Positions 1 through 64,000 of a stretch of DNA of 64,000 bases are shown one piece after another. Location: the NCBI RefSeq assembly GCF_006345805.1, contig NC_043010.1, positions 2,914,001 through 2,978,000 on the forward strand, given 5' to 3'. This stretch comes from Octopus sinensis (Eukaryota). Positions within the stretch are counted from its first letter, which is position 1. Every line of letters begins with the position of its first letter. The translations under genes were made by a program, and so were the position numbers. The notes beneath the pieces were generated by a model. The model was given only the letters and a program-made list of their open reading frames with translations. It was not told the origin of the DNA and did no database searches.

Positions 1-689
1 GTTATAATTTAATAAAGTTTGCCTCATTGTTCTTGGACTCACTGCCATTCATCAGATGGCACTTCAGACAAAAATGGAGAGAGGAAATTAATAGGGAAAG
101 GTCAGGAAATTTAGTTGAAGTCTTTGTACTGTTAGGTGATGGAATGATAGATGATGGGTGCTGGTTTAATGGCGTTGGCGGTGGTGGTGGTGGTGGTGTA
201 TGTTGAGATGATGGTGGTGATGATGGTGGTGTTAGTGTTGTTGGCAGTGGTCGAAGTAATTGTGTGAGTGTATGTGTGTGGTGGGGGTAGGGTAGGGGGT
301 TGATTGAAATGGTGGTGGCGGTGGTAAAGGTGGTGGAGGTTGTGGTTGTAAAAAGTGGTCTTGGTGTTAGTGTTGATGGGGGTAAGGTGTGCATTTAAAC
401 ATTATGGCATTGTTTGCTGGTGTTGTTTAGCCCCAGGACAGTGCTGACTAAAGAAACCTGTGAGCAACTGTTATCCAGCTATGACCATCTCTTCTTTATC
501 TGAACATTTAATCCCAAGTGCCTTTCTTCTCTTAAATTAAGATGGTTGGGTATGTTTTGAAGGTAATTTGGCTGTCATGTTTAGCAGGTCAAAGGACTGG
601 ACAGAGTCTCTCTCATTAGACCTCGAGTGTTTCATTGGTGGTAGTCTCAGTGATGAAGTTGGTGCAGGTGTTGGAATAGTGTTGTCATT

Positions 690-853
690 GAAGGTGATAG
701 TGGTAGTAGTGATGGTAGTGATGGTGGTAGTGATAATGATAGTGATGGTGTTAATGGTGGTGGTGGTGATGGTGATGCTGATGGGTTGATGGTGGTAGTG
801 GTTGTAACAGGTTGATGTTGATGGTGATGGTGGAAGTGACGATGGTGATGATA

Positions 854-901
<48 letters not shown>

Positions 902-932
902 GTGACGATGATGATGATAGAGGTGACGATGC

Positions 933-964
<32 letters not shown>

Positions 965-1080
965 GTGACGATGATGATGATGATGGAGGTGACGATGATG
1001 ATGATGATAGAGGTGACGATGCTGATGATGATGATACTGTTAATGGTGATGGTTTTGGTCATAGTAATGGTGATGATAAC
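690..1080. repeat. (GAT)n/(GGT)n trinucleotide tract with recurring GGAGGTGAC interruptions
   Basis: Directly visible; gives the poly-M/poly-I pseudo-ORFs. Confidence 0.95.
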
Positions 1081-1338
1081 TGCAAATTTAAAAGTGATGA
1101 TGGGTGTTAATAGTGAGGATAGTAGTGTAGGTTATTGCTGAAGATTAACCCAAGTCATCCTAGAGTTGTGATCAAAAACATTCCAACAGTAAATATCAAA
1201 CCAGTTTTTGTTCAGCTTGCTTTGAAGCTATTCAATTTTGAGTTTAGTCCCATTGCATGGTGCTTTGGGCAAGTCTCTTATACTTTGGTACATATACATA
1301 TATATACTATTTACCTAAGCTGTAAAAAGTCTTCATAA

Positions 1339-1378
1339 ACTGTTACTCAGATTTTCACATGACTATTCTTCAGACAGT
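1339..1378 (-). ncRNA. Degenerate type I hammerhead ribozyme motif
   Basis: Minus strand ACTGT-CTGAAGA-atagtcatgt-GAAA-atctga-GTA-ACAGT: 5-bp stem I and both core boxes present, but GAAAA instead of GAAAC; resembles the 10007-10044 motif. Confidence 0.55.
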
Positions 1379-1380
1379 TG

Positions 1381-1417
<37 letters not shown>

Positions 1418-1445
1418 TACTAAGCAATAAGGATATCCAGAAGTA

Positions 1446-1533
1446 ATGCAGTATGATCGTTTCAAGCAACTCCATTTAATTGAACAATGCAATCATTACA
1501 TCAATTTAAATGCAGAGCAATCCTCAGTTGCAC
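1446..1533 (-). ncRNA. Degenerate hammerhead motif with long stem II
   Basis: Minus strand gtgcaa-CTGAGGA-ttgctc..(hairpin)..GAAAC-gatc-ATA-ctgcat; homologous copy at 54989-55075. Confidence 0.45.
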
Positions 1534-2402
1534 AAAAACATAGAATTTAATTAAATTAAAACAGATGGACACATTAGTATAATTTTACCTAATATCTCCA
1601 AGAAGGTAAGGAGAAAGACAAGGAGCATGCTGTCTTCACTTCAGCTTAGAAGCTACTAAGGTATGAGGAAGAAAGACTTGTTGCAGATTTTGCTTACCAC
1701 TATTTTATGGGGTCAGTTTTAATTTATAGACTAGTTTATCAAATCTTTGTATATCTAAGGCCAAAAGAACAAGGAGTAGTGCTTGCTAGGAAGGGGGCTG
1801 AGGGAGTCGACAGAAATCATAGTGGGTATAATCGTAAAAAACTATCAAGATTTATTGATGGTGATGGTTGTGGTGTTGGTCATGAGAGTGATGATGATGA
1901 TGGTGGTGGTGATAGTTTGAGATATATATTTTGACTACAGACAGCAGTGATAGTGTTTGTGGTGGTGGTTGATATTGTGGTTATTGCTTAGTTGTTGCAG
2001 TGGTAGTGGCGGTGGCAGCAGTCATTGCTTGGTGGTGTTGGTCTTGATTTGGTGATGCAAGTTGTGTTGGTGGTGGCAGAAGTGATAAAACTCAGATAAG
2101 GAGAAAAAAAACGGGCAAAAATTAAAACAAACAAAAAAGCAACCAAAAAAAGAAGAAAAAAATGAGAAGCAAAGAAGAAATGTTTCTAATATACTAAGTC
2201 TTCACAATGAAAGAAAAAATGTCTGTCTGATGGAAAGTTTGTTTTTTAATAGCAGACATGATTAGTATTTAAGTACAAATTTTCTGACTAAACAATAATA
2301 AAATCATCATTGTTTTCTAAGTGAATAAAGTTAGTGTTTTTAAATGACTATTGACTTATGTATCAATGCAGGAATCACTGTTCTTGTTTCTTATTTCTGT
2401 AT

Positions 2403-2435
2403 TGTGTGTGTGTGTGTGTTTGTGTATATATGTGC

Positions 2436-2514
<79 letters not shown>

Positions 2515-2531
2515 TTGTATATATATGTATG

Positions 2532-2579
<48 letters not shown>

Positions 2580-2745
2580 TGTGTATGTATATATACAAGC
2601 CTGTAGGTTTGTGTATATGTGTATGTGTGTGTAGATAGACAGACAGACAAATTGACAGACAGACCGACAGACCGACAGACAGACAGACAGATAGATAGAT
2701 AGATAGACAGATAGATAGACAGATAGATAGATAGATAGATAGATA
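2403..2745. repeat. Compound microsatellite (TG)n/(TA)n/(GACA)n/(GATA)n
   Basis: Directly visible. Confidence 0.95.
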
Positions 2746-3419
2746 TGTATAGTTTTCTTGGAGATTGCTAAAGCAAGCATGGTAGAGATTATTCCAAAAA
2801 TTGTGCTCAAATACAGAGAACTAAATTTCTAACTACTTCATCCAGAGTAGGTGCTTTTGATTTAGAAAGTTAGCTATAAGAACGATCCTTGTCAAGTGAG
2901 TATGGAAGTAAAAAGGCAGATAAACACAAGGAGGCCAATTGAAGATATTTACATAGATTATGAAATACAGAGTATAGAATAGAGAATGCAGAACAAACAA
3001 AAGGAGTTATGTAATAGTATTATCTTGACAGCTGTTTCAGGTGAACCATGGCTTATGCCATTACCATTGTCATTAAATAATAAAGACCTAAAGTGTCGTT
3101 ACTCTAATCAGAAGAATGTCGCTAGGTATGGCTACAGCTTGAAAGTAGAGAACACATTACATAGATAAAGTATATATTTTATTGATGGTACTGAAGCTTC
3201 AATTCCTAACAGTGAGTGACCAATGAGGATTCTTGACAATAGCTTCATTTCTGTAGTAATGAGTTTTAGAACAGTCTGAAAAAAAGTTCAAGGAGCAACC
3301 ACAAGTGTTGGCAACAAAGTTCATTTCCAACAGAGTGAAGGACAGAATTGTATGGTGCTTGTGTTAGAGATGTGAGGCTGCATGATAGTGAGACATGGGT
3401 CTTGAATACAGAAGAGTAG

Positions 3420-3725
3420 AGACGACTGGGAATAAGTTTCCTTTGATTTGCTTGCTGTCACAACTTCCACTATCTCTCCCAAACCTCAGCAAGTTGTGCA
3501 TTTCCTCTGTACTCACTAGTGAGTAACTACCAATCTACATACTTATCTAACACCTTCTTATGTAAACTGCGAATATATTTTCTAGATGGTCAAGGGATTT
3601 TTGCATTAACACTATCATTTATAAAACTTTAGCTTTATTCATTCCTATTGACTGTTAAGACTTCTGATTCTAGACCATTCTTCCGAGTTTATGAGATTTT
3701 ATGCAACAGTTCAACAAGTCCTGAA
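3420..3725 (-). mobile_element. Highly decayed LINE fragment, possibly RTE clade
   Basis: Minus translation RKNGLESEVLTVN... resembles the RTE post-RT 'GLE..GL.VN..KTK' region; many stops. Confidence 0.3.
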
Positions 3726-3917
3726 ACCACTGCAGAATATAAAAGATTCACAAAGACATCTAGTTATGTTATATTGCTTTAAATATTGTGTAATTGTTCC
3801 CAAACAAATCCTTTGTTGTTGGTTGATATATATATCATGAGGAAGATATTGTATGGTGGGGAAGACACACACCGATACATAAGCACAAATCACACACATA
3901 CATGTATGCAACCACTT

Positions 3918-4063
3918 ATGTATGTATGTATATATGCATGTATGTGTGTATGTATGTATGTATGTATGTATGTATGCATTATGTATGTATGTATGTATGT
4001 TTCTATGTATGTATGTATGTATGTATGTATGTATATATGTTTGTAAGTATGTATGTATGTATG

Positions 4064-4097
<34 letters not shown>

Positions 4098-4143
4098 TGT
4101 TTGTATGTATGTATGTATGTTTGTAAGTATGTATGTATGTATG

Positions 4144-4177
<34 letters not shown>

Positions 4178-4347
4178 TGTATGTTTGTATGTATGTGTAT
4201 GTATGTATGTATGTATGTATGTATGTATGTATATATGCATGTATGTATGTATGTATGTATGTATCTATGTATGTATGTATGTATGTATGTTTGTATGTAT
4301 GTGTATGTATGTATGTATGTATGTATGTATGTATATATGCATGTATG

Positions 4348-4381
<34 letters not shown>

Positions 4382-4435
4382 TGTATGTATGTATGTTTCT
4401 ATGTATGTATGTGTGCATGTATGTATGTATGTATG

Positions 4436-4469
<34 letters not shown>

Positions 4470-4545
4470 TGTATGTATGTATGTATGTATGTATGTGTGT
4501 GTGTATGTATGTATGTATGTATGTATGTATGTATGTATGTATGTA
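3918..4545. repeat. ~630 bp (TATG)n tetranucleotide array
   Basis: Directly visible. Confidence 0.97.
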
Positions 4546-4694
4546 TAATATGTATATATGTATTAAGTGTGTATATATTATATTGCCTTCAACTTATTAA
4601 CTATGACACTAAATATATGTTGGTATATCATTGCATGCACATGCATATATCTATTTTATAGATATTCATTTTGAATAATTCATGAGCATTTTGC

Positions 4695-4726
<32 letters not shown>

Positions 4727-4749
4727 CTGTTGTTACTGTTGTTATCCAA

Positions 4750-4955
4750 ACTTGCAGAATCATTAAAACACTGGGCAAAATGTTAGTGACATTTCATCCA
4801 TCTTTACATTCTGAGTTCTGCCAAGGTTGACTTTACTTTCCATCCTTTTGGAATTGATAAATAAATAAAATACGTACCAGTCAAGTGCTGGGCTTAATGT
4901 AATCAACTTATCCCTCTCTTCAAAAACTTCTGGACCTGTGCCAAAATTTGAAACC
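4750..4955 (+). mobile_element. Decayed SINE, family B (tRNA-like head + Meta-like domain)
   Basis: gcagaatcattaaaacactgggcaaaatg..ttctgagtt..ctttccatccttttgg..gtaccag, matching the copy at 40961-41189. Confidence 0.75.
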
Positions 4956-5444
4956 TTAATTTATTAAGGTCACTATTATTATATACACATATAATTATAT
5001 ATATTGTTATATATATAATTATTATTATTATATATATATAATTATATATTATTATTATATATACACATACACACATATGTATAGTTGAAATTTACAGGAA
5101 AATAAAAGACAAAGACAGGTGTATTAGTTTGATGCTTTGGAAACAGAAAGGAATAAGAGAAAATAAAAAACTTGTGGATTTAGTGGTCAAGTATGATGAC
5201 TGGTTATAAAAAGAGGTTTGACAGGGAGGATAATAATGTGGGGTAGGGGTGGGGTGATATCAAGGAAGAGAGAAGGTGGGTAAGAGTGAAGAGAGGAGGT
5301 AGGTGTCAGATGAAGAGAGGAGAGGAAAGGTGGGTAGGAGTGAAGAGAGTAAGTAGGTGTCAGATGAAAAGAGGAGGGGAGTTAAGCCCATGTAGCACAA
5401 AGGAGTGAAGAGAGAAGATTAATTCCTACATATAAAAAGCTCCC

Positions 5445-5572
5445 ATTACACTCTTGGAGTGGTTGGCATTAGGAAGCACATCCAGCTGTAGAAACATTGT
5501 CATATCAGACTGGCTTGTTAGACTTCAATCAAACCGTCCAACCCATGCCAGCATGGAAAGTGGACATTAAAC

Positions 5573-5605
<33 letters not shown>
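5445..5605 (+). mobile_element. Retroposon 3' tail, family D, ending in (GAT)n
   Basis: ggttggcattaggaag..ccaacccatgccagcatggaaagtggacattaaacgatgatg; related copies at ~6380-6470(+), 37545-37690(-), 54430-54545(-), 55885-55970(-), 60180-60290(+). Confidence 0.7.
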
Positions 5606-6993
5606 ATGTGTGTATGTATATAACAGTGCATTTGTGTGTCTGCTTGCATGTGCATAAGTGTACATCCATTGACATTCCACATCTTTGCTTATAGATATCT
5701 GAGAAAAATGATGCTATTATGTTTACATTTATTGTTGATGTTATGACTGGTCACAATATACTTTTGGTGACCAGGAGGGAAAAAAAATCTCTTTTTAAAA
5801 GAAAACAGGCGAGAGCTCATAAAACAAAGTATGACTGTTGCAGACTATGAGTAAAATAGCTGTAAGACACTTTTAGAGCATTGTTAATGTGCTACAAAAG
5901 TATAAGGAAGCCAGATAAAAGAGAAGTGCTTACTGAAGGTGGTGATTTCAAATGACCTCACATTTTGTTATGAAATCCTTGGTCTGTATCAAGATATAGA
6001 GTTTCTTTGATTGACAATATCTGCAGTTGTTTGAACCAATGAGTGTGGAAAGGCTTTATTGACAATGCCCCAAGTTATTGTTTTAGCATTCATGGTCTTG
6101 GTTTTTAAGCTACCAAATAAAATAGAACATGATGTGGAGTTTACCCTTTTCATGGATCTGATGAAGGATAAATGCAGCAAACTCTTTGCTTTGAGGTGAT
6201 TAGTGGAAAGCCCACATATTTCATCTAGATGTCTTTTGAAGTTGAGAACGCCAACACATTTTATTTCTAAAGTAATATATTTGTGTGTATAAAAGTGCGT
6301 GCGCGTGTGTATGTTTATGTAAGTGGCTGTGTGTGCACATAACTAATTGAATAATATGCCAAAACAGTCACAGAAGTCCGGTGCAGGCATCGGCCTGGCT
6401 GACCCTTGTGATACCATCCCACCCATATAAGCATGGAACACGTATGTTAAATGATGATGATGATCATGATGTATGTTATACATACATACATATATATATA
6501 TTTATGTTCATGAATTTACTATGTATAATAGATGTAATAAACATACATATGATGTTTATGTAACATATGTGTAACTATAATGTAAGGAAATGTGTATTGC
6601 ATCATATATACATGATATACATCTCAATGTAAAGCTATATGTATTTATATATGCACACACACACACATATGCCTACACATACAGATAAGTACATATATAT
6701 AACACACCTGTATGCATACATGATATATATATATATACTCATATTCACATACTCACACACACACATATATATTCATATATATTTCTTACAAGTGATTAAA
6801 TTGTCAAAACATCACATGGTATATAAAAAATTAACATGTTCAGGAAATATAGTACAGACAAGGTTTTGATAATTTGGTGAATGAGATATAAAAAAATATT
6901 GAATGAATTAAAAGAAATATTATGAAAAAGAAATAACAGAAATGAATTAAAACATATTAGAAGCTGTCATATAAGGTGTGAATACATACATAC

Positions 6994-7045
<52 letters not shown>

Positions 7046-8009
7046 GTATGTATGTATATATGTATATATGTATGTAAGTATGTAAGTATGTATGTATGTA
7101 TGTATGTGTGTATGTATGTAGGTATGTATGTATGTGTATATATATATCTATGTGTGTGAGCATGCGTGTGTATCTGTGTGTGTATCATGCATACATACAT
7201 GTGTTATATATATATGTATGTACCTGTGTGTGCAGGTATAGATATAGCTTTACATTGAAATGTTTATCATATATATATATATGCATGTGTATGTTTATAT
7301 ATATGTATGTATGTGTATGTTTATATATATATATGTGTGCGTGTATGTGTATTATATATCTATATATCCACATATATGTATACCTGTAGCTGATTGATAG
7401 ACAACTAGGTAGACAAGCAAATAGATAGATATATATTCATATACATGAAGGTGTAATACATTTTTACACCCCTTACACACATGCACAGACACTCTCACAT
7501 ACATTCTTGCATACAGACACACAAATATGTGTGCATGCAAGAATATGAATGTGTGTATGTTTGTGTATATTTTTGTATGTGTAATTATAAAAAGCCCTTA
7601 CTTAAAAAGATAAGTGTATTTCTGTATTTTGTTTCTTGGTTTAGTAGATATGTGTGCTTGTATGTGTGTGTGCATTTGTATGTTTACGTATACAAGTCAA
7701 TAATTTTGGTTTTATAAATCTGTTTCCCAATATCTGTCTTATTTATTGTCCTTTTTTTGTTGAGCTATCAACAAATACACAAACACAAATATATGGACCT
7801 CTATATGTATTAACAGATAACGTATTTTTGCTATTTTTGTTGTGTATATACATACATATATATATATATATATATGTTTGTGGTGTGTGTAGTATGTGTT
7901 TGTATGTATTTAAATATTTAAGAAAAATGTTTTGATACACTCACAATATTTGAAAAAGAGTTTTTAAATTAAAAATTTGTTAATTATATAAAACATTCTT
8001 TATGAATGG

Positions 8010-9235
8010 TGCTAGGAAACAACTAGTTCTTTGATAATCAGTATTACATTATCACATATCAGGGATGGGTAAGGGTGCAACAGTTGCACTCTCTTTTGGA
8101 ACACTAGTGGCAGGATTCTTATAAAAATAAAAATGTATGTCCTATCAGGGATTATTTCTGATTTGCATTTCCAACCCCATTTAATTCGAGATCCTTGGAT
8201 GACTGCTTCATATTTTTGAATGGAAATAAGGAAGATCTCACAGGATTCCATGGATTAATCAATAACTTTCTTGAATCGATCCAATTAAGAATGAAAATGA
8301 ATGAAAGGAACTTCCATTTCCAAACATTTTGGTAATTAATTAAAGAGTAGCTGTTATTACTCATTTCTACTGCAAAGACATGGCCACAGACTAATACTTA
8401 GTTTCCAGATCTTGCTATCTTTCCCAAACTAAAACTAAAGAATTCCATTTAATGTAACAAGACAAGTATGTACAACAGTTACTGACTTAACTAGAGAAGA
8501 GAACAAACTGGAAGATCTAAAAATATTATCCAAAGTCAAAGGCATGTTAAAAAATTATGATAATACCAAGCTAAGTCAAAGCAAATTTCAGTCCCTGTTT
8601 TACTGAAAAGTTCTCCTATTGAAGAGGAAGGCAGACACAAGTGGAAAGATTCCATTTGTAGTAATTTGCAATTCGAGAAACAACTTCTGACATTCAGTCA
8701 AACAATACCTGATTCTACACCAATTTTCGAATCTCATGAAAACCATCAAAGAATTTCAAATTATTAACAATCAAAGACTCCCAACAGATTTTCAGAGACT
8801 CTTGGCAAAGTTGAAATGCACATCATAAGAAGTAATACAGGTAATAAAATGTGAAGACTTTTGTTGCAGGATGCGGGATTAGATTGAACAGTGTAAAGTC
8901 AAGGTCAAGATTGGGAAAGAATTTAACATTTCTGCAAATATGAATAACAAAACAAAAAAATTCTCTTTTACAGCATTATATGACTACAATGCAATGAGAA
9001 CTATATTAACAAAATTTATCAACTGAATCAGAGTACATAAACAGCAAATCAAAGCTCCACCTGTCAGAACTAATATATTGTGAACATTGAAACAACTGTG
9101 TAAATAGGAAATTCAGAACATTGCTTTCCTTCAAAAAACTGAAAACAGTAATTACTAAATAGATAACAAAATTGAAAACTTTGCCGTAGATCACGTGTGT
9201 TTGAAGAAGAATAGCAAAGAAACTTCCTTCTAACA
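8010..9235 (+). mobile_element. Decayed Penelope-like element (RT + GIY-YIG endonuclease remnant)
   Basis: Across frameshifts: FDNQYY.., RSLDDCFIFLNGNKEDLTGFHGLINNFLESIQ (RT catalytic DD motif), IPFNVTRQVCTTV..KLEDLK (thumb), VIKCEDFCC, LQCNENYI and IRVHKQQIK (GIY-YIG region). Confidence 0.75.
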
Positions 9236-9909
9236 TGTCTGTGTTAATCTGCTTTTACTAAGTAATTTTTTCATAATTTTAATTAAAACAAATCTTTTTG
9301 CAAATACATGTAAGTGCACACTTCCATCTACTTCCTGCCACACATATATATATTATATATATATATATATGTTATGCTAACAGAATATATATCAAAGTTT
9401 TAAGTCTACATTCCATGTAATGACAGATTTGAACACCTTGTCTGCAAATGAGTTCTCATAACAGAAGGAAAAAAAAAAATTCACCAGGAATTAGTTTCAT
9501 TAGTGACTAAGTAACGGATGCAAGCCCCCGTTTCCGTTACCTTTGGTTCACTCAAGCCTGTTAAATGAATTTGGGTAGACAAAAACTGTGCAAAAATCTG
9601 TTGAGTGAACAGTAGCAGTGATTTAAGTGAACTTTCAGAATTCTGTGTAAAGTATGTGTGTCCATGGAATACACAGCCATTTCACATGCTAAGTCAATAG
9701 GTAGGTCATTTGCTTGATCAAACAGCTAGATATTCATGCATTAGAATCTTTTACTTATTGTTTTTTTACACCTCTACGTCATTTCCTCTCCACTGTCATA
9801 TGCTTTACTTCCATATATGGATGTGCAGACTCCATCACTCCTTTTACTTGTAACTCACCTGCAAACCCAAATAAAAACAATCAATCTCTACTATATATAT
9901 ATATATATA

Positions 9910-10150
9910 TATACTTTATTTTAAGCAGCAGAAAATCAACAAAATCTGTTACTCTGAGTTTCTCGTTGCCGTTCATCAGACAGTTTTTGCTAGATTCTAG
10001 CAAAAACTGTCTGATGAACGGCAACGAGAAACTCAGAGTAACAGATTTTGTTGAATTTTCTGCTGCTTAAAATAAAGCATATTACTCTACCACTGGTATT
10101 TGAGTACTCTTTTTTCCACCTTGTTTCACATTTATGTGTTTACTCCGGTA
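9910..10150. mobile_element. Fold-back element 1 (~85-bp arms, centre 9995) plus unpaired 3' tail, flanked by (TA)n; probable Penelope-derived inverted pLTR
   Basis: 9910-9994 is a near-perfect reverse complement of 9996-10082. Confidence 0.85.
10007..10044 (+). ncRNA. Minimal type I hammerhead ribozyme (mirror copy 9946-9983 on minus strand)
   Basis: CTGT-CTGATGA-a-CG(GCAA)CG-a-GAAAC-tcaga-GTA-ACAG; stem I CTGT/ACAG, near-palindromic stem III ACTCAGAGT, predicted cleavage after 10040. Confidence 0.8.
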
Positions 10151-10165
10151 TATATATATATTATA

Positions 10166-10570
10166 TATAAAATATTATTCGAGACAAAACACTATTTTGC
10201 AAAACAAACAAGGAAGACTTAATCAATACATAAAATTTTAATAAATAGTCCAAAAAACCGCCACTACAATCGTTTCTTGTCTTGATCGACAATCTTCAGG
10301 TGGACTTCCAATAATTCAGTGTCAAATTTGACACTGAATTATTGGAAGTCCACCTGAGATTGTCGATCAAGACAAGAACGATTGTAGTGGCGGTTTTTTG
10401 GACTATTTATTAAAATTTTATGTATTGATTAAGTCTTTCCTTGTTTGTTTTGCAAAATAGTGGTTTTGTCTCGAATAATATTTTATAATATTTTACTATA
10501 AAATCGATTTAATCCTAAATCTGATTTTTTCCCTGTAAATTTGGATTTATTCCCTAATATTTATTATTAT
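10166..10570. mobile_element. Fold-back element 2 (~160-bp arms, centre 10326/10327) plus unpaired 3' tail, flanked by (TA)n
   Basis: 10166-10326 is the reverse complement of 10327-10487 apart from a few 1-nt indels. Confidence 0.85.
10261..10303 (-). ncRNA. Type I hammerhead ribozyme (mirror copy 10350-10390 has two 1-nt core deletions)
   Basis: Minus strand CCAC-CTGAAGA-TTGTC(gatcaa)GACAA-GAAAC-gatt-GTA-GTGG: all core nucleotides, 4-bp stem I, 5-bp stem II. Confidence 0.88.
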
Positions 10571-10733
10571 ATATATATATACATACATGTGTGTGTTTAG
10601 TGTTGACTATCAAGAAAAAGAGTACTTGATACCATAGTAGAGATTGATATATATATATATGTATATCTATATGTGTGTGTGTGTGTATGTGTGTGTATGT
10701 AAATATAATATGTGACAATTATTCAGTAGCCAT

Positions 10734-10794
10734 GATAAAACTCCACGTTTTGGATGTCGGGGCGGAACCACACGCCGCCATCTCTTCAGTTATC
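10734..10794 (-). ncRNA. Degenerate hammerhead motif with GC-rich extended stem II
   Basis: Minus strand GATAA-CTGAAGA-gatg.gcgg..ccgc..catc-cAAAAC-gtgga-GTT-TTATC; the G of GAAA is replaced by A at a putative CpG. Confidence 0.55.
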
Positions 10795-11271
10795 CGGCCA
10801 TCGAAAAAATGCTATGAAAATGACCATTAAACAAAGGGAAATTACTGTATGATTGACCGTTATTAAGACAAAAGAGCTATCAGAATGACCGCTAAGTGGG
10901 GGGAGGGAGTGAAAATGGTCATAGTATTCGCATAAGCACGCATGTCCATACATACACATACGTGCCCGTGCACCCACATACGTGCACCTATAAGTGTATA
11001 CTCATCCACTGTGTTTTACTCTTATTGCATATTTTTTAATACATATTTTGCCTCTAGCCCTGTTTTTTCTTGTGCATGTGTGTATATAGACGTGTGTATG
11101 AACCATTTTTGTGCGCGCATGTGTGTGTGTGTGTGTGAGCATGTATGTAAGTATGTATATATTTTTTGGCGAATGTGTGGGTGAGCATGTGTGTATTTCA
11201 AGTGAGGGTGGATGACTATGCACTTATATATATATATATGTGTGTGTGTATATATGTATGTATATATAATG

Positions 11272-11307
<36 letters not shown>

Positions 11308-11788
11308 TATACATATATACACACATATATATATATATACACACACATATTCATATATATATATATATATATGCATATTTATACAAAGTTGAACAGTACA
11401 CTCAGATCCCATTATTGACCAGTCTCTTTTTATGCTTCTCTTCCTTGTCTTCTATCATCTCTGCAGCACAAGAGTTCTAGAGATCTCCTCCCTATGTTGT
11501 CATCAAAGACATTTCTTCTTAATATACATAACTAACTGGGTGAAATATATGTTCAAATTTGTGCAGTTTTCTGTGTCATTGCTTCTATAAATGATATGCA
11601 TTGAATGGAGAGGAATGAGATATGCATGTTGGATTGGATGGACAAAGAATACATACCAGAAAGGTCATACATATATGTGTCGAGCTAAAGGTGAAAGCAT
11701 TGCCCAATTTAAGTAGAAACTGAAGAGCTAATTATTTTGGCATATGGAATATCTATATCTATATCTATCATTCTCTCATTCTCTGTCA

Positions 11789-11828
<40 letters not shown>

Positions 11829-11953
11829 GATATATATATTATATTATATATATATTATTCACATATAAATACATACATACAGATTTAACATAAATTTAAA
11901 AATACAACTTACATTCATATATGCATACATATGTATATATGTATATATGTATA

Positions 11954-12013
<60 letters not shown>

Positions 12014-12032
12014 TTCATTCATTCATTCATAT

Positions 12033-12235
12033 AAGGTAGGGAGCTGGCAGAGTTGTCAGCATACTGGACAAATGCTTAGTGTTATTTTGACAGTCTTTAC
12101 ATTTCCAGTTCAAATTTCACCCGGTCCCACATTGCGTCTCATTCTTTCAGAGTCAATAAAATAAATACCAGTTGAGCAGTGCAGCTGATGCAATCAAGCC
12201 CCTCCCCACAAATATTTGTGTCTATTGTAAAAAGA
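12033..12235 (+). mobile_element. SINE family B, decayed
   Basis: gagctggcagagttgtcagcatactggacaaatgcttag..gttcaaattt..aaataccagttgagca. Confidence 0.75.
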
Positions 12236-12659
12236 ATTTTATATGTCATTACTTTTTCAGTTGGCAGAAATTACAAAGGGACTCAAAGGGACTCAAATTT
12301 TAGAGCAGTAGTAATTAGATATAGCACTATTTCATTATTTATATTTGTATGTGTATTATAAAAAAATCATACTTAAATGCTAACAAACACTAACTAAAGA
12401 ATCAAGAGTGGTTAGTTTAATAAGGCTGTTTGTCATAGCCAACCACTGTTTCTGCAAATTAAAAAGCCACCTTTGACCCATACAATGCTGTATTAACAGT
12501 GTTATAGGTTCTCAGGCAAAGCAATTTATGGGAAATTAAAAGCTCTTACACAAAAATTTCCTTCCATTATGTCTGTGTTAATCTGTTTTTATGTTTTTAT
12601 TAAGGAGGGTTTTCATAATCAATAATTTTAATCAAAACTTCTCCAACTAGATTGAGTAT

Positions 12660-13255
12660 AGATGTGGGGTTAGAAGTTTGCTTCACAAACACATGGCTCT
12701 GGGTTCAGTTCACAGCATAGAATCTCAGGCAATTTGTCTTCTACTATATCCTTGTGCCACCCAAATACCTGTGAGTGGATTTGATGGATGGAAACCAAAA
12801 GAAGTCCATTATATATATATTCTTTTATTCTGTTTTTGTTTTACTTGTTTCAGTCATTTGAATGCAGCCATCCTGGAGCACTGCCTTTAGTCTATACATA
12901 TATAGTATATACATATGTATGTATGTATGTATGCATGTATGTATGCATACATGCATGTATGTATGTATGTATGTATGTATGTATGTATGAATGTGTGTAT
13001 GTATGTATGAATGTATGTATGTATGTATGCATGTGTCTTTGCGTTTGTGCTGTGTTTGTCCTTTACCAACACCTGGCAACCAGTGTTGGTTTGTTTATAT
13101 CCCCTTAACTTAGTGGTTCAACAAAAGAGACCACTAGAATAGGTGCCAGTTTCTAAAACTAAAAATAAGTACTGGGGAAAATCTGTTCAACAGAACGCTT
13201 CAAGGTGGTGCTCCTGCATGACCATAGTCCAATCACAAAAATAAATAAAAGGTAA
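12660..13255. mobile_element. Cluster of SINE family A pieces in both orientations around (TATG)n
   Basis: Head at 12660-12805(+), tail at 12835-12890(-), tail at 13050-13250(+). Confidence 0.7.
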
Positions 13256-13728
13256 ACAACAAAAGATATGTGCATGCATTCACTCACTCTCTTTCTCTCT
13301 CTCACATGCACATATGCACACACACAAACACACACACACACACACATGCTATACTATAACACATATATATTTAGATTCTGAGTCAAGACGTCATATGAAG
13401 ACAGAGGTAAATATCTTCTCTGTATATGTGATATCATAGTATTTGTTTATTGACCACAGTTCAGATCACGAGACCAGTCATGGTTCTTGGCCAGCTGCTC
13501 CGTATACTCATGCATTAAAGATGACACAGTCAAATGCAGTCTTATGCAGAGTGCAGAGTTTGCCTGCAGCTTACCAAAGAAAGGATACAAGTGAACCAGT
13601 GATTGGTCCACTCCAAACTTATGACTGATGACACCAATCTTTACAAAATGTGATACAAAATTTAGAAACAATATAGAAAATACTATATATATATATATAT
13701 CTATTATAGATATATAATATATAATATA

Positions 13729-13841
<113 letters not shown>

Positions 13842-14644
13842 CATATATATATATTTGTATATATATATATATATGTTCTAATTCTTAAGGTGCTTCTCCA
13901 GATATAGCCAACATTAATTTGAGGTTGAAGAAGAGCAGAGCAAGAAGAATATACATCAGCTTGTGTATATATGTATAAAGATATGATTTTGTGTTTCTAT
14001 GCATGTGTATATATGTGTGTGTGTGTGAGAAAGAGAGAGAGAGAGAGACAGAGAGAGAGAGAGAGCAAGATGATGTGTAATAGCTTAATCCTATTATGTG
14101 TATATATAAATATTTGCATCACTTTGTTGTGTATGAGTATGTGTAAGCGTGTATGAGTGTGTATTTGTGTGTGTAAACATGTAATGCATTTATATATACT
14201 TGTATGTATGCATGTACGTATTTATATATATATTGTGTGTGTATATATGTACATCTTTTATTTGCTTCAGTCATTGAACTGTGGCCATGCTGGGGCATGC
14301 CTTGAAGGGTTTAGTTGAACAAATTGACCCCAGTACTTAGTTTTTAAGCTTGGTATTTATTCTATTGGTCTCTTATGCTGATCAATATATCCATCTATCT
14401 ATTTCTTTTAGTTCATCTCCCGCTTCTTTCTCACTCATATTTATAAATATATAGATAATTTATATATTCATTGTGTGTGTGTATATATAAGTTATAAATA
14501 TGTATTAATTTATTTGTAAATGTATATATATATATATATATAGATATATATTATATTTATATTTATATAAAATACATATATATATATATACATGTGCATG
14601 TGTGTGTATGTATGTATTATATATATATACATATATATATATGT

Positions 14645-14678
<34 letters not shown>

Positions 14679-14992
14679 ATATATTCATTCGCCTGTGCAC
14701 ACATGCAATAGCACTAACCTCTCTACAGAGGAATCTATCCATCATTTAGAATTTATTACAACAGAAATCCATTCCATATGTAAGTGTGTGTGTGTGTAAA
14801 ACGAATCCATAATAATGTAGAAGTTCTCAAGTCTTAAAGCATAACTCAAGTAGTTGCCACTGGGGAATCATTTATTTGAACTTGGAACCGATTGCTTGGC
14901 AACCATCAAGTTAAGACAAATAAACTATGTGCTGTGTATCTGTAACTGTGAAAAAAAAAAAAAAATATAGATGAATCATTGTCATAATTTGG

Positions 14993-15345
14993 TGCAGGCA
15001 TGGCATGGCTGTGTGGTTAAGGAGCTGTTTTTTGAAACCATGAGGTCTTGGTCTCAGTCGTATTCTGTGGCATCTTGGGCAACTGTCTCAAGGTTGACCA
15101 ATGCCTTGTGAATGAAACTGTGTGGAACCTGTTATATACACACACGTATATATATATGTGTGTGTGTTTGTGTTTGTCCCCCACTATGCTTGACAACCAG
15201 TGTTCATGACAGAGCAGTTCAGCAAAAGTGACCACTAGAATAAGCACTACCTTTAAAAAATAAGTACTGGAGTCAATTTTTTTGACTAAAACCTTCAAAA
15301 TGGTGCCCCAGCATGGCCACAGTCAAACGACTGCAACAAGTAAAA
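14993..15345 (+). mobile_element. SINE family A (tRNA-derived), internally deleted
   Basis: ggctgtgtggttaagg..tgtttgtccccc..gcatggccacagtc..aacaagtaaaaga. Confidence 0.8.
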
Positions 15346-15489
15346 GACAGGAGAAATGGAGAGAAGAGTAATCATCGTTTTGGGATTAAGCTTTTGTTTG
15401 AGAGATAGAACTTTTTTTACATTTGGCCAAAGACACCAGATTTCTCCTCTTTGTACAACATATATAAACATATAAGTGCAGGCGCAGCT

Positions 15490-15905
15490 CATAGGCACAG
15501 AGGTGGGTGTGTGGTAGGAAACATGCTTCCCAACCACATGGCTCCAGGTTCAGTCTCACTGCATGGCACTTTGGGCAAGTGTCTTCTACTATAGACTCGG
15601 GCCAACCAAAGCCTTGTGAGTGGATTTGGTAGATGGAAAATAAAAGAAGCCTGTCATATATATATACATATATATTTGTGTGTGTGTGTGTGGATTTGTG
15701 TGTTGTGTTTGTCCCCACCACCATCGCTTGACAAGCAATATTGGTGCATTTACATCCCCATAATTTAGCAGTTCGGCAAAAGAGGCCGATAGAATAAGTG
15801 CTAGGCTTACAAAGGATAAGTCATAGGGTCGATTTGTTTAACTAAAGACGGTGCTCCAGCATGGCTGCAGTCAAATGACTGAAAGAAATAAAAGAATAAA
15901 AGAAT
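15490..15905 (+). mobile_element. SINE family A, full length, with internal (TA)/(TG) microsatellite
   Basis: tRNA-like head (gtgtggtagg..ggttcagtc), ttgggcaagtgtcttctactatag, tail gctccagcatggctgcagtcaaatgactgaaa. Confidence 0.88.
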
Positions 15906-17241
15906 ATTGAAATTCATTGTACATATGTGTATGAGTGTTAAGTGTGAATTTAGACTCTCCTCTTTCGTAACAAATTACAAGACGTAAATTTCTACAGATT
16001 CCCATAATATATATTCTGTATGTGTTATCTGTGTTATATATATGTATATATATAATATTATATATAATATATATATATATCTATATATATATAATATATA
16101 TCTATATATATATATTATATATATCCTCTATATATAATATATATATAATCTATATATATAATATGGTATGTATATATGTATGTACACACACATGTATATA
16201 CATATGTGTGTGTGTGTGTTTGTTATCTGTATTGCATATATATATATGTGTGTTATCTCTACTTGCAGCTAACTAAGGCTAACAACAACTGCACAGTTTC
16301 TTGTAAACTCTAATCTAATTAATGTGCACAGCATGGTCTGATAGCACCATTATCATTACCTTTTTAAAAGCGATTAATGCAGGTATGTATATTTGTATGC
16401 TTCTATTGCGCAGAGTCTAGTGTTATTTTTATATCATTTTATGTGCTCTGTTGTAAATGTGGGTGTACGTGTATATAGATATGTGTGGGCGTGAGTGTGT
16501 ATGTGTGCATGTGTGCATAACGAGATGCGTGTATGAGTGTGTGTGCATGCGTATGTCCATTATTGTGTATATTGTGTGCATGTGTGTGTGTTATGTATGT
16601 TTTATGTATACATATATGTGAGACATGCATGCATTTATGTGTCTGTGTTTCACTGTGTGTGTTGGTGTGTGTGCGCATGTAGTTTGGTTGTTTCTCACTT
16701 GAAGTAGGATAAGGATAAGAAATGTGAGATAAAAACAAAGAAGGAGATAAAAATTACAAAATAAAATTAAATACTTGCATACACACACTCACATACGCAA
16801 ACATATATATATACTAACAAGCACACACATAACTACAAATATACGCACATCCATATATATACATACATAAACATTTTATATGTGTATATAAATATTGTGT
16901 GCCCCCTTAATAAGTGTCTTTTGCTGTAGTTCCAGGCTGACCAAAGATATGATTTGATTTGATAGATAGAAGCAGTGTGGAAGCCCATCATATATAGACA
17001 TTAGTTCTTCCCTGATGATGTGTTGTGGTTAAGCATCCCACTGTACTTGGAAAATCCAATGCAGAGTTCCAAACAACCACAATGGCAAAATGTATGTATC
17101 TAAAAATAATATAAACTTGTGATTATCATAATTTGTCATATATATATATATGTGTGTGTGTGTATGTATGTGTGTGTGTGTGTGATAGAATAAGTACCAG
17201 GTTTAAAAAGATAAATACTTGGGTTGGTTCATAGAATTAAA

Positions 17242-17650
17242 ATATATATGAAAAAAAAGTCAAGATAGAAAATGGTAAAATAATTTTATAAAAAACATTT
17301 CAGTACCGGTTTCAGTCATTGACACTTTTTCAACTGTAAGTATGGAAAGCAATTAAATTTTGGAAAAGTTAAAAGAAAATTTTTTTAAAAGAATATTTTC
17401 ATGGCGTTCAAATACAAGTAGCAGGCAGAAACAAGGAAAATGGCACTTGTATTCGAACACTTTGCAAATATTCATTTAAAAAACTTTACTTTTAATTTTT
17501 TCCAAAATTTAATTGTTTTCCATACGTACAGTTGAAAAAGTCTCAATGACTGAAACCGGTATTCAAATGTTTTTTATAAAATTATTTTAGCATTTTCTAT
17601 CTTGACTTTTTTTTCATATATATCAACTTGTGTGTTCCTTTACAACCTTC
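17242..17650. mobile_element. Fold-back element 3 (~178-bp diverged arms 17242-17419 / 17445-17623, 25-nt spacer) carrying variant hammerheads
   Basis: Arms are reverse complements with scattered substitutions; short unpaired tail to ~17650. Confidence 0.85.
17301..17336 (-). ncRNA. Variant hammerhead motif with U3:A8 core (mirror copy 17529-17564 on plus strand)
   Basis: CAG-TTGAAAA-AGT(g/c)tcaat-GACT-GAAAC-cg-GTA-CTG; palindromic stem III ACCGGT. Confidence 0.65.
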
Positions 17651-18189
17651 TACACACACACACACACACATACCTAAGAGTAAATTTACATATGAGTGAC
17701 TAAAAAGTATACATCATGATCAAGCAGCAATGTTTCTTTTCTGTGACCAGAAAAAGGAGGCTGATCTAATTGGTTTCAGTATTTACTACAGCTTTATCAA
17801 GCTTAGGTTTCTACCTTATGATCGCAGAGAGACTAACATATTATTGCCTTAATTTACATAACAATTGTGCAAATAGATGCAAGCGTTAATTAATAAGTAG
17901 AAAGCCAGCATTGTATTTCAATAATTTGTCTTAATGTAAACTTTTGGATGCATGTTTGTAGTAAGCACATAAACGAAAGGTTGCCTTAGATACCAGTTTA
18001 TATAGATACTGTGTAAGTGCTGATATACATACATACATGCACACACACATACATACATACATACATACATACATACATACATACATACATACATACACAG
18101 TACATACACAGTACATACACAGTAATTCATTTGCAACCATCATATACTACCAAATATAATATATATGTATATATCAAAATACAGCTCAG

Positions 18190-18700
18190 GTGGTAAGGTC
18201 ATCTCTCATGTATGAACGATATCAGAATTCTGAAGCAGGTTCCCTTTCACCACTTCCCAACAAGAAGATCAGTTGGAAGGCCACCCTTGCACTTCAAAGA
18301 TAAACTAAAAAAAGCAATCTGAAGTGATGCCACATTCCCATTGCATACTGGAAAAGCAAAGCATCAGAACACAGAACCTGGTGTCAGTCATGCTTTTCAG
18401 TTAAAAGATCTCAGCAAAGTTGACTCCAACATTAAGACCAGCTTTGTGCAAGCATGAAGGCATGTTGGCAAAATGCTGTTCCTCGAAATGGAAACCTTAC
18501 CTATCATTGTGGTTTTGCGGCACAAATCAAAGCAGGCCTTGCCATCCACTCAAGAGAACACAAGTCCTCAACTTGTTCCATTGGCCAAAAGGTTTTCAAG
18601 GCACCAACAGGCCGCAAGAGACAGATTTGTGTCCATAGAACATGGTTGACGCTTTATTTTACTGAACCCTCATTTGTTGTTCATGACAAGAGAATCCATC
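18190..18700 (+). mobile_element. RTE-clade LINE 3' end, decayed
   Basis: RSVGRPPLHFKDKLK..; later C2H2-like CGFAAQIKAGLAIHSREHK; frameshifts and stops. Confidence 0.65.
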
Positions 18701-18885
18701 ATATGCATATGTGTGCGTGTGTGTGTGTGTCTGTGTGTGTTATAAACATTATGGAAGCCTGGCATGTATGTGAGTACATGTCTGTATATGTTTATGTTTG
18801 TATGAATTTATGTTATATAACATATAAATGAGGTTTTGTGTGTCTGTGTGTGTATATTCGCTCTCTCTCAATATATATATATATG

Positions 18886-18954
<69 letters not shown>

Positions 18955-19276
18955 GCATAAATGCATAATACATACAGATGTATGGCAGGCTTCCATAAAG
19001 TTTCCTTCTATGAAATTTACTCAGAATTCTTTGGTTGGCCCATGGCTATAATATAATAATATAAAGCACTTGGTTCACTGCAGACCTCATATAAATATGT
19101 GTATACACACTCTCACATGCATACATATTTAGACCAACAGATATTGATATACAGATATATATTGACGCATACGTATACATATATACATATTTATATACAC
19201 CTACGTATCCATATGCATATATACATACACATACACATAATATACACATGCACATATGTGTGTATATATTTATATA

Positions 19277-19320
<44 letters not shown>

Positions 19321-21340
19321 TATATATACACATATATATATATATATACACATATATATATATATATATATATACATACATCCATGCATATATATATGTA
19401 GATTGATATATATATATATATAGAGAGAGAGAAGCGAGAGAGAGAGAGATGAATAAATGTATAATTCTATACCTATCTGTGTGTATGTGTGTGTGTGTCT
19501 GTGTGTGTGTGTATGTCTGTGTGTGTGTGTTAGAGAAGCAACTCATTTAACAACTATTTACTCTTTCTACTGTTTACGACCAAACTAGAAAATACAAATA
19601 GGTATAAAAACACATGCAGATATATACATATATATATAGATGTATGTGTGTGTGCGTGCTTATTTCTATTTCTGTTATATATGTATGTATACACACTTAT
19701 ACACAATTGGAAAGTCTTTTTTTTTTATGTTTCTTTAAGATGTTTATTTTAACTCGGAATCTATTCTGACTTCATTACTGCATGAGTAAACAGAGAGAAA
19801 ACAGAATAAATGAAAAAGAAAAGAAATTATTTCTTGCAAGAGACATTATAGGAGTTGGCATTTTTTGTTTCTTATCAGGCAGGGGAATCATTTTATAAAA
19901 AAAACTTTGGAAATTTCTGGAAAATCTAAATTTTTTACACATTTTCAGTTCTGATTTATGACTATATTTTTCCTTTTTTTTTTTCTGTTTCTCTGAGTAA
20001 GGCATGTATGTGTGCTGAGGATTCCCATTCTTCCATGCCTTGTATAACTTTCAGGTTCCAGTTCCTATCTGTTTTGCATTGTGACCCATTTTGGCTAATC
20101 AATATTTCTCAATGGCCTTTTATTTTTTAAATTTATTTCCCTGGGTTTCACTAAATGTTTGATATTTTTTTCTTCTGCAAATATTCCTAAAATTTTTGTT
20201 TGCTGTAAATTTTGTATTGTATCCTTACTATAGCTTATGTTGTTTATTGTCTATAATACAATAAGCAAAACAGTCAATTGGGGATCCACAGTAGAATTTT
20301 AAGGGTCCATGTAAAAGGGTTGATTTAGATTTATTTATATAGTGAGAGTAGAGAGGCAAGTTTTGTCTAGTGAATGTTTCAAAAAAAGATGGGTGAATGT
20401 AGCAAGGATGGCATGTATGAATGACGAAGCCACCTTGAGCATAATCCTATGAACCCGGAAAAATTTAAAACAGAGGGTTACTTACTCACAAACAAATGTG
20501 TTAACATGTGACATTATTGACCGAGGTTACCATGGTCTTTTCCGAAGGCTTTTCTTTCCATGGATAAACCTTATCTGCTTCCCCCTTTACACTTTACATC
20601 ATAACATTTCTGTGGTACACGATCCCTATTGATCGGGGTTTTTTTTCTCCGTTTTATGATCCCTTTTGATCGAAAACCTACCCCACTGTTTTTTTTTCTC
20701 CCAAAAAAGAAAAGCTCTACTTTGTAATCTGTCCCATCTGTGTGCAGGTCTGTGTGGCTAATAAAGAAACATATATAGCAAGAAGCAGCTAAATTTCATC
20801 CTCAAACATTGTGTTAATGAGTCAAATGTAAAATTGGAATTTTGAAAGAAGTATGTATAAAACTAGTTTATAAATATTGAAAGGTTATAAGATCCACCAG
20901 TATAAAATAGTGACAAAAGGGGTTCATAGCTAAAAGATGGTTGAGAGTCACTGTTCCTGAATATTTTTGTATTTGGGCATATGCTTTAAATGCAAAATAA
21001 TTTTCCCTTACAACCCTTTTAGAATTGTATCATGACCCATAAGTTGGGAACAACCAATTTGTTAATGTTTAGTGCCTATGAGAGTCATTAATTTTATTTT
21101 GCACAAGTCTTTTAGCTCTTAGTTGTATCTGTAACTCTTAAATGGTGTTACTAGTATATAAGAGGAAGGTTTGACTACTGCAATTTCCATTTTTTTCCCC
21201 TGTGGGAAATTGATTTTTTATTTGTTTTGTTGCATACTCATATGAAATGTTTAATTTAACTTTCACATAGTTTAAGTATATGATTGAAGTCACTAAAGAA
21301 AAGCCAAAAAAAAAAGAATTGGGGTTGCCTTAAATCCTGA

Positions 21341-21755
21341 TACCACCATAAGATCCAGTCTTGATTGTGGTGTGGTAGCTGTATGTGTCAGTAACCCTTA
21401 GAGCTATGCCGGTGGAGTACAAGCTCATGGTAAGGCCTCCCATCCTAGACAGGTCAAAAGATAGAGGACAGACTAATATGAACCACCTCTTCTCAGAGAT
21501 AAATAGGGGTCTTCTTAGAGCAAAGTTTCTAAAGCATCAGTGACAGTTCAAAATCAGAAAGACCTAGGAGAGGAAGGTCTTCCCTTAGGAAAACATTCAA
21601 CACAATGTAGTAAAACCAAAAAGGAGACTGAGGCTAAGTTGAAAAAAAATAGGGTTCCAACTGGAGAGAAGTAGAAAAACATGGCAGACATGAGAAAAGT
21701 GGAGAAAAGGTCTAATGATCTACAGGAAGCAACGGTCTCAAATAATTTAAGTCCT
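21341..21755 (+). mobile_element. Short RTE-derived element: RTE-like 5' leader joined to an RTE-like 3' end
   Basis: acccttagagctatgccggtgg..ggtaaggcctcccatcctagacaggtcaaaagatagagg resembles RTE 5' UTRs; homologous shorter copy at 56434-56630. Confidence 0.5.
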
Positions 21756-22588
21756 TATGGGGCTGTAGGGATGCTGTCTTAGGTTTTTTAAAGCTTGTTA
21801 GGACCCCATTTTCTCCAGTTCTGAACAGGGATAATTTATTCCCAAGAGAAAGAAAGATAGAAGGATTTGAACCCAGGACATAAAGAGTTACAGGAAATGT
21901 TGTTAAGCGTTTATCGAAATGCTAACAATTCTGCCAGCTTGCCACTTTAAGGAGACATTTCATGATGGTATTTACAACTTGCCACTATTTAGCACCAGTT
22001 CAATCTTGATTAAGCAAACTTAAGATCAAAGACATCACTATCAATTAGCAAAATATTGTCCAGTTATTCTTTTTGTTCAAAGATAGAATGGTGTGTTTGA
22101 GGGAATTCAGCTGTTATTTCTTAGAGGTTATGACCACATTGAGGTTCCCTTATGACAGTGTATTTACAAGTATTGTGGAATGGAAAACGGTAATGGTAAA
22201 AAATAATTGAGACTCAGACTAAACCCTTGAGAAAATATTATCTTATCCCACACGCTACCTTTCATCATTCGGCAATTAATGAAATATCTACGACCGGTGA
22301 TTTACTGAAGGTCACTGCCATCAATTATATCAACTCCCTCAAGAAATGGCCTTGCTGTGCCACTGAAAAAAAATTATTCCTATTTACAATTCTCTCCCAT
22401 AAGACTATCACAAAGATCGCTCTCTGAGCAGGCACTTCAAAAAAAATGACTAAGGTAGCAGAAAAAAAAATGTGGCTTATGCCCAATGTATGTATGTATG
22501 TATGTATGTATGTACATGTGTATGTACATATAATATATATATATTATATATATACACACACACACATTTATACATATATATACATAAA

Positions 22589-22652
<64 letters not shown>

Positions 22653-22679
22653 TTTATATATATATATATATATAATATA

Positions 22680-22726
<47 letters not shown>

Positions 22727-23021
22727 TATATATATATATATGTATATATATACATGTATTTATGTATTATGTATGGTTGTATCTGTTTGTCTATGTCTGT
22801 CCATCATGATGTGGTCACTGGGGTCCATTAAATGTCATTGTGGAAAAAGTGGGGTCATGCTGAATTAGGGTTGTAGAAAATCACTGGTTCAAGAATATCC
22901 AGAGAATGCAAGACCAAAAGGGGCCACTGACTCATCCCATTATTTTCTCTATAAACATTGAATTGCATCATAATGGGGTGCACTGTATATGGGTATATGT
23001 CTATACCTACGTACATATATG

Positions 23022-23093
<72 letters not shown>

Positions 23094-23351
23094 TATGTGT
23101 GTATGTTAGTGTATTTATATATATATATATAATATATATATATATATATAAATACACACACACATATATACACATACACATATATGATAATCATTATCAA
23201 CATTTCTATAACCATTTTTTCCATAGAGGCCTAGGTGGGTGAGACATACCGTGGCTATATATACACATACAGATATTTGTGTGTGTGTATATGTGTGTCT
23301 GTGTGTGTGTATATATATATATATAAGCTCAATATATTCATGCATATATAT

Positions 23352-23384
<33 letters not shown>

Positions 23385-23639
23385 CATACATATATGCGTG
23401 CACGCACACAGACACATACATAAATATATTCATGCATATATATATATATGTATACACATACATAATATATATATATATATAATATATACATATATATATA
23501 TATATATATACACACATACATATATGTGCACACATATGCATACATGCTCACATAAATGTTGATATGTAAATTTGGTTGATAACTTTTATTTGCAGCATTT
23601 TTCTTCACAATCCATTAATAATCTTTTCTCCTATGAGTA

Positions 23640-23840
23640 TAATGCCTGAAATTTTGAAGGAGAGATAACTCAGTTATGTTCATCCCTAGTACTCATCAGG
23701 TACTTTTTTTATTGGCTCCAAAAGCACGAAAGACAATGTCAGCCACAGTGGAATTTGAACTCAGAATGTAAGGAATCAGAAAAGAGTGCCTCTAAACATC
23801 TTTGTTAGATGTGCCAATGATTTTGCCAGCTTGCTGCCTT
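23640..23840 (-). mobile_element. SINE family B, decayed
   Basis: ggaatttgaactcagaatgt..tgccagcttgctgcctt. Confidence 0.7.
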
Positions 23841-23853
23841 AATAAATGAATAG

Positions 23854-24234
<381 letters not shown>

Positions 24235-24450
24235 GCCTTTCTACTGCAGGTACTGGATTTGAGATTTCTGGTGAGGTGATCTTTATGATTACATTGACCT
24301 CAGTATGTAACTGATACTTATTTCAATTGACCCAAAGAACATGAAAGGCAAAGTCAACCTTGAGAGAATTCGAACTCAGGATGTCAAGACAGACGAAAAG
24401 CTGCTACACATTTTGTCTGGCATCCTGACTATTCTGTCAGCTTGCTTCCT
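24235..24450 (-). mobile_element. SINE family B
   Basis: atgaaaggcaaagtcaacct..gaattcgaactcag; contributes the false N-terminus of ORF 24341. Confidence 0.8.
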
Positions 24451-24553
24451 TAATAATAATAATAATAATGATGATGGTAATAATAATAATAATAATAATA
24501 ATGCTGATAGTAATAATAATACTACTAATAATAACAATAACAATAACAATAAT

Positions 24554-26319
24554 ACGCTCTCTCCACTCCTTTTCTGCTTGGCACTGTCACCTCTATCTGA
24601 TATGCTAAACAGAACTGGACGCGGATATAAATGTTACGGCAAAACGATCAGCCACCTTTTATATATGGATGACCTAAAACTATACGCTGCAAATGACAAA
24701 CAGCTGGAAACACTATTAAAGACAGTTCATGGATTTACCAAAGAAATAGATATGAAATTTGGATTAGAAAAATGCGCCAAAGTAACCATGAAAAGAGGAA
24801 AACTAGTTAAGAGTAACAACATCACACTAGATAAAACCAATGAAATAAAAGAATTAGACCAAAGCCAAACTTACAAATACTTAGGAATCCATGAACTAGA
24901 TAAGACACAACTCACACAAATGAAAGAGAAAATAAAAAAAGAATATTATAGACGAGTTAGATCAATACTAAAAACAGAGCTCAATGCTAAAAACAAGATA
25001 ATAGGTATCAACACTTTAGCTGTCCCAGTTATAAGTTACAGCTACAATATCCTTAACTGGACACGAAATGAACTGTCCAAAATAGATAGGAAAACAAGAA
25101 AAATACTGACAGGATCTAGGATGCATCACCCAAAATCTGACATAGAAAGACTATATATACAACGTATAGAAGGTGGTAGAGGCCTTATACAGCTGGAAAA
25201 CTACTATAAAATAACCACCATAGGACTGCAAAAATACCTACTTCAGAAGGAAGGAAAACTGATCCAGATAGCAGCAAAACACGAGCAAAACAAAAAACTG
25301 TTCTCAGTATTTAAGGAAGCCGACAAATACAAACAAGAAATCATACCACCTAATAAACACAAAGAAGAAGAAGAAGATGATGAAGAAACAACAAAAGCTA
25401 TAAAACAAATGAAATCCAAACTAAAAAAGAACAGCAACGAGCCATGATAAAACGATGGCAAGAAAAGCCCCTTCATGGTAAATACTGCACTAAACTAAAC
25501 GCAAAAGAAATAGACAAAGAAAAATCCCAGCAATGGTTGAGAAGCTCAGGACTCAAAGCAGAAACAGAGGGATTTTTAATTGCAGCACAAGACCAAAGCC
25601 TCCCACCAGAAATTACCAAAAACATGTAATGAAAAGAAATATTACAAGTAACTGCAGAATATGTGGAGATGGACAAGTAACAATAAATCATATTATCTCT
25701 AGCTGCCCAGTCCTGGCTAAGAAGGAATATATTCACAGACATGACAGAGTTGGAACCTACATACATTGGAAGCTATGCCAACATTATGGAATAACAACAG
25801 AAAAAAGATGTTATAGGCACACACCAGAAAAGGTCACAGAAAACGAGAAAGCAGCCATACTCTGGGATATGCCGATACACACAGATAGAGAAATTAAGGC
25901 CAACAGACCAGATATAGTTGTCAGAGATCATGAAGAAAAAAAATGCTTTCTAATTGATGTATCAATACCGGCAGATGACAACATGTCTCTAAAAGAAATG
26001 GAGAAACTCTCAAAATACAAAGACCCGGAAATAGAGGTAACTAGAATGTGGAACCTGAAAACAGAAACAATTCCTATCATAGTAGGTGCATTAGGCATGA
26101 TAAAAAAATATTCAGACAAATACATAACAAAAACACCAGGACTTACAAACACATATAACATACAGAAAATTGCACTACTAGGCACTGCATACATCCTACG
26201 CAGAACACTTTCCATACAATAACCATCAGAGCATCACAACAAATCACAGCACATACCCAAGGCACACAGAGCTGCGCTTGGTAGTGAAGTGAAAGCATGC
26301 TATAAAAATAAAACTACTG
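24554..26319 (+). mobile_element. 5'-truncated R4/Dong-clade non-LTR retrotransposon (RT C-half, CCHC knuckle, restriction-like endonuclease, ~97-nt 3' UTR)
   Basis: LSPLLFCLAL, HLLYMDDLKLY, FGLEKC, YKYLG, GGRGL; CRICGDGQVTINHIISSC; RHDRV; NRPDIVV..IDVSIP..EKLSKY; stop at 26222; (AAT)n on both sides; two 1-nt frameshifts (~25425, ~25603). Confidence 0.93.
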
Positions 26320-26331
26320 AATAACAATATA

Positions 26332-26381
<50 letters not shown>

Positions 26382-26689
26382 CAACTTTGCTCGGACTTGT
26401 ACCTTGGAGGGGAGCTACCTAGATACAATCCCATGGTCATTCATGACCGAAAGGGGTCTTTATCCTTTATCCTATATATACATATATAGTCTTAAGTCTC
26501 TAGACTTATGCTTCAGAGGGGAACTTTCTAAGTACAAACCCATGGTCATGCATGATCGAAGGGGTGTCCTCTTTTTAATAATAGTAATAACATCAACAAC
26601 AACAACAACAACATTATTATGATGATGATGATGATGATGATAATAATGATGATGATGGTGATGATAATTCCTTTAGTCTTTTTCTAATT

Positions 26690-26875
26690 TTGTTTCAAAT
26701 TTTGGTATAAGCTCAGCAGTTTTTGAGGTGGTCAGAAGTAAGTCAGTTACATTGCCCATAGTACGTGACTGGTACATATATTACTGACTTCAAAATGATG
26801 AAAGGCAAGGCGGATTTGAACCCGGGACATAAAACTGAAAGAAATGCGGCTAAGTATTTTGTCCATCATGCAAAC
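26690..26875 (-). mobile_element. SINE family B, decayed
   Basis: gatgaaaggcaag..atttgaacccgg..gctaagtattttgtcc. Confidence 0.65.
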
Positions 26876-26996
26876 AAATGATGATGATGATGATGATAAC
26901 AACAATAATAATAATAAAAAATAACAATAATTGTTGAAATATATTGTATGGTGTTGCAATTCTCCATAGCATATACTTATACATGTATACATATGT

Positions 26997-27035
<39 letters not shown>

Positions 27036-27561
27036 ATATTCTATCCCAGATGGCAGTAAGCATTTTTACTATTTACCCTTTTCTGATTATGATTTAAAGA
27101 AGTAATGGGAGCTCTTAAACTCCCTATTTGCTTATTAATTTAGGCCCTTTAGTTTCCTAACATATGGATGACATTTAGCTGGATATATATCCAAAAGGTT
27201 ACATACTAAAAGATAAAAAAAAAAGAAATAGAAGCGCAAAAAAGAAATTATGGCAAAAATTTGTGAATTCCAGTGAAACATCTCATTTCTTATTTCTTAT
27301 GTTTGTTTCTCTTCTATCTTTTCTTTGTCTGTCTGTTTGTCTATCCAAATATCCTCTTATCTAATCATCTATCTATCTGCTAATAGAACAAGGTAGTCAT
27401 ATATCTGTATGACTGTCAGTCTGCCTGTCCTGCCTGCCTGCCTGTCTGATAGTCAGCCCGTCTGTGTGCCTGCCTATCTATTATTTACCTGCTTTACCTA
27501 TGTGTCCACATATGTGAGTGTGTGTTTCTTGTGCATGCACACAACGCACACATATACACAC

Positions 27562-27595
<34 letters not shown>

Positions 27596-28099
27596 GTGTG
27601 TGTGTGCAGATGGATTCTAGAATTGATTTAAATGTCAGAATATATTATATGTTTAGTTATGTCTCTTTACATTCTAAGTTCAAATCCTGCCCAGGTTCAC
27701 TTAGCGATTCATCCTCTCTTTAGGGGTCGTTAAAATTACAAATGGCAGACCAATATTAGCAATTGTGCCCTAGAAGTCATCACTGACTGATTCAGTTTGG
27801 GTGCGATCATGACTTGAACTCACTCCCTAATGCACCCCAATGCACCAGCCACTGTTCCACAGCCAAGTTGACACCTCTTTCTGCTTTTCTTACCGCTACT
27901 ACAGTGGCCTCTGCTTTTCTGAACTACTTGGACCTTAGTTACCTCCTCTCAGACTCTCTTGTGTTTCTCAGCTGTCTCCATTCATCATTGTCCATATTGT
28001 GTTCATCAGTGCCTACCCTAACAATGTTTATGCCAAGCCAGTCCATTCTCTTCAGGATTTTGACCAGTAGCATAACTAGAGTGTGTGTGCCACCTGGGG

Positions 28100-28400
28100 T
28101 GGCCCTTGAGTTTGCTTCTGGGGTCTTGCATACATGTATAGCATTGCATATCTCTCCCATCTTCACTGTAAAACATAGAGCTGTAATTCTTTCAGTCTCT
28201 CCCAGTTGCTCAACTGTTTCATGGAAGCAATCTTCTTGGTGTAGCACCACTGAACTGCCTTGAACCCTGTGATTAAACTGATACTGTTGGAGTGACCATA
28301 ACTGAGAACAATAGTCAAGACAGCTGAGGGGACACATGTCCTCCAGAGGACCAGCTTAGTTTCCTGGTTCCTACACAAGCTTATACAGGTGACCCCAAAA
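28100..28400 (-). mobile_element. CR1/L2-type LINE RT C-terminal fragment
   Basis: LSCLDYCSQLWS then, after a frameshift, AVQWCYTKKIASMKQLSNWERLKELQLY, the typical CR1 'QR..TK.I....LSY.ERL..L.L' motif. Confidence 0.75.
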
Positions 28401-28834
28401 TGCCACACTCATAAAAGCATCATCCTAGACACAGTGCCCTTCCTCTCACTCCAACCTCCCAGCTATGGTTTGCAACAGTTCCAATTACAGATAAACTAAG
28501 ACCTGTGAACTTTCTGAATGGCAAACCAATGAAAATTTACAAGGAATATTTTAGTAGTGTGGCCTGCCTGATAAAGAGCTGATCCTCATGCAATCCTCTT
28601 GCTGAAAAAGGTGGTCCGTGTCAGGTTTAAGTGGAACAGTTACGATATTGATCTCATAGACCATAGAAGTTTGTAAAGGCCATGGACAGTATCCCACTTT
28701 TTCCAGTAAAAGAAAGAAAAAAAGTTCCAGTGACTAAACCATGCGAAAAGAATAAAATAATATATATTTAGATCTATGTATCTTTTTTATTAATATTACT
28801 CATTTTGTGAATGTATGTATGTGTGTATGCATCG

Positions 28835-28902
<68 letters not shown>

Positions 28903-28938
28903 ATATATGTATGCACACACACACATATATATATATAC

Positions 28939-29017
<79 letters not shown>

Positions 29018-29061
29018 GTATTTAAATATATGTATATATATATAACTATCTATTTATATAA

Positions 29062-29098
<37 letters not shown>

Positions 29099-29626
29099 AA
29101 TCTATCTACCTATCCATCCATCCATCCATCCATCCATCTGCCTCTCTATCTAGTTGTCTGTCTATCTCCACATCTATAAATACAATAGAATCCAAGGAAA
29201 CCAGTCAGGTTCCACATCAGATAAAAAGCAATACAAGTAATAATCGCAAATTATTTATTCAACAACAATTGACATTTCGCATTTCTCTTTGACAAATGGT
29301 TCTGCCTGAAATGTAAGAATTCTATTCTTCCTTGTTGCCTCTATTTCAACTATATATATATATAGTTCTCAAAAAATTAAGTAAAATAAACAAAAATAAT
29401 CCATAATCCTTGTCCGGTACCTGATCAATCTCAGTGGTAGTCATGGAATGTGAAGGTGGCTGTAGAAAATTTAGTCACAGTAATAAATAGTTTATCCTTA
29501 TCTAATACAAGCCAAAGTGAACAAATTCGCCATTGAAAATAGTTACAGCTTAAAGGGAGATAATTGAGAAAGACTTGAAAGTTAACATAAGATTGTAATC
29601 ACGTAATGTAAAGTAAATATAACTAA

Positions 29627-29818
29627 TAATCCAGGATCCTTGTCCTTTACTGGATCAATCCCAAAATTTAATCAGTTTGTACCAGTCATGAGGCCAAACA
29701 TCCCTGAAAGTTTCATCTGAATCTATCCAGCAGTTCTTGAGATATCTTGTCCATGGGCAAACAAACAAACAAACACAACTGAAAACAATACCTCTGCCTT
29801 CGTTAAGGTGGAGGTAGT
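29627..29818 (+). mobile_element. Helentron-associated (HINE/DINE-1-like) non-autonomous element end
   Basis: (CAAA)n followed by terminal hairpin acctctgcctt-cgtt-aaggtggaggt (29790-29815); near-identical copy at 50997-51172. Confidence 0.6.
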
Positions 29819-30465
29819 AAAGGAATTAATTTAAAACAGGAAACAACAGCAAGAGGAGGATAAAGGAGGAGGAGGAGGCAGGAGAAAAAAAAAGGAGTCG
29901 GAGCAGTAGTGGAGTACAAGAAGAACAGCAGCAACAACAATTACTATGACAACAATAATAAATAAAAACAAGCCAAAAGAATATCTAACTTCATTTATTG
30001 AATATTAGAATTAAATTAAAACTTTTGCAATGGGGGGAAGGGGGGGTGTTCTTTCAGAAGGTGTGTGTGTGTGTATGTGTGTATATTGCATGGTGTGGTT
30101 GACATGTGCGTGTATATATATGTGAGTGTGTATGTGCATGTGTATGTGTGTGTGTGTGTGTTGCAAAGAGTGGCTGAGAGGTGTGTGTGCATGTTTGTGT
30201 ATGTATATGTACTTGTGTATGACTGTGTTTATGAGTGCAGTTGTGTATGTGTGTGTGTGTGCATATGTGCATGAGCATAATAGTGTGTGTGTGTATGTGT
30301 GTGTGTGCATATGTGCATGAGTATAATAGTGTGTGTGTGTGTGTGTGTGTGAAAAGGAAGAGCAATGGTAGGAGTTGAAGGAAAGAAGCCGGAATGAGTA
30401 AATAATATTCACGTTTAAGGTGGTCACGGTGTCTTATCTTATTCTTTGTTATCTGCAAATGCATG

Positions 30466-30496
<31 letters not shown>

Positions 30497-30741
30497 ACAC
30501 ACATACACACACACACACATACACACACATGCATACATTCACAACACAACCCTACTACACAGATATATATGTACGTGTACACACACAAATATATACATAC
30601 ATGCACACATACAAACAGATATATACATACATGTGTGTATCTGTCTGTCTCCTTCTGTCTGTCTATCTATCTATCTATCTACCTACATACCTACCTACCT
30701 ACCTATCTATCCATCTATCTATCCATCTATCTATCCATCTA

Positions 30742-30773
<32 letters not shown>

Positions 30774-31579
30774 ACTATATATATATATATATATATATTC
30801 TTTTTATTCTTTTACTTGTTTCAGTCATTTGACTGCGGCCATGCTGGAGCACTGCCTTTAGTCAAACAAATCAGTCACAGGATTTATTCTATCAGTCTCT
30901 TTTGCCGAACCGTGAAGTTGCAGGGACATAAACACACTGACATCAGTGTGTGTACATGTGAATGTGTGTGTGAATGTGTGAATGTGTGTGTGAATGTGTG
31001 AATGTGTGTGTGAATGTGTGTGTGTGTGCATCTATCTATTTATCATTCTATCTATATATATATATATATATACATATATTTATACATACATACATTCACA
31101 CACACTCATATGAATATAAACGTATACACAAACACACAAACAAACACTCACACAAATAAGAAAAGTGATTGTTTGGACAAACTCTGACATCTTTTGGCAT
31201 TAATGGAGCCTTTAGACCATTGATTACTGTAATTGGGAGTTGAGGTAGGTTATGTGGGGGTGGTGGAGGTGGTGGTGGAGTGTATGAGACAGAGGGCGTT
31301 GGGAGAAGGAGGTGATGGTAGAGGGGGAGGGTTATGGTGATGGTTGAGGAGAGTGAGGAGAGAGAGAGGGGGAGAACAAAGAGAGAAAAAGAGGGAGAAA
31401 GGGACATTAAGAAAAAGAGAAAGAAAGAAAAAGAGAGAGAGAGGGAGTGAGGGGGAAACAGACAGTAGAGAGATTGAGAGGTGGTGATGGAAGGCGGGGT
31501 GGGGAAGATGAATGTATTAAGAGAATCAGGGTGAGTGGGAGAGAGAGAGAGAGTGGAGTGAAAGAATTGATAGCGAAGA

Positions 31580-32100
31580 AGGTGGTGGTGGTGGTGGTGG
31601 TGGCAGTAGTAATAGTGGTGAGAGTGTTGGTATTGATAAATGTAGTGTTGGTGATAGTTTAAGTGGTTGTGGTGATTGCAGTGGTAGTGCTGGTGATAGT
31701 AGAGGTGGTTGTGATGATAATGGTGGAAATGATGGAAGTGGTGGTAAAAAAGATAATGGTGGTATTGTTTATGGTAATGGTGATGGTGGTGGTGATGATG
31801 ATAATAGTAGTTGTCATAGTAATGGAAGCGGTGGTAGCAGTGGTGGTGATCATAGTGGAAATAATAGTGGTGGTGTTGGCAGTAGTGGTGGTGGTCATGG
31901 TAGTAGAGCTTCTGATTGTAATGCTATTAGTGGTGTTTGTTTAATAGTGGGCATTTGTCAGTGTCTATGGTAAAGGTGTTGATGGTTGTAGTAGTAGTGG
32001 TAGTTGTGGTAATGGTGGTAGTGGTAGTGGTGGTGGTGGTAGTGGTGGTGGTTGTAGTGGTGGTGGTGGTGGTGGTGGTAATGGTGGTAGTAGTAGTAAT
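31580..32100. repeat. Degenerate (GGT/AGT/GAT)n low-complexity tract
   Basis: Directly visible. Confidence 0.9.
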
Positions 32101-32109
32101 ATATTGATG

Positions 32110-32709
32110 TTCTTTTCTACTCTGTGCACAAGGCCTGAAATTTTTTGGCAGGGAGCTAGTTGATTAGATTGACCCCAGTGTGCAACTGGTACTTAATTTA
32201 TCTAGGTGTATGTGTTGCTGTATCATTAAAAAGTTTAGATCGACCCCAGTATGCAACTGGTACTTAATTTATTGATCCCGAAAGGACGAAAGGAAAAGTC
32301 GTCCTTGGCAGAATTTGAACTCAGAACGTAAAGACAGACAAAATACTGCTAAACATTTCACCCGACGTGCTAACGTTTTTGCCAGCTCGCCACGATACTT
32401 CTGTTAGATATTGATAAACATACGTGTGTGTGTGTGTGTTGTGCAGGAATGAGTGTACAAAGAAAAACTCTTTAACACACACGGTTCATAATCCTGGTTT
32501 CAAATGTTGGCACAAGGCTGGCCAGCAAGTTCCGAGGAGGAGTTAGTCATTTACGTCAACTCCAGTGCTCTACAAGCACTTATTTTATCCACTACTACTA
32601 CTACTAATACTACTACTAATAATAATAATAAGAAGAAGAAGAAGAGGAAGAAGAAGAAGAGAGGGGAAGGAGGAAGAAGAAGAAGAGGAGGAAGAAGAAG
32701 AAGAGGAGA

Positions 32710-32749
<40 letters not shown>

Positions 32750-33290
32750 AGAGTTGGAAGAGGAAGAAGAAGAAGAAGAAGAAGAAGAAGAAAAATAATA
32801 ATAATAATAATAATAAGAAGAAGAAGAAGAAGAGCAGCAATGACAACAAAAACAACGATGATAATAATAATAATCCTTTCTACTGTAGACACAAGGCCTG
32901 GAATTTTGAGGGGAGGGGTTAAGTAGATTACATCGACCCCATTTATCATAATTGGTACGTAATTCATCGAACCCCGAAAGGATGAATGGCAAAGTCAACT
33001 CTGGCGGAATTCGAACTCAGAACGTAAAGACTCATAAAATGGAGCTAAACATTTTGCCCAGTTTGCTTTGAATGATTCTTTTCTACTCTAGGCACAAGGC
33101 CTGGAATTTTGGAGGTGGGGGTTAATTGATATGATAGACCCCCAGTGCACGACTGGTACTTAATTTATCGCCCCAGAAAGGATGAAAAGCAAAGATGACC
33201 TCAGTGGAATTTGAACTCAGATTGGAGCGAAGGGCGAAATACTGCTAAGTATTTCGTCCTGTGTGATAATGATCCTGTCAGCTCACTACC
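32110..33290 (-). mobile_element. Cluster of three or more same-orientation SINE family B copies around a (GAA)n/(TAA)n tract
   Basis: Repeated cccgaaaggatgaaaggcaaagtc..gaatttgaactcaga near 32280, 32975 and 33175. Confidence 0.85.
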
Positions 33291-33341
33291 TTTACATAAG
33301 GTGCATTCACTCAAACACACAATCACGTACACACACACACA

Positions 33342-33407
<66 letters not shown>

Positions 33408-33963
33408 ACACACACACTCACACACACACAGAAACACATACATTCACACGCAAGCACACACACTTACACAAACTCACATAGACACAGACAAGCACATACA
33501 TTCACACGCACACAAACACAGATATTAGTTTCCCAGATGAGGAAAAGCAAGAAAATGCGACAGTCATTCGAGTTGGGGATCAAAACCTGGTCCCAGCCTT
33601 TTGACATCTTACGCACACACACATAACTATAAGTTTGCAGTAACTTTGTGTGTACGTGTGTTTGAATTTGTACAGAGGCACACACGTGTGTGTGTGTGTG
33701 TGTGTGTCTGTGTGTGTACGTGCGCGTGCGCTCCTGTGTTTGTGCTTCTGTTTATGTGTTTGTGAATGTATGAGCCGGTGTGTGTGTTTGTGTAATTGTG
33801 TGCTTGCATGTGCTTCTGTGTGTGTGTGTGTGTGTGTGTGTGTAAGTGTGTGTGCGTGCGTGTATGTATGAGTGAATGTATGTGCTTGTGTGTGCCTGCG
33901 TTAGCGCGACTGTGTTAGACGTGTGTCGTAAGGAAAGCCGCGTGTACCATGTTTAACAAGTTA

Positions 33964-34366
33964 CTAGCAGTATCGCCCGGCTTTGCTCGGGTTTGTTGCG
34001 ACTCTTTACTTTAGAATTGGAATTTTTAGAAAGTAAAAATTTTGCATTATGTAGCTTGTTATTCTCTTTAAATGAACATTTTTCTGGTTAAAATACACCG
34101 AAAATTGGCGACACAGCAGTCAAAAAATCGTAAAAATAGGGATTTTCATAGAAAAAAAGCACCTTTTTGATGTAAATAATTTTTTGGTGTTAACATGGTC
34201 CGATTTGAATTCTTTCTTCTACGGAGGGAAGAGCAAGCCTTCTTCTATCATACTCTCAATTTTGGTCAACATGTGCCGCAGGGTCTTGGAGGAGATAGCG
34301 TTCATTGAAGGCTCCCAAACCTGCCACACCCACTCAGAGACAACTTCAGCTTTAGATATAAGGAGA
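33964..34366 (-). mobile_element. Non-autonomous Helitron (~400 bp)
   Basis: Minus strand: A|TC 5' end at 34366, GC hairpin (33976-33991) just before the terminal CTAG|T at 33964; no TSD. Confidence 0.7.
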
Positions 34367-34814
34367 TATTTTCAGTAATAGAATATCAGAGTTGTAGATA
34401 TTAGTGTGTTTTTGTTTATTCGTGGTTATAGGATAAAATGTGTGTGTGTGTGTGAATATACAGAAAAGCGAGAGGGAAAGGAAAAAAGACGGATAGAAAA
34501 ACAGAGAGAGAGACAGAGAAATAAAGAGAAGAAGGAAGACAGTCTGTAATATTCCTTACATGCGTGTGTGCACGGAAAAGATCTTTCACTGATGGACGGT
34601 TATCGATGTAGGGGAGAAAACTCTTCACTGACTTAAAATGACACCAGAGAAAAATTCTTTTTGATCGAAAACCGACAAAAGACGGAGAGTTGGAACTTTC
34701 TGTAGAGACTCCAGAGTATTAAGAACAGGTCGTCTTTTATGAATTTTCTATGTGTTTTTTTATTAATGATTTAGTATAACAACAACAACAACGACAATAA
34801 TAATAATAATAATA

Positions 34815-35371
34815 AATGCCCTGATGCAATACCAGGCAGTGGCTCTCATGGCTTCTGATCTTAACTGATTGGAAGTGTTATCATGTACATTGTTTTGTCT
34901 TGGTATAAAAGATGGGCTACAGCAAATATTCTGCTCAATACCACAGATTTGCTTGTCAGTTGTTTGACCGTAACCAGTTGAGCATGTCCCTTAGTGGCTG
35001 ACGATATGTGCATCTCTGATCACGAGCAGAAGTAGTCGGGGAGCATCATAGTCATGTGTTGAGAGGGATTCTTTGGGGTTTGGATAATTCATCTTTGGAA
35101 ACATGGGTGGTTCATTCAAAATCCTTAAACAATCCTTATTCAGGGACCTTTTGAGCGGGATGGGCAACTCAACCTGAAGAAAATTCTAACTGGGCCCCAA
35201 CTGCAAGGTCATGTGCTGTTTATCTTGATATGAGATCACCATGTCGCGCACATATGGTTGTGATGCATGTGCCTGGTGTACCCTTATCAGACGGGTAGTC
35301 ATGATGGGTATATTGGGCTTCGTATATTTTACCCCAGTGTCACTTTGATGGCATGCACTGCTCTCTCACTC
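34815..35371 (+). mobile_element. ~560-bp non-coding insertion bounded on both sides by (AAT)n; probable Dong-mobilised element or LINE 3' UTR
   Basis: Sharp boundaries with pure AAT tracts; no long ORF; orientation inferred from the AAT tail. Confidence 0.5.
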
Positions 35372-35400
35372 AATAATAATAATAATAATAATAATAATAA

Positions 35401-37117
35401 GACTGTCAATCCTACAAAAACCCGAAAATTAAAGGGAAAATATATGAAAACCATATTTGACATTGATACCACAATAGAATCCATCAAGCAAAAGGTATAT
35501 GCTAAAGCTTCCTGCATAGTAAGGTATGAAAAGCGCTTTAGATTCTTCAAGGACAACAACATGTTAAAAAATAACCCCCAAAATTCTTACAGGAAGACAG
35601 GGAAAATACCAGTTACAGTAAAGTCTGCCCCATCAAAAGAAGAAGAACAGGAATTTTGGAATAAAAGTTGGGCAGAAGAAAAAACTCACAATGAAAAGGC
35701 CCCTTGGATTGATAGAATAACTACAGACTTAGACACCTAAGAAGAGCAAAAGTGGGAGGGTGTCAAGGTAGAAGATGTAAGAGCTGCTCTCAGGAAGTCA
35801 AACAAATGGAAGTCCCCAGGAAAGGGTAAAATTCCTAACTTCTGGTTGAATGCCTTCCCAGAGAGCCATGAACTGCTAACAAAACTTTACAACAATGTTT
35901 TGTAACAACCTAGTATGATTCCCTCTTGGCTAGTTAATGGTGTAACATTCCTACTTTCAAAAACTGAAGAAACAAATGAACCAAAAATTATAGACCCATA
36001 ACCTGCTTGACATCAATGTATAAAATGCTAATGTCTGTCTTGACTGCATATAGCTATAGTTTTTAAATAGAAAGTGGCATATTCCATAATGAGCAAAAAG
36101 GATGTAAACGTGGGTCAGATGGTTGTAAAGATCAGTTACTCATCAATAAGATGATCTTGGGAGGTGGTCACAAACGGCACAAAAACTTGTCGATAGGCTG
36201 GATAGACAATAAAAAAGCTTTTGATAGCCTACCACATAGCTGGATTAAGAAATGTCTGGAAATGTATAAAATAGCACCTACACTGCGAAACTTTTTGTCT
36301 TTAAATATGAGATCATGGAGAACCACACTGACTTTGGACAGTTACAATGAATCTCTTAATGATGAAGATGTAAGAATTTCATGTGGCATTTTCCAGGGTG
36401 ACTCTCTATCACCATTCCTCTTTTGTCTAGCCTTAATACCTCTCTCGAAATTGCTCAATGATGTACAGTATGGTTATAAAATGTTTGATAAAAATATAAA
36501 TCATCTCATTTACGCAGGTGATTTAAAGCTCTTTGCAAAAAATGACCAGCAACTACAGGGCTTACTAGCGATTGTTAAACAATTCAGTGATGACATCAGG
36601 ATGCAATTTGGCCTCGATAAATGTGCAAAAGCTACCTTTATCAAATGGAAAATGACAGAAACATCTAACGTTAATCTTGACCAGCAGAATGTCATAAAAG
36701 AGTTAGAACCAGCGAAGAGCTACAAATACCTAACGGTATTTGAAGGGGATGGAATCAAACATTCAATGATGAGGGAAAGGATCAGAAGAGAATGTTATCG
36801 CAAGGTAAGAGCAATACTCAAACAGAGCTGAATGCAAGAAACAGGATCAAAGCTATCAATATTATAGCCATACCAGTCATGACTTACAGTTTCAATATCA
36901 TTAACTGGTCAATTACTGAAATATGTAATCTTGACAGAAAAATAAGAAAATTGTTGACAATGCATAGAATACACCATCCTAAGGCAAATATGGAATGACT
37001 TTATCTGCCAAGAAAAGAGGGAGGGCGTAGACTTTTACAACTGGAATTAACAATGAAGATTGCCACAATTGGCCTAGACACCTATCTGAAAAACTTTGAA
37101 GACTGGATGTTAAAACA
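35401..37117 (+). mobile_element. Second R4/Dong-type LINE family, decayed RT fragment
   Basis: WKSPG..KIPNFWL, YRPITCL, EQKGC, WIDNKKAFDSLPHSW, GIFQGDSLSP, IYAGDLKL (YMDD mutated), FGLDKC; several stops and frameshifts; 3' part cut off at a SINE. Confidence 0.9.
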
Positions 37118-37124
37118 AACAGCT

Positions 37125-37266
37125 GCTAACTTGCAGGGACATAAACACACCAGCATCGGTTGTCAAGTGATGTTGGGGAGACAAACACAAACACACAAAC
37201 ATATTCACACACATACATACATATATATACATATACATATACACACACATACATACATATATATAC

Positions 37267-37297
<31 letters not shown>

Positions 37298-37415
37298 ACA
37301 GGCTTCTTTCAGTTTCCATCTACCAAATCCACTTGCCCAAGGTGCCAAGCAGTGGGATTGAACCTGGAACCATGTGGTTGGTAAGCAAGCTACTTACCAC
37401 ACAGCCATTCCTACA
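37125..37415 (-). mobile_element. SINE family A, partial
   Basis: taaacacaccagcatcggttgtcaag..aagctacttaccacacagcca. Confidence 0.85.
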
Positions 37416-37451
<36 letters not shown>

Positions 37452-37484
37452 CATATATATATATACATATATATATATATGTAT

Positions 37485-37526
<42 letters not shown>

Positions 37527-37859
37527 TACATACATTATCGTCGTTATCTTCAGCAGTTAATGTCCGTTTTCCATGCTGGCACAGGTTGGATGATTTGACA
37601 GGAACTGGCAAGCCAGGTGGCTTCATCAGGTTTCATTGTCTGTTTTGGCATGATTTTTAGGGCTGGATGCCCTTCTTAATGCCAACCACCATGCACATAC
37701 ATACATACATACGTGCATACATGGGAAAAGGGTAAAAGATGGTTGGGAGGGTGGCTGTAATTTAAACAAAGAATAGTGAAGAATAAAAAAAAACTAACAA
37801 GGTAGGAAAGTTAAACAATAAAAAAGCCATGTAAAGGAAAGAACGCTTAGGCAGGCAGG

Positions 37860-38120
37860 TAAAGTGTTGGTGAATTCTGGAAAGCATGGAATGTTTGAAG
37901 GATGTGGTGTCCCGACAGCTAATAACTGGCAAGAGTTATTTATCCCATGCTTTGAAGTAAAGGGTTGTCTCTATGACCTTCATAAAGTCCTTTGGAGACT
38001 TGTGAAATGAAAGCAGTTCACATTTTTATTATTCTTGTACTCAAGTCCATGAACACAGGTAAAAAAATATATGAATGGAGAGAATTTTTCAAGGATAAGC
38101 ATTCTTGGATTGGGAGAGAA
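37860..38120 (-). mobile_element. CR1-type LINE 3' end, decayed
   Basis: Minus strand ..gcatgggataaa..gttattagctgtcgggac..tccttcaaa..tccatgctttccaga resembles a CR1 'WN.LP..VV...FK' terminus. Confidence 0.4.
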
Positions 38121-39764
38121 CTGGAGATAATAATTAATGTAGAGCTTGCTTCCCAACTACATGGTTTCGGGTTCAGTCCCACTGCATGGCACTTGGGTAC
38201 GTGTCTTCCACTATAGCCCCGAGCCGACCGGAGCTTTGTGATTGAATTCGGTAGGTGGAAGTTACTGCCGTGTGTGTATGTGTGCGTATAGCTGCTCAGT
38301 GCCTCTCCGAAAGAGAGAGAGGGTAGGGATTATGGAATGGATAGACACAATATGGATAACTAGATAGGGAGACAGGCAGAAAGGAATGGGTTTGTTTGGG
38401 GATGGTATGCAAACAGCAAGCAGTGGTCAGTGTACTGTTGTCAGAAAATGTAAGAACAAGGGGCCAAAATGTCTGTGAAGCAGACGATGGTGTGTGCTGG
38501 TAAGGGGTTCAATGCCAAACAGTCAGGTGTTTTCAGAAAAAGCAATCAGTTTTCAGGGAAAGGTCAATAAGACTGATTGATACGTACATTAGTACATGAA
38601 TCTGATCACAAAAGGTCAAGCATTTGAGTGTTTTTGTTGCACTGATAGTGTGGACAGGAATATGAGGGAGTAATATATACAGTAAGGGTCTTTGCTAGGG
38701 CTCAAATATTCATTTGCATGAACTGAATCATCATCATCATCATCGAATGTCAAACAATTATTTTTTTTTAGCACATTGCACACACACACACACACTTATG
38801 ATTATCATGTGATGTAAAGGCAAGAAGACAGTAACACACACACACACACAGAGTAACACACATGCGTGAACATATACACATTCACATTCACACATGCACA
38901 TACATGCACACGCATGTGTGCACACACAAACACACATATGCACATACATACATATACACACATACACATATACACACATACACATATACACTTATGTACA
39001 ATAGGTTTCTTTCAGTTTCCATCTACCAAATCCACTCCAAAAGCTTTTGGTTGACCCAGGCCTGTTGTAGAAGACACATGAACCAAATGAGACTTGAACC
39101 AAAACCATGCTGCTTGGTAAACAAACCTCTTACCACACAGTCATCATTGTATTCACATGTTTTCTTAAAATTTCGCTTGCCTGTTTGGCCACTGAATTTT
39201 AAAACCAATAACATTCCAAATTCACACTGTGGCCTTTGCTTAAGGAAAATGAGGAAGAACTTGCAATTAGAGCAAATTTAATTGTAGCATATTCTAGAGG
39301 TGAGATGGTTTTGGAAAGTAATTTCCTCAGGTGAATTGGCAATTAAATGAAAGAACGGCTATCATCAGAAATGGAAACCAATAAACATTGGCCAGGTGAA
39401 TACTCTTGGCACAGCTGAAAATAGATCTGCCGAGCATGCAAATGTTACATGTTAGAGGAACCGGTAAGAAGAATGGAATAAATTGTCTTGGTGCTTAAAA
39501 TAAACTGGCACATCAATTGTTTCTCTTTATTAGTAGTAATTTTTTTTTTGGTTTTTGTCTTTATCATTGTAAGACTTTTCTACAGGGGTATTTGTTTTGG
39601 TAAAATTGATATTAAAAGAAAATTGCTATAACAGGAGATTTCATGAGTAATGGACACCTTCTTCAAGCAGTTTCTTTTGGAAATTTTAGTTGCAAGGTTT
39701 AAAAAGTGATATTGTTAATATACATAAAAGGAAACATTGACACATTTTTCATATACATCATATA

Positions 39765-40260
39765 TAGGCACAAGCATGGCTGTGTGGTTAAGAAGCTCAC
39801 CTTGAAACCATATGGTTTTGGGTTCAGTCCTACTGCAGAGCACCTTGAGCAAGTGACTTCTACAAGAGCCCCAGGCTGACCAATACCTTGGTGAAAGTGT
39901 GTGTGTGTGTGTGTGTGTGTGCGTGTGTGTGCATGCGTGCATGTGTGTATGCGTTTGCATGTGTAAGTATGTGTTTGTGTGAGTGTGTGTGCATGTGTAT
40001 GTGTGTGCATGCGTGCATGTGTGTGTGTGTGTGTGTGGGTGTGTGTGTGGGTGTGATCATGTTTATGTTTGTCTCTGACCACTGCTTGACAACTGGTGTT
40101 GTTTTGTTTGCATCCCCATAACTTAGCTATTCAGCCAAAGGGACTGATGGGGTAAGGTACCAGACTGAAAAATAAGTACTGGGGCTGATTTGTTGGACTA
40201 AACCCTTCTAAGGCAGAACTCCAGCATGGCCACAGTCCAATGACTGAAACCAGTGAAATA
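39765..40260 (+). mobile_element. SINE family A with expanded (TG)n core
   Basis: Head ggctgtgtggttaagaagc; tail ccagcatggccacagtccaatgactgaaac. Confidence 0.8.
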
Positions 40261-40527
40261 AAAAAGAAGAGAAACATAAAAGTATACAGATATTTTCTCT
40301 CTCTCTTTCTCCCTGTGTATATTCTTTTACTTGTTTCAGTCATTTGACTGTTGCCATGCTGAAGCACCACCTTTAGTCGAACAAATTGACCTCAGGACTT
40401 ATTTTTTGGAACCTTAGTACTTATTCTATCGGTCTCTTTTGCCAAACTGCTAAGTTACGGGGACATAAACACTCCAACTCTTGTTGTCAAGTGGTGGTGG
40501 GAGACAAGCAAAGACACACAGACATAT

Positions 40528-40757
40528 ATTTCTTTATTGCCCACAAGGGGCTAAACATAGAGGGTACAAACAAGGACAGACAAAGGGATTAAGTCGATTA
40601 CATTGACCCCAGTGCAAAACTAGTACTATATTTATCGACCCCGAAAGGATGAAAGGCAAAGTTGACCTCGGCGGAATTTGAACTCAGAATGTAACGGCAG
40701 ATGAAATACCGATAAGCAGTTCACCTGACGTGCTAACGTTTCTTCCAGCTCACCGCC
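40528..40757 (-). mobile_element. SINE family B, full length
   Basis: Reverse complement of the copy at 40961-41189. Confidence 0.88.
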
Positions 40758-40960
40758 CTATACATTATACATATATTTATATATGTATGATGGACTCTGC
40801 CATTGAAGATGACATATGAGTGTTCAGTTTTTGCTGAACAAGCTACACAAATGATTTGCTTATAGTGATCAAATGTTTGTGTTGCACCTTAGCTTGCTCC
40901 CTCCATCAAAGCAACGTTGTCTGAACAGGTGCACGGTGCATCATGCATCAGGTGTTGAAG

Positions 40961-41189
40961 GCGGTGAGCTGGCAGAAATGTTAGCACACTGGGCGAAATG
41001 CTTAGCAGTATTTCGTCTGCCGCTACGTTCTGAGTTCAAATTCCGCCGAGGTCGACTTTGCCTTTCATCCTTTCGGGGTTGACAACTTAAGTACCAGTTA
41101 TGCACTGGGGTCGATATAATTGACTTAATCCGTTTGTCTGTCCTTGTTTGTCCTCTCTGTGTTTAGCCCCTTGTGGGTAGTAAAGAAAT
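40961..41189 (+). mobile_element. SINE family B, full length, with 11-bp TSD
   Basis: tRNA-like head with B-box gagttcaaattcc; gcctttcatcctttcgggg Meta-like domain; TSD aggtgttgaag at 40950-40960 and 41190-41200. Confidence 0.92.
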
Positions 41190-42349
41190 AGGTGTTGAAG
41201 TGGTCGTAGAGCAGTGTGAGATGAAGGGTTATGCTCAAGAACAACTATGCACCACCCAGTCTAGCAATTGAAATCACAATCACTAGAATGTGATTGCAAC
41301 ACTCTGACCACTGTGTGTGTGTTTGTGTTTGTCCCCCCCCACCACTTGACAACCAGTGCTGGTATGTTTACATCCCTGTAACATAGCAGTTCAGTAAAAA
41401 AGACTGATAGAATAAAATGCCAGGTTTTAAAAAATCAAGTACTGGGGTCGATTCATTCAACTAAAATTTTTTCAAGGCAGTGCAGTGCCCCAGCATGACC
41501 ACAATCTAATGACTGGAACACGTAAGAGATAAAACGATAATACAAATACAGAAACTAAATGCAATAGAAAGAAAGTGGAACCTCTAAAAAGTTTATCCAT
41601 CTAACTTTAATAAGAATAACATACAAACTTATAAAAAAAAAAATGACATTATACTCTTATAAAAGAGCTGAAAGACAGATTCCGCAACTGAACTGCTCAC
41701 TTCTCCCTCAATGGCAAAGCAACAAAAATAAGAATTTTCCACAGAAAATTGTAAAATAAATCCTGTTAATAATGACACGTACCAAAGCAATTCACATTGA
41801 TTTGTTTTTGTTCCAGGTTCAGCCAGAGGTGAGATGAAATTATCGACTGGTTGTGACTGTTACATCAGTAAAAGCTACTCCATTGATGAAAAGGTTGCTG
41901 TTTATTATTTCCAATAACCCCAGCGACTAACCAATCTCTCGAAATAGCATCTGTTTGACTCATCATTGCATGCTTTGTAATACTATATCTTCAAACATGA
42001 AAGCTGTCATTGCATAACCATTCTAGTCTGATTAGGAAAAAATAAAAAGGATAAGAAAAAGCTAAAGGAATAATATTTTTAGACATTTTGCTTGAAATAA
42101 TGTCATGTGAGGTCCACAGAATGGTTGGAAGTAATCTTCTGGTGAGCAGAGTCTGTAACATGTGTTCACTTTTAGGTGGAAGCATTTTACCCCATAAACT
42201 TCGTGTGTTCTTGCTGTTTTCTACTGTATTGAAGAGTCCAGAGAAAGACAAGTTCTGCCAAGTTAACCTGCTTTTTTTATGTTCCATAAAAGAGAAAACA
42301 CCGTTTTTGTAGGTAACAAAAAAAAGTAAACAAAAATAAAGCAACAAAA

Positions 42350-42496
42350 ACATGTGATTTAGAAGCTCACTTTGCAACCACATGGTTCTAGGTTCAGTCC
42401 CACTGTGCAGCACTGTGGGCAAGTGTCATCTGCTATAGCCATGGACCAACCAATCTTTGTGAGTGGATTTGGTAGATGGAGCTGTGTGGAAGCTGG

Positions 42497-42528
<32 letters not shown>

Positions 42529-42755
42529 ATGTTTATCTTTGTGTTTGTTCCTCCCTGCTCCACTTGAAATCCAGTATTGGTTTGTTTATGTCCTATAACT
42601 TAGTGGTTCAGTGTCAAAAAAAAAAGCCCAATAGAATAAGTACCAGACTTTAAAAAACAAACAAACATAAGTGCTAGGGTCAATTTGTTTGAGTAAACTC
42701 TTTAAGGTAGTGCCCCAGTATGGCCGCAGTCAAAAGCCTGAAACAAGTAAAAACA
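42350..42755 (+). mobile_element. SINE family A
   Basis: caaccacatggttctaggttcagtcccactg..cctgaaacaagtaaaa. Confidence 0.82.
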
Positions 42756-43713
42756 AACAAACATATGAATAAATAAATAAATATTTAAAGCTTTAAAGGT
42801 TTACAGAATTGCAGCTCAGCAGACTACCAAATGATGTTTCAAGAATTTGTACCCAGGTGCAGTTCTTTGATGTGCTTATTGAGAAGACATTTAACTCTTC
42901 GTACTTTAGTGCAACATACACCATACTGAATGAAATAAGCACCATGTGTGATAATGGTCACTACTGTAAGCAGCTGGAACAGTATGAAATTGATGAATGT
43001 TTCATTAACTTGTGGTAATTAGATCAAACTCCCAAGAGGTTTGAACTAGATCCTTTTTAGACATGGGCAGGGGGACACCCGGTGATTGTTCACAGCCTGG
43101 TAATGTGTTTACACTCATAGAGTCTAAAAGGAGAATTTCTGCTCCCAAGACCAATTGTGAAACAATGTGTCTCTCAAAGTCCAAATGTACACAAACATGT
43201 TAAATATCACTGTACACAGTTATATTTCATTCAACATTGTTTAGTGTGTCTTTAATTAACAGAATAATTTAGATGCTGTTAAGGACAGATTATTACTTCA
43301 AATAAATTGTCAATATCTCAGGTATTTACCTGAGATATTGACAATCTTTCTTTCCTTCTTTCATCAATTTATATCAGATACAGTGACAGATATGTGACAT
43401 ATCCTGTTAATTAGAAGATTACAGGTATGTGGCATCCTTCGATCATTATGTCTTTAAAAATCAATTAATACTTGGTGTTGCTGCTCCTCACAAGAATACA
43501 ATATCCATTAGAATTTTACGCTTTCATTTACCTAGCACTTGATTAATCAGTAAGCAAAACAAGCGCATGCTTTGGGCATAGAAATGGTAAATGGTTTAAT
43601 GTATGCAAAAAATCATTTTAAACTTGTTAAAATCATAATTGAAATTGTTTATATGATTTTTTTTTTTTAAACGGAAAATTTGACAAGTCAGTCAGTCACC
43701 AGCTGACACTCAC

Positions 43714-43926
43714 TGAGGCCAGGGAACAGAAGAAAGAAGGAGAAAGAAGACATGCACCCAACACCAGAGCTGAACACACCTCCGAAAGGAAGGGTCCCCG
43801 CCACGTCAAAACGGTAGAGGAGTAGGGGCCGAAACCGGACGTGGTTCCTCCTGATGATGTCTTGAGCTAACTGGATGCTATATAGGGGCTGTTGTGGTAG
43901 CAGACCATGAAACACGGTTGTAATTC
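43714..43926 (-). other. Candidate exon (213 nt, open in phase 1/1)
   Basis: atttccaag| acceptor, |gtgagt donor, GC/CpG-rich unique island; peptide not recognised. Confidence 0.3.
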
Positions 43927-44540
43927 CTTGGAAATATAATTTTAAATGTTCATGGTACTACAGTGAGGATCTGATCAAAGTCTTTGCAATTAAAAAATGT
44001 AGAAAAACTTTTCAAATATAAATAAAGTGGAAGTATTCAAAAATAAACATTATTTTCTATCTTAGCTTATTATTGCTTATATTTTGAATTGCATATATAT
44101 ATGGAGCCACCAAAATCTTTTAAGTACTTAAGACCTCTATGAGTTTTAATATTTCCCTGTGTCTACCTTTAAATTACAACCAGAGCTGTGAAGATTTGTT
44201 TTGGATTTTCAGCCTCATTTCTTGCTAGAAGAAATTTTGGAAATTCCAGTAGTACACTGATACTTAATAAAGTAATTATAGATTGTGAAGTAAAGTTCTC
44301 AGCTCCATAGGGGAATAGTAAAAGTGGAACGACAGCACTTTGTGTCTCACCTAATCATTTGCTCAAAGCCCTGTGTTCCATAGGATGATTTAATCAGTGC
44401 TGATCTGGGGCTGTTTCTTCTGCTGACTTATGTTGAACACAATAGTTTTCAATGCTAAATATATCTGGGTCCATTGCTTCTCACAAGAAGTCTGTGCCAT
44501 CGTGGTTCATACCCCTATCCCCATCATTAGTTTTGCTCAC

Positions 44541-44627
44541 CAAATTTGCCCGCTTGGCACTGTGCATTTGTTGCTGCGACGAAATGGTCACCTCCAAGCA
44601 AGAGAGAGGTAACCTGTTTAACCCATT
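44541..44627 (-). other. Candidate exon (87 nt)
   Basis: ctactttcaaactcag| acceptor, |gtgagc donor; open in two frames; phase-compatible with 43714-43926. Confidence 0.28.
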
Positions 44628-44979
44628 CTGAGTTTGAAAGTAGACAGAAGTCCTCTAGTCATTCACTTTACCACGTTTCATACCCTTAATACACAAACAG
44701 CATTGAATAGATTCATTCAGAATTCTCAACCATATAATTCTGTATTTCTGTGATAAGGAATTTATATTACGAATACTCTTTATACTAGCATAGTAGATAA
44801 AGACGTTGGTTAATGCAGTGCAGTCCCCCAGAGGTTCTGAGTTCAATCTCAGGCAAGGTACTAAGGCAATTCACCAAAAATCAACTAAAGCAAAAGAAGT
44901 TCATGAAATACAGAGAGTGGAATGAGAACAGTGTACCCCTCTGGATCAAATAAAGGGTTAGGTTCAAAATTCTAATATA

Positions 44980-45283
44980 TATTTCTTTATTACCCACAAA
45001 GGGCTAAACACAGAGGGGACAAGCAAGGACAGACAAAGGGATTAAGTCAATTACATCGACCCCAGTTTTTGACTGGTACTTAATTTATTGACCCCCGAAA
45101 GGATGAAAGGCAAAGTTGACCTCGGCGGAATTTGAACTCGGAACGTAATGACAGACAAAATACGGCTACGCATTTCACCCGGCGTGCTAACGTTTCTGCC
45201 AGCTCACCGCCTTAACGTACAATCACAAGAAATACCGATAGGTATTTTGCCTGGCGTGCTAACGTTTCTGCCAGCTTGCTGCC
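44980..45283 (-). mobile_element. SINE family B with duplicated 5' head and 17-bp TSD
   Basis: TSD ttcaaaattctaatata at 44963-44979 and 45284-45300. Confidence 0.9.
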
Positions 45284-47354
45284 TTCAAAATTCTAATATA
45301 ATTGCAGAGTTCAGCACAAGACACTGGAAGAAGGCTGGAACGTACAACAGCTGAAATGTAATGAAAGCAACAATCAAGAGGCAGACACCAGTTCAACCAA
45401 TATAAACAATATAAACAATATAAACAATGTACATAATTTTCAGCCTTAGCTTTCTTGCTTAGAAATGCCTGAGAAACCTCAGCATCGACTGATTAAATTG
45501 AACACCTGTACTTAACTGGTACTTTATTTTTACTATCACTGATGGGATTTGAACTCAGAGCAAAACCAACCGGAACAAATAGTGCAAGAATTTGAGAAGA
45601 CAAAGCAACAACAATCCCCAATGTATTATCTTTTAGTGCTTGTTATATTAGGTGTTTTCTTTCCTTACATCTTCAGAATATTTTCTATTTGCTTTTGTAT
45701 ATCTCAGATGTGAATAAAATAAATAAATAGATTACCATTTATTTACTTAAAGTTATGGCCAGAACTACATCTATGTGAGTTCAACGTGTTAAATATTCTG
45801 GTAAATTTCTATTCCTAGTTTGTGTTTCTATTCTTTATAGCTTACAGTCGAGTTTGATGCCAGACAAACCATGCTTTAAATCAATGTATCAATGTTGGTC
45901 AGAAGCACATTCTTCAAAATATCAATAAGAAGAACTCCCAAGATGTTTCCCATTATACTAGGAAGTTGTAAATCGGACTTGCTACAATTTTAGTATGCAT
46001 CAGTAGATACACCGGGGACTATGCCACTGCATATAACTGCCTGTTTATGCCAGTGAATTAATGTTTTTTTATCAAGAAATCCAACCAGTACATTCAGTTC
46101 CATTCACATGACAGACAATTTCGATTGGAATCTTGGCCTATGTATTGCCAGCTAATCTCGAAGACTGATGTTGAAAAGATATTTTTGTACAATTTTTTTT
46201 ATCTATTTCTTTTTTCTTAATGCTATGAAGATATATTTAATGGTTTCTAATGTGTATTTGATAAAGGAGAATTTGTTTACACAATTGTTTTTATTTGTTT
46301 CTTCCTATTATCTTTAGTTGGACTTTTTTTTTACCACTTTCTGCTTCTTTCTACTTTCTCTCTTTTCTAGTGCATACATACATACATATATATATATATA
46401 CATATGTAGATATATTGACATACACATATGCATGCACACACGAACACACATGTGCACATCCTCACATGTATTGGTGCTCATGTCAGTGTGGGTTTTATTA
46501 ACATTGTAAATTTCAGGAAAAAGCTTTCTTTTCACATCTTTTCTCCACTTTTAAAAAGATGCCTGCATGCATACACACATGCATGTATGTATATATATAC
46601 ACACATACACACACATACATACATACATACATAACTACATACATACATACATACATACATACATACATGCATACATACATACATACATACATACATACAT
46701 ACATACATACATACATACATACACATACACACATACATACATACATTCATACACACATACACACATACATACATGCATGCATACATACGTACATACATAC
46801 ATACATATATATTTCATGTAAATATATACATATCATGTAAATGAACAAACGAGCTTGAGTAAGGTCAAATAAATAAGTTTCGTCTCCTGAAAGAATTCTA
46901 TGCACACACAAGCAAAATTATAAAAAAAAAAAAAAGAATACATACCCCTACCACCATACCCAAGCACGTGTGCATGCACACACACACACACACACGTACA
47001 CACACAAACATACATAACAAATCACTAGATGTTTACTTCCTTCTGTGTTTCTTCCCCCTATAATTTGTAACAAAACATCTTTCTTGTTAATACATTTGTT
47101 ACAAGATCTAAATAAATTACTTGATGCAAAACAACAAATCAGGAGATGGCATATCTTTTAGGAATGGAAATAACAGAAACTAACAAAGAGGAAAGTTTGA
47201 CCAATTATTTTTTAATGATATGTCGTTAGCAAAGTAACTTATCACTCATGTATACATAATTAAGTACACAATGTCAAAAAATGTAACATAAAAACTCTGA
47301 AAATGATGCGTAAATAACAAGGTATTTTACAGTTTTATGTTATAAGTGCATTTG

Positions 47355-47660
47355 TAGTTGTGTAGGTAGAAGTTTGGTTCCCAGCCACGTGGCTCCAGGT
47401 TCAACCTCACTGCAAGGCACCTTAGGCAAATGTCTTCTTCTGTAGTACTAAGCTGACCAAAGCCTTGTGAGTGGTTTTTGTAGATGGAAACTGAAGGAAG
47501 TCTGCTGCATATGTGTATGTAAGTGACTTGGTGTATGTGTTTGTCCCCGACCATCACTTCACCACTGGTGTTGGTATATTTATGCCCCCATAACTTTGCA
47601 ATTAGGCAAAAGAGTCTGATAAAATATGTAACAGGTGTAAAAAAAAAAACAAGCACTGGA
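47355..47660 (+). mobile_element. SINE family A, decayed
   Basis: ggttcaacctcactgcaaggcaccttaggcaaatgtcttc..ggaaactgaaggaag. Confidence 0.75.
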
Positions 47661-47689
47661 ATCACTTCCATTTTTTAATTTTTTCTGCC

Positions 47690-48380
47690 TTTAGCCCTCC
47701 AATGCAGAGTGTAGGCCACTTATAGTTGAATTCAATGTCGCATAATTTTTCGCTTCTGTACTTATACTCTGCCATGATTGTCCCCCTATCTCTAGTTCCT
47801 TTTGTGTTGATCTATGCTACAAGTTCTTAGGCCTACCTCTCCTTCTATATCCAACCGGTTTCCACTTTAAAGCACTTTTTGCTACATTTGGTGTGTCTTT
47901 TCTAATTGTGCTACTAATCCACTTCCACTTTTTCTTAAATATTTGCTCCCTAATCGAAACTTGATTTGTTCTTTGCCATAGCTCCATATTGCTTATGTGT
48001 TCGGACCATCTAATTTTAAGTATCCTACGCAAGCATCTGTTGATGAATGATTGTATTTGCTTATTTCACTTAACTGTTGGTCGCCATGTCTCAGCCCCAT
48101 ACAATAACACTGCTTTTACGTTAGTGTCAAAAATTCTTATTTTGTTCTTTATTGAAATTACACTTGCGCTCCATACTTTTTTTAACAGGTGAAAAGCGGT
48201 CCTTGCCTTATTCTAGTCTTAATATCTTCGTTGGTGCTGACTGAAAACGTTATCTTACTACCTAAATACATAAACTTGGTTACATCCTCTAGTTCACCAG
48301 CTTCTAGTTTAATACGTTCACTGTTTTCTTCATTAACGTGCATAATTTTTGATTTGTCGTGGTTGACTTTCAATCCTGAC
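47690..48380 (-). mobile_element. RTE-clade LINE 3' portion
   Basis: KVNHDKSKIM, LEDVTKFMYLGS, DIKTRI; RRILKIRWSEHISNMELW..KWKPVGYRRRGRPK; frameshifts. Confidence 0.88.
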
Positions 48381-48510
48381 TAAAATTCTTCAACAGCAAT
48401 ACCTCTGATGAGGAAAATTTGTGCCTTGTCTTGTCTTGGGCTCTAAACTCCTGATAGCATAATGGGTGGGAGGGAGGCATTGGAACATATGGAGTGTCTT
48501 TGACACTTAA

Positions 48511-48732
48511 CCCTTTAGCATTTAAATCGGCCATATCCGGCCAAAAGTACCCTGCCTGTTTTATGTTCAAACTGGCCAGATCTGGTCTCTCACACCAACC
48601 CTACAATACCATCTTAAAAATAAACAGCTTCCTCATCAAAATCTCATAGTTACAAGATTAATGCCTGATTAGTTCAAAACAATGTGGATGAAAAGGCATT
48701 AATTTTGGCAGAATAATTCGAACACTAAAGGG
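48511..48732. mobile_element. piggyBac-type MITE (222 bp)
   Basis: TTAA|CCCTTTAG...CTAAAGGG|TTAA: terminal inverted repeats and TTAA TSD. Confidence 0.85.
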
Positions 48733-49214
48733 TTAAACTGGTGGAGCTCAACCCTTGCCATGTTGAAGCATAGTTGGTTTCTTCCAGAGACAGACAAAAA
48801 AGAGATTGATTAATAGACAGATAGGGAAGGTGAGAGAGAGAGAGAGAAAGAGACAAAAAATGTGTTTTGTGTTTGTGAGTGATAAAGAGAGATATAGAGA
48901 AGAACCAGTACTCAACTGATACTTTATTTATTGACCCTAAAAGGATGAAAAGCAAAATTGACCTTGCTGAGATTTATATATGTATAAATAGATGAGTGTA
49001 TTTTTCCCTTGTTAACAATTAACACGGAAAAAATAGATAAATAGTTACCAGGGTAGCAAAAAATCACACAAGTAAAGAGGTTGTAACTCCTTGTTTTTAA
49101 AGTTAGAAACTTCGGATTCATGTGGAATTTTTTGTATAATAAACTCCATTTATATATATATATATATATAATATTATACATACATACATACATACGTTTG
49201 TGTGTGTATGTATA

Positions 49215-49612
49215 ATCTTTTCTACTCTAGGCACAAGGCACAAAATTTTGAGTGGGAGGGGCAGTCGATTAGATTGACCCCAGTATGCAACTGGCACTTA
49301 ATTTATCGACCGTTAAAGAACGAAAGGTAAAGTCAACCTCGGCGGAATTTGAACTCAGAACGTAAAGACAAACGAAATACCTATTTCTTTACTACCCACA
49401 AGGGGCTAAACACAGAGGGGACAAACAAGGGCAGACAAAGGGATTAAGTCGATTACATCGACCTCAGTGCGTTACTGGTACTTAATTTATCGACCTGAAA
49501 GGATGAAAGGCAAAGTCGACCTCGGCAGAATTTGAACTCAGAACGTAACGGCAGACGAAATACGGCTACGCCTTTCGCCCGGCATGCTAACGTTTCTGCC
49601 AGCTCACCGCCT
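49215..49612 (-). mobile_element. Two fused or nested SINE family B copies with different 3' tails
   Basis: Body repeated at ~49265-49380 and ~49445-49612; tails differ (ctactctaggcacaagg vs ctttactacccacaagggg). Confidence 0.85.
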
Positions 49613-50021
49613 CGTGTGTATGTATAATAGAGTTGGTCAGATCAAGACAGTTATATATTTAAACGCACATAAGCACACCCTCATCCGCACACCGAAGCAC
49701 ACACACACACACACCTTCACTCTTAGCAGCCCACAGTTGAGAATAAAGGGCAACAACTCTTGTCGCTTGGATTAGGTTTCCTTGTAAAGCAGAAGTGTGT
49801 GTGTGTGTGCTTATGTGTGCGTGAGTGAGATGGTGTTTAGACTATCAGGGCTACAGTCCTTCATACAGACGGAAACCACACGAAAGTTTATCATGTCTTT
49901 CAATAACTATATCATATATCTGTTCCACATACAATCATTTTAAGAAATTGGGAAAATGACAGACAACATTTTAAAAAAAGATATGATCTTTCTTTATCTC
50001 TCTTTCTCCCTTTCTGTCGTC

Positions 50022-50065
<44 letters not shown>

Positions 50066-50642
50066 ATCAAGTCTTTTATTCTCATCTTTGCTCTTTCTCC
50101 ATCATTTACGCATGTAAGTGTGTGTACATGACATATGATATTCGTGGTGTTTCCTGCATGGAAACTGGAGATTTTAATATAAACCTTTCTATTTTTTTTT
50201 TTTTTGATTAGACACACCTGAAATGAAGGAGCACACCTGTTATATATCTTTTCTGTTATGAGCTTTAGGGTTCAGTAGGTTGGAGTTAAGCTTAAAACGC
50301 TCCCCATTGAAGAAGAGAATAGTCCGTCTCTGCTATTTGCTAAAACTCATTTACGCCTGGATGGACCGAAGCGATATGAAATGAAATGCTTTGTTCAAGA
50401 ACACAATGTAGCACTCAATAAGGGAATCAAAGCCGCAATCCTAAGATCATAAATATAATAATCTAACGGCTGGACCGCATACCTGTACACCTGATAAATG
50501 TACCCAGCTTGAATGAAATTACTTTGACTTTTGAAGGTGACTTGTTCCACTGGTTTAATTACCACCTGTCTGGTGGAACTCAACCTTTGCCATATCTAAG
50601 TGTAGTTGATTCCTTCCAGAGACAAAAAAAGGGATAGGTAGG

Positions 50643-50678
<36 letters not shown>

Positions 50679-50996
50679 CAGAAGCCTGCTAGCTGCAGAT
50701 ATCTGATCAGTGAATAAACTTCACTGAAAATTAGATATATATATTTGCGAAGTCGAGACAGATATCTAGCAGGCCGATGATGGACAAAGATCCTGAAACA
50801 TGCGTGTCTCTAGATGCAGGCCTAGCTGCTGGGGGTATTTGTCTCCCCTTCGTAAATATGTAAGGACATAGGAAATGTGTCGAAGCCGACAGGAAGTGTC
50901 GATGCTTCCTAGGGCTAAACAGCGGTGGTGTAATCCCCTACTGTCACGTTAAATTGACAGTACACAACCATTCTAGAAACCAAAAAATAATTCGAA

Positions 50997-51172
50997 ATCC
51001 TTGTCCGGCACCAGATCAATCCCAAAACCTAATTAGTTCCTGCCAGTCATGAGGCCAAACATCTCTGAAAGTTTCATCCAAAGCCATCTACCGGTTCTTG
51101 AGATATCTTTTTCACAGACAAACAAACAAATACAACTGAAACAATACCTCTGCCATTGGTAAGGTGGAGGTA
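50997..51172 (+). mobile_element. Helentron-associated element end (second copy)
   Basis: Homologous to 29627-29818; terminal hairpin 51146-51171. Confidence 0.6.
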
Positions 51173-51269
51173 ATAAAACAGCAACAGCAACAGTAAAAGC
51201 AATTGCAGCTAGGTCAGAGTTATCAGAATTAATATAGTTCATTGGTGTTTGTGTACTCTTTACTCTCTC

Positions 51270-51469
51270 TCTTTTACTTGTTTCAGTCATATGACTGCGG
51301 CCATGCTGGAGCACCGCCTTTAGTTGAGCAAATCGACCCCGGGACTTATTCTTTGTAAGCCCAGTACTTATTCTATCGGTCTCTTTTGCCGAACCACTAA
51401 GTTACGGGGACGTAAACACACCAGCATCGGTTGTCAAGCAATGCTAGGGGGACAAACACAGGCACACAA

Positions 51470-51506
<37 letters not shown>

Positions 51507-51668
51507 CGACAGGCTTCTTTCAGTTTCCGCCTACCAAATCCACTCACAAGGCATTGGTCGGCCCGGGGCTATAGCAGAAGACACTTGCCCAAGATGCCAC
51601 GCAGTGGGACTGAACCCGGAACCACGTGGCTGGTTAGCAAGCTACTTACCACACAGCCACTCCTGCGC
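51270..51668 (-). mobile_element. SINE family A, full length, young (CpGs retained)
   Basis: Minus strand begins ggcgcaggagtggctgtgtggtaag and ends gactgaaacaagtaaaagag. Confidence 0.92.
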
Positions 51669-52884
51669 CTCTGTCAATGTTAATGTACTCTCTATTGTCG
51701 GAGTACTCTATTGTTGCCGCTGTACTTTAACTTTCCTCGAAGTGCGTCACTTTATAAGTGACAGTTCGTTTGACTTGACAACAAATTGTGTATGTGTGTG
51801 TATGTGTATGTGTGTGTGTGTTTATGACAGTATAGATAGTTTTCTTTGTGTGAGGCTGTGTATGCAAGAGAAAGATGTGTGTGTGTATGATTTTTCATGT
51901 GTGGTTGTGTTTGTTCATTCATATCTTGTGTGTGTAAGTCTGAAAGTGTATGTGTGTGTATGTGTGTGTCTGTGTGCATGTGTATTTATCTATCTATCCG
52001 TGTCTGTCTGCTGTGTGTGTATGTATGTGTATGTGTGTGTGTGAGAGTGTGCGTGTGTGTGTTTGTGTGTGTGTATGTGTGTATGTGTGTGTATGTGTGT
52101 GTGTGAGAGAGAGTGTGTGTATGTGTGTGTATGTGTATGTATGTGTGTATGTGTGTGTGTGTGAGAGAGTGTGTGTGTATGTGTGTGTATGTGTGTGTAT
52201 GTATGTGTATGTGTGTGTGTATGTGTGTGTATGTGTGTGTGTGTGAGAGAGTGTGTGCATGTGTTTGTGTGTGTGTGTCTGTTTGTGTGTGTTTGTGTGT
52301 GTGGGTGTTCTTTAATGTTCATCTGTCTATTTGTCTGTCTGGTGGGTGCACGCATGTACATGTGTGTGTATGTGTGTGACTGCATTAGTGTATATCTATC
52401 TGTATCCATCTGTCGAGTTGTGTGGCATATGTTTATGTGTGTGTGTGTGGGGGGGGTGAGTGTGTGTGTCTGTGTGAGTGTGTGTGTGTCTATCTCAGAC
52501 TATCTGTCTTATATATGTAGGCATTTGTGTACGGATGTGTATATCTGTGTGTGTGTCTGTGTGCATGTGTATTTATCTATCTATCCGTGTCTGTCTGCTG
52601 TGTGTGTATGTATTTGAGAATGAGTCAGTCTATCTGTCTATCATGAGCATCTGTCTAAAAGTTTAATGTGTGTGTCTGTGTGAGTGTGTATCTGTGACTG
52701 TGTGTGTCTATCTATCTGTCTATCTGTCATGGTGTGTGTGTATGTGTCTGTGTGTCTGTCGCTATGTGTCTACACGATCAGCATATGTATATCTGTGTCT
52801 GTGTGTTTGTCTCTGAATCTTTTTATTTCGTGTGTGTGTGTGTGTGTGTTCTGTCTATGCCTGTTTATCTAAGTCTGCCAGTAA

Positions 52885-53161
52885 GTGTGTGAGTGTATGG
52901 GAGTGTGTGTGTGTGTGAGTGTATGGGTGTGTGTGTGTGTGTGGTGTGTGTGTGAGTGTATGGGAGTGTGTGTGTGTGTGAGTGTATGGGAGTGTGTGTG
53001 TGATTGTATGGGAGTGTGTGTGTGTGAGTGTATGGGAGTGTGTGTGTGTGTGAGTGTATGGGAGTGTGTGTGTGTGTGAGTGTATGGGAGTGTGTGTGTG
53101 TGTGTGAGTGTATGGGAGTGTGTGTGTGAGTGTATGGGAGTGTGTGTGTGTGTGTGTATGG

Positions 53162-53200
<39 letters not shown>
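52885..53200. repeat. Minisatellite, unit ~GAGTGTATGGGA(GT)5-8, about 11 copies
   Basis: Directly visible. Confidence 0.9.
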
Positions 53201-53201
<1 letters not shown>

Positions 53202-53279
53202 ACTTTGTGGTGTATCAAATGGTTCTTTTATTTATTTCATGATTGATTTGATAGATACAACATCCCTCTCCTCCTCACC

Positions 53280-53436
53280 CATCATCATCATCATCATCAT
53301 CATCTTCTTCATCATCATCATCATCTTCTTCATCATCATCATCATCTTCTTCATCATCATCATCATCTTCTTCATCATCATCATCATCTTCTTCATCATC
53401 ATCATCATCATCTTCATCATCATCATCATCATCATC
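53280..53436. repeat. (ATC)n/(TTC) tract with ~21-bp higher-order period
   Basis: Directly visible. Confidence 0.9.
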
Positions 53437-53779
53437 GTGTGGCAGTTGTAAGCAACCCACACTATTATTATTATTGTTGTTATTCTTAATATCATTATCT
53501 ATCTCGTTGTTGTTGTTGTTTTTATCATTATTACTCGTCAATTTATTTCGTTATTTATTGATCCAGTCTGTTAATTAAGCTTTGTTTGATTTGTGCAGCA
53601 TCTATAATTGATAGTGTAGTGTTGGAGGGTAATAAGTTCGTTTTCTTTAATTAATGATTTTGTAATGAAGACTTTGTATCTATCTGATGTATGTATATGC
53701 GTACCACACAGAGTTATATACACTACATAGTAATACATATAAAATGTATGAAGTTATATGCCATTTATAACTATGTATG

Positions 53780-54325
<546 letters not shown>

Positions 54326-54988
54326 TTAATGCCCATTTTCCATGCTATTCTTTAAATGTGTGCGCATGCACGCACGCACACACACACACACACACACATA
54401 TATAATACTATTATTGTTGTTTGCTGTCATCATCATTTTAATGTTCATTTTTCCATGCTTGCAATGGGTCCGATGGAGTTTATTGAGGCACAGATTTTCT
54501 ACAGCTGGATGCCCTTCCTGTCACCAACCCTCACCTGTTTCCAAGCAAGCTAATATTTCCCCTTTGTCAGACATGTTCTTGCAGAATTTTGGAATATTCC
54601 TGCTTTTATAACAGTGACAATCATTTATAACAATCATGTAATGTCAAGACAAAGAGACACAAACAGCCAAATTCCCTCACAAGACTTCGGTTAGTCTAGG
54701 GCTATAATAGAAGACATTGTCCCAAGGTGCCATGCAGTGGGGTTGAACCCGAAACCCTGTGGTTGAGAAACCTCTTACCAATCAACCATGTTTGCATGTA
54801 TTTATATATCACTTGTAGGCACAGGCGTGGATGTGTGGTAAGAAGCTTGTTTCCCAACCACACAGTCCGAGCTCATTCCCACTGTGTGGAACCTTGGCTA
54901 TGTGTCTTCTACTATAGCCTCAGGCCAACCAAAGTCTTGTAAGTGGATTTTGTAGATGGAAACGGAAAATCAAAATAAGTAATAAGAT

Positions 54989-55075
54989 ACAGTATGACTG
55001 TTTCAGGTGGCTCCCTTTAATTGATGTAATGATTGCATTATTACATCAATTAAATCTAGCACGATCTTCAGCTGC
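54989..55075 (-). ncRNA. Degenerate hammerhead motif with long perfect stem II hairpin
   Basis: Minus strand GCAG-CTGAAGA-..[15-bp hairpin 55016-55054]..-GAAAC-agtc-ATA-CTGT; homologous to 1446-1533. Confidence 0.45.
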
Positions 55076-55508
55076 TCAAATATGGATCTTCAACAGACAA
55101 AATATATTAATATAATTTTTCTTAAATATTTTAACAGAGTAAGAGGAAAAATTTCATGTAGCAAGACTAGCTAAGAGAAGAACAAAAACTACAATTTTTA
55201 GAGTGGCATGAAACACAGTGGGGGTCATAGAGTGGACAGCTCATAGCTGGCTGTTGGTCATAAATTTCCTCCTACCCCAAAACCCACGAGAAAAAGAAAC
55301 AAAGCTTTAGAAAGAGTCAATCAGATAGTAGCAAATGTCTATAAAAGAGGTAGGGTAGGGGTGACATTAATTTCACTTGAAATGGTCTTACTCCATTACT
55401 ACTGGTTATCCTCTAATAGATAATACCGGACTGATTTGGTGCTTCAACTTGAGTACCTAGTTCAACTGAATCTTGATCTTGTCAACCAAACTTACATGAT
55501 GCCTCTGG

Positions 55509-55539
<31 letters not shown>

Positions 55540-57009
55540 ATATATATATGTGTGTGTGTGTATGTGTGTGTTTGTGTGTGTGTGTATGTATGTGTTTGTG
55601 TGTCTGTGTTTGTCCCCCACCATTGCTTGACAATTGATGTTTGCGTGTTTACATTCCCGTAACTTAGCAGTTTGGCAAAAGAGACAGATGGAAGAAGTAC
55701 TAGGCTTACAAAGAATAAGTCCTTGGGTCAATTTGTTCAACTAAAGGTGGTGCTCCAACATGACCATTGTCAAATGACTGAAACAAGTAAAAGAATTAAA
55801 AAAATATATATATATATAGTATGTAATGGTATGTACTCTAGTACTTTTGTATACTGTATATATTCATATTTCAAATCTTGATCAACATCATCACCATTTA
55901 ATGTCTGTTTTCTATGCTGGCATGGGTTAGATAGTTTGACAGAAGCTGGGGAGTTAGAGGACTGCACTAAGTGTCAACATCTGCCTAACTTAAATACATC
56001 ACTTCTTTAACTAAGTTTCATCTTACCTTTCCAGCCATATCCAATGGCTCAATGCATTTCATTATTTTTTTTATATATTAGGAACTGAATTAAAAAACTT
56101 CCTATATGTCATGAAAGGAATGTAGTGCCCAAGGCCTTTTACAAGGTCTCTGAGCCTGATAAGAAGGGGAGCATAATGTGTCCCTTAACTGGGAATCTGG
56201 CTTGAATACTTGCAACAAAAGAAACCCCACTAAAGGCACCCAAGATACAAGATGTCAGTTATAAACTGAAGTGAGTTAAGTCTACCTCTCAATTAACCAT
56301 AGTAGGATTTGAACTCACAATGCAAACTGTCAGAATAAATACAGCAAGGTATCCAATCAGATGTTCTCACAGTTCCACCAATGCACCCTGCTTGATTGGT
56401 ACTTCTATTTTTAATCAACCCTGAAAAGATGAAACCACCACAAGGTTCAGTCTTTGTTGCGATGTGATAGTTATGTTCCTCACTGACCCCACCCCATACC
56501 AGATAGATTAAAGGATAGAGACCAGGTTAATATAGGCCACCTCTTCCAGAGATAAAAATGAGTTTGCTATAGCTAACACTCCTGCCAAGAAAAGAGCCAA
56601 GTTACAGAAGCAGGATAAAGATTAAAGCTCCTTCCTGAATTGTATAGACTCATAGAGCAGGTTCTTTTGATTTTCTGGTGTATATACTCTCTGCTGGACA
56701 GAACACCAACCAGTCATAAGTATATCGATTTTTACTGACTGAGTGGACCTGAGAAACATGAAACAAAGTGCTTTGTTCAAAAATACAACCCATTGCCAGG
56801 TCCAAGCATTGAAACCACAATCTTACAATCATGAGTCCGACATCTTGATCACCAACACACATAAAGTTAGAGGAGTGTCAACGATAATTCAGAACCAACA
56901 AGACCTGGGAGAGAAAAAGGAAGCCCAGGGTCAAGAACAGTGGAGAAGGGAAAAGTTTTCAATGGCTTATGCTTCATAGGAAGTGAAGGGCTTAAGAAAG
57001 AAAGAAGGA

Positions 57010-57044
<35 letters not shown>

Positions 57045-57579
57045 GCAAAATTGATTTTGGCTGGATTTGAACTCAGAGCTCAGAGTGTCTGGCATTTTTT
57101 CCAATGTTCTAATAACAAATAAATAAATACATAAATAAATAAGAAAAAGCAACATAATTAAATACTTTATATTAATTTTAATGTCAAAACCATTATTTTC
57201 TGTAGCTTTGAAAGTTTTTTTTCTAAAGCCAGTCTGCCCAAGCAGTGGCATCAACTGAAGATTAACATGGAAGGTGAATGCATGGCTGAAGAATTCCTTT
57301 CAGTCGAAGCAGTGAACTTACCAAATTTTGCTTTTGTTTTTGTTTTCTTCGTGTGTTACCTTAGAGTCATTTGTCATTTTTTTCTACTTTCTATGGAATA
57401 TTTTAAAGTAATTTCCATTAACTTTCAGCTAATCAGACACTGAACAGAAAGGGGATTGCTGTCATAACATTTATGACATTTACGTGTGTGTGTCTGTGTG
57501 TGTGTGTGGGTGGTGGGTAGGGGTGGGTGGGGGTGTTTGTGTGTGTGTGTGTGTGTGTGTGTGAGAGATATCATCGGTT

Positions 57580-57990
57580 TTTTTACTTGTATTAGTCATT
57601 GGACTGTGGCCATGCTGAAGCACCACCTTGAAGGGTTGAGTTGAACAAATTGCCTCCAGTACCATTTCCTCTATAATCTGTTACCCATTTTATTGGACAC
57701 TTTTGCTGAACTGCTAAGTTGTGGGGGTTGTAAACAAATTAACTCTTGTTGATAAGTGGTGGGAAAGACAAACACAAAGACACATACATGAACATACTCA
57801 CGCACACACACACACACACACACACACCACACACACATATGAAAGGCACAGTTTCTGTCTACAAAATTCACTCATAAAACTGGGATATAGTAGTAGATGG
57901 TAATCTAAAGTGCCATGCTGTGGGACTGAATCCAAAACCATGTGTGGATGCAAAGTGAGATTTGTAACCACACAACCCTGCCTGCACCTA
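57580..57990 (-). mobile_element. SINE family A, decayed
   Basis: Tail gtggccatgctgaagcaccacc; head gtgggactgaatcc..accacacaaccctgcctgcacc. Confidence 0.75.
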
Positions 57991-58014
57991 TACATATACA
58001 CCTATATATATATA

Positions 58015-58050
<36 letters not shown>

Positions 58051-58056
58051 TATATA

Positions 58057-58364
58057 TCACCGTGATCACTGTGACCGACCAGTCTATCAGATGTTGCTAC
58101 ACATCGCTGGTCACAATCCGCTTCGCATTGTTTTAGCCTTCAATGACGCCACCCCGCTGGCTAAGCGAGCAGGCCAACAGAAGAAAGAGTGAGAGAAAGT
58201 TGTGGCGAAAGAGTACAGCAGGGGTCACCACCGCCCCCTGTCGTAGCCTCATGGAGCTTTAGGTGTTTTTGCTCAATAAACACTCACAACGCCCGGTCTG
58301 GGAATCAAAACCACGATCCTACAACCGTGGGTCCGCTACCCTAACCACTGGGCCATTGCACCTC

Positions 58365-58367
<3 letters not shown>
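58057..58367 (-). mobile_element. tRNA-derived SINE, family C
   Basis: Minus strand A-box tggcccagtggttagg and B-box-like ggttttgattccc, followed by a ~230-nt body; flanked by microsatellites. Confidence 0.75.
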
Positions 58368-58397
<30 letters not shown>

Positions 58398-58407
58398 TTA
58401 TATATAT

Positions 58408-58757
58408 GGCTCAGTGGTTAAAGCATTGAGCTTACAATCACGAGGTTGTGAGTTCGAATCCCAGACCGGGCTGCGTGGTGTGTTCTTGAGCAAGGCACTT
58501 TATGTCATGTTGCTCCAGTTCACTCAGCTGTAGAAATGAGTTGCGATGTCATTGGTGCCAAGCTGTATCGACCTTTATCTTTGCTTTGGATAAAATCGGT
58601 GGCATGGAGAGGGGAGGCTGGTATGCATGGGCGCCTGCTGGTCTTCCATAAAAACAGAGCTAGATTGTGCGTTCACCAGCGAGGCAACTTTCCGGCCAGA
58701 TTTGTAACCCAGGGGGGAACGTCAGGTGCACCCATGGTCATTCATGACCGTAGGAGT
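58408..58757 (+). mobile_element. tRNA-derived SINE, family E
   Basis: A-box tggctcagtggtta, B-box gagttcgaatccc, gtgttcttgagcaaggcactt domain; tail cccatggtcattcatgaccg also occurs twice at 26430-26570. Confidence 0.8.
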
Positions 58758-58875
58758 TGTAAGTATGCAAATGGACATATACTCATATACATACACACAA
58801 AAGTATACAAGCATACACACACACAATGTCTGTATATATATATATATATGTATATATATGTATGTATATATATAT

Positions 58876-58912
<37 letters not shown>

Positions 58913-58932
58913 GATAGATAGATAGATAGATG

Positions 58933-58975
<43 letters not shown>

Positions 58976-60914
58976 GCAAATGCACACATACACACACAAA
59001 TATATACTTACACACACAAACATTCACACAAACGCACACACTCACACATTTATTGTACCATAACTAAGAAGTTCATAATTTACAATAAACCAAAATTTTT
59101 AAATAACGTGTTTTTCTATTCCAGCCTAATTCCAAAAAAAAAATAATAATAAAAACAGAAAAAAAGGAAAAGAAAAAAATATGTATTTTCGGTAGAGAAT
59201 AATGTAAGAATATAATTAGAGTATTTGAGTGAATAGCTGGGAATTCATTAAAACCGAGTGAGACTGGAACAAACATCTCTGTCCAAATATTCTTTTGCAA
59301 TACTTTATGGTAAGCAGTGAAACTAGAAATTCTGGACTTATATGATAGCTACTTAAAAATGAGTGTTATGAGTGAAATGGAAGATTTATCGATCTTCTAC
59401 AGGTGATAGTCACATGAATGTCCAAAGATTTTTCTTAAAGGAATAAATACTGTTAAGCCAATAAACCATTTTCATTTTAATTCTCTCATAACTCGTTATC
59501 CTTGCAAAGTTTCCAGTGAAAATTGGATGTTTTATGTTCATTTTTGCCAAGGCAATATGACTGAAGTGGTCAGCGGAATCAGACGGTTCCGTGTACATTT
59601 CGAATGAGAATTTTATAGTGCTGTGTCCATGATTTTCATATCATTCACAAGACTGAATTTAATATCTTTTGTTTTAGTCAAGCAGTGTGAATGCCTTTCG
59701 TTCAATGGCATAACTTAGTGTTATTTATGGAAAGACGTAAATTTTTATAACTTCAGGGCGACCCTTATCTCTTGCTCTTTGTCATGCTCCTTTTCCCCTT
59801 TCACACCTTTCACCCATAGGATAGTACTGAATATCCCCAACACAAACCTTTCTGTCACTCTAACTACTCTGTCTCTCTCTTTTTCAATAATCCTTGACAC
59901 TAATCACTCTCCCTGTCTCCATCTGTTCTCTACTCCCTCTCCTAACAGTGTCTTCTCTGTAACTCTCTCCACAACAAAAAGTTTGTTCCATTTATCATAC
60001 TCAACCATCTCCCACCATCTCATCGAAAATGATTTCTCTGTCAGTCTGTCTCCATCTCACCAATTCTCCATCTCACCTATTCACCTATTCTCCTTTCATT
60101 TGTGAGGAATTCTTAGGCTCTTTAGTCTTTCAAATTTGCAGACTGTGAGAAGTCCTTGCTAGTGTTAGGAGCACTTAAAAGCACCCAGCACACTCTGTAA
60201 AGACATTGGCATTAAGAAGGGCGACAAGGTATAGAGTCCATGCCAAAGCTAAGACACTAGAGGAGATGATGATGATGATGATGATTATGATGACCGATGA
60301 TAAAGATGTTGATGATGATGGTGTTGATGATGATGATGATGTTGACGATGATGATGTAGTACCACTTAAAGTACTCTCCTACTACCTTGTCACTGATAAT
60401 TGTAATAAACATCATCTGTTTATTTACTCCCCTTCAAAATCCACGGGCCACTATGATCACATTACTGAAACTAGAGTTTCTAGTTTTCCTCGATTGTCTT
60501 AACCGGTTGATAACTAGTCAAAAGTACCTTGGTAGGTTAAGTGAGCTGTTGTGACTCTGAAAGTATCAGCTTCAGTTTATTACAAAGCTTCAGCGCTTAA
60601 TATGCCAACAGCCTAATGACTTAACTACTTGAAACATAACCGACCATTCAATTCTGTGGAGGCAGGGATCTCATGCTGAGAAAAATGATTGAAAGTTTGT
60701 GTGAGTTTGTATGAGCACTCCTTGCATGACCTTCACACATATGTAAGCCAATAAGTCTCAACAGGTTCAGATAATCCCTGCAGCATTAGGCTATAAATGT
60801 ATTTATAATATATACATACATGAGTATACAAATGCAAATTAGCTGGCTAAAAGTGGAAATATTTTAATAATTGAGGACCACACATAATCAAAATCCTGGC
60901 TGTACAGTGGTATA

Positions 60915-61360
60915 ATCATTAAGCACATTGGACAAAATGCCTTGTGGTGTGTGTTTCAGCTCTTTACACTCTAAGTTCCTGCCTCTATTTTGTTCATCAT
61001 CATGTTCTGAGTTCAAATTCCACCAAGGTCAACTTTGCTTCTGGGGTTGATAAAATAAGTACCAGTTGAACTCTGGGGTTAATGTCATCAATTTATCCCT
61101 CCCCCAAAATTGTTGGCCTTGTACCAAAATTTGAAATCATTATCATTATTATTAGCTGGCAGAATCATTAACACATCAGGCAAAATGTTAAGTGACATTT
61201 CGTCCATCTTTACATTCTGAGTTCAAATTTCGTCGAGATTGTCTTTACCTTTTATCCTTGTGGAGTCAATAAAATAAGTACCAGTTGAACACTGGAATCA
61301 ATGTAATCAACTTTACCCCTTCTCCTGAAATTACTGGCCTTGTGCCAAAAATTGAAACTA
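60915..61360 (+). mobile_element. Tandem SINE family B copies
   Basis: ttctgagttcaaatt..aaaataagtaccagttgaac..ggccttgt repeated. Confidence 0.8.
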
Positions 61361-61383
61361 TTATTATTATTAATATTATTATT

Positions 61384-61840
61384 TTTTTTTTCCTTCTTTC
61401 TTCAAATTTTCTTCCGTTTCTCGCCGAGTGTTTTCCGTACACCTAGGGCAGAGAAGTTCATTGTATGCATTCCCAGATTACACACACAAATTCACAGGTA
61501 AAATATGTATTTAACAAATTAATAAATAAATAAATTCATGAATGGAAGTTGTTTTCACAGCGATAATGCTCTTCTCAGTACATGAGCCGTTCAGGGATGG
61601 TAAGCCTGGTATCATTTTCAAATAGGTTTCAGTACCTTTTTTCATCATTCCTAGAGCTCCTACAATCACTGGTACTGTAGACGCCTTGAGATACCACATT
61701 TTTTCAATTTCTATTAGCAAGTCTTTATATTTACTGATCTTGTCAAATTCTTTCGCCGCTATATTGTGATCGCAAGGAATACTCATGTCAATTGATAAAC
61801 ACATCTTTTTTGTCTGATCTTTTATAATAATATGCGGTTT
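61384..61840 (-). mobile_element. Third R4/Dong-type LINE family, extreme 3' fragment (RLE C-terminus + 3' UTR)
   Basis: KPHIIIKDQTKKMCLSIDMSIP..DKISKYKDLLIEIEKMW..PVIVGALG; (ATT)n on both sides. Confidence 0.88.
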
Positions 61841-61859
61841 ATTATTATTATTATTATTA

Positions 61860-61935
<76 letters not shown>

Positions 61936-61973
61936 GATTATTATTATTATTTATTATTATTATTATTATTATG

Positions 61974-62038
<65 letters not shown>

Positions 62039-62039
62039 G

Positions 62040-62130
<91 letters not shown>
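61841..62130. repeat. ~290 bp (ATT)n microsatellite
   Basis: Directly visible. Confidence 0.97.
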
Positions 62131-62132
<2 letters not shown>

Positions 62133-62139
62133 AGATTTC

Positions 62140-62345
62140 TAAGCTAGTGAACTGGCAGGGTTCTTAGCATGTTGGACAAAATGCTTAATGGCATTTCTTC
62201 CAGATCTTTATGTTCTGAGTTCAAATTCCACTGAGGTCACCTTTCAGGGTTGATAAAATAAGTACCCACTGAGCATTGGAATCAATGTAATTCCCTAACA
62301 CCCACTCCTAAAATTGCTGGTCATGCATCAAAGTTTGGAACCGTT
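62140..62345 (+). mobile_element. SINE family B, decayed
   Basis: ctggcagg..ggacaaaatgctta..ttctgagttcaaattcc..gataaaataagtacc. Confidence 0.75.
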
Positions 62346-62946
62346 ATTATTATTATTATTATTTTGGGGGGATGGGAGCTGGGAGGTGTTGTTGTTGTTG
62401 TTCTTCCTCTGCAACTTCTTTTCCAACAACTGCCATTTTTAAACCTTCCACCATCTCTCTACCATCATCATCACAGCTACAGACACCGTCACCACCGCTC
62501 ACTTACCCCTCAACTCAACTTTCCACTAAATAGGGACTTTTGCTTCTATCCTCTATTCTGTCATAGAACCACCACTAAAACCAACTCTACCACAACCATT
62601 AGCTATACCTATACCATAACCACTACCAATTATAACTATGACCACCACTGATTGCTATCACTGCTCGTATCATACTGTCACATCCAACTCCTTCCATGAT
62701 GGCAAACTGTATTTCATGCAGTTAAGAAGGCCCAAAATAAAGGTATGTATGTGTATTAGGTGTGTTTGTGTGCGTTCATGTATGTATGTGTATACACATA
62801 TATAATATATATATATATATAAATACACACACAAATATGCATACATATATATATGTACATATACATACATGTATGTATGTATATGTACATATATATATAT
62901 GTATACTTATGTGTGTATTTATATATATATATAAATACACACATAA

Positions 62947-62979
<33 letters not shown>

Positions 62980-63814
62980 CATTTGCAAAAGTGTGTGTGT
63001 GTGTGTGTGTGTGTGTATAGGTATGTGTAGGGAGGTGAGTATATGTGTGTAAAATTAATGAACCATTGATTGTCTTAGATTAAGTGTCCTGCTTTTTATT
63101 AGATTAATTTCCTTTTAGAGTTCCTTTGCTTTATGGGACAAAAAAATAGTATCAAAATGACATAACTCTGACTTTAATTAATTTATAAGGAGCTGAAAGA
63201 AAGAGAAAAGAAAAGAAAGGCAGATAGTAAGAAGGGAGGAAGAAGAAGAAGAAGAAGAAGTAGAAAGAAAAAAGACAGGAAAAAGAAGGAAGGAGGGAAA
63301 AATAAAAATAGAAAACTTTCCCAAAAAGGATTAAAAAAAACAAGAGAAAAACCTGAAGGAATGCACTCCTAAATATCGATTCCACAAGTTATGCAGTTTA
63401 TGGATTATCTTTGTCTTGGAACAGTCAAAATGCCATTGGTAATCTCCTGACAAAGCCAAGCCCACAAGACTTCAATTTGATTTCAGATTTTCCACTTGCA
63501 TCTATTTGTCTTAGATTATGAGCAGAAAATTTGGTTGTGTGGTTAAGAAGTCTGTTTTGAAATTACGTGGTTTAGGGTTCACTCCTATTGTGTGGATAAT
63601 TTAATAAGTGGGGCTTTTTTGTTTTTCCTTTTCATTTTATGTCACAGCTTCAGATTAATCTAAGATTGGGAGATTTATTATTGGAAGTGGATGGACAAAA
63701 CTGGAACTGCTTAGAAAATAAACCTATTAAATGGTTTGTAACTAATTGCATTTGGTAGATTTAATTACATCGCATCCTTGCAAGTCAATAAGAATACATT
63801 CATACACACATACA

Positions 63815-63932
63815 TGGTGCAGGCGTGGCTGTATGGTTGAGAGCTTGCTTCCCAACCACATGGTTCCGGGTTCAGTCCCACTTTGTGGCACCCTGGTTAA
63901 GCATCTCCTACTATAGCCTCAGGCTAACCAAA
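63815..63932 (+). mobile_element. SINE family A head
   Basis: ggtgcaggcgtggctgtatggttgagagcttgcttcccaaccacatggttccgggttcagtccc. Confidence 0.85.
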
Positions 63933-64000
63933 CACCACACACACACACATGCAAAAGGCTTCCACACAATTTCAATCTGCCAAATACACTCACAAAAAAT

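Follow-up and report, generated by a model that had tools for sequence, protein, structure and literature searches.

Hammerhead ribozymes of Penelope-like elements (PLEs) are characterized by a small palindromic helix III and form opposite-strand pairs 100-700 bp apart; they show no activity as monomers and low activity as dimers (PMC4209133). PLE inserts typically combine an inverted, 5'-truncated copy with a tail at one end and a bias towards microsatellites (Craig et al. 2021, PMC8557442), and palindromic head-to-head PLE junctions have been interpreted as the result of self-priming (Arkhipova et al. 2013, PMC3846280). Biochemical work has shown that a PLE nicks AT-rich DNA on both strands, with two start sites that define the tail; the hammerhead of the element is assisted by protein, and hammerhead mutants leave insertion in vitro unaffected (Frangieh et al. 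2024, PMC11167929). PLE stumps that bear hammerheads and have inverted arms have already been described. Among natural hammerheads in general, a stem II of 2 bp is common and U.U at positions 10.1-11.1 occurs (Perreault et al. 2011, PMC3088659; axolotl HHR_Amex2, PMC7229834), and U4C is a natural variant with lowered activity in vitro (PMC3088659).

Here, we describe a pair of mirrored hammerhead motifs in a 64-kb window, that is, the whole stretch of DNA that was analyzed. With good confidence, we interpret positions 9913-10148 as two copies of the end of one high-copy repeat, both 5'-truncated and inserted head to head in (TA)n, which likely represent a Penelope-like stump and carry hammerhead motifs that are predicted to fold only as dimers and are likely silent at this site.

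Results

Two mirrored hammerhead motifs

Element A contains two identical type I hammerhead motifs located head to head on opposite strands (plus strand, 10011-10040; minus strand, 9979-9950). The features of the locus are the following.

9893-9912, no strand: (TA)n tract in the left flank, the likely insertion target (sequence)
9914-9994, minus strand: left arm of A, 5'-truncated, without tail, reading outward (matches the right arm)
9946-9983, minus strand: mirror copy of hammerhead A, with C3 at 9979 and A17 at 9950, identical across the ribozyme to the plus-strand copy
9990-10000, no strand: head-to-head junction, centre at 9995, 16 bases upstream of C3
9996-10077, plus strand: right arm of A (inverted-repeat alignment)
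10000-10051, plus strand: hammerhead A, type I, in which stem I consists of 4 bp, A.A and 6 bp
10007-10010, plus strand: 5' strand of stem I, CTGT (read from sequence)
10011-10017, plus strand: core box CTGATGA (read from sequence)
10018-10027, plus strand: stem II, A-CG-GCAA-CG-A, 2 bp with a GCAA loop
10028-10032, plus strand: core box GAAAC, of which 10028-10031 is the core part
10031-10039, plus strand: stem III, ACTCAGAGT, near-palindromic
10040, plus strand: cleavage nucleotide A17, with the predicted cut 3' of 10040
10041-10044, plus strand: 3' strand of stem I, ACAG
10078-10148, plus strand: tail of A, 71 bases, on the right arm only, followed by (TA)n (alignment)

An earlier note on this DNA had reported identical mirror copies that keep CUGAUGA, GAAAC and GUA, which we confirmed on both strands, along with a stem II of CG-GCAA-CG closed by an A-A mismatch, which is indeed present at 10018-10027. 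Stem III, which had been described as near self-complementary, is so at 8 of its 9 positions, and this fits the palindromic type found in PLEs (15.2-16.2 plus loop 3). Beyond the A.A mismatch of stem I (10006/10045), 6 further pairs are formed. The core is complete in both arms (C3-A9, G12-A15.1, U16.1 and H17), and A10.1·A11.1 is unpaired where the type I fold calls for a paired 10.1-11.1 in stem II. The description of the motif as intact accordingly holds for the core letters but not for 10.1-11.1, nor for the family at large, in which U4C accounts for 16-66% of the depth. The range 9946-10044 given in the earlier note takes in only the centre of the insertion, which extends over approximately 9913-10148.

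A type I descriptor detected 3 sites in the 64-kb window, namely, both arms of A and a site at 10299-10265 of the minus strand, compared to a chance expectation of 0.1 site per window (40 simulations of the window under an order-3 Markov model gave 4 sites). Rfam gave no match in the window at the gathering score and, at E<=10 within 9800-10700, 59 matches, 0 of them to hammerhead families; the matches, including rliI, which scored above the gathering score in E-value mode, were rejected as hairpin look-alikes of the long inverted repeat. A relaxed core search of the window yielded no U4C or U3-A8 copy; the same search overlooked the hammerhead of the neighbouring element B, and so is incomplete.

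Element A resembles the metazoan PLE hammerheads (Cervera and de la Pena 2014, PMC4209133) in its type I topology, its CUGANGA/GAAA/NUH core and its palindromic stem III, as well as in the predicted use of dimers, the dispersed, high-copy, truncated motifs and the opposite-strand pairs. The difference lies in stem II: it consists of 2 bp in A, as opposed to 7-8 bp reported for Schistosoma motifs and 4 or more in the motifs compared from figure S3 of the same paper. Furthermore, the consensus given there, in which an extra base after A9 is followed by G10.1-C11.1, does not match A, although two rows of figure S3 likewise have no extra base after A9. The stem III word of A has 0 matches in the searched part of the supplement of that paper. 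For the natural hammerheads with a weak stem II, the only mismatch at 10.1-11.1 described in the passages compared is U.U, whereas family A has A.A or A.G. A literature search, with most subscription papers and Repbase outside its reach, found no paper on family A.

A second hammerhead palindrome

About 100 bases from the hammerhead pair lies a second palindrome, element B, with a sequence unrelated to that of A (10172-10487, with the tail to 10556).

10172-10326, minus strand: left arm of B, another high-copy family, without tail (alignment, depth)
10261-10303, minus strand: hammerhead B, complete core, with C3 at 10299, A17 at 10265, a 5-bp stem II and CCAC/GTGG as stem I
10327-10487, plus strand: right arm of B (alignment)
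10354-10386, plus strand: hammerhead of the right arm of B, with one A missing in each core box
10488-10556, plus strand: tail of B, 69 bases, on one arm only (alignment; family depth over 10514-10552)

Hammerhead B has its own self-complementary stem III and its own stem I, and the centre of B is a perfect palindrome. The 4 differences between its arms are all 1-base changes in single-letter runs, and the 1-base losses in the plus arm are possibly sequencing errors. Contigs of family B end at 10487 in (TA)n (36 and 19 contigs), and no variant reaches 3% of the family depth across the hammerhead (10261-10303). Hammerhead B is both better formed than that of A and the more promising one for an assay; the earlier note named neither this palindrome (10172-10556) nor the likely Penelope context.

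Insertion anatomy and the mirror centre

Insertion A occupies approximately 9913-10148. Its arms (9914-9994 versus 9996-10077) agree at 81 of the 82 columns, the sole difference being a 1-base indel outside the ribozyme. (TA)n borders A, B and a solo relative of A on both sides, which fits the AT-rich or microsatellite target of EN+ PLEs; owing to these flanks, no target-site duplication is readable at A. The EN+ PLE insertions described previously (PMC3846280, PMC8557442, PMC11167929) share with A the inverted, 5'-truncated copy, the palindromic junction, the tail at one end and the AT-rich or microsatellite target. In contrast to them, A retains no ORF and both of its copies end 16 bases upstream of the core, the tails of A and B (71 and 69 bases) exceed the 30-40 bases published for PLE tails, and at the A/B locus two families lie side by side.

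The solo relative is the following feature.

1316-1379, minus strand: older solo relative of A, with a decayed hammerhead between (TA)n tracts (74% over 65 columns, E 2.4e-5)

It starts about 8-10 bases upstream of the core, and its hammerhead (1340-1377) has a paired A10.1-U11.1 and another letter at the unpaired centre of stem III. Apart from this relative, a stretch at 10598-10648 (minus strand) weakly resembles the tail of A (local score of 40, compared to 37 for the highest-scoring of 2000 shuffles), and 9880-9894 (plus strand) is a 15-base exact inverted copy of the start of that stretch. Together, the two frame the A and B cluster and are perhaps the remains of an older third insertion whose (TA)n received A and B.

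To survey the family, 4 of 22 sequencing runs were used, from 3 organisms and 3 studies. Run X20, which may consist of RNA, has no coverage of the unique flank and thus speaks neither for nor against expression. Contigs of run X1 cross the centre of A, and one of these (record 2) covers 9948-10026 gap-free, with 5 differing letters and a depth of 77. The inner breakpoints vary between contigs: among 15 of 89 joints listed, 5 are in A and 10 in B. One recurrent centre of A is 7 bases shorter and forms a perfect palindrome on CTAG (8, 7 and 7 contigs in the three large runs), and another is 1 base longer and lies on AT (3, 1, 1 and 1 contigs in the four runs); one centre recurs at about 70 times the flank depth. 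In 3 of the 4 runs, loose ends before 9994 consist of unmirrored upstream sequence. At the other end, contigs of family A often terminate near 10082 in (TA)n (79, 40, 33 and 3 contigs in the four runs), and the depth of the family remains high over the tail (10085-10123). Some of the low-depth joints could be library fold-back chimeras, as may arise in a very high-copy repeat.

The less common family letter at 10045 and at 10069 is present in both arms of A, and the letter at 10251/10400 is shared by both arms of B and found in about 0-5% of the family depth. Taken together, the arms of A and B show 0 substitutions among 233 aligned pairs, for which the rule of three gives an upper bound of about 1.3%; each of the 5 differences present is a 1-base change in a single-letter run. 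We infer that the arms of each pair derive from one template, via fold-back at insertion or later conversion. Because arms made from one template are identical from the beginning and can be homogenized subsequently, their identity provides no date for the insertion and does not establish the young age that the earlier note took near-identical arms to suggest.

Such symmetry could also be produced by a fold-back artefact of assembly or library preparation acting on a single hammerhead copy, and two near-perfect palindromes side by side, without a single substitution, together with the family-rare allele shared by the B arms and the fact that no contig in the 4 runs bridges the whole locus, are what this explanation would lead one to expect. 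Nevertheless, we consider it very unlikely. Contigs from an independent run cross the centre of A, as described above; in three runs, which come from two studies, 4-10% of the local depth belongs to the CTAG centre; the arm ends differ, one with a tail and the other without; and inverted motif pairs among metagenome relatives of A (L007 and L008/L009, see below) have non-identical arms (84-94%).

The variability of the centre bears on yet another explanation, under which a palindromic MITE-like unit is mobilized as DNA and carries the hammerhead along as a passenger. The 82-bp, near-perfect inverted arms would suit such a unit, and the centre at about 70 times the flank depth could represent amplification of a ready-made palindrome. 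However, the copies do not behave as a fixed unit, given the variable centres, the unequal ends created by the tail, the 3'-biased depth and the unmirrored copies, so that this explanation appears extremely improbable.

Abundance and variation of the families

Family A comprises roughly 10^4 related copies, with 24,689, 6,083, 5,698 and 568 related contigs in the four runs. In run X5, where the unique flank has a depth of 49.1, the summed depth amounts to about 38,000x over 10046-10084 and about 13,000x at 10027 for family A and to about 28,000x the unique flank over 10436-10474 for family B, these ratios giving an order of magnitude rather than a copy number. Along the arm of A, the depth climbs from 5' to 3' (0.22M, 1.0M and 2.9M in run X1), as expected from 5' truncation.

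Variants were tallied site by site at >=3% of the pooled depth, with only those contigs counted that were >=80% alike, which favours the reference letter. On this basis, U4 is replaced by C in 66, 34, 16 and 26% of the pooled depth in the four runs, N7 of hammerhead A differs in 8-18% of the depth, at position 11.1 (10027) A accounts for 42-76%, G for 15-41% and T for 6-18%, and the mismatch position of stem I reads G in 49-63%. No variant at >=3% was found at C3, G5, A6, G8, A9, G12-A15.1, stem III or A17. Across copies, the core is therefore not fully conserved, in that it varies at U4 and N7 but not at these core positions. Moreover, the ribozyme contains 4 variable sites in about 48 bases compared to 5 in the following 60 bases and, given these similar counts inside and beyond it, shows no sign of extra constraint. 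RNA editing was ruled out as an explanation for the A>G rows, which are also present in DNA-type runs, and CpG decay is an unlikely source of the T/C split at U4, given that no matching G5A row reaches 3%.

Predicted folds

In the folding model, the monomer of hammerhead A misfolds (hammerhead fold, -4.9 kcal/mol; misfold, -9.6 kcal/mol), with a probability of 0.0 for stem III, 0.43-1.0 for the pairs of stem I and 0.8 for the inner 2 bp of stem II. For two sense copies, the predicted minimum-energy fold is a double hammerhead (-21.4 versus 2 x -9.6 kcal/mol); the stem III homoduplex is modelled at -7.4 kcal/mol. The double hammerhead is also the preferred model for two copies of 9996-10082 (-34.4 versus -32.2) and for two copies of the core of hammerhead B (-23.4 versus -15.8). 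Although these predictions agree with the earlier suggestion that the ribozyme works as a dimer, the margin of energy for the dimer of A is small, the predicted probability of an inter-copy helix III in a direct tandem of 9996-10082 is only about 0.14, and, when the tail is included, two copies of A are predicted to pair via the tail instead.

The two motifs at the locus, which the earlier note had treated as a pair, are a different matter. Read-through RNA of the locus is predicted to form one long hairpin, with C3 bound to the mirror arm (P 0.99997). Because the arms of A are on opposite strands and such RNA would pair arm with arm, the two motifs are not each other's working partner and are, judging from the model, likely silent at 9913-10148. 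The same prediction weighs against a host-used ribozyme pair that cuts the transcripts of both strands. The complete core letters on both arms would be in keeping with such a use; conversely, both motifs are buried in the modelled read-through RNA, and the locus is one of very many dispersed copies that partake in the variation of the family, which renders host use next to negligible in probability.

Relatives and the probable Penelope link

To search metagenomes, we specified stems I and III in the pattern and allowed stem II to vary freely. The A-type stem I/III motif (38-40 bases) was found in 11 metagenome loci with 7 distinct spacers. Among these spacers, 5 of 7 make 3-4 inner pairs in stem II, and 10.1-11.1 is G-C, G.U or U.U. 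Covariation in stem II, assessed over 10 distinct rows, did not exceed that of shuffles, of which 62 of 500 reached the paired share and 114 of 500 the score. Searches of viral and prokaryote collections with exact longer patterns gave 0 matches each.

In one locus, L001, an ORF ends about 105 bases upstream of the motif. The Atlas clusters closest to this ORF are GIY-YIG proteins of eukaryotes (0.97); no Pfam family was assigned to it, and a PDB sequence search gave no significant match. The ORF may resemble the Neptune clade. Two further records, L008 and L009, represent one locus in two samples and contain the last codons of an L001-type ORF upstream of a second, inverted copy of the motif, such that a truncated inverted copy lies head to head and the motif is downstream of the ORF end. 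Altogether, the end of an endonuclease-like gene precedes the motif in 3 of the 11 metagenome loci (L001, L008 and L009), all from other organisms; in the remaining 8, the scan showed no endonuclease motif.

Additional features of the L008/L009 locus were noted. The second motif copy of L008 (929-973) carries C and A at positions 4 and 5, respectively, as would fit U4C followed by CpG decay. Two further inverted repeats (414-588 and 1512-1734 in L008, the same in L009) adjoin the hammerhead pair, one of them with 87-base arms 1 base apart, so that palindromes are clustered as they are in the window.

There is no PLE ORF at the locus or elsewhere in the window, and tblastn of the L001 frame against the window gave no match at E<=1. 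The reverse transcriptase fragments at 24311-26222 and 36067-36831 were rejected as the partner of A, being 14-26 kb distant and without a match to the L001 frame. Thus, filing A as a PLE, which we consider likely, draws on the insertion anatomy and on relatives in other organisms, with which A shares the 38-40-base motif, rather than on a linked ORF; A likely behaves as the hammerhead-bearing end of an endonuclease-type PLE.

The lack of an ORF at the locus, combined with the very high copy number of a short unit, raises the question of whether family A could be a non-autonomous, retrozyme- or SINE-like parasite that uses PLE enzymes, as opposed to the terminal repeat of a coding PLE. Like A, the non-LTR retrozymes of animals (PMC7229834; bioRxiv 10.64898/2026.07.22.740005) are non-coding, have type I hammerheads, which in some species depend on dimers, and are tied to PLEs, and it has been proposed that they derive from PLE terminal repeats (bioRxiv 10.64898/2026.07.22.740005). 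However, retrozymes consist of head-to-tail tandem units, each with a hammerhead (bioRxiv 10.64898/2026.07.22.740005), whereas A is an inverted pair, and no direct repeat of the arm was found within 8000-12000 or elsewhere in the window, except for the decayed solo copy at 1316-1379. A parasite of this kind appears unlikely to us, and the mechanism of insertion would be unchanged from that of a PLE stump.

Other features of the window

The window, which reads as non-coding animal DNA, has a high AT content, abundant TA and TG microsatellites and decayed reverse transcriptase frames. Two broken frames on the plus strand, at 24311-26222 and 36067-36831, match Pfam RVT_1 (E 1e-10 and 8e-17, respectively), and 61511-62074 (minus strand) resembles the end of the first of these. 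Dispersed repeats of 130-270 bases, mutually inverted and 69-87% alike, occur at 40323-42752, 55542-57840 and 13118-15347 and give the impression of being SINE-like. In addition, 43306-43345 is a near-perfect 40-base palindrome (95%).

Discussion

What was observed for element A is its anatomy, together with a high copy number, mirror centres that vary and a tail on one side; the mechanism of insertion is what we infer from these observations. Under the Penelope-like stump model, the GIY-YIG endonuclease of the element would nick AT-rich DNA, and reverse transcription would begin at either end of the tail and halt shortly past the hammerhead. The inverted arm would be made anew from the same template in the course of insertion, either through fold-back or because cDNA ends anneal at short self-complementary words (CTAG, AT). 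Any activity of the ribozyme would be weak and would take place in the tandem transcript of the source element, where two sense copies could pair via stem III.

Given the 2-bp stem II, the unpaired 10.1-11.1 and the common U4C, efficient cleavage is probably not needed for the spread of family A. A stronger version of this proposition, which we put forward only tentatively and regard as possible but doubtful, is that a PLE-type family among the most amplified in this animal group has spread with a hammerhead crippled by a stem II of 2 bp, a purine-purine mismatch at 10.1-11.1 and, in a large subfamily, U4C.

As a single locus, A matters little; its value lies in the access that it gives to two high-copy families. 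What role the hammerhead plays in PLEs is unsettled (PMC8557442, PMC11167929), and a family at about 10^4 copies that has a weakened stem II and a U4C branch would allow a direct comparison of ribozyme quality with amplification. Should a hammerhead with A10.1.A11.1 and a 2-bp stem II cut as a dimer, the known tolerance of the fold would be slightly widened. If a crippled hammerhead has indeed accompanied the spread of the family, its mirrored stumps, which number in the thousands and have centres recurring on self-complementary words, would constitute a natural data set with which to address two questions: whether cleavage by the ribozyme matters for the spread of PLEs, and whether one and the same molecule serves as the template for the head-to-head arm at insertion.
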